Shown: piece by piece, positions 1 through 1,567 of the stretch
How the letters are laid out: every line of letters begins with the position of its first letter
Position numbering within the stretch: position 1 is the first letter of the stretch
Source of the DNA: Escherichia coli
Lineage (GTDB): Bacteria; Pseudomonadota; Gammaproteobacteria; Enterobacterales; Enterobacteriaceae
DNA length: 1,567 nucleotides
Assembly (NCBI RefSeq): GCF_003334355.1
Contig: NZ_QOWP01000085.1
Direction: 5' to 3' (one strand)
The notes under the pieces: generated by a model
Told to the model about the DNA's origin: nothing
Seen by the model: only the letters and a program-made list of their open reading frames with translations
Databases searched by the model: none
Made by a program: the position numbers and the translations under genes

Positions 1-1145
1 GACGATGCGGCTGCCGTTTTTGAGGATTCTGCACGGGTTTCCGACGCTTTCGCGTTCGTTTCGGATGTCTTCGCTGCGGAAGCAGACTTCGCTGCTGCGC
101 TGGCCTGTACAGCGGCTTCGCCAGCATTCGTTGTGGCTGTTGAAGCTGACGATGCAGCACTTTCTGCCGATTTTCCGGCGGCGGTGGCACTGGCTGAGGC
201 CTGCCCGGCACTTGTTGACGCGGCACTGGCAGATAATGCAGCCGCTGTTTTTGAGCCTGCCGCAGCTGAGGCGCTCTGTCCCGCTGCCGTTTCAGAAGAC
301 CTGGCGTTCGTCTCGGACGTTTTTGCCGCCTTCGCAGAATTTGCTGCCGCCGTTGCCGAGGAAGCGGCACTACTGGCGCTCGAGGCTGCGCTCGTTTCTG
401 ATGATTTTGCCGCCTCTTTTGAGGCCGCCGCATCCCGGGCTGAGGTGGCAGCTTCTGACGCCTTCGTGGTCGCGGCGGATGCAGAAGTGGCTGCTGATTG
501 TTGTGACGCTGCCGCATTCGTTTCTGACGTTTTCGCCGCAGCGGCACTGGTAGCTGCCGCGCTTTTTGAGGACTCTGCAGCAGCAGCACTTTTCGATGCT
601 TCACTGGCCTTTGTTGATGCCGTTCCTGCGCTGGAAGATGCTGACTGAGCAGATGATGCAGCCTGTCCGGCTGACGTGCTGGCGGCACGAGCTGAGCCTG
701 CAGCATCGGTTGTATGAGTTGCCGCCTCACTGGCAGATGTGCTGGCATCACTGGCTGACTTCTTCGCGGCTGCCGTGTTCTGTGCCACTGCGGACGCGTT
801 ACGCGCCACCTCTTCCACCATCAGTTCAAAACGTCGCAGAGCCTCCGGACGGGCATCATCCTCCGTCATGGCACCGAGAAAATCATTCAGCGTACCGGGT
901 CGGGAATCTTCATACACGGTGATGGTCCCGGCATGTGACGGCGGGAATCCTTCCACCAACAGAATAACGCTGTACTGACCGTACTCAACGTCCATGCTGT
1001 AACGCCCGGCTTCATCCGGATTTTCTGAGGCCAGCGTGTTCACCACCACCGCGGTGCTGTTACGTTTTGCTTTCAGCTGGATTGTGCAGTTCTGTACCGG
1101 TTTTCCTGTGCCGTCTTTCAGTACACCTGAAATCTTTACTGCCAT
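1..1145 (-). CDS. stf: Side tail fibre protein Stf (lambda orf-401-like), N-terminal 381 codons; 3' end runs off the window at position 1
   Basis: Hand translation of the minus strand from ATG (plus-strand 'cat' at 1143-1145) gives MAVKISGVLKDGTGKPVQNCTIQLKAKRNSTAVVVNTLASENPDEAGRYSMDVEYGQYSVILLVEGFPPSHAGTITVYEDSRPGTLNDFLGAMTEDDARPEALRRFELMVEEVARNAS, followed by a long Ala/Ser/Thr-rich region. The frame is open for 381 codons with no stop to the window edge. The N-terminus matches my recollection of lambda Stf/orf-401 and the gene sits directly downstream of lom as in lambda. Not in the ORF track because it lacks an in-window stop. Confidence 0.9.
   Translation of the reverse strand, partial: MAVKISGVLKDGTGKPVQNCTIQLKAKRNSTAVVVNTLASENPDEAGRYSMDVEYGQYSVILLVEGFPPSHAGTITVYEDSRPGTLNDFLGAMTEDDARPEALRRFELMVEEVARNASAVAQNTAAAKKSASDASTSASEAATHTTDAAGSARAASTSAGQAASSAQSASSSAGTASTKASEASKSAAAAESSKSAAATSAAAAKTSETNAAASQQSAATSASAATTKASEAATSARDAAASKEAAKSSETSAASSASSAASSATAAANSAKAAKTSETNARSSETAAGQSASAAAGSKTAAALSASAASTSAGQASASATAAGKSAESAASSASTATTNAGEAAVQASAAAKSASAAKTSETNAKASETRAESSKTAAAS
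3..806 (-). repeat. Protein-level heptad repeat array within stf (about 38 contiguous heptads, consensus x-[T/S]-S-A-[S/E]-x-A)
   Basis: Splitting Stf residues 114-379 into consecutive heptads gives Ser at position 3 in 31 of 38 heptads, Ala at position 4 in 25 of 38, and Ala at position 7 in 37 of 38, with no phase shift across the array. Counts are from hand translation. The DNA itself is not an exact tandem repeat. Confidence 0.7.
807..1145 (-). other. Stf N-terminal non-repetitive domain (residues 1-113), the part of phage tail fibres that usually attaches to the tail
   Basis: Residues 1-113 have mixed composition (aromatics, Pro, charged residues) with no heptad periodicity, in sharp contrast to the downstream Ala/Ser array. 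The attachment role is taken from general knowledge of lambdoid and other phage fibres, not shown by this sequence. Confidence 0.5.
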
Positions 1146-1148
1146 ATT

Positions 1149-1154
1149 CACCCC
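1149..1154 (-). promoter_or_regulatory. Putative Shine-Dalgarno region for stf
   Basis: Minus-strand sequence upstream of the stf ATG is ...UUUUUUGUGGGGUGAAU-AUG. The G-rich run GGGGUG sits at -9 to -4 relative to the A of ATG. Weak match to the GGAGG consensus; spacing is acceptable. Confidence 0.35.
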
Positions 1155-1156
1155 AC

Positions 1157-1183
1157 AAAAAAGCCCGCCTGAACAGGCGGGCT
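1157..1183 (-). terminator. Rho-independent terminator downstream of lom (minus-strand orientation)
   Basis: Minus-strand RNA would read AGCCCGCCU-GUUC-AGGCGGGCU followed by UUUUUU: a perfect 9-bp GC-rich stem (plus-strand 1162-1170 pairing with 1175-1183), 4-nt loop, and a 6-U tract (plus-strand A-run 1157-1162). It lies 27 nt after the lom stop. In the plus orientation no U-tract follows the hairpin. Confidence 0.65.
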
Positions 1184-1209
1184 GTCATAACACTGTGTTA
1201 CCTGGCTAA

Positions 1210-1567
1210 TCAGAACTTATAACCGACACCCACGATGAAACCGTCAGTGCGCCAGTCGCCACTGCCGGAGCCTTCATAAGCAATATCAATGGCCACGGAT
1301 TCGGTCGGGTTAAACTGCACGCCAGCTCCCCACGCCAGAGACGTGTTGCTGTGGCGACCGTCATCACTTCCGGTCAGCACGTCGTGCGTTTTCCCCTTGT
1401 TGTCAGTTACGCGGAGATAATCCCCGGAGAAAGTCGACACACGGCTGTAAGCCATACCCGCCATCGCATACGCGCTGAACCATTCATTCACGCGCACAGA
1501 CGGCCCCGCCATCACGCTGAACCAGCGGTTACGCACGGAATCTTCATGCCAGCGGGTATCGCTGTAA
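1210..1567 (-). CDS. lom: Lom outer membrane beta-barrel protein (Ail/Lom/OmpX/PagC family), C-terminal ~118 codons; true start lies beyond position 1567
   Basis: Minus-strand translation reads ...YSDTRWHEDSVRNRWFSVMAGPSVRVNEWFSAYAMAGMAYSRVSTFSGDYLRVTDNKGKTHDVLTGSDDGRHSNTSLAWGAGVQFNPTESVAIDIAYEGSGSGDWRTDGFIVGVGYKF then TGA (plus-strand 'tca' at 1210-1212). The frame stays open upstream of the track's GTG at 1536 through to the window end. The C-terminal aromatic residue and alternating hydrophobic last strand are typical of outer-membrane beta-barrels. Sequence matches my recollection of lambda Lom. Confidence 0.9.
   Translation of the reverse strand, partial: YSDTRWHEDSVRNRWFSVMAGPSVRVNEWFSAYAMAGMAYSRVSTFSGDYLRVTDNKGKTHDVLTGSDDGRHSNTSLAWGAGVQFNPTESVAIDIAYEGSGSGDWRTDGFIVGVGYKF

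Follow-up and report, generated by a model that had tools for sequence, protein, structure and literature searches.

An uninterrupted Ala/Ser heptad array in the proximal shaft of a lambdoid side tail fibre from Escherichia coli

Introduction

How can a fibre shaft be built from a polypeptide that consists largely of alanine and serine, and over what length is its seven-residue register kept? This question is raised by a stretch of Escherichia coli DNA of 1,567 nucleotides (the window), the minus strand of which encodes the N-terminal part of a prophage side tail fibre (Stf). A sequence-only reading of the window had described 38 consecutive heptads with Ser at position 3 and Ala at positions 4 and 7, and had proposed that they form an alanine-core, probably trimeric, coiled-coil rod without stutters.

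Lambda Stf was listed among the long prokaryotic coiled-coil proteins in a proteome survey of 2005 (PMC1322226). Ghosh et al. (2012) gave the name PCoil to the segment that follows PfN (PF08400) in E. coli prophage fibres and described its heptad as Ala-x-x-Ala/Ser-x-x-Ser, which is the pattern found here when read from position 4 (PMC3368898). The domain, its heptad, helicity and trimeric state, and the rule that lengths differ by multiples of seven, are already known from publications of 2012 and 2025. To this, the present analysis contributes a formal test of periodicity, the complete extent of the array and its exact difference of 15 heptads from lambda, together with a family-wide survey of the register including its exceptions, codon evidence, and a charge-exclusion argument for an Ala/Ser core.

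Results

Gene context of the array

The minus strand of the window is free of stop codons from position 1145 to position 3 and starts with an ATG at 1145. Its translation of 381 codons corresponds to Stf residues 1–381, so that residues 114–381, which comprise the Ala/Ser heptad array, map exactly to positions 806 to 3 (minus strand). Upstream of stf, the window holds the 3' end of lom (1210–1566, minus strand), encoding an Ail/Lom outer-membrane β-barrel; the translation ends with ...GVGYKF and a stop codon, and the assignment agrees with the RefSeq annotation of an identical locus. The stretch that separates the stop codon of lom from the start of stf contains a strong hairpin resembling an intrinsic terminator (1152–1183, minus strand; AGCCCGCC-TGTT-CAGGCGGGCT followed by a T-run), for which the terminator scan gave a 9-bp stem with 7 GC pairs; the hairpin proper occupies positions 1183 to 1162. 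In the mEp460 record, a "terminator" feature is listed beneath the matching segment. The list of open reading frames further contains an antisense frame encoding 171 residues opposite the array (133–648, plus strand). It is unlikely to be a gene and more probably reflects the scarcity of stop codons opposite the Ala and Ser codons; its counterpart in lambda is the annotated orf206b, which lies antisense within orf-401.

A lambdoid prophage found in two complete E. coli genomes matches the window at 100% identity, and several lambda-like phages do so at about 96%. According to the annotation of one of the complete genomes (NZ_AP027886), gpJ is followed by Ail/Lom (lom), stfR and the gene of a tail fiber assembly protein, which is the J–lom–stf–tfa order of the lambdoid tail module, and the locus adjoins pinQ/ydfK/ynfT/ydfJ. 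The complete Stf, taken from the 100%-identical prophage (L001:6423-9821), comprises 1,132 residues. Judged by its database relatives, this allele is a common longer version of the protein, as more than 100 clusters at 90% identity have the same length.

Domain organization of Stf

The N-terminus of Stf is formed by the PfN or phage_tail_N domain (PF08400; residues 1–134, window positions 744–1145, minus strand; Pfam E 5.5e-71). Residues 1–94 match the collar domain of the Ur-lambda tail fiber protein (PDB 9e7m, E 1e-50), to which they are homologous and which docks on the tail tube. Directly in front of the array are two hydrophobic heptads (residues 100–113, PEALRRF ELMVEEV; 807–848, minus strand), which are in phase with it: the register table places Leu103, Phe106, Met109, Val110 and Val113 at heptad positions 4, 7, 3, 4 and 7.

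C-terminal to the array, a Pf2-type motif leads into gp34/gp37-like domains. A Gp34_trimer domain was found at residues 663–762 and a Collar domain at residues 907–954; Mu gpS (5yvq/8ju3) matches from about residue 440, and the tip of T4 gp37 (PDB 2xgf) matches residues 902–1132 with an E-value of 2.8e-84, a region outside the window that represents a gp37-related receptor-binding tip. The N-terminal collar domain, the tail-module gene order and this C-terminal tip mark the protein as a lambdoid side tail fibre, the proximal shaft of which is formed by the Ala/Ser segment.

No Pfam model matches residues 135–662, the NCBIfam search returned no family, and PHROGs assigns generic "tail fiber protein" families only. 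When the whole protein or residues 101–526 were searched against PDB sequences, no solved structure of the array was found and only its flanks were matched, by 9e7m (residues 1–94) and by 5yvq/8ju3 (residue 440 onward).

Periodicity and extent of the array

Numbering the heptads from residue 114 gives 38 complete units in the window (residues 114–379). Position 7 is Ala in 37 of these and Val in the remaining one, position 3 is Ser in 31, and position 4 is Ala in 25, with Glu, Lys, Thr or Gln in the others. The pattern of the 38 heptads described previously is thus borne out by the counts, and the same applies to the period of seven. For the Ala indicator, the Fourier power amounts to 28.8 at a period of 3.5 residues and to 21.2 at a period of 7, with maxima of 8.1 and 6.9, respectively, in 2,000 shuffles (mean about 1); for Ser, the power at period 7 is 15.6 (shuffle maximum 7.7 in 2,000 shuffles).

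As had been anticipated, the array runs past the window edge. In the full gene the same register continues for another 11 heptads to residue 456, giving 49 heptads or 343 residues, in which position 7 is Ala in 47 heptads and Val in two, position 3 is Ser in 37 and position 4 is Ala in 34. Ala accounts for 39%, Ser for 24% and Thr for 11% of the residues, and only 5 of the 343 are bulky aliphatic (three Val, one Leu and one Ile).

No stutter or phase break could be detected by any of three approaches. A Viterbi tracker with seven phases returned a single array with zero shifts. Between residues 107 and 450, the local phase of the 3.5-residue Ala period varies by no more than about 0.3 residue; since an artificial deletion of 3 residues caused a clear jump in this test, a real phase break would have been seen. 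Moreover, the 25 strongest autocorrelation lags are all multiples of 7, with a mean identity of 0.42 at these lags and 0.21 elsewhere.

Leu/Ile/Val-type residues, which occupy the a and d positions of canonical coiled coils, do not form the candidate core columns of the array; these consist of Ala and Ser. The array is therefore coiled-coil-like but of a small-residue, alanine-zipper-like class. In agreement with the definition of PCoil, it is a low-complexity, Ala/Ser-rich A-x-x-A/S-x-x-S heptad repeat located directly after PfN.

The repeat exists at the protein level

A period of seven residues could be a by-product of the expansion of a 21-bp DNA repeat by slippage, in which case the register would be structurally unconstrained. 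Traces of such a repeat can be observed: most direct repeats in the DNA lie a multiple of 21 nt apart, and lags of 21n give a higher autocorrelation of the DNA (0.44 vs 0.37). However, these direct repeats are weak, dispersed and only 60–83% identical, which does not amount to a minisatellite-like array of 21-mers with head-to-tail copies at least about 70% alike, and Tandem Repeats Finder reported no repeat in the window. On these grounds, an origin by DNA slippage was rejected. The codons at the conserved positions point in the same direction. Ala at position 7 is encoded by GCA (16), GCG (15), GCC (10) and GCT (6), and Ser at position 3 is drawn from both the TCN and the AGY families. Such scrambling of synonymous codons largely refutes slippage, and so does the preservation of the same column pattern in divergent relatives at 60% identity or less. 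Slippage as the source of the register is therefore highly improbable. Scrambled codons at conserved positions in combination with the absence of a tandem repeat in the DNA indicate that the periodicity is selected at the level of the protein.

Length and register in related fibres

Alignment with lambda orf-401 is free of gaps up to residue 302 and then shows a single gap of exactly 105 residues, which equals 15 heptads and reduces the array from 49 heptads here to 34 in lambda. Homologues in the database number roughly 5,300. For a broader comparison, two sets of relatives were used. The close set consists of 121 database relatives; as its ranking favours sequences of equal length, the top 120 are uninformative on length variation, which was judged instead from representatives clustered at 50% identity.

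In the close set, 118 of the 121 sequences have the same spacing, and three carry an indel of 3 residues: two have lost ASS from the array and the third has gained AAG there. Each of these three records is partial, and two are singleton clusters. Among the representatives, the start anchor and the K-G-I-V-x-L end anchor are both present in 25, and the distance between the anchors is a multiple of seven in 21 of these. The 21 in-phase sequences fall into seven distinct lengths of 17, 18, 20, 33, 34, 42 and 49 heptads. The four remaining representatives were traced to out-of-register junctions; in one (P0143), residues 128–380 are lost between two AAA tracts, a deletion of 253 residues or 36 heptads plus 1. 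Hence, the phase is largely kept across homologues and length differences are multiples of seven with exceptions, but the register of the array is not inviolable, as the indels in 3 of 121 close relatives and the altered phase in 4 of 25 representatives demonstrate.

Array lengths in the family range from 28 to 394 residues, and the longest (P0263, 394 residues) is unbroken. Since 105 of about 121 arrays of at least 56 residues are without a register shift, stutter-free arrays are the norm of the family and the Stf described here is not the longest of them. The lack of stutters, which had been called unusual, is accordingly exceptional in comparison with coiled coils in general but not among these fibres. 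The survey also includes fibres of the EPclA type, which bear a collagen domain: one such representative (P0169) is 66% identical over PfN and the array, with a single gap of 7 residues. As the alignment runs through both PfN and the array, the arrays of the two types of fibre are homologous.

Evidence for a trimeric α-helical rod

The available evidence is best accounted for by a proximal shaft in which three parallel Stf chains form a thin, left-handed α-helical coiled coil with very small core residues, the length of which changes in whole heptads. We assign this reading a probability of roughly 0.87. It agrees with the rod proposed from sequence, which is supported by published work on homologues (PMC3368898, PMC12617516) and by structure prediction, with a refinement of the core that is described below.

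Many phage fibre shafts are β-structured, and the C-terminal half of the same Stf matches the β-rich gp34 and gp37 domains. Consequently, a triple β-helix or β-spiral, as in T4 gp12, gp34 and gp37 or in adenovirus, had to be considered, with the seven-residue period corresponding to β-repeats. However, AlphaFold2 (AF2) predicted neither a β-rich nor a disordered region for residues 92–500, but one continuous helix (residues 98–483) with a mean pLDDT of 71. The prediction was made on a single chain and with no alignment and is uninformative on the oligomeric state; the extension of the helix into the Pf2 motif is probably an over-prediction. Whereas the helicity of the array itself is thus a prediction, circular dichroism was measured on a homologue: a PfN-PCoil fragment is α-helical and displays a sharp, cooperative and reversible melt at about 49–52 °C (PMC3368898). 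The composition of the array, with 39% Ala, no Gly/Pro pattern and hardly any Val, Ile or Leu, favours a helix as well. A β-structured shaft is therefore hardly credible.

The array could also be a low-complexity flexible linker or an isolated single α-helix, with trimerization left to the C-terminal domains. Its core is devoid of classical hydrophobic residues, no Pfam model covers it, and an Lpp variant with a fully alanine core (Ala-14) forms no stable trimers in solution, so that the stability of a small-residue core is not self-evident. Direct measurements on the homologous PCoil argue against this possibility. SEC-MALLS showed PfN-PCoil to be trimeric and PfN on its own to be largely monomeric, and the melt of the fragment is cooperative; PCoils, Marcoil and MultiCoil gave high scores with a preference for the trimer (PMC3368898). 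Moreover, the register is conserved and lengths differ by multiples of seven, as reported for PCoil (PMC3368898) and found here, but a linker would not need a register. Finally, selection at position 3 favours Ser and admits neither Thr nor Gly. A linker or single helix appears quite unlikely in the light of these data.

A third arrangement retains the helices but not their parallel orientation. In an antiparallel Alacoil, the chains would fold back on themselves or on their neighbours into a hairpin bundle. The sequence does carry the Alacoil signature of a small residue at every seventh position, with Ala at position 7 in 47 of 49 heptads here and in 94% of 2,418 heptads of the family, and the literature on honeybee silk connects Ala-rich cores with Alacoil-like packing. 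In addition, an AlphaFold3 model of full-length lambda gpStf was folded back. However, its authors rejected this model because it disagrees with cryo-ET, in which the proximal rod is extended and rotates as a rigid body (PMC12617516). An extended stalk was also observed in rotary-shadowed EPclA (PMC3368898), and the N-terminal collar and the C-terminal tip have to be located at opposite ends of the fibre. The Alacoil is consequently improbable, if somewhat less so than the other alternatives.

A trimeric rod, in turn, corresponds to the arrangement described for Ur-lambda in 2025 by cryo-EM and cryo-ET. There, the fibre is a trimer present in four copies per virion, and residues 102–393 of gpStf were modelled as a trimeric proximal coiled coil, which starts at residue 102; a trimeric bundle was seen in the first ~120 residues (PMC12617516). 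The model was generated by AlphaFold3 in segments and fitted to low-resolution cryo-ET tomograms (PMC12617516). The 12 StfN chains in the 9e7m entry are consistent with four trimers per virion. Furthermore, alanine-zipper trimers are structurally precedented by mutants of Lpp-56 with a superhelical radius of 5.2 Å.

Positions likely to form the core

For the assignment of core positions, 2,418 heptads from 105 arrays were compiled, with one phase per array that was set by the most Ala-rich column only. Position 7 is Ala in 94% of the heptads, with Val as the main alternative, and is charged (Lys, Arg, Glu or Asp) in 0.4%. Position 3 is Ser in 71% and Ala in 13%, with essentially no Thr or Gly, and is charged in 6%. 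Position 4 is Ala in 66% but charged in 25%, a fraction as high as that of the surface positions. This column pattern does not change when only sequences at 60% identity or less to the query are counted.

On a heptad wheel, position 7 is located in the centre of a stripe of small residues, flanked by positions 3 and 4 at about 51° to either side. The pairs 4/7 and 7/3 both have the 3+4 spacing of a and d positions. Since charged residues are kept out of positions 7 and 3 and yet admitted at position 4, Ala7/Ser3 is the likelier of the two to be buried as the a/d pair. Going by these composition statistics, Ala7/Ser3 most likely represents the a/d pair and Ala4 a flanking e position. The earlier assignment of the two Ala columns to the a/d core therefore holds with respect to their spacing, but Ala4 is the less likely core residue in view of the charge content of its column.

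Discussion

Proposed architecture of the shaft

In the parallel trimeric coiled coil favoured here, Ala7 of each heptad would face the axis, with Ser3 and Ala4 on either side of it. The bundle would begin with the hydrophobic heptads 100–113, immediately behind the flexible linker that comes from the collar domain, and these heptads probably serve to nucleate it and to set its register. With its small-residue core, the trimer may be thin and tightly packed and in this respect resemble the alanine-zipper variants of Lpp-56. As a stiff spacer, the rod connects the collar on the tail tube with the hinge and the receptor-binding distal part of the fibre. Calculated at 0.148 nm per residue, residues 102–456 would span about 52 nm, compared with about 37 nm in lambda. 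Because the heptads are nearly equivalent, the length could shift by in-register recombination or deletion in steps of ~1 nm, and such changes by whole heptads would have yielded the relatives with 17 to 49 or more heptads.

Comparison with related and analogous coiled coils

The closest characterized counterparts are lambda Stf and the PCoil of EPclA and EPclB. Lambda Stf is orthologous: its N-terminal 300 residues align without gaps, the array has an identical register, and its collar domain has been solved (9e7m). However, the array described here has 15 more heptads, so that its predicted rod is about 15 nm longer, and the distal part is longer and composite (1,132 vs 774 residues for the proteins), including the Gp34_trimer domain. 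The PCoil of EPclA and EPclB (PMC3368898) shares the location directly after PfN/PF08400, the Ala/Ser heptad (positions 4-7-3 in the numbering used here) and the variation in length by whole heptads. It differs in extent, since the region scored as coiled coil in EPclA and EPclB comprises roughly 145 residues (101–245) in contrast to 343 in Stf. The Stf array also contains fewer Glu residues, and it is followed by the Pf2-type motif and the gp34/gp37-like domains instead of a collagen triple helix.

Outside of phage fibres, the Lpp-56 mutants from Ala-5 to Ala-14 provide the nearest structural likeness, being parallel trimeric coiled coils with an Ala core and a reduced superhelical radius (5.2 Å). 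They have no sequence relationship to Stf, are short and, in the all-Ala version, unstable in solution, whereas the small-residue core of Stf spans 49 heptads and has a conserved Ser column. Long Ala-rich heptad arrays in which small residues occupy positions a, d, e and g are also found in the silks of honeybee and hornet and in MSP3 of Plasmodium vivax. The silks, with arrays of about 210 residues, are heterotetramers; they have neither sequence nor function in common with Stf and do not belong to phage fibres.

Implications for fibre length and design

Engineered lambda delivery particles already make use of chimeric fibres for which N-terminal parts of Stf, the shaft included, provide the scaffold (PMC11338833). 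Insertions and deletions of whole heptads are tolerated by the shaft and are the way in which it evolves in nature, and most natural junctions are in register, which results in a simple design rule for the choice of fusion points and of fibre reach. The practical value of this rule is modest. For the biophysics of coiled coils, a stutter-free rod of 343 residues with an Ala/Ser core is an extreme case of a small-residue core.

A more far-reaching proposal is that the shaft represents a distinct "alanine/serine zipper", in which a small polar core would be formed by Ala in the a position and by Ser in the d position, where strict selection for Ser would exclude both Thr and Gly. The near-identical heptads would render the rod length-quantised and freely recombinable between fibres with different anchors, such as Stf, fibres of the MWYREG type and giant gpJ-like central fibres. 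We regard this as a tentative idea that may well prove wrong in part or as a whole. If it is true, few of the known coiled coils would exceed the 49–56 stutter-free heptads of these fibres in uninterrupted length; tropomyosin has 40 heptads, fewer than these arrays. Phages could then tune the reach of their fibres in steps of ~1 nm.

A terminator-like hairpin and an antisense frame around stf

On the minus strand, the stop codon of lom (position 1210) and the start of stf (position 1145) flank a strong hairpin resembling an intrinsic terminator (window 1152-1183, minus strand), which consists of a 9-bp stem with 7 GC pairs followed by TTTTTTG. A terminator feature is likewise annotated beneath the window match in the record of the lambda-like phage mEp460. 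Owing to this position between lom and stf, expression of stf would require read-through of the late transcript or antitermination.

Opposite the Ala/Ser array, the plus strand contains an open reading frame of 171 aa (window 133-648, MAVEADDAALSADF...), the equivalent of which is listed in the lambda reference annotation as orf206b, a 'hypothetical protein'. This is probably not a gene but merely a stretch that the GCN and TCN codons leave poor in stops.

Composite distal part of Stf

The portion of Stf that follows the array (residues 457-1132; complete gene at L001:6423-9821 in the identical prophage, outside the window) is composite. It combines a Mu gpS-like Pf2 segment (residues 440-521), a T4 gp34 trimerisation domain (residues 663-762), a second Mu S-like stretch (residues 813-907) and a T4 gp37-like tip (residues 902-1132), as a result of which Stf is 358 aa longer here than in lambda.

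In phage PhiR30_1 (L002:5423-8816), which is 96.6% identical to the window, three separate CDSs are annotated as 'side tail fiber protein' (5423-6826, 7225-8586 and 8589-8816), and the gene is therefore interrupted there. This arrangement is reminiscent of lambda PaPa, where a frameshift splits stf into orf-401 and orf-314. For some tail fibre entries among the homologues (P0002, P0012 and P0015), the name given at source is 'short-chain fatty acid transporter, partial', which is evidently a misannotation.

Register and reuse of the array

Alleles that break the register are rare (P0024, P0087, P0028, P0143, P0144, P0157 and P0156). The small indels within their arrays comprise an ASS deletion, found twice, and a single AAG insertion, while one group carries a deletion of 253 residues (36 heptads plus one residue) with an AAA tract on each side. 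These alleles may represent functional stutters, genes of defective prophages or assembly errors.

Despite an N-terminal anchor unlike that of Stf (MWYREGTITF...), the homologues P0141 and P0263 (1,422 aa), both of which end in a chaperone-like C-terminal region, share the array of Stf. Residues 145-493 of P0141 are 87% identical to Stf 145-496, which places a mosaic junction inside the array. In P0263 the array runs for 394 residues without a phase shift and thus exceeds the one studied here.

Four further homologues (P0212, P0215, P0217 and P0234) come from metagenomic siphophages and are giant central tail fibres resembling gpJ. P0212 comprises 3,903 aa (L004:8001-19712) and contains the FNIII-A_GpJ domain PF24801, and its gene has tape-measure, Phage_tail_L and NlpC/P60 genes as neighbours. 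The four giant fibres possess 6-13 separate Ala-rich heptad arrays, each of about 40-236 residues, with non-repeat spacers of roughly 150-370 residues between them; the Stf-type shaft module is therefore used repeatedly within one protein.

Follow-up and report, generated by a model that had tools for sequence, protein, structure and literature searches.

A recurrent KTSETNA heptad in the Ala/Ser-rich, probably coiled-coil shaft of a lambdoid side tail fibre

The window analysed here, 1,567 nucleotides of an Escherichia coli lambdoid prophage, is the reverse complement of lom and of the first 381 codons of stf, the side tail fibre gene, whose reading frame starts at position 1145 and leaves the window at its left end. 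The full-length Stf protein has 1132 aa. The gene is 100% identical to one in E. coli 2018-05-5CC (NZ_AP027886.1), where it is annotated as stfR / prophage tail fiber N-terminal domain protein and lies in the order J-lom-stf-tfa, as it also does in PhiR30_1 and lambda. By this gene order, the PF08400 domain and the match of residues 1-94 to the collar domain of Ur-lambda Stf (PDB 9e7m, 'Tail fiber protein', E = 9e-52), the product is assigned to the lambdoid side tail fibres. The features of the window are the following.

1..1145, minus strand: stf (side tail fibre) coding sequence, first 381 codons, by translation
744..1145, minus strand: N-terminal attachment (collar) domain, Stf residues 1-134, Pfam phage_tail_N PF08400, E = 8.8e-72
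3..806, minus strand: heptad array rich in Ala and Ser (PCoil / proximal coiled-coil shaft), of which residues 114-381 lie within the window, by column counts and autocorrelation
513..533, minus strand: KTSETNA copy 1, residues 205-211, AAA-ACG-TCA-GAA-ACG-AAT-GCG
387..407, minus strand: KSSETSA, residues 247-253, an in-phase degenerate copy that reads KSSETNA in lambda
303..323, minus strand: KTSETNA copy 2, residues 275-281, AAA-ACG-TCC-GAG-ACG-AAC-GCC, at the same position in lambda
282..302, minus strand: RSSETAA, residues 282-288, the heptad immediately following copy 2, Glu at column 4
51..71, minus strand: KTSETNA copy 3, residues 359-365, AAG-ACA-TCC-GAA-ACG-AAC-GCG
30..50, minus strand: KASETRA, residues 366-372, the heptad immediately following copy 3, Glu at column 4

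From residue 114 to residue 463, past the end of the window, Stf consists of 50 heptads without a break, following the pattern x-x-S-A-x-x-A. Identity autocorrelation within this array reaches 0.38-0.46 at multiples of 7 and about 0.2 elsewhere, with peaks nowhere else; every multiple of 7 scores similarly, and no higher-order period of 70 or 84 residues is seen. Among 62 close relatives, columns 3, 4 and 7 have variabilities of 0.004, 0.003 and 0.012, against 0.042-0.067 at columns 1, 2 and 5. Between the window and lambda, non-synonymous changes number 9, 8, 5, 1, 11, 11 and 1 over columns 1 to 7, avoiding columns 4 and 7 and being fewer at column 3, against synonymous changes of 7, 8, 7, 8, 7, 8 and 13. 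These patterns support assigning column 7 to position a (Ala in 47/50 heptads), column 3 to d (Ser in 37/50) and column 4 to e (Ala in 34/50), by which small residues would occupy both the core and the positions flanking it. A canonical core of Leu, Ile or Val at a and d is not what the array holds, as these residues scarcely occur in it. The array would work like a coiled coil, but with a core made of small residues. In outline, Ala-rich cores are known from the honeybee silk fibroins and the alanine-zipper part of E. coli Lpp, where Ala/Ser at a, d and a flanking position replace Leu/Ile/Val; unlike the Stf shaft, the silk is heterotetrameric and Lpp short, and the likeness carries no claim of sequence relationship.

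The underlying biology, a trimeric Ala/Ser coiled-coil shaft that changes length by whole heptads, was already published in 2012 and 2025 (PMC3368898, PMC12617516). Ghosh et al. 2012 (PMC3368898) described the PCoil domain of the collagen-like tail fibres EPclA and EPclB of E. coli O157:H7 as a three-chain coiled coil whose sequence repeats every seven residues and whose length changes in sevens. PfN-PCoil fragments of EPclA are trimeric by SEC-MALLS and alpha-helical by CD, with a melting temperature of about 49-52 C (PMC3368898). As in the PCoil proteins, PfN (PF08400) is followed in Stf by a low-complexity, Ala/Ser-rich region of seven-residue period, and allele lengths differ by multiples of seven (PMC3368898). 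However, the published period is 'loose' and the domains measure about 100-145 residues, whereas the Stf array is strict and spans 350 residues; unlike in EPclA and EPclB, it is followed by a distal fibre of the lambda/T4 type rather than by collagen, and the PCoil paper is without the KTSETNA motif (PMC3368898). The heptad observations of the preliminary description, made from the raw sequence, were correct, but it had missed that the seven-residue periodicity and the whole-heptad length changes were already in print (PMC3368898).

The Ur-lambda virion carries four trimeric Stf fibres, whose outer-membrane receptor is OmpC (PMC12617516), and the published trimer model of gpStf places its proximal coiled coil at residues 102-393 (Sci Adv 2025, PMC12617516, PDB 9e7m/9mgh). 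Only its residues 1-94 are atomic, the shaft being an AlphaFold3 model fitted to tomograms (PMC12617516), and our search found no solved structure of the shaft, the solved part being these N-terminal 94 residues. This gpStf is an ortholog of the protein studied here: the collar is nearly identical over residues 1-94, KTSETNA lies at the same positions 205 and 275, and the shafts are 82% identical over 35 shared heptads. However, the present shaft is 15 heptads (105 residues) longer, which by arithmetic amounts to about 16 nm at 1.5 A per residue, and the third KTSETNA falls inside this added segment, which lambda Stf lacks. The distal receptor-binding part, encoded outside the window, also differs from lambda's. 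We propose that the encoded stretch would form the proximal shaft of a lambda-type Stf, a parallel trimeric alpha-helical coiled coil of 50 uninterrupted heptads.

Three copies of KTSETNA at the residues, coordinates and codons listed above had been reported in the preliminary description, and translation reproduces them exactly, as it does their spacings of 70 and 84 residues (10 and 12 heptads) and the in-phase placement of KSSETSA (247), RSSETAA (282) and KASETRA (366). That the copies share one heptad register is likewise true, though it is a by-product of something left unstated there: the copies are in register because the whole array from 114 to 463 is unbroken, and the register is not special to KTSETNA. 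The positions and the phase also stand up among homologues, since copies 205 and 275 are kept in lambda and all 42 adjacent copy pairs (42/42) in 24 representative proteins are in phase. In lambda orf-401, copy 1 has an identical position and identical codons except for the last Ala codon. The unit common to the three copies is AAKTSETNA alone (9 residues), and other heptads recur in the same protein, namely STSAGQA twice, ASSASSA three times and [ST]TKA[ST]EA three times.

It is conceivable that KTSETNA recurs by chance in a low-complexity sequence rich in Ala, Ser and Thr, given that 2.5% of column shuffles contain a low-complexity heptad such as ASSASSA three times, or that it is the product of antisense reading frames, of which long ones run on the plus strand at 5..553 and 133..648. 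However, the column frequencies of the 50-heptad array predict 0.003 copies of KTSETNA, none of 5000 column-preserving shuffles yields three copies of any heptad with at least five different letters, the motif is conserved in hundreds of relatives, and substitutions track the minus-strand frame and the heptad columns. The shuffles, the family conservation and the substitution pattern refute this reading, and we regard its probability as negligible.

Recent slippage does not account for the copies either, as the preliminary description had maintained. Tandem Repeats Finder returns 0 arrays at a minimum score of 30, and the head-to-tail DNA copies of high nucleotide identity that characterise slippage are not found: as a family of direct repeats, the copies share no more than 75-82% identity across 28 nt, spaced 210-252 nt apart in multiples of 21. 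Extended duplication around the copies was also not found; their flanks are no closer than the heptad background, and the best in-phase window of 21 residues matches at 16/21, an identity that about 8% of column shuffles also show as their best. Each pair of copies has 3/7 codons identical, against 2.71 expected from independent draws on the coil's own codon usage, with 0 amino-acid differences, so the peptide was indeed kept while the DNA drifted. The synonymous sites between the copies are fully randomised. Copies 205 and 275 differ in their codon spelling (TCA-GAA versus TCC-GAG), a difference found unchanged in lambda and PhiR30_1, and since copy-specific codons are common to lambda, the copies are old. 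Thus, of the earlier phrase 'old duplications' the age is upheld, but duplication is only plausible for this Stf, because flanks without excess similarity leave common descent inseparable from repeated selection of a preferred heptad. P0163 and P0165, both relatives, show a clear duplication of a 9-heptad (63-residue) block, with two KTSETNA copies in the duplication. Purifying selection would hold the peptide in this way while the synonymous sites randomise.

Shaft length in the family varies in the same unit. Anchor-to-anchor lengths of 136, 143, 157, 248, 255, 311 and 360 residues differ by multiples of 7 in 26/31 cluster representatives, and all inferred indels (17/17) are multiples of 7. 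Length change in whole heptads therefore stands for these representatives but not throughout: a 253-residue deletion in three representative clusters (the P0143 group) and P0156 depart from it, as do slippage variants of ±3 residues in 3/110 close relatives. Insertion, deletion or duplication of whole-heptad blocks would alter both copy number and shaft length, and since such changes come in whole heptads the register of everything downstream is preserved. Taken together, a coiled-coil shaft under purifying selection that changes its length by whole heptads is very probable. The natural length series, 136 to 360 residues between anchors, is of modest practical value in that it could guide fibre-length engineering in lambda-based phage tools.

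The copies might act, or be retained, as patches of homology for recombination in register, by which the shaft changes length or phages swap fibre modules. The coil is common to mosaic fibre genes, its indels come in multiples of 7, and in P0127, which is shorter by 112 residues (16 heptads), the junction lies exactly between KSSETSA (247) and KTSETNA (359). However, most indel junctions lie away from the motif copies, and the within-gene copies, at the nucleotide identity given above and with no long exact match, would be a poor substrate for homologous recombination. Selection for evolvability is also a weak account of conservation at the amino-acid level, and we consider a role as recombination patch improbable.

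KTSETNA is the commonest heptad of the family, accounting for 45/640 distinct-context heptads in clusters at 50% identity, nearly fourfold the runner-up at 12. Its copy number ranges from 0 to 6 per protein and its spacing from 2 to 16 heptads. In divergent relatives (50-80% identity) copy 205 is among the best conserved heptads while copy 275 is average, so the motif recurs without being tied to set positions. The exact heptad is absent from 109/150 representatives, many of them fragments or proteins without the shaft; together with the average conservation of copy 275, the many members without an exact copy indicate that it is not indispensable. The finding is correct and non-random but largely ordinary, the motif being the commonest heptad of a known Ala/Ser-rich trimeric coiled-coil shaft, although reading the raw sequence did correctly pick out a heptad-phased and selectively maintained motif. 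The signature heptad itself appears undescribed, as a full-text search found no paper containing the string KTSETNA.

It is possible that KTSETNA has no role of its own and is simply the ancestral or archetypal repeat unit, the Ala/Ser-only heptads being its decayed descendants and the copies having stayed unchanged by happenstance under the general constraint on the coil. In P0163 and P0165 most heptads are of the type K-x-S-E/Q-T-x-A and whole blocks have been recently duplicated, as such an origin would predict, and it also agrees with the recurrence of other heptads in the window protein and with copy 275 being conserved no better than the average heptad in divergent relatives. However, with synonymous sites randomised, the outward positions b, c and f (Lys, Thr, Thr) should have drifted as they do in other heptads, yet all seven positions are identical in the three copies, and across the clusters KTSETNA outnumbers every other heptad nearly fourfold. 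We consider this origin unlikely, though deserving of serious attention.

The same conserved outward residues admit another scenario, in which the KTSETNA copies would dock another molecule along the shaft, be it an assembly factor, a neighbouring fibre or virion protein, or an enzyme that modifies Ser/Thr. Full conservation of the solvent-exposed Lys (b), Thr (c) and Thr (f) across copies is what an epitope would be expected to display, and the coil with its motif also follows different N-terminal domains (phrog_22609 and phrog_3299). However, no partner is known, the cryo-EM/ET study of Ur-lambda reported nothing bound along the proximal shaft (PMC12617516), and copy number and spacing vary freely, unlike those of a fixed stoichiometric site. 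Docking thus seems very improbable.

KTSETNA can be regarded as the signature heptad of this family of shafts: Glu and Asn stand where e and g usually hold Ala, and Lys occupies b. The role we prefer for it is that of a polar belt, which would stabilise three near-featureless Ala/Ser helices and fix their axial register. We propose that Asn (g) would contact Glu/Gln at e' one heptad further on, and that Lys (b) would pair with Glu (e) within the same helix. A hint of the g-e' contact may lie in the heptad following KTSETNA, whose column 4 is Glu, Gln or Lys 71% of the time, compared with 36% for other heptads (Fisher p = 2e-5, with instances that are not independent). As a putative polar register lock, considered alone, the motif falls short of an even chance, and the proposal is accordingly tentative; the whole explanation, comprising the trimeric shaft, the signature heptad, purifying selection, whole-heptad length change and the register-lock role, we consider evenly balanced. 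Short coiled coils reportedly trimerise through a motif R-h-x-x-h-E, described by Kammerer and colleagues in 2005, in which hydrophobic a and d residues lie between an Arg at g and, five residues later, a Glu at e. By inspection, this motif does not occur at the KTSETNA copies, where Ala fills g ahead of each copy and Lys, at b, precedes Glu by three residues. As a candidate for keeping three near-featureless helices in register, the signature heptad is cheap to test.

Several points weigh against this explanation. Three identical landmarks cannot on their own tell heptads apart, and register could come solely from the unequal spacing of the copies. The average conservation of copy 275, the members that lack an exact copy and the length variants off the seven-residue step count against it as well.

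We also considered whether KTSETNA might act as a helix break or hinge. An AF2 monomer model of low confidence (mean pLDDT 57.7) is helical over 98-280 and 284-455, with an artefact-prone fold-back at 281-283, and a similar fold-back was seen and rejected by the Ur-lambda authors (PMC12617516). This role finds no support, as the low-confidence model is helical across copies 1 and 3 and its lone break is the low-confidence fold-back.

It is rather unlikely, but conceivable, that KTSETNA and a following heptad with Glu or Gln together constitute a specific functional element of the shaft, either a polar inter-helix lock for trimer register or stability or a repeated docking epitope, deployed across different attachment domains and perhaps extending to fibres like T7 gp17. 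In matches of weak statistics (E = 0.28 to 0.64), for which shared composition might be sufficient explanation, HQSEVNA in the Ala/Ser/Asn-rich coiled coil of T7 phage tail fibre gp17 (PDB 7boz and related entries) aligns with KTSETNA through the common pattern x-x-S-E-x-N-A, and a fibre protein with an SGNH-esterase domain (PDB 9cod_A) carries KVSETNA in a similar stretch.

The heptad KTSETNA occurs in the Stf shaft at residues 205, 275 and 359 (plus-strand 513-533, 303-323 and 51-71), its copies lying 70 and 84 residues apart and spelled with exactly the codons that the preliminary description gave, and the related heptads KSSETSA, RSSETAA and KASETRA do share its phase. This recurrence is not due to chance: 0.003 copies are expected from the column frequencies of the surrounding array, and three copies of any heptad with at least five different letters arose in 0 of 5000 column-preserving shuffles. 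The common heptad register noted for the three copies is true, but it is not specific to the motif. When residues 114-463 are written in rows of seven, they form a single uninterrupted array of 50 heptads, unseen in the preliminary description. Of the 50 rows, 47 carry Ala at column 7, 37 carry Ser at column 3 and 34 carry Ala at column 4. Since the array is unbroken, the three copies share a register as a consequence of the array and not as a property of KTSETNA. Autocorrelation of identity along the array rises to 0.38-0.46 whenever the offset is a multiple of 7, stays near 0.2 at other offsets, and favours no period longer than 7. The whole unit common to the copies is AAKTSETNA; no extra similarity was found around them, their flanks resembling each other as any two in-phase stretches do. 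Other in-phase heptad words recur in the window protein as well, namely STSAGQA twice (residues 156 and 310), [ST]TKA[ST]EA three times (177, 226 and 415), ESSK[ST]AA twice (191 and 373) and ASSASSA three times (254, 380 and 387). The shaft looks to be built from a small heptad vocabulary.

Read in reverse complement, the window covers part of the tail module of a lambdoid prophage, with the following features:

lom, 3' part: minus strand, ends at 1210
hairpin, a strong intrinsic terminator: minus strand, 1183-1162, 9-bp stem (7 GC pairs) followed by a run of T
stf: minus strand, start at 1145, continuing past the left end of the window (ORF translation)

The hairpin sits between the lom stop and the stf start, its end only 17 nt upstream of the stf ATG, and it carries a terminator annotation in some phage records. 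A prophage of E. coli 2018-05-5CC with the gene order J-lom-stf-tfa matches the window at 100% identity, and many lambda-like phages are 95-97% identical to it. In that prophage the gene is annotated as stfR ("prophage tail fiber N-terminal domain-containing protein", 1132 aa). Pfam phage_tail_N (PF08400) covers Stf residues 1-134 (E = 8.8e-72), and PDB 9e7m, the solved Ur-lambda Stf collar domain, matches residues 1-94. The full gene lies at 6423-9821 of the 2018-05-5CC locus (L002), where the prophage adjoins pinQ, ydfK, ynfT and a truncated ydfJ, which is the Qin site of K-12. The C-terminal end of the 1132-aa protein carries repeated H-x-H 'His box' motifs (GAHTHS, GNHSHS, GAHAHT and GSHGHT), as do T4 gp37-type fibre tips. 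In phage PhiR30_1 (L001, 4423-7816) stf is annotated as three pieces, the first of which ends at residue 468 (TTKKG*), directly behind the shaft. In this phage the side-fibre gene is disrupted, which recalls the frameshift of laboratory lambda.

The three copies keep their peptide while their DNA has drifted. Each pair of copies has three of seven codons in common, versus 2.71 expected from independent draws from the coil's own codon usage, and no amino-acid change separates them, indicating that synonymous sites are randomised. Moreover, lambda and PhiR30_1 show the same difference in spelling between copy 205 (TCA-GAA) and copy 275 (TCC-GAG), Tandem Repeats Finder reports no tandem repeats, and the nucleotide identity of the copies is only 75-82% over 28 nt. 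Thus, recent slippage is excluded and the copies are old, with the peptide maintained, so that the original reading was essentially right overall, purifying selection included, with old duplications a plausible origin of the copies. In a set of 62 distinct close relatives, columns 3, 4 and 7 have variabilities of 0.004, 0.003 and 0.012, against values of 0.042-0.067 for columns 1, 2 and 5. Between the window and lambda, non-synonymous differences number 9, 8, 5, 1, 11, 11 and 1 at columns 1 to 7, and synonymous ones are even across them (7, 8, 7, 8, 7, 8 and 13). These sequence patterns show that selection acts on the minus-strand frame and not on the long plus-strand antisense ORFs. The pattern fits column 7 as a, 3 as d, 4 as e and 6 as g of a coiled coil, the strongest constraint falling at a, d and e. 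Two antisense ORFs of 182 and 171 aa (plus strand, 5-553 and 133-648) overlap the shaft-coding region and have a counterpart in lambda, annotated as 'orf206b'; they look like by-products of GCN-rich codons, because substitutions follow the minus-strand frame and its heptad columns.

Shaft length can be taken as the distance from the conserved N-terminal anchor ELMVEEV to a C-terminal one, GIVQLSS, which is conserved too. In 26 of 31 cluster representatives it is 136, 143, 157, 248, 255, 311 or 360, values that leave the same remainder on division by 7, and each of the 17 indels seen in gapped alignments spans a multiple of 7. The protein P0127 has a 112-residue deletion with its junction exactly between KSSETSA (247) and KTSETNA (359). 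P0163 (185-310) and P0165 (184-316) carry a near-perfect duplicated block of 63 residues (9 heptads), identical at 28 of 28 positions across 4 heptads and holding two KTSETNA per block copy, which is evidence of recent duplication. Given these two proteins, duplication of whole-heptad blocks is a real process in the family, and shaft length changes by such blocks. The proposed variation in whole heptads therefore holds for most representatives, but not without exceptions. Three related clusters (P0143, P0144 and P0157) have a 253-residue deletion that joins AQNTAAA to SSASSAA at a TAAA microhomology, leaving a shaft that is very short and whose register is displaced by one residue, so out-of-register deletions do persist in databases. 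P0156 also falls outside the multiple-of-seven class, and the off-class value of P0182 is probably due to the anchor matching a second copy of its motif. Slippage by ±3 residues at ASS or AAG repeats occurs in 3 of 110 close relatives; P0024, P0087 and P0028 show a 3-residue ASS deletion or AAG insertion at short triplet repeats (shaft ~321-324 and 386-389), which breaks the register downstream and moves the third KTSETNA of P0028 to phase +3. Genuine stutters or stammers could explain these alleles, and so could assembly errors.

The positions of the motif are conserved in part. Lambda orf-401 has KTSETNA at the identical residues 205 and 275, and KSSETNA at 247, but it has a shaft shorter by exactly 15 heptads (105 residues), lacking the segment in which copy 359 resides. 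Among the best 150 of 1.84 billion cluster representatives searched, proteins carry 0-6 exact copies; adjacent pairs are in phase in 42 of 42 cases, in 24 proteins with at least two copies (121 of 124 for a looser pattern). KTSETNA far outnumbers every other in-phase heptad (45 of 640 counted in distinct contexts; runner-up 12), and Ala-Ala precedes it in 58 of 63 contexts. PHROG matches place the same coil behind other N-terminal domains (phrog_22609 and phrog_3299), and weak matches to T7 gp17 (HQSEVNA, E = 0.28) and 9cod_A (KVSETNA) suggest that the x-x-S-E-x-N-A pattern may also be present in other fibre shafts. The giant proteins P0212, P0215, P0217 and P0234 (2539-4436 aa) have as many as 17 Ala/Ser heptad segments, which are set apart by other sequence and each keep a phase of their own, and contain no KTSETNA.

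The stretch encodes the shaft of a fibre that is probably trimeric, as in its relatives; domains of this kind have been published, and the protein itself is well known. The name PCoil has been given to the low-complexity domain that follows PfN (PF08400), PfN-PCoil is trimeric and alpha-helical by SEC-MALLS and CD, and PCoil lengths differ in multiples of seven (Ghosh et al., 2012; PMC3368898). The Ur-lambda collar domain has been resolved, and the trimeric model of Ur-lambda Stf comprises a proximal coiled coil (102-393), a hinge and a distal part (Wang et al., 2025; PMC12617516). Thus, the heptad nature, the trimeric coiled coil and the length steps are already known. No paper containing the string KTSETNA was found in the searchable literature, and as a signature heptad it seems undescribed; the residual novelty is this heptad and its possible register-locking role. 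In KTSETNA, positions e, g and b, which are Ala in most heptads, would be Glu, Asn and Lys. Tentatively, it could act as a polar belt that adds inter-helix contacts, from Asn (g) to Glu/Gln (e') of the next heptad, along with an intrahelical contact from Lys (b) to Glu (e), and that helps keep three helices almost devoid of features in axial register. The one observation pointing to this role is the Glu/Gln enrichment after KTSETNA, where column 4 of the following heptad holds Glu, Gln or Lys in 71% of instances, which are not independent, versus 36% elsewhere. However, copy 275 is only averagely conserved among relatives of 50-80% identity and an exact copy is absent from many relatives, both of which argue against a polar belt. 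A rival reading, only slightly less probable than the polar belt, is that KTSETNA is merely the archetypal repeat unit of the shaft.

An AF2 monomer model (mb914f7e3e523; 22-sequence alignment) is helical at 98-280 and 284-455 with low confidence (pLDDT 57.7). It folds back at 281-283, the long helix breaking exactly after the second KTSETNA where local confidence is below 50. This fold-back probably arises artificially, from modelling a trimer as a single chain; a similar folded prediction for Ur-lambda Stf was rejected by its authors against their tomograms (PMC12617516).

What the first reader, a model, noticed from the sequence alone, without database searches (positions are those of the whole stretch)
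1..1145. Six-frame ORF track misses the main gene and offers antisense shadows instead
The real stf CDS is absent from the track because it has no stop in the window. The track instead lists four overlapping plus-strand ORFs across the same DNA. One of them (133-648) translates to an Ala-rich pseudo-protein that could be mistaken for a novel low-complexity protein; it is a reverse-strand shadow of the GCN/TCN-rich stf codons.
Basis: seen in the sequence. Interest (0 to 1): 0.25.

Follow-up and report, generated by a model that had tools for sequence, protein, structure and literature searches.

The report
Antisense shadow ORFs over prophage stf
The real gene here is the start of a well-known lambda-type phage side tail fibre gene (stf) on the minus strand, and the plus-strand ORFs over it, including an Ala-rich one that matches lambda's long-annotated 'orf206b', are by-products of the fibre's Ala/Ser-rich repeat rather than genes.

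Summary
The window is 100% identical to an E. coli prophage. On the minus strand it holds the 3' part of lom, a terminator-like hairpin, and the first 381 codons of stf, which start at 1145 and run off the left edge.

The Stf fragment has a full-length PF08400 domain (E 9e-72). It matches the solved Ur-lambda Stf collar domain (E 9e-52). It then continues into uninterrupted heptads, the proximal coiled coil.

The four plus-strand ORFs exist. ORF 133-648 is the counterpart of lambda orf206b and matches PHROG family phrog_560 (E 2e-81).

Evidence that 133-648 is a shadow:
- All 69 of its Ala codons lie opposite Stf Ala codons, because GCN reads GCN on the other strand.
- Its openness is what synonymous shuffles predict (P 0.17-0.83).
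- It has no ATG and no Shine-Dalgarno-like sequence.
- Its 5' boundary varies among relatives.

The 5-553 frame is broken at 22 different positions among 56 relatives.

A simple codon score favours the antisense frame in the repeat. Two GenBank phage records annotated these shadows instead of stf. Interest is low.

The parts
3..1145 (-). stf (annotated stfR in RefSeq), first 381 codons of a 1132-codon side tail fibre gene. The ATG is at 1145-1143 and the gene runs off the left edge of the window.
   Evidence: Open frame. Full gene in L004 5747-9145. PF08400 E 8.8e-72. PHROG tail-fibre families. 86% identical to lambda orf-401.
873..1145 (-). Stf N-terminal collar domain, residues 1-91. Boundaries are taken from Ur-lambda gpStf numbering. 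This domain anchors the fibre on the tail.
   Evidence: PDB 9e7m/9mgh chain matches residues 1-94, E 9.4e-52. Domain map from PMC12617516. CarboxypepD_reg-like fold hit, E 7e-6.
3..842 (-). Ala/Ser/Thr-rich heptad repeat (x-A-x-x-S-A-x), the proximal trimeric coiled coil of the fibre, from residue 102 onwards. It continues beyond the window to about residue 475.
   Evidence: Lag-7 autocorrelation z = 7.6-9.5 at every multiple of 7. There are 51 heptads in one register from residue 119. DNA repeats are mostly spaced by multiples of 21. Coiled-coil assignment in Ur-lambda.
133..648 (+). Shadow ORF, the Ala-rich 'orf206b' frame. The frame is open from base 1. The full ORF is 249 aa and starts at window -101.
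   Evidence: Listed. phrog_560. 82% identical to lambda orf206b. Ala-to-Ala codon mapping. Openness expected from Stf. No ATG and no Shine-Dalgarno-like sequence.
5..553 (+). Shadow ORF, the Leu/Pro/Arg-rich frame. The full ORF is 255 aa and starts at window -214.
   Evidence: Listed. Its first 77 aa, upstream of the window, match phrog_3324. 22 distinct stop positions among 56 relatives and 15% synonymous variants.
566..922 (+). Shadow ORF in the same frame as 5-553, after the stop at 551.
   Evidence: Listed. No family hit. Only 7-15% of variants are synonymous in this frame.
739..978 (+). Shadow ORF in the same frame as 133-648, over the stf collar-domain codons.
   Evidence: Listed. No meaningful family hit.
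1036..1209 (+). 57-aa ORF across the stf start and the lom-stf hairpin. It is annotated as a hypothetical protein in two GenBank phage records and is probably spurious.
   Evidence: Listed. CDS at the same place in ev099 and phi458. No family hit.
1162..1183 (-). Terminator-like hairpin between lom and stf: 9-bp stem, 7 G-C pairs, followed by TTTTTTG.
   Evidence: Found. Folded (z-score only -1.3 for the 63-nt stretch). A 'terminator' feature is listed under the match in the mEp460 and Ayreon records.
1210..1566 (-). 3' part of lom (Ail/Lom outer-membrane beta-barrel). The stop codon is at 1210-1212.
   Evidence: Translation. phrog_108 Lom, E 1.8e-65. RefSeq annotation.
2..820 (-). Second open minus-strand frame (stf +1), 273 codons in the window and a 336-aa ORF in the genome. 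It is another shadow.
   Evidence: Found. Its length is within the synonymous-shuffle range in two of the three designs (P 0.37 for the global shuffle and 0.048 for the local one; 0.003 for codon permutation, which does not keep the protein). 10 distinct stops among relatives and 16% synonymous variants. No PHROG hit.

Best explanation
Positions 3-1145 of the minus strand encode the N-terminal 381 residues of a lambda-type side tail fibre, Stf. The fragment has three parts: a collar domain that anchors the fibre on the tail, a short linker, and the start of a long trimeric coiled coil built from about 51 heptads of the form x-A-x-x-S-A-x.

The plus-strand ORFs are not genes. They exist because the coiled-coil codons (GCN, TCN, ACN, AAA, GAA) almost never produce a stop when read in the other frames.

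In the frame of ORF 133-648, each antisense codon is made of the complements of stf codon positions 2 and 1 plus the third position of the preceding stf codon. GCN (Ala) therefore reads GCN (Ala). A stop can arise only opposite NNT-CAN or NNY-TAY. The Stf protein sequence leaves only about six such sites in 263 codons, and only about three of them can be reached by a synonymous change.

Shown here: the identity of stf, the frame geometry, the shuffle tests and the comparative stop pattern. Inferred: that the plus strand is not translated. No expression data were available.
For: Identity of stf:
- PF08400 covers 1-134/134, E 8.8e-72.
- PHROG tail-fibre families match, E down to 5.5e-129.
- 86% identical to lambda orf-401.
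- The solved Ur-lambda collar domain matches with E 9.4e-52.
- Gene order is J-lom-stf-tfa, and the window is 100% identical to an E. coli prophage.
- The heptad periodicity has z of about 7.6-9.5, matching the coiled-coil domain described for Ur-lambda.

Comparative data from 56 unique collinear relatives:
- The stf frame has no stops.
- Polymorphic sites by stf codon position are 70/65/231 in the repeat and 11/3/39 in the collar.

Shadow nature of ORF 133-648:
- 69 of 69 Ala codons lie opposite Stf Ala codons.
- The open length of 262 codons is ordinary under synonymous shuffling: P 0.17 for the global shuffle and 0.83 for the local one. The median P is 0.58 over 74 alleles, and none is below 0.05.
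- Few potential stop sites exist in the span.
- The upstream boundary is polymorphic: a stop at -143 is present in 30 of 56 sequences, through a change that is mostly synonymous in stf, GCA/GCT.
- The frame has no ATG, only GTG candidates without a Shine-Dalgarno-like sequence, and the same holds in lambda.
- There is no Pfam or NCBIfam hit.
- The 5.8-billion-cluster protein database yielded only 22 clusters. The homologous DNA occurs at 16,365 places in 4,944 E. coli genomes.
- RefSeq annotates only stf here.

The 5-553 frame has 22 distinct stop positions among relatives, and 15% of its variants are synonymous.
Against: - The orf206b frame is open from window -143 to 645 in all 56 collinear relatives.
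- 58% of variants are synonymous in that frame, close to the 63% of stf. Third positions coincide, so this cannot tell the two frames apart.
- The ORF matches a PHROG family and an annotated lambda CDS.
- It scores higher than stf on a simple codon log-odds measure within the repeat.
- A BLOSUM-based test of replacement conservativeness favoured stf only weakly (paired P 0.35).
- The 5-553 frame is more open than synonymous shuffles predict in 78% of 74 alleles. The same NCT|A dicodon depletion is seen in neighbouring genes, 0.23 there against 0.19 in the repeat.
- No ribosome-profiling, proteomic or strand-specific RNA data could be consulted.
Confidence: 0.93

Rival explanations
1. The Ala-rich plus-strand ORF (orf206b / phrog_560) is a real translated antisense gene embedded in the stf coiled-coil region. 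The DNA would then be dual-coding.
For: - The frame is open in all 56 collinear relatives between window -143 and 645.
- It has a positive codon log-odds score, higher than stf in the repeat.
- It is annotated as a CDS in lambda NC_001416 and grouped as a PHROG family.
- By construction its product has heptad periodicity.
Against: - The openness is what the Stf protein sequence forces.
- The frame has no ATG and no Shine-Dalgarno-like sequence, and its 5' end varies among relatives and in lambda.
- No promoter-like site was found on either strand of the window.
- The composition is extreme, with 50 Asp+Glu and 2 Lys+Arg in 249 aa.
- Gene callers seldom call it, and RefSeq does not.
- A CRISPRi knock-down in lambda gave no phenotype, the same as for stf itself. 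This result is uninformative.
Confidence: 0.03
2. The plus strand is transcribed as an IsrG-like cis-antisense small RNA that modulates stf expression. It would make an RNA rather than a protein.
For: - There are weak Rfam isrG (RF01390) matches on the plus strand at 471-561 (30.6 bits, E 3e-6) and 149-397 (24.9 bits).
- In Salmonella, IsrG is an experimentally detected sRNA that overlaps the putative phage tail fibre gene STM2243 in antisense and is expressed inversely to it (PMC2330248).
- Terminator-like sites lie on the plus strand at 375-392 and 541-560.
Against: - The scores are far below the family's gathering score of 100.
- No isrG match reached the threshold in 18 related loci.
- No promoter-like site was found in the window.
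- The matched stretches contain the coding repeat for AAKTSE-type heptads, so the resemblance is most simply shared tail-fibre coding sequence. GCN-rich DNA is also self-complementary.
Confidence: 0.05
3. The Leu/Pro/Arg-rich ORF in the 5-553 frame is a real gene, because the frame is longer than synonymous shuffling predicts.
For: - P is about 0.0004-0.002 in the source genome.
- P is below 0.05 in 78% of 74 alleles.
- The 5' part of the ORF matches phrog_3324.
- It is annotated as a CDS in phage ev099.
Against: - There are 22 distinct stop positions among 56 close relatives. For example, 17 sequences have a stop at window 302.
- Open lengths range from 104 to 395 codons.
- Only 15% of variants are synonymous in this frame.
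- The cause is depletion of the NCT|A dicodon. It is equally strong in neighbouring genes (7 observed against 30.8 expected) and disappears when the next residue is kept fixed in the shuffle (P 0.09-0.17).
Confidence: 0.01

Closest known systems
Side tail fibre Stf of phage lambda (Ur-lambda gpStf; lambda PaPa orf-401 + orf-314) and the E. coli prophage paralogues that RefSeq names StfR
   Same: - 86% identical over residues 1-286.
- The same PF08400 collar domain.
- The same position after J and lom and before tfa.
- The same heptad coiled coil after the collar.
   Different: - This allele is intact and 1132 codons long, and it sits in a chromosomal prophage next to pinQ/ydfK.
- Lambda PaPa carries a frameshift that splits the gene (paper text).
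- The distal half lies outside the window and was not compared.
Lambda orf206b (lambdap90, NP_040603.1) and PHROG family phrog_560 ('unknown function')
   Same: - The plus-strand ORF 133-648 lies in the same antisense frame over the same part of stf.
- It is 82% identical to orf206b over 118 aa.
- Both match phrog_560, with E 7e-119 for the full ORF here and 1.7e-59 for lambda.
   Different: - Length and start differ: 249 aa here, 206 aa in lambda, and 245 aa in phi458, all with GTG starts.
- I found no evidence in the searchable library that any member is expressed.
Shadow (antisense) ORFs opposite compositionally biased genes, the kind of spurious ORF collected in AntiFam (from my own knowledge; not tested here)
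   Same: These are long stop-free antisense frames caused by the codon composition of the real gene. They are called by gene finders and carried over into protein databases.
   Different: Here the third codon positions of the two frames coincide and GCN maps to GCN. The shadow therefore looks conserved, scores well on codon statistics, and has formed its own PHROG families.
IsrG sRNA of Salmonella (Rfam RF01390)
   Same: It lies on the strand antisense to a phage tail fibre gene. There is weak sequence and structure similarity to window 149-397 and 471-561.
   Different: The scores are 25-31 bits against a gathering score of 100. No promoter was found. IsrG overlaps the 5' end of its target gene, whereas these matches lie inside the coiled-coil codons.

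Membership tests
Lambda-type side tail fibre Stf | N-terminal 'prophage tail fibre N-terminal' domain (PF08400) | tested here: met
   residues 1-134 match model positions 1-134 of 134, E 8.8e-72.
Lambda-type side tail fibre Stf | Sequence match to the solved collar domain of Ur-lambda gpStf | tested here: met
   chain 9e7m_Ta, residues 1-94, E 9.4e-52. The entries are identified in PMC12617516.
Lambda-type side tail fibre Stf | Gene order J - lom - stf - tfa on one strand | tested here: met
   source genome; lambda; PhiR30_1.
Lambda-type side tail fibre Stf | Long coiled-coil shaft after the collar domain | tested here: met
   51 heptads in register, lag-7 z of 7.6-9.5. No structure prediction was run.
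Lambda-type side tail fibre Stf | Distal receptor-binding domain, and assembly that depends on Tfa | not tested
   This part lies outside the window. The full ORF (1132 codons) and a downstream tfa gene exist in L004.
Lambda orf206b / phrog_560 | Significant match to the family profile | tested here: met
   E 2.2e-81 for the window part, and 6.8e-119 for the full ORF over profile positions 1-249 of 249.
Lambda orf206b / phrog_560 | The family is a real protein (translated, or under selection of its own) | tested here: not met
   The openness is as expected from Stf. There is no ATG or Shine-Dalgarno-like sequence. The 5' end is variable. Translation itself cannot be tested with these tools.
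Genuine antisense overlapping gene | ORF longer than expected given the sense protein and its codon usage | tested here: not met
   For the 133-648 frame, P is 0.17-0.83 and the median P is 0.58 over 74 alleles. The 5-553 frame is nominally significant, but this is explained by general NCT|A depletion.
Genuine antisense overlapping gene | ORF kept intact with conserved ends among relatives | tested here: not met
   The 5-553 frame is broken at 22 positions. The 133-648 frame keeps its 3' stop, but its 5' limit is polymorphic. Open lengths range from 144 to 479 codons across 85 loci.
Genuine antisense overlapping gene | Substitution pattern that shows selection on the antisense frame | tested here: inconclusive
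   Third positions coincide, so 58% of variants are synonymous in the antisense frame against 63% in stf. The BLOSUM comparison was not significant.
IsrG sRNA (Rfam RF01390) | Covariance-model score at or above the gathering score (100 bits) | tested here: not met
   30.6 and 24.9 bits. There was no hit at the gathering threshold in 18 related loci.
IsrG sRNA (Rfam RF01390) | Own promoter and terminator on the antisense strand | tested here: inconclusive
   no sigma-70-like site in the window. Two weak terminator-like sites lie on the plus strand (375-392, 541-560). These are consensus scans only.
Ail/Lom outer-membrane protein (flanking gene) | Match to the Lom family profile | tested here: met
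   phrog_108, E 1.8e-65, profile positions 82-199 of 199. One search gives sub-threshold OmpX/Rck-type hits because the gene is cut by the window.

The most novel reading that the evidence does not exclude
The orf206b frame is a real, translated antisense gene that shares its DNA with the Stf coiled coil across lambdoid phages. In that frame the third codon positions coincide and Ala codons are self-complementary, so two heptad-repeat proteins could be encoded at once. The usual conservation tests cannot detect this arrangement.
Probability: 0.03. Interest if true: 0.6.

Novelty: already known. Interest (0 to 1): 0.13.

Why it matters
The value is mainly for annotation quality.

- The Ala/Ser-rich coiled-coil part of stf produces antisense ORFs that score better than the real gene on simple codon statistics.
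- Lambda's reference record still carries one of them, orf206b.
- Two PHROG 'unknown function' families, phrog_560 and phrog_3324, appear to be built from them.
- At least two GenBank phage genomes, ev099 and phi458, truncate stf and annotate the shadows instead.

Anyone who mines 'hypothetical' phage proteins, or scans contig fragments with an ORF list that drops edge-truncated genes, will meet this artefact. No new biology is indicated.

Tried and rejected
- **Synonymous versus non-synonymous counts to separate stf from the orf206b frame.** This is uninformative by geometry, because the third positions coincide (63% against 58% synonymous).
- **BLOSUM62 conservativeness of replacements.** The trend favours stf (-0.04 observed against -0.34 expected; antisense -0.50 against -0.54), but the paired test gave P 0.35.
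- **CAI against neighbouring genes.** It discriminates only weakly (0.714 against 0.680).
- **Codon log-odds.** It favours the wrong strand within the repeat.
- **The excess openness of the 5-553 frame.** I followed it up as a possible overlapping-gene signal. I rejected it after the comparative stop map and after finding the same NCT|A depletion in neighbouring genes. A heptad-position-specific shuffle did not explain it (P 0.001). A shuffle that keeps the next residue did (P 0.09-0.17).
- **Tandem Repeats Finder.** It found nothing. The repeat is visible only at the protein or heptad level and as dispersed 21-nt-phased DNA repeats.
- **tblastn of the antisense protein against phages.** It returned nothing, possibly because BLAST's low-complexity filter masks the Ala-rich query.
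- **The lambda ribosome-profiling paper (PNAS 2013).** It is not held in the library. A related paper had no relevant text or supplements.
- **Literature searches for orf206b / lambdap90.** They gave only a CRISPRi table entry (non-essential, like stf) and a strain genotype.
- **isrG membership.** Rejected on score.
Full report
**Observation.** It does not contain the minus-strand frame that begins at ATG 1145-1143. That frame is open for 381 codons down to base 3 and has no stop in the window. The tool does not list ORFs that run off an end. The plus-strand starts '133' and '5' are themselves edge artefacts, because both frames are open from base 1-2. In the source genome the ORFs start at window -101 (249 aa, GTG) and -214 (255 aa, ATG). 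A second minus-strand frame is also open from 820 to 2. Four of the six frames therefore lack stops over 1-550.

**What is on the minus strand.** The window is 100% identical to the chromosome of E. coli 2018-05-5CC, where it lies in a lambdoid prophage. The gene order there is tape measure ... J, lom, stfR (1132 codons), tfa, pinQ. Homologous DNA occurs at 16,365 places in 4,944 of 5,426 complete E. coli genomes and in 239 phage records.

The 381-residue fragment has these properties:
- A full-length PF08400 'prophage tail fibre N-terminal' match, 1-134 of 134, E 8.8e-72.
- Strong PHROG tail-fibre matches.
- 86% identity without gaps to lambda orf-401 over residues 1-286.
- A match to the solved collar domain of Ur-lambda gpStf, PDB 9e7m/9mgh, E 9.4e-52.

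The Ur-lambda cryo-EM paper (PMC12617516) divides gpStf into a collar domain (1-91), a linker (92-101), a proximal coiled coil (102-393), a hinge and a distal coiled coil. The collar domains form a dodecameric ring at the gpV-gpM junction. Here, residues 119-475 form 51 uninterrupted heptads x-A-x-x-S-A-x, and autocorrelation at every multiple of 7 has z = 7.6-9.5. Most of the DNA-level direct repeats are spaced by multiples of 21 nt.

Upstream lie a terminator-like hairpin (1162-1183, minus strand) and the 3' part of lom.

**Why the plus-strand frames are open.** In the frame of ORF 133-648, each antisense codon consists of the complements of stf codon positions 2 and 1 and of the third position of the preceding stf codon. 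GCN therefore reads GCN.
- All 69 Ala of the ORF lie opposite the 69 Stf Ala codons.
- Ser gives Asp, Glu or Leu. Thr gives Val, Lys gives Phe, Glu gives Ser and Gln gives Cys.
- A stop in this frame needs NNT-CAN or NNY-TAY in stf.

Between window -143 and 645 the Stf sequence offers only six Gln codons. Most of the preceding codons are Glu, Gln, Lys or Arg(AGR) codons, which cannot end in T without changing the protein. Only about three sites could make an antisense stop by a synonymous change.

**Homology.** ORF 133-645 matches PHROG family phrog_560 ('unknown function') with E 2.2e-81. The full 249-aa ORF covers the whole profile with E 6.8e-119. It is 82% identical over 118 aa to lambda orf206b (lambdap90), a CDS annotated antisense to orf-401 in NC_001416. 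Lambda orf206b falls in the same PHROG. The first 77 aa of the other long plus ORF (the 5-553 frame, upstream of the window) match phrog_3324.

Two GenBank phage records show the practical error. In ev099 (LR597635) and phi458 (OP434518), the stf frame is intact for 722 and 953 codons. The annotators nevertheless kept only its distal part and called the antisense ORFs as hypothetical proteins, including the 57-aa ORF 1036-1209.

The family consists of the same antisense ORF.

**Is any plus-strand ORF a gene?**

1. Synonymous-codon shuffles of the full stf gene keep the protein and the codon usage. The orf206b frame (262 open codons) is ordinary under them, with P 0.17 (global) and 0.83 (local). 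Over 74 unique alleles the median P is 0.58 and none is below 0.05.
2. I retrieved 80 related loci from IMG/VR. Among 56 unique collinear sequences, 90-97% identical:
   - The stf frame never has a stop.
   - Polymorphic sites fall 70/65/231 on stf codon positions 1/2/3 in the repeat, and 11/3/39 in the collar domain.
   - The 5-553 frame has 22 distinct stop positions, and 15% of its variants are synonymous.
   - The orf206b frame keeps its 3' stop at 646 in all 56 sequences. Its upstream limit is polymorphic: a stop at -143 is present in 30 of 56, through a change that is mostly synonymous in stf, GCA/GCT.
   - Open lengths in that frame range from 144 to 479 codons over 85 loci.
3. The orf206b frame contains no ATG. 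Its GTG candidates have no Shine-Dalgarno-like sequence, here or in lambda. No sigma-70-like promoter was found in the window.
4. The product would be 39% Ala, with 50 Asp+Glu and 2 Lys+Arg. It has no Pfam or NCBIfam match.
5. Only 22 small clusters of such proteins were found in a database of 5.8 billion clusters, with lengths of 138-227 aa. RefSeq annotates only stf.

**Tests that do not discriminate.**
- The third codon positions of stf and of the orf206b frame coincide. Synonymous fractions are therefore similar, 63% against 58%.
- The BLOSUM comparison of replacements leans towards stf but is not significant.
- CAI differs little.
- A codon log-odds score trained on neighbouring genes gives the antisense frame +39 bits and stf +16 bits in window 3-800. 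Stf wins clearly only in the collar-domain part, 801-1145, with +44 bits while all other frames are negative. This probably explains the mis-annotations.

**An anomaly and its resolution.** The 5-553 frame is more open than synonymous shuffles predict. P is about 0.0004-0.002 in the source genome and below 0.05 in 78% of 74 alleles.

Stops in that frame come from NCT, NTT or NTC followed by an A-starting codon. NCT|A is depleted in the repeat, with 2 observed against 10.8 expected. The same dicodon is equally depleted in the neighbouring prophage and host genes, with 7 observed against 30.8 expected, a ratio of 0.23. A shuffle that also keeps the following residue removes the signal (P 0.09-0.17).

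The signal is therefore a general context bias against CTA/TAG at codon junctions, not selection for an ORF. The many stops among relatives agree with this.

**An RNA alternative.** Rfam isrG (RF01390) gives weak plus-strand matches at 471-561 (30.6 bits) and 149-397 (24.9 bits), against a gathering score of 100. In Salmonella, IsrG is a detected sRNA that overlaps the putative phage tail fibre gene STM2243 in antisense and is expressed inversely to it (PMC2330248). The matched stretches contain the coding repeat for AAKTSE-type heptads, so shared tail-fibre coding sequence is the simplest reason for the resemblance. No isrG match reached the threshold in 18 related loci. I keep an antisense RNA as a low-probability rival.

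**Comparison with what is known, and verdict.** The real feature is the well-studied stf gene, and nothing here departs from it. The Ala-rich shadow is lambda's orf206b under another length. The finding is correct and ordinary.

Its small added value has three parts:
- The shadow is linked to orf206b and to two PHROG families.
- The frame geometry explains why the shadow looks conserved and 'coding'.
- Public records are shown to fall into the trap.

**Not done.** No expression data could be consulted. The lambda ribosome-profiling paper is not held. The membership lists of the PHROG families could not be inspected.

Noticed in passing
window 3-791 (minus strand); continues to L004 about 7721: Stf residues 119-475 are 51 heptads x-A-x-x-S-A-x in a single unbroken register. 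Ala fills heptad position 2 in 47 of 51 repeats. This is an unusually regular small-residue coiled coil.
   Followed up: partly
L055, L058, L070, L073, L076, L083 versus L004 (first 1430 nt of stf): In the alignment with the window's stf, six related alleles show 630 gapped columns in total. That would equal 30 heptads of 21 nt and would suggest in-register repeat recombination that changes fibre length. The gaps were not checked to be a single block.
   Followed up: no
window 1162-1183 (minus strand): A strong terminator-like hairpin (9-bp stem followed by TTTTTTG) lies between the lom stop and the stf start. The stf ATG is only 17 nt downstream. Expression of stf probably needs read-through, such as late antitermination. 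Two phage records list a 'terminator' feature under the match.
   Followed up: partly
window 1036-1209 (plus strand): A 57-aa ORF spans the stf start codon and the hairpin. It is annotated as 'hypothetical protein' in GenBank records ev099 and phi458, and it has no family match.
   Followed up: partly
window 149-397 and 471-561 (plus strand): These are sub-threshold Rfam isrG matches (25-31 bits against 100). The Salmonella sRNA IsrG is antisense to a phage tail fibre gene, so that Rfam family may itself overlap tail-fibre coiled-coil coding repeats.
   Followed up: partly
L004 5206-5404 (minus strand), outside the window: Rfam IS009 (RF02111) matches at 227 bits inside the annotated tail fibre assembly (tfa) gene. 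The same match is found in lambda and in five other loci. This 'RNA family' lies within a protein-coding gene.
   Followed up: no
L004 neighbouring genes and stf: The NCT|ANN dicodon (CTA across a codon junction, TAG on the other strand) occurs at only about 0.2 of expectation, both in stf and in the neighbouring prophage and host genes. This lengthens one antisense frame generally.
   Followed up: yes
window 2-820 (minus strand); L004 7741-8751: The stf +1 frame is also open, as a 336-aa Arg/Gln/Pro-rich ORF in the genome. The cause is that 55% of stf codons have C at position 2. It has no family match and is broken in some relatives.
   Followed up: yes
L004 3752-5747: The prophage ends next to ynfT, ydfK and pinQ, a recombinase gene adjacent to tfa. 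RefSeq names the fibre gene stfR.
   Followed up: no

Follow-up and report, generated by a model that had tools for sequence, protein, structure and literature searches.

The window analysed here is a 1,567-nt stretch of Escherichia coli DNA whose coding sequence lies entirely on the minus strand, running from the 3' part of lom through a terminator hairpin into the start of stf. The lom part (1210..1567, minus strand) consists of the final 118 codons plus stop codon of a gene for an Ail/Lom outer-membrane beta-barrel, as identified by translation, PHROG matching and annotation. Full-length matches to the window occur in roughly 3900 E. coli genomes. At 100% identity it is present in two complete chromosomes, those of strain 2018-05-5CC (NZ_AP027886) and strain PSS-12 (NZ_AP027697), which are referred to below as the exact-match genomes. 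The full 199-aa Lom of the NZ_AP027886 locus matches PHROG 108 'Lom outer membrane protein' (E 5.5e-110).

The stf part (1..1145, minus strand) is a stop-free ORF comprising codons 1-381 and 2 bases of codon 382. Its ATG lies at 1145..1143, and translation gives 381 codons without a stop up to the window edge at position 1. The frame matches PHROG tail fibre families with E values down to 5.5e-129, and in both exact-match genomes the gene is labelled 'prophage tail fiber N-terminal domain-containing protein'. A match to Pfam PF08400 'Prophage tail fibre N-terminal' spans Stf aa 1-134 (E 5.5e-71). Within this region, codons 1-94 (864..1145, minus strand) encode an N-terminal collar domain, as aa 1-94 match residues 1-94 of the solved Ur-lambda Stf collar domain, deposited as 'Tail fiber protein' in PDB 9E7M/9MGH (E 1e-50). 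An NCBIfam search matched no family for either Stf or the downstream Tfa, while Pfam, PHROGs and PDB did give matches. By these matches, the stf of the window is a lambda-type side tail fibre gene. The original prediction had placed positions 1-60 inside a reverse-strand stf, and the minus-strand ORF from 1145 to 1 with its PF08400 and 9E7M/9MGH matches agrees with that placement.

Several plus-strand ORFs in the window (5..553, 133..648, 566-922 and others) were considered as genes and rejected as mirror-image by-products of a GCN-rich coding strand; those opposite stf translate to Ala-rich pseudo-copies of Stf. The annotated orf206b of lambda (J02459) is the same kind of by-product. In the records of phages ev099 and phi458, plus-strand ORFs are annotated in place of the real 5' part of stf.

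Between lom and stf, a scan detected an intrinsic-terminator-like hairpin followed by a T-run (1156..1183, minus strand). The stem-loop occupies 1183..1162 and has 9 pairs, 7 of them G-C; the stf ATG lies about 11 nt past the T-run and is preceded by GGGGTGA. All six chromosomal relatives retrieved from E. coli carry exactly the same hairpin sequence, and in some relatives, such as mEp460, a terminator is annotated at this site. The hairpin may confine lysogenic transcription of lom, with Q-antiterminated late transcripts passing through.

Downstream of the collar domain, codons of about 102-382 (1..842, minus strand) encode a proximal coiled-coil rod, recognized by the periodicity of an Ala/Ser-rich S-A-x-x-A-A-x heptad. 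The rod extends past the window to about aa 498, and the pattern spans about 50 heptads, with a register that is uninterrupted over aa 116 to about 458. Autocorrelation of the protein sequence gives a self-identity of 0.37-0.42 at lags of 7, 14, 21, 28 and 35 residues, against about 0.2 at other lags, and short direct DNA repeats in the window have spacings that are multiples of 21 nt. Tandem Repeats Finder reported no repeats in the window, because the repeats of the rod are too diverged at the DNA level. The lambda counterpart of this region is the proximal coiled coil, aa 102-393, followed by a hinge at aa 394-422 (PMC12617516).

We aligned Stf with repaired lambda Stf using MAFFT local-pair. 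Residues 1-303 of the two proteins pair with each other, and lambda aa 304-385 resume at aa 409-490 of Stf. The intervening 105 residues (aa 304-408) are an insertion relative to lambda of exactly 15 heptads in register, so the coiled coil is longer with its register kept. The in-window part of this insertion comprises codons 304-382 (1..236, minus strand), and the insertion, which continues past the window edge, occupies 7922-8236 of the extracted NZ_AP027886 locus. The alignment is consistent with the boundary given by megablast, in which lambda matches only window positions 241-1337 at 86.6% identity. A blastp alignment of residues 1-509 with residues 1-509 of repaired lambda Stf was misleading, since it passes through the low-complexity rod, and was dropped. 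Window positions 1-60 correspond to codons of about 362-382, lie inside the insertion and have no lambda counterpart; they code for three heptads midway along the rod, a predicted trimeric coiled coil of Stf. Assuming a rise of about 0.15 nm for each residue, the proximal arm should gain roughly 15 nm from the 15 extra heptads.

Because the window holds only the 5' third of stf, which runs off its edge, the intactness of the gene is not decidable from the window alone, as the original prediction had correctly stated. The leftward extension that it had proposed was the right check and was carried out in both exact-match genomes. Both copies belong to a lambdoid prophage inserted in ydfJ, beside ynfT, ydfK and pinQ (the Qin site), and both have the gene order tape measure, M, L, K, I, J, lom, stf, tfa, pin. 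In each of them stf is one CDS not marked as a pseudogene, 3399 nt long in NZ_AP027886 (1132 aa) and 3351 nt long in NZ_AP027697 (1116 aa), and ORF listing and translation show the terminal stop only, with no stop for more than 730 codons beyond position 1. The 191-aa tfa follows directly, its start overlapping the stop of stf, and matches PHROG 105 'tail fiber assembly' (E 4.4e-99). The extension thus gave a continuous stf followed by tfa, which is the intact type of the two outcomes that had been foreseen.

The exact-match genomes share an identical stretch that reaches from 615 nt left of the window to 924 nt right of it, and the first difference on the left comes at 616 nt. Farther left, their stf genes differ only by substitutions and in the length of the His-rich tip repeats, by 16 aa. 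In the distal part of stf (locus 5747-7385), the first difference between NZ_AP027886 and NZ_AP027697 falls at codon 587, and the Tfa and PinQ proteins also differ. These distal differences represent a mosaic exchange of the receptor-binding end. The full Stf contains the Pfam domains Gp34_trimer (aa 663-762) and Collar (aa 907-954) plus fibre repeats; aa 902-1132 match the T4 gp37 tip (PDB 2XGF, E 2.8e-84), and aa 440-521 and 813-907 match Mu S (PDB 5YVQ, 8JU3).

Together, these data suggest, with a probability of roughly 0.87, that the window is the lom-stf junction of an E. coli lambdoid prophage with an intact stf, read in a single frame of 1132 (or 1116) codons and followed by tfa. This reading rests on ORF continuity, domain matches and gene order, from which we infer fibre assembly and function. 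An open stf frame is no proof of fibre production, as the prophage may be defective elsewhere. In strain LSN03-016011/A, which carries the same prophage type, a gpI-like tail assembly gene is annotated as frameshifted (9853-10424 of the locus), and tail modules with an intact stf can thus be defective elsewhere.

The reference for a broken stf is laboratory lambda. The original prediction had stated that a frameshift splits stf in the common laboratory strain, and the records bear this out. The lambda annotation (J02459) lists orf-401 (19650-20855), orf-314 (21029-21973) and then orf-194, which is tfa. Compared with a lambda imm21 record, the lambda PaPa sequence is one C short in a C-run at about 20832/20833 (context AAAAGCCC-ACTGG), and restoring the missing C in silico yields a single 774-aa lambda Stf. 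The lesion falls at lambda codon of about 395, at the boundary between the proximal coiled coil and the hinge in the Ur-lambda model, and this frameshift blocks side-fibre synthesis in laboratory lambda as compared with Ur-lambda (PMC12617516, citing Hendrix and Duda 1992). The lambda imm21 record itself (OM418625) carries the Ur-type C where PaPa has its lesion but is missing a T at lambda 19805 (about 907 of the locus), so that stf is annotated there as a short pseudogene plus a 2049-nt CDS, which is a different break.

One alternative is that a frameshift, a nonsense codon or an IS element interrupts stf of this copy at some point left of position 1, leaving a collar-plus-rod fragment as in PaPa. 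Such lesions exist in relatives that are 95-97% identical to the window, namely PhiR30_1 and ev099. PhiR30_1 has lost 1 bp at an A5G4-5 run (at about 3745, equivalent to 7745-7753 of the NZ_AP027886 locus), which leads to an immediate TAG and a first ORF of 467 codons, and it has a second frame change near codon 1051; the resulting 467-aa collar-plus-rod ORF resembles the product of the PaPa lesion, at a different site. In ev099, an in-frame stop occurs at stf codon 723 (2977-2979 of the locus), past which same-frame homology runs on to the end, at 93% identity across 1132 aa; the record lists two neighbouring 'tail fiber' CDSs. The breaks in ev099 and PhiR30_1 may be real mutations or sequencing errors.

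Disruption would also fit with the many PHROG 'tail fiber' families that are N-terminal fragments of 300-500 aa, and with the ease with which Stf-minus mutants arise in lambda (PMC2762979). Moreover, the exact-match genomes diverge from 616 nt left of the window, and a third copy could differ farther downstream. Against this, stf is uninterrupted in both exact-match genomes and in all four other chromosomal copies checked. These four copies, 97.8-98.1% identical to the window, each carry a single stf CDS, of 987, 987, 1023 and 1116 aa; among the chromosomal copies, the length of stf varies as a mosaic while the frames stay intact. The best phage record is 96.6% identical to the window, and phi458 has an unbroken ORF of 953 codons from the stf ATG. 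Nucleotide searches found no record that combines an identical window with a broken stf. We therefore consider disruption of this copy unlikely, and favour the intact, single-frame stf. The broken stf genes in phage records nevertheless make the general caution of the original prediction reasonable, though not its specific expectation of the PaPa lesion.

That expectation had put the junction at or just beyond position 1 and had taken a stop about 20 codons past position 1 as diagnostic of the frameshifted type. In our alignment, lambda codon 395 pairs with a residue near aa 500, which places it some 119 codons (about 355 nt) to the left of position 1, and positions 1-60 lie inside the 105-aa insertion instead. 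Stf and lambda Stf have already diverged at the PaPa-aligned site, that is, after PKAVK (aa 486-490). Since the two exact-match genomes are identical over the 615 nt to the left, the PaPa-aligned stretch is unambiguous, and it reads in frame: at the aligned position (aa of about 500, about 7648 of the NZ_AP027886 locus), the lesion context was not found and the sequence is unrelated. A PaPa-type arrangement, with an N-terminal ORF of about 400 codons and the C-terminal part in another frame, was not found either, as there is a single-frame ORF of 1132 or 1116 codons. Because stf here is a longer mosaic that is not collinear with the 401 codons of lambda, the PaPa site has no true counterpart and the 20-codon stop test does not apply. 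Judged from the exact-match genomes, the PaPa frameshift is absent here, without a homologous site. The PaPa lesion is private to a single laboratory lineage and is thus not expected in a prophage that is only 86.6% identical.

That this copy carries the PaPa lesion itself, in an orf-401/orf-314 arrangement, is accordingly a negligible prospect: it draws on the original statement about lambda and on the resemblance of aa 1-303 to lambda Stf (85% identity at the protein level), but the window is not lambda, its positions 1-240 are an insertion with no lambda equivalent, the exact-match frames stay open far beyond the proposed stop, and the lesion context is missing where it should align.

Among known systems, the closest to this stf is Ur-lambda Stf, which occupies the same place (after J and lom, before tfa) on the same strand and has the same collar domain and linker. 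The two proteins are about 85% identical over aa 1-303, share the S-A-x-x-A-A-x rod, and are about 70% identical over the last 230 or so residues, which form a gp37-like tip with His-rich repeats. They differ in length, 774 aa in Ur-lambda versus 1132 or 1116 aa here, and the rod here has the 15 extra heptads at aa 304-408. A middle part of about 400 aa (aa of about 491-900) is non-homologous to that of Ur-lambda and contains the Gp34_trimer domain and similarity to Mu S. As the variable tip part differs from that of Ur-lambda, the receptor need not be OmpC. The parts of Stf that match T4 gp37 (2XGF) and Mu S (5YVQ, 8JU3) all lie outside the window, and the T4 and Mu fibres belong to myoviruses and attach through different N-terminal domains.

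The locus also resembles the StfR/StfQ-type genes of Rac and Qin, which are accompanied by tfaR/tfaQ and pinR/pinQ: the stf-tfa-pin order is the same, and the prophage sits at the same Qin site. By annotation and context, the likeness to StfR is further seen in the PGAP name stfR for the gene in NZ_AP027886 and in tfaQ and pinQ alongside it in relatives. The Qin copy of K-12 is a remnant, whereas the J-lom-stf-tfa tail module of the present prophage is complete and open.

The adjacent pinQ encodes a 196-aa serine DNA invertase that matches PHROG 125 'DNA invertase' (E 8.4e-69) and lies at 4484-5074 on the plus strand of the NZ_AP027886 locus, about 100 nt beyond tfa. A serine invertase gene beside fibre genes is also found in the segments switched by Din invertases (Mu G, P1 C, e14 P). 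The neighbouring pin thus suggested an invertible stf-tfa segment. This was rejected, because the region contains no AAACCNNGGTTT-type crossover core and no convincing inverted repeat around stf-tfa. Between tfa and pin in NZ_AP027886, there is no second, oppositely oriented set of fibre tip and chaperone genes. The pinQ gene here looks like an orphan invertase. In the same region of phi458, we observed an oppositely oriented 'tail fiber' ORF and IS1.

We then propose an architecture for the fibre by homology to Ur-lambda, in which twelve Stf N-terminal domains encircle the tail tip at the gpV/gpM junction (PMC12617516). Three Stf chains would form one fibre, and their N-terminal domains (window 1145..864) would join a 12-membered collar at the gpV/gpM junction, docking the fibre on the tail tip. 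A short linker would lead into the trimeric Ala/Ser coiled-coil rod (window 842..1 and onwards), 15 heptads longer than that of lambda. After the proximal coiled coil would come a middle part resembling Mu S and T4 gp34, and the hinge and distal part would bear the gp37-like tip, which, as in Ur-lambda, may contact an outer-membrane receptor and speed adsorption. Tfa would act as the assembly chaperone that assists fibre assembly.

Two further speculations, which we regard as quite improbable, are that short homopolymer runs where the proximal rod ends are recurrent on/off switches of the side fibre, and that in-register heptad blocks, here of 15, are gained or lost to tune its reach. The candidate switch runs are C4 in lambda and A5G4-5 at codon of about 466-467 in the lineage of the window, at which PhiR30_1 lost one base. 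If such switches were real, phage populations would toggle between fast-adsorbing fibred forms and slow-adsorbing fibreless forms that keep collar and rod.

The biology of these fibres is already known, and the copy described here adds nothing new in kind. Since rod length varies by whole heptads and the gene is a mosaic, lambda coordinates (401 codons) are not transferable to relatives. Intact stf-tfa modules of this kind serve as parts in the host-range engineering of lambda-derived particles (for example, PMC11338833, PMC9659904). What changes is the annotation: the gene at this locus is best read as an intact StfR-like gene of a common E. coli prophage, and not as the crippled version of laboratory lambda.

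Follow-up and report, generated by a model that had tools for sequence, protein, structure and literature searches.

The late operons of lambdoid phages are transcribed from pR' by RNA polymerase that carries the antiterminator Q, an intact copy of which is present in relatives such as lambda. Polymerase loaded with Q ignores terminators over thousands of base pairs, and the formation of hairpins in its RNA exit channel is blocked (PMC9388147). The moron, a concept of Juhala et al. (2000) and here taken as far as it is summarised in Cumby et al. (2012, PMC3594210), is an extra gene of a late operon that possesses its own promoter and terminator and is expressed from the repressed prophage. The expression of lom has been described in several ways. 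Lambda lom is listed among the genes expressed in lysogens (PMC7067206); a microarray study did not detect it in a lambda lysogen and called its promoter little known (PMC2147009); strong expression in lytic growth is mentioned in a passage of PMC9836094 that cites Liu et al. (2013); and the Lom orthologue of a Phi24B lysogen is expressed equally with and without induction (PMC3342100). A terminator at the 3' end of lom also has a history in sequence records. In the GenBank entry of phage mEp460 (NC_019716) it is labelled a rho-independent terminator and in that of Ayreon (MF807953) a terminator, and both records annotate a second terminator between J and lom. These labels presumably derive from prediction, and the same element, which is the subject of the present analysis, had therefore already been annotated by others. 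A literature search for names of the 'tJ1' type for late terminators after J returned none, and the Term-seq supplements of Adams 2021 and TERMITe 2025, consulted for 3' ends at the homologous site in the Rac prophage of K-12 (NC_000913.3, about 1,429,032-1,429,037), contain no lomR or stfR entries. The microRNA-size RNA 24B_1 of Phi24B, described as lying 'downstream of lom', was considered as a possible counterpart and rejected, as it belongs to a different 428-nt region; its sequence elements are absent from lambda (PMC4426718).

The window, by which we mean the whole stretch of 1,567 nt that was analysed, comes from an Escherichia coli contig (NZ_QOWP01000085.1) and contains the end of lom, the beginning of stf and the spacer between them, laid out as follows in the direction of transcription.

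1210..1566, minus strand: 3' part of lom, encoding an outer-membrane beta-barrel protein of the Ail/Lom family (translation, PHROG match and RefSeq annotation of the identical locus).
1146..1209, minus strand: lom-stf spacer, made up of the lom 3' UTR, the putative terminator and the stf ribosome-binding site (sequence and translations).
1188..1200, no strand assigned: perfect 13-nt palindrome TAACAC-A-GTGTTA (TAACACAGTGTTA) of 6-1-6 form, within the lom 3' UTR and shortly before the putative terminator.
1162..1183, minus strand: putative terminator hairpin AGCCCGCCU-GUUC-AGGCGGGCU, 9 bp of which 7 are G-C, with the tetraloop GUUC.
1157..1161, minus strand: U-tract UUUUU, which reads UUUUUUGU when the closing U at 1162 is counted; tract term nT 4.0-4.5.
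1146..1156, minus strand: GUGGGGUGAAU, which comprises the Shine-Dalgarno sequence of stf, GGGG at 1154..1151, and the distance from it to the start codon (sequence).
1..1145, minus strand: 5' part of stf (side tail fibre), an N-terminal domain followed by an Ala/Ser-rich region (translation and PHROG).

The lom portion, truncated by the window edge, comprises the last 118 codons of the gene with the stop TGA at 1212..1210 on the minus strand, and matches phrog_108 'Lom outer membrane protein' with E=1.8e-65. The start codon of stf lies at 1145..1143 on the minus strand, and its first 381 codons fall within the window and match phrog_3279 'tail fiber protein' (E=5.5e-129); in the RefSeq annotation of the identical locus the full stf reading frame is intact and encodes 1132 aa. 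Two complete E. coli genomes contain a prophage segment that matches the whole window at 100% identity; for many lambdoid phages the identity is 95-97%, and for lambda, across the lom 3' end, the spacer and the 5' part of stf, it is 86.6%. The genes of the parent locus are ordered J, lom, stf and tfa, and the segment has the standard lambdoid layout of J, terminator, lom, terminator and stf.

The plus strand of the stf portion shows some features of its own. Long open reading frames of 118-182 aa run antisense to the Ala/Ser-rich region at 5-553, 133-648 and 566-922; the lambda record similarly annotates 'orf206b' antisense within orf-401, and such frames are probably by-products of the codon periodicity of GCN-rich sequence and not genes. 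Matches to isrG, an Hfq-binding small RNA of Salmonella, occur on the same strand at 149-397 and 471-561, antisense to the same part of stf, with 30.6 and 24.9 bits (E=6e-6 and 3e-4), both below the Rfam gathering score of 100. The isrG model may itself overlap a tail-fibre gene of the Gifsy type.

Read as RNA, the spacer runs UUAGCCAGG-UAACACAGUGUUA-UGAC-AGCCCGCCU-GUUC-AGGCGGGCU-UUUUU-GUGGGGUGAAU-AUG. The hairpin, together with its U-tract hereafter called T_lom, begins 26 nt past the lom stop codon on the same strand and outside the translated region, and it combines a G+C-rich stem with a short loop on the transcribed strand. Directly 3' of the G-C-closed stem stands the U-rich tract UUUUUUGU, with U in seven of eight bases. 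The terminator prediction with a free-energy calculation on the minus strand, for which the first-pass annotation had called, gave a folding energy of -17.5 kcal/mol for the full 9 bp and of -15.9 when the closing A-U pair is omitted and 8 bp remain, and a d'Aubenton-Carafa-type score of +33 to +42, an approximate value computed with modern energies, on a scale where anything above 0 denotes a terminator. Within a context of 161 nt the pairing probability is 0.86 or more for every base of the stem and about 1.0 for the seven inner G-C pairs. When the window was shuffled 2000 times with dinucleotides preserved, a hairpin and T-run of this quality arose on either strand in only 10 cases, and T_lom ranks first among the terminator-like sites across 9 kb of the parent locus. 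Behind the hairpin the plus strand reads GTCATAAC, without a T-run, so that the signal is unidirectional. Judged by its sequence, the 3' end of lom on the minus strand is marked by a canonical Rho-independent terminator, whose strength is a predicted one.

Two distances proposed in the first-pass annotation prove to be exact, namely the 64 nt between the lom stop and the stf ATG (1209..1146) and the 11 nt that lie between the last U (1157) and the A of that ATG (1145). The accompanying description of the spacer as almost entirely a GC-rich hairpin plus U-tract was right about the hairpin but not about its extent, since hairpin and U-tract occupy 27 of the 64 nt (42%), the rest being a 26-nt 5' part and the 11 nt that hold the stf Shine-Dalgarno sequence. 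An Rfam search of the spacer found nothing at gathering score; the best overlapping match, Trp_leader (E=0.15), was rejected as an identity for the hairpin and reflects a generic resemblance between terminators. The ensemble fold of the minus strand also contains a weak long-range helix of 4 bp, GCCA/UGGC, between 1203-1206 and 1141-1144, in which GCCA lies just past the lom stop and UGGC overlaps the stf AUG, so that the helix would enclose the whole spacer; its upstream partner is absent from lom-less relatives.

The most revealing comparison is with lambdoid phages that have no lom. In Tritos, 4A7 and Lambda_2E9, J is followed by stf after 58-60 nt, and the spacer consists of TGA, about 20 nt and then GGGCGCCAGAAATGGCGCC-TTTTTTATTT-GTGGAGTGA(A/G)T-ATG, such that a terminator-like hairpin, which we call T_J, abuts stf at the same distance as T_lom does in the window. 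The same T_J hairpin stands between J and lom in the parent prophage of the window (L005 11710-11729), where, with its T-run, it forms a strong terminator-like site (L005 11710-11744) outside the window. Among 166 copies of T_J, lom comes next in 152 and stf directly in 14, and lom is thus present or absent among otherwise collinear phages. Across these copies T_J shows a true compensatory change from G-C to A-U (129 G-C, 32 A-U and 3 G.U). The lom segment, composed of GCAGAAAAGCGAGAGGTAATT-ATG, lom, its 3' UTR and T_lom, fills precisely the interval from the T_J T-run to the ribosome-binding site of stf, and a terminator about 11 nt ahead of the stf ATG is therefore always left, whether lom is gained or lost.

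Other lineages carry different elements at this junction. In Gifsy-1 a different ORF of 80 aa (phrog_2243, unknown function) lies between J and stf, and it is followed by a related hairpin, AAGCCUGCC-UGCG-GGCGGGCUU, with U6 behind it and a further 11 nt before the ATG. In PhiR12_2 the hairpin is bulged and unrelated, and its U7 stands 13 nt from the stf ATG. No such hairpin was found where a stf homologue stands directly behind another tail gene (Rac-SA53, Yersinia P840 and Serratia Tlacuache) or behind a divergently oriented gene (JenK1). On the sequences compared, a terminator next to the start of stf belongs to the junction ahead of stf and not to lom. The claim that this juxtaposition specifically fits lom as an independent unit does not survive, given T_J at the same distance in the three phages without lom and the other hairpins of Gifsy-1 and PhiR12_2. 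Non-homologous hairpins at one position are the strongest evolutionary sign of selection there for termination, or at the least for a hairpin with a U-run. A tentative and rather doubtful extension is that a terminator about 11 nt before stf acts as a conserved gate for the lambdoid side tail fibre, and that inserts of the lom type are promoter-less cassettes of ribosome-binding site, gene, 3' UTR and terminator which slot between the T-run and the stf ribosome-binding site. If so, expression of lom in lysogens would depend on leakage through the J terminator region, or on a cryptic start within it, and not on a classical moron promoter.

We also assessed whether lom or stf might have a promoter of its own. 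A consensus scan found no sigma-70-like promoter in the window, in agreement with the first-pass annotation, and in the parent locus the coding strand between J and the start of stf was likewise without one. With a position weight matrix, the best site inside lom facing stf scored 3.2 and the best in the 400 nt upstream of lom 5.6, neither above the background median of 6.4 per 400 nt of the same locus; the matrix is rough, suited to ranking only, and covers sigma-70-like sites but not those of other sigma factors or activator-dependent promoters. Because nothing promoter-like was found by these scans from the lom start to the stf ATG, stf would be transcribed only through T_lom, as had been claimed. 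The case of lom itself is less simple. It sits between two terminators, T_J upstream and T_lom downstream, with about 29 nt from the T_J hairpin to the lom ATG (21 nt after the T-run and ATT), and with no promoter above background its sequence does not, therefore, establish independent transcription of this lom. The earlier view of lom as an independently transcribed accessory gene is in keeping with its own terminator and with its presence or absence among phages, but not with what precedes it, which is a terminator and no promoter above background within 400 nt. Compared with the moron architecture, lom shares the terminator and the variable presence, and expression in lysogens has been reported for lambda lom, whereas it has no recognisable promoter and no G+C anomaly. 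Such an anomaly was considered and rejected, as the G+C content of lom (0.52-0.56) lies inside the range of J and stf (0.47-0.63).

T_lom is conserved in more than 200 lambdoid copies, and the same spacer is found in lambda (19586-19649), mEp460, the Rac prophage of K-12 (lomR'-stfR), Stx phages and more than 200 copies on IMG/VR prophage contigs. Hairpin variants number 18 in a set of 127 copies, and most of their differences affect the loop or turn a C-G pair into U.G; the extra pair at the top of the stem is G-C in lambda and U-A in the window, and a few singletons weaken the stem. The allele of the window, CCTGTTCAGG, is a minor one (3 of the 127). Covariation within T_lom amounts to one double change and several G.U changes, and 421 of 500 shuffles score as high, the copies being too alike for significance. 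Indirect support for maintenance of the structure comes from the unrelated hairpins at the same position and from the G-C to A-U covariation of T_J. Several alleles of the stf start occur behind T_lom (MAVKISG, MAAVKISG, MAVRISG and MTVKISG; L219, L228 and other loci selected by a T_J pattern), with a slightly altered Shine-Dalgarno sequence (GTGGGGTGAAT or GTGGAGTGGAT) and a constant spacing of 11 nt. A mosaic breakpoint at the stf ribosome-binding site was considered and rejected, since the high apparent variability of stf is an artefact of a one-codon indel (MAAVK versus MAVK) in an ungapped comparison. A supposedly different terminator before stf in one IMG/VR contig (L174) was likewise rejected, being an IS200-like insertion: an IS200-like element with tnpA (2100-2900 of that contig) lies directly upstream of the stf ribosome-binding site, and in a second copy the same IS end sequence begins 3 nt past the T-run of T_lom.

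Some of the conservation figures for the spacer are partly inflated, because loci L006-L125 were retrieved with a pattern inside the spacer, and conservation was recomputed on samples chosen otherwise. In loci chosen only by similarity to the Stf N terminus, 0 of 64 spacer sites were recurrently polymorphic versus 23 of 154 in the lom coding sequence next to it (p=4e-4). The loci selected by the T_J pattern gave 3 of 64 and 15 of 150, a difference that is not significant (p=0.28). The 26 nt from the lom stop to the hairpin are almost invariant, with singleton variants only, a statement to which the inflation also applies in part. The 13-nt palindrome within them is unchanged, singleton variants apart, in lambda, mEp460, Rac and nearly all lom-positive IMG/VR copies, and it is missing from one variant spacer that keeps the hairpin, from the junctions without lom and from Gifsy-1. 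That the spacer's 5' part is especially conserved is suggestive only, given the non-significant difference among the T_J-selected loci and the variant spacer that has no palindrome.

The two genomes with an identical copy place the element in a particular setting. Both carry it in a Qin-type cryptic prophage with dicA, dicB, dicC, cspI, gnsB and nohA. In strain 2018-05-5CC (L304 10630-15482) a truncated Rz-like gene and the replication genes flank an interval that contains IS3, genes for HEPN and DUF262 proteins, and an ORF of 238 aa whose only match is to a PHROG family of unknown function; the annotation of that interval shows neither Q nor a holin or endolysin, and terL is a pseudogene. The HEPN and DUF262 genes, which together with IS3 stand in place of Q and the lysis genes, are a possible defence pair. 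In strain PSS-12 (L305 11986-14567) Q is an N-terminally truncated pseudogene beside IS1203, with IS1 also adjacent. With Q absent or truncated in both genomes, an antiterminated late transcript driven by the prophage's own Q is therefore probably unavailable. The first-pass suggestion that the antiterminated late transcript supplies stf thus holds in so far as Q-loaded polymerase ignores terminators of this kind (PMC9388147), but meets in both hosts a Q that is missing or truncated. In these two genomes the terminator is expected to be a plain transcription block or a relic, and the part of the model that involves the antiterminated transcript describes the functional relatives and may be inoperative here.

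We propose the following mechanism of how T_lom might act. Polymerase without an antiterminator would transcribe the stable, G-C-rich hairpin of 8-9 bp and the U-rich tract and would release the transcript at about 1157-1161. Ordinary transcripts that cross lom would then end at T_lom, whichever lysogen promoter supplies them, and T_lom would insulate the side-tail-fibre genes stf and tfa. T_lom has its U-tract directly after the hairpin and is of the standard kind of terminator that Q suppresses. In an intact phage, stf, and tfa with it, would accordingly be made only from the late transcript by Q-carrying polymerase reading past hairpin terminators. Starting from what was observed, namely the anatomy, position and conservation of the element, the lack of a promoter-like site within the lom-stf interval and the equivalence with T_J in phages that have no lom, we consider it likely that T_lom is an intrinsic terminator which would end non-antiterminated transcripts at 1157-1161 and be read through by Q-loaded polymerase for the expression of stf and tfa.

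Several other readings of the same observations have to be weighed against this model. The hairpin and U-tract could act mainly on the translation of stf or the stability of its RNA and not on termination, if the hairpin kept the stf Shine-Dalgarno sequence single-stranded and the U-run served as an S1-binding enhancer, or if the two formed a protective 5' structure after processing of the late transcript. The strict spacing speaks for this, with 11 nt between U-tract and ATG in 234 of 239 counted copies and 11-13 nt for three unrelated hairpins, and so does the predicted fold, in which the four Shine-Dalgarno guanines are unpaired with probabilities of 0.46-0.95 next to the tightly paired stem. 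However, 11 nt is just the minimum into which a Shine-Dalgarno sequence and its spacer fit, stf homologues behind another tail gene do without any hairpin, and a hairpin with six U is textbook terminator design; a role in translation would moreover be compatible with termination. We regard this reading as unlikely. Much the same low probability attaches to the idea that, in this cryptic Qin-type prophage, the element is an inherited relic of a late operon that is never transcribed, its conservation resulting from recent descent and recombination among prophages. The state of both hosts fits such decay, with Q and the lysis genes gone, IS3 and a terL pseudogene in 2018-05-5CC, and a truncated Q beside IS1203 in PSS-12, as do the non-significant covariation of T_lom and the T_J-selected sample, in which retrieval was unbiased with respect to the spacer. 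Yet the same element is found in plaque-forming phages (lambda, mEp460, Ayreon and the PhiR series), other lineages have different hairpins at the same position, the stf frame is intact over its 1132 aa, and the Stf-selected sample shows a deficit of recurrently polymorphic sites in the spacer.

The lom 3' UTR might have a further role as an RNA or as a protein-binding site, in view of its invariant 26 nt and palindrome. In the form that would compete with termination, the 3' UTR and terminator together, about 51 nt with the palindrome, would be released as a small 3'-UTR RNA, or the palindrome would be a binding site for a protein on DNA. The near-invariance of the 26 nt upstream of the hairpin and the perfect 6-1-6 palindrome they contain are in keeping with this, and small RNAs of the Hfq type usually end in a hairpin followed by six U. 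Set against it are the Rfam search, in which no family was matched and Trp_leader stayed below the gathering score, the variant spacer that has lost the palindrome and still has the hairpin, and the inflation of some conservation figures by retrieval with a spacer-internal pattern. We consider this the least probable of the readings, and very unlikely. Termination at T_lom remains our preferred reading.

When T_lom is set beside described systems it proves to be an ordinary and already known feature, and the result carries little weight beyond that of a careful annotation. The comparative side of the work, in which phages without lom keep the terminator and lom itself lacks a recognisable promoter, may be of modest use for the study of how accessory genes enter phage late operons and for the engineering of lambda tail-fibre expression. 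The closest relatives are the terminators on the lom side of the tail-fibre gene in mEp460 and Ayreon, which share with the window identical flanks, the same U-tract and the same distance to the stf ATG. The hairpin of mEp460 and Rac differs from that of the window by a single base, a G that is T at the top of the stem in the window and adds a U-A pair, and there is otherwise no difference of substance between the mEp460 and Ayreon terminators and our own. A second, more distant likeness is that to T_J between J and stf in Tritos, 4A7 and Lambda_2E9, where a hairpin and T-run again precede stf, the last T standing 11 nt before the ATG, and the T-run is followed by a ribosome-binding site of the same kind as in the window, GTGGAGTGA(A/G)T. 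Despite this shared architecture, the T_J hairpin, GGGCGCCA-GAAA-TGGCGCCT, is unrelated in sequence to T_lom and follows J rather than lom.

Follow-up and report, generated by a model that had tools for sequence, protein, structure and literature searches.

The window analysed here, a 1,567-nt stretch of Escherichia coli DNA, carries parts of two genes on its minus strand, lom at the right and stf at the left, and a terminator-like hairpin in the spacer between them. Positions 1210 to 1566 of the minus strand translate as an open frame of 118 codons followed by a TGA stop (1210 to 1212). The frame overruns the right end of the window, and the 5' part of the gene lies beyond 1567. It is in phase from 1566, and reading from 1567 leads into stops; the preliminary description, which had the frame end at 1567, was thus off by one base. 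Based on translation and on matches to Pfam PF06316 and PHROG 108, this segment is the 3' part of lom (codons 82 to 199 plus the TGA), which by AlphaFold boundaries encodes the tip of loop 2 and strands 4 to 8; the signal peptide, strands 1 and 2, and almost all of strand 3 are encoded outside the window. The window's share of the Lom precursor is 118 of 199 codons, or 59%. The gene is therefore partial, with its signal peptide and first strands beyond 1567, as had been described, but the earlier figure of about 57% assumed the 206 aa of lambda Lom, whereas this allele has 199 aa.

The last strand of Lom and its C-terminal signature (...GFIVGVGYKF) are encoded at 1213 to 1242 on the minus strand, with the terminal Phe codon at 1213 to 1215, and the tail of the fragment peptide reads ...DWRTDGFIVGVGYKF. 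Translation (...GVGYKF) thus confirms the barrel signature and terminal Phe previously noted at this C-terminus. The final Phe is invariant in all seven aligned family members, OmpX included, and four of the six Lom sequences in this seven-sequence alignment agree over the whole tail. A tail of the ...GYKF type, with its terminal aromatic residue, is typical of outer-membrane barrels and would serve as a signal for the BAM insertion machinery.

The 5' part of stf occupies positions 3 to 1145 of the minus strand, with its ATG at 1143 to 1145; the rest of the gene lies beyond the left end of the window. In its product, an Ala/Ser/Thr-rich shaft comes after a conserved N-terminal domain. The assignment is based on translation, matches to PHROG tail-fibre families (down to E=5.5e-129), a match of residues 1 to 94 to PDB 9e7m ('Tail fiber protein'), and the stfR annotation in the E. 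coli chromosome NZ_AP027886.1. Three open reading frames lie antisense to stf on the plus strand (5 to 553, 133 to 648, and 566 to 922, encoding 182, 171, and 118 aa, respectively), and that at 133 to 648 is extremely Ala-rich. In all likelihood these frames are artefacts mirroring the GCN/NGC-rich codons that encode the Ala/Ser/Thr-rich shaft. A comparable antisense frame, 'orf206b', is annotated inside orf-401 in the lambda record. Weak matches to the Salmonella sRNA isrG were also obtained on the plus strand, antisense to Ala/Ser-rich stf, at 149 to 397 and 471 to 561 (30.6 and 24.9 bits, E=6e-6 and 3e-4, respectively; the gathering score is 100). The isrG model probably overlaps homologous prophage tail-fibre sequence, and these matches are no evidence of an sRNA here. 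At gathering thresholds the Rfam scan of the window returned nothing, and Tandem Repeats Finder reported zero arrays in it.

The complete gene, its terminators, and its prophage

Full-length matches to the window were found by megablast at 95% to 97% identity in many lambdoid phages, where they carry the annotations 'Lom' and 'side tail fiber'. The window is present at 100% identity (megablast, with a base-by-base check) in two complete E. coli chromosomes, NZ_AP027886.1 and NZ_AP027697.1. In both genomes it lies inside a lambdoid prophage splitting ydfJ (the Qin site), adjoining ydfK, pinQ, and a tail fibre assembly gene; the assembly gene beside the window is tfaQ in NZ_AP027697.1. Both prophages have the order tail genes - gpJ - lom - stf - tfa, and gpJ, lom, and stf follow one another in the same order in the phages 434, lambda, and PhiR30_1.

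Extending the gene rightward, as the preliminary description had proposed, recovers an intact lom of 600 nt and 199 aa (minus strand, L002:21210-21809, in coordinates of the NZ_AP027886.1 prophage), and the upstream frameshift or stop that would mark a pseudogene is absent in both identical genomes. The product is annotated as 'Ail/Lom family outer membrane beta-barrel protein' (WP_050867625.1), and a Shine-Dalgarno sequence, GAGAGG, is present upstream of the ATG. The N-terminus, MRKVCAAILSTAICLAVSGAPAWA followed by SEQQ, has by inspection the features of a Sec signal peptide, encoded outside the window: a charged MRK, a hydrophobic core (residues 4 to 17, mean Kyte-Doolittle hydropathy about 2), and an A-x-A pattern, with A-W-A and then S at residues 22 to 25. 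We are highly confident that window positions 1210 to 1566 represent the 3' 59% of an intact lambdoid-prophage lom gene, flanked by J (tail tip) on one side and stf (side tail fibre) on the other, and no observation speaks against this identity.

The terminase large-subunit gene of the NZ_AP027886.1 prophage (L002:38219-40144) has an internal stop; lom, J, and stf are intact. By this reading of its genes, the prophage carrying the window in NZ_AP027886.1 is probably defective. Given the terminase pseudogene, late-operon expression may therefore never yield virions there.

A scan located an intrinsic-terminator-like hairpin in the lom-stf spacer, at 1152 to 1183 on the minus strand (RNA fold -22.5 kcal/mol, z=-2.2). 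Its stem (1162 to 1183) has 9 bp, including 7 G-C pairs, and a 4-nt loop, is followed by the T-run TTTTTGTGGG, and lies 26 bases downstream of the lom stop. A second terminator-like hairpin is located outside the window, after the stop of J and before the ribosome-binding site of lom (L002:21839-21858, minus strand; 8 bp, 6 G-C pairs, then TTTTTATT). Lom is thus bracketed by terminator-like hairpins, both of which are annotated as terminators in the phage 434 record, and lambda has a comparable hairpin between J and lom.

One criterion for moron or lysogenic-conversion cassettes is an own terminator downstream, and lom has one in the hairpin at 1162 to 1183. Comparison of GC and GC3 with those of the flanking phage genes revealed no compositional moron signature in lom. 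Its GC content (55.5%) is no different from that of the tail genes (55.9% in J and 55.9% across the tail-to-head region), and there is therefore no compositional sign of a recently added 'moron'. A strict, consensus-only scan of the coding strand found no sigma-70 consensus-like promoter in the ~490 nt upstream of lom, and expression in the prophage state is therefore borrowed from lambda and Phi24B.

Family membership and predicted structure

The Lom fragment encoded in the window matched Pfam Ail_Lom (PF06316) with E=8.7e-72 over model positions 82 to 199 of 199, the generic Pfam family OMP_b-brl with 1e-13, and PHROG 108 ('Lom outer membrane protein') with E=1.8e-65. Chance is ruled out as the source of these Pfam and PHROG scores. 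The extended 199-aa protein matched PF06316 over positions 1 to 199 of 199 (E=3.1e-125). The preliminary description had placed Lom in the Ail/PagC-type family, a placement to be given up if profile searches against Ail/Lom models returned no family match. The searches returned a strong one, and the placement is borne out by the full-length PF06316 match, the signal peptide, the predicted barrel, and the prophage position.

An AlphaFold model of Lom, built on a shallow seven-sequence alignment, has a mean pLDDT of 85.6 and eight strands (residues 29 to 40, 47 to 58, 63 to 81, 86 to 106, 111 to 135, 141 to 166, 172 to 183, and 186 to 198). An N-terminal helix at residues 2 to 17, corresponding to the signal peptide, is positioned outside the barrel. 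In a Foldseek search against the PDB, the top matches of the model were Yersinia pestis Ail (3qra, E=1.7e-18; 3qra and 3qrc both about 2e-18) and OmpX (1qj9, E=3.5e-17), with OmpA, NspA, and OmpW further down. TM-scores of Ail 3qra and 3qrc against the model, normalised to the target, were 0.80 to 0.86. Among PDB sequences, Lom matched lambda Lom (9wso chain C, E=6.7e-50) as well as OmpX and Yersinia Ail (about 7e-19). Lom is thus predicted to be an eight-stranded antiparallel beta-barrel, nearest to Ail and OmpX.

Like the Lom model, Yersinia Ail, E. coli OmpX, and Salmonella Rck and PagC are eight-stranded barrels, and the turns and the ...GVGY(K/R)F motif are conserved among them. In contrast to these chromosomal or plasmid-encoded proteins, to which it is about 30% identical, Lom is longer and phage-borne, and its hairpins between strands 3 and 4 and strands 5 and 6 are longer than those of the Ail/OmpX members.

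A phage-434-type allele

Lom here shares 88% to 96% protein identity with the 199-aa Lom of phage 434 (91%) and Stx-converting phages, compared to 43% (BLASTP) with the 206-aa lambda Lom; in the alignment, the figure for the mature protein is 46%. By these identities, lom here is a phage-434-type allele, the commoner and less studied type. The Lom of 434 and of Stx-converting lambdoid phages has the same 199 aa, and the 434 record the same layout of J, terminator, lom, terminator, and stf. Differences from 434-type Lom are allelic only and occur mainly in the signal peptide and loop regions 1 and 2, whereas the receptor-binding domain of the neighbouring J is 42% identical to that of 434 over its last 76 aa.

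Lambda Lom (9wso chain C) belongs to the same family and shares with Lom here the position between J and stf, the plan of signal peptide plus barrel, and the last 27 residues; it differs in a longer loop 1. On the model, identity between the two proteins is 30% near the exterior tips, compared to 58% near the periplasm. An exception among the surface parts is the hairpin of strand 7, loop 4, and strand 8, which is 83% to 100% identical to that of lambda Lom.

At the DNA level, the lambda-like part of lom is its 3' end (1210 to 1337, minus strand). Similarity to lambda by blastn (86% over 1100 nt) begins inside lom at about 1337, continues leftwards across the terminator, and ends within stf at window position 238. 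Apart from one 58-nt island, neither the 5' three quarters of lom nor the last ~147 J codons resemble lambda. These alignments place a mosaic joint inside lom near 1337. Lom and its lambda counterpart end in the same 27 residues, while the last 132 nt of lom are 83% identical, with dS of about 0.7. Retention of these residues despite diverged synonymous sites points to protein constraint on the C-terminus, rather than recent exchange.

Among 434-type alleles, variable positions are clustered in the signal peptide and in loop regions 1 and 2. We considered whether the Lom allele co-varies with the receptor-binding domain of the neighbouring J. This was rejected, because near-identical 434-type Lom proteins (dN 0.002 to 0.013) adjoin three J C-termini that are mutually 39% to 63% identical. 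In the phage collection, searched with L002:21210-22326, both the J C-terminus and lom were matched in 44 of 208 records. Most of the matches listed share lom alone, from the last ~25 to 30 J codons on (match starts at query positions 367 to 433), and a few PPompW phages have the J domain in common plus only the first ~170 nt of lom. Breakpoints in this collection fall within the last ~25 to 30 J codons and inside lom. As far as these comparisons go, lom and the receptor-binding domain of J are freely exchanged with respect to each other, and the conserved end of J, ...SISDLLVVVMKKATAGISIS, has the look of a recombination linker.

Related lom DNA (80% to 100% identity) is present in 4698 of 5426 complete E. 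coli genomes, and in 4088 of those 4698 at least 80% of the gene is covered. The number of lom places per genome has a median of 2 and a maximum of 14. The gene is already known and is one of the commonest E. coli prophage genes. A lom match at near-lambda coordinates was also found in a 48.4-kb GenBank record, MW057783.1 ('Campylobacter phage CJLB-4'), with the identity and coverage of the lambda records. This entry is likely lambda DNA under a Campylobacter phage name, through database mislabelling or contamination.

Proposed action of Lom at the cell surface

From general knowledge of small outer-membrane barrels, the Lom precursor would be exported by Sec, cut by signal peptidase I, and inserted by BAM into the outer membrane via its C-terminal aromatic signal, with the long hairpins between strands 3 and 4 and strands 5 and 6 projecting from the cell surface. 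If lom behaves like the published lambda and Phi24B genes, it would be transcribed alongside the late tail genes and, weakly, while the prophage is repressed, and its expression would alter the surface of lysogens and infected cells alike. The likely effects, the more probable first, would be host surface conversion and/or a block of adsorption by the cognate phage. Prophage-expressed lambda Lom improves adhesion to epithelial cells, according to PMC3594210, which cites Vica Pacheco et al. 1997. Lysogens and induced cells express Phi24B lom equally (PMC3342100), and expression of lambda lom in lysogens has been reported (PMC12366544). Adhesion to eukaryotic cells is the only published phenotype of Lom in a lysogen. 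By analogy, host surface conversion is likely for the allele here. Of the lysogenic conversion stated in the preliminary description, the family and the intact prophage gene hold, and the conversion label itself derives from published work on Phi24B Lom and on lambda Lom, the latter 43% to 46% identical to Lom here (PMC3594210, PMC3342100, PMC12366544).

Serum resistance and adhesion had likewise been named as properties of the family. The 199-aa Lom was compared with the NCBIfam equivalog models for Rck (NF011777; E=8e-33, 113.6 bits, cut-off 258) and OmpX (NF006917; E=6e-28, 97.8 bits, cut-off 176) and reached neither cut-off. By these scores, Lom here is a homologue of Rck and OmpX and not an equivalog. 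Serum resistance and invasion are documented properties of Ail and Rck, and neither is known to be conferred by Lom. Since both equivalog cut-offs are missed, with Rck at 113.6 against 258, serum resistance stands as a family association only and is not predicted for Lom here.

Lom may instead be directed at phages, masking a phage receptor in the outer membrane of the lysogen or producing cell so that sister virions avoid unproductive adsorption (self-exclusion), a tentative alternative to which we give a minor but appreciable chance. In a 2025 selection study (PMC12366544), overexpressed lambda Lom conferred strong protection from lambda-vir and none from T7; the study also noted that related barrel proteins block adsorption and proposed superinfection exclusion or protection of progeny phage. 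The location of lom directly between the receptor-binding genes J and stf is consistent with such a role, as is strong expression of Lom late in the lytic cycle, described in PMC12366544 and PMC9836094. PDB 9wso contains lambda Lom (two chains) together with maltoporin LamB, the lambda receptor, whose sequence is common to 8xcj, a J-LamB complex. Neither J nor Stf, sought as Lom partners, was found in 9wso. The presence of lambda Lom and LamB in one entry suggests that a Lom-LamB complex has apparently been solved; our literature search found no paper describing 9wso or such a complex.

However, the block of lambda-vir and the LamB complex, like the adhesion phenotype, belong to the lambda allele, which is 43% to 46% identical to Lom here and 30% identical in surface-proximal parts, and prophage-level Lom fails to stop lambda-vir in the laboratory (PMC12366544). 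Nor do Lom alleles track the J receptor-binding domain, given the 39% to 63% identity of the adjoining J C-termini and the joint match in 44 of 208 records, and a search of Lom against the PADLOC-DB 2.0 defence-protein models found no family at E<=0.01. Receptor masking is thus possible for the 434-type allele and is unsupported by the data here. The more specific proposal, that 434-type Lom masks another outer-membrane protein via its divergent hairpins and that Lom alleles would form a family of receptor masks reassorting independently of J, appears unlikely.

It is very improbable that the lom fragment is a decaying pseudogene remnant in a defective prophage, with no current function. The internal stop in the terminase large-subunit gene of the NZ_AP027886.1 prophage would fit such decay, but the full lom frame is intact in both identical genomes, and among the matches listed from complete E. 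coli genomes lom is annotated as intact. Moreover, seven diverged 434-type alleles from phages and chromosomes are all 600 nt long and stop-free, with pairwise dN/dS of 0.04 to 0.42; these values, mostly 0.2 to 0.4, indicate purifying selection on lom. That the gene is a host chromosomal ompX-, ail-, or rck-type gene is hardly credible, as the NCBIfam Rck and OmpX matches and the OmpX and Ail structure matches that would suggest it are countered by the missed equivalog cut-offs (113.6 vs 258 and 97.8 vs 176), by the location of lom between gpJ and stf within a prophage, and by phage Lom being the best family match.

As it stands, identification of the segment as the 3' part of an intact prophage lom is of little consequence beyond the correct annotation of a very common prophage cargo gene. 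Wider interest attaches only to the purpose of Lom: 45 years on, adhesion is the classical answer and receptor masking the recent suggestion. If the 434-type protein were a receptor mask, any part in virulence or adhesion may be secondary for Lom here. Since the surface hairpins of the 434 type are strongly unlike those of lambda, the lom gene described here would be a natural comparator for experiments on this question.
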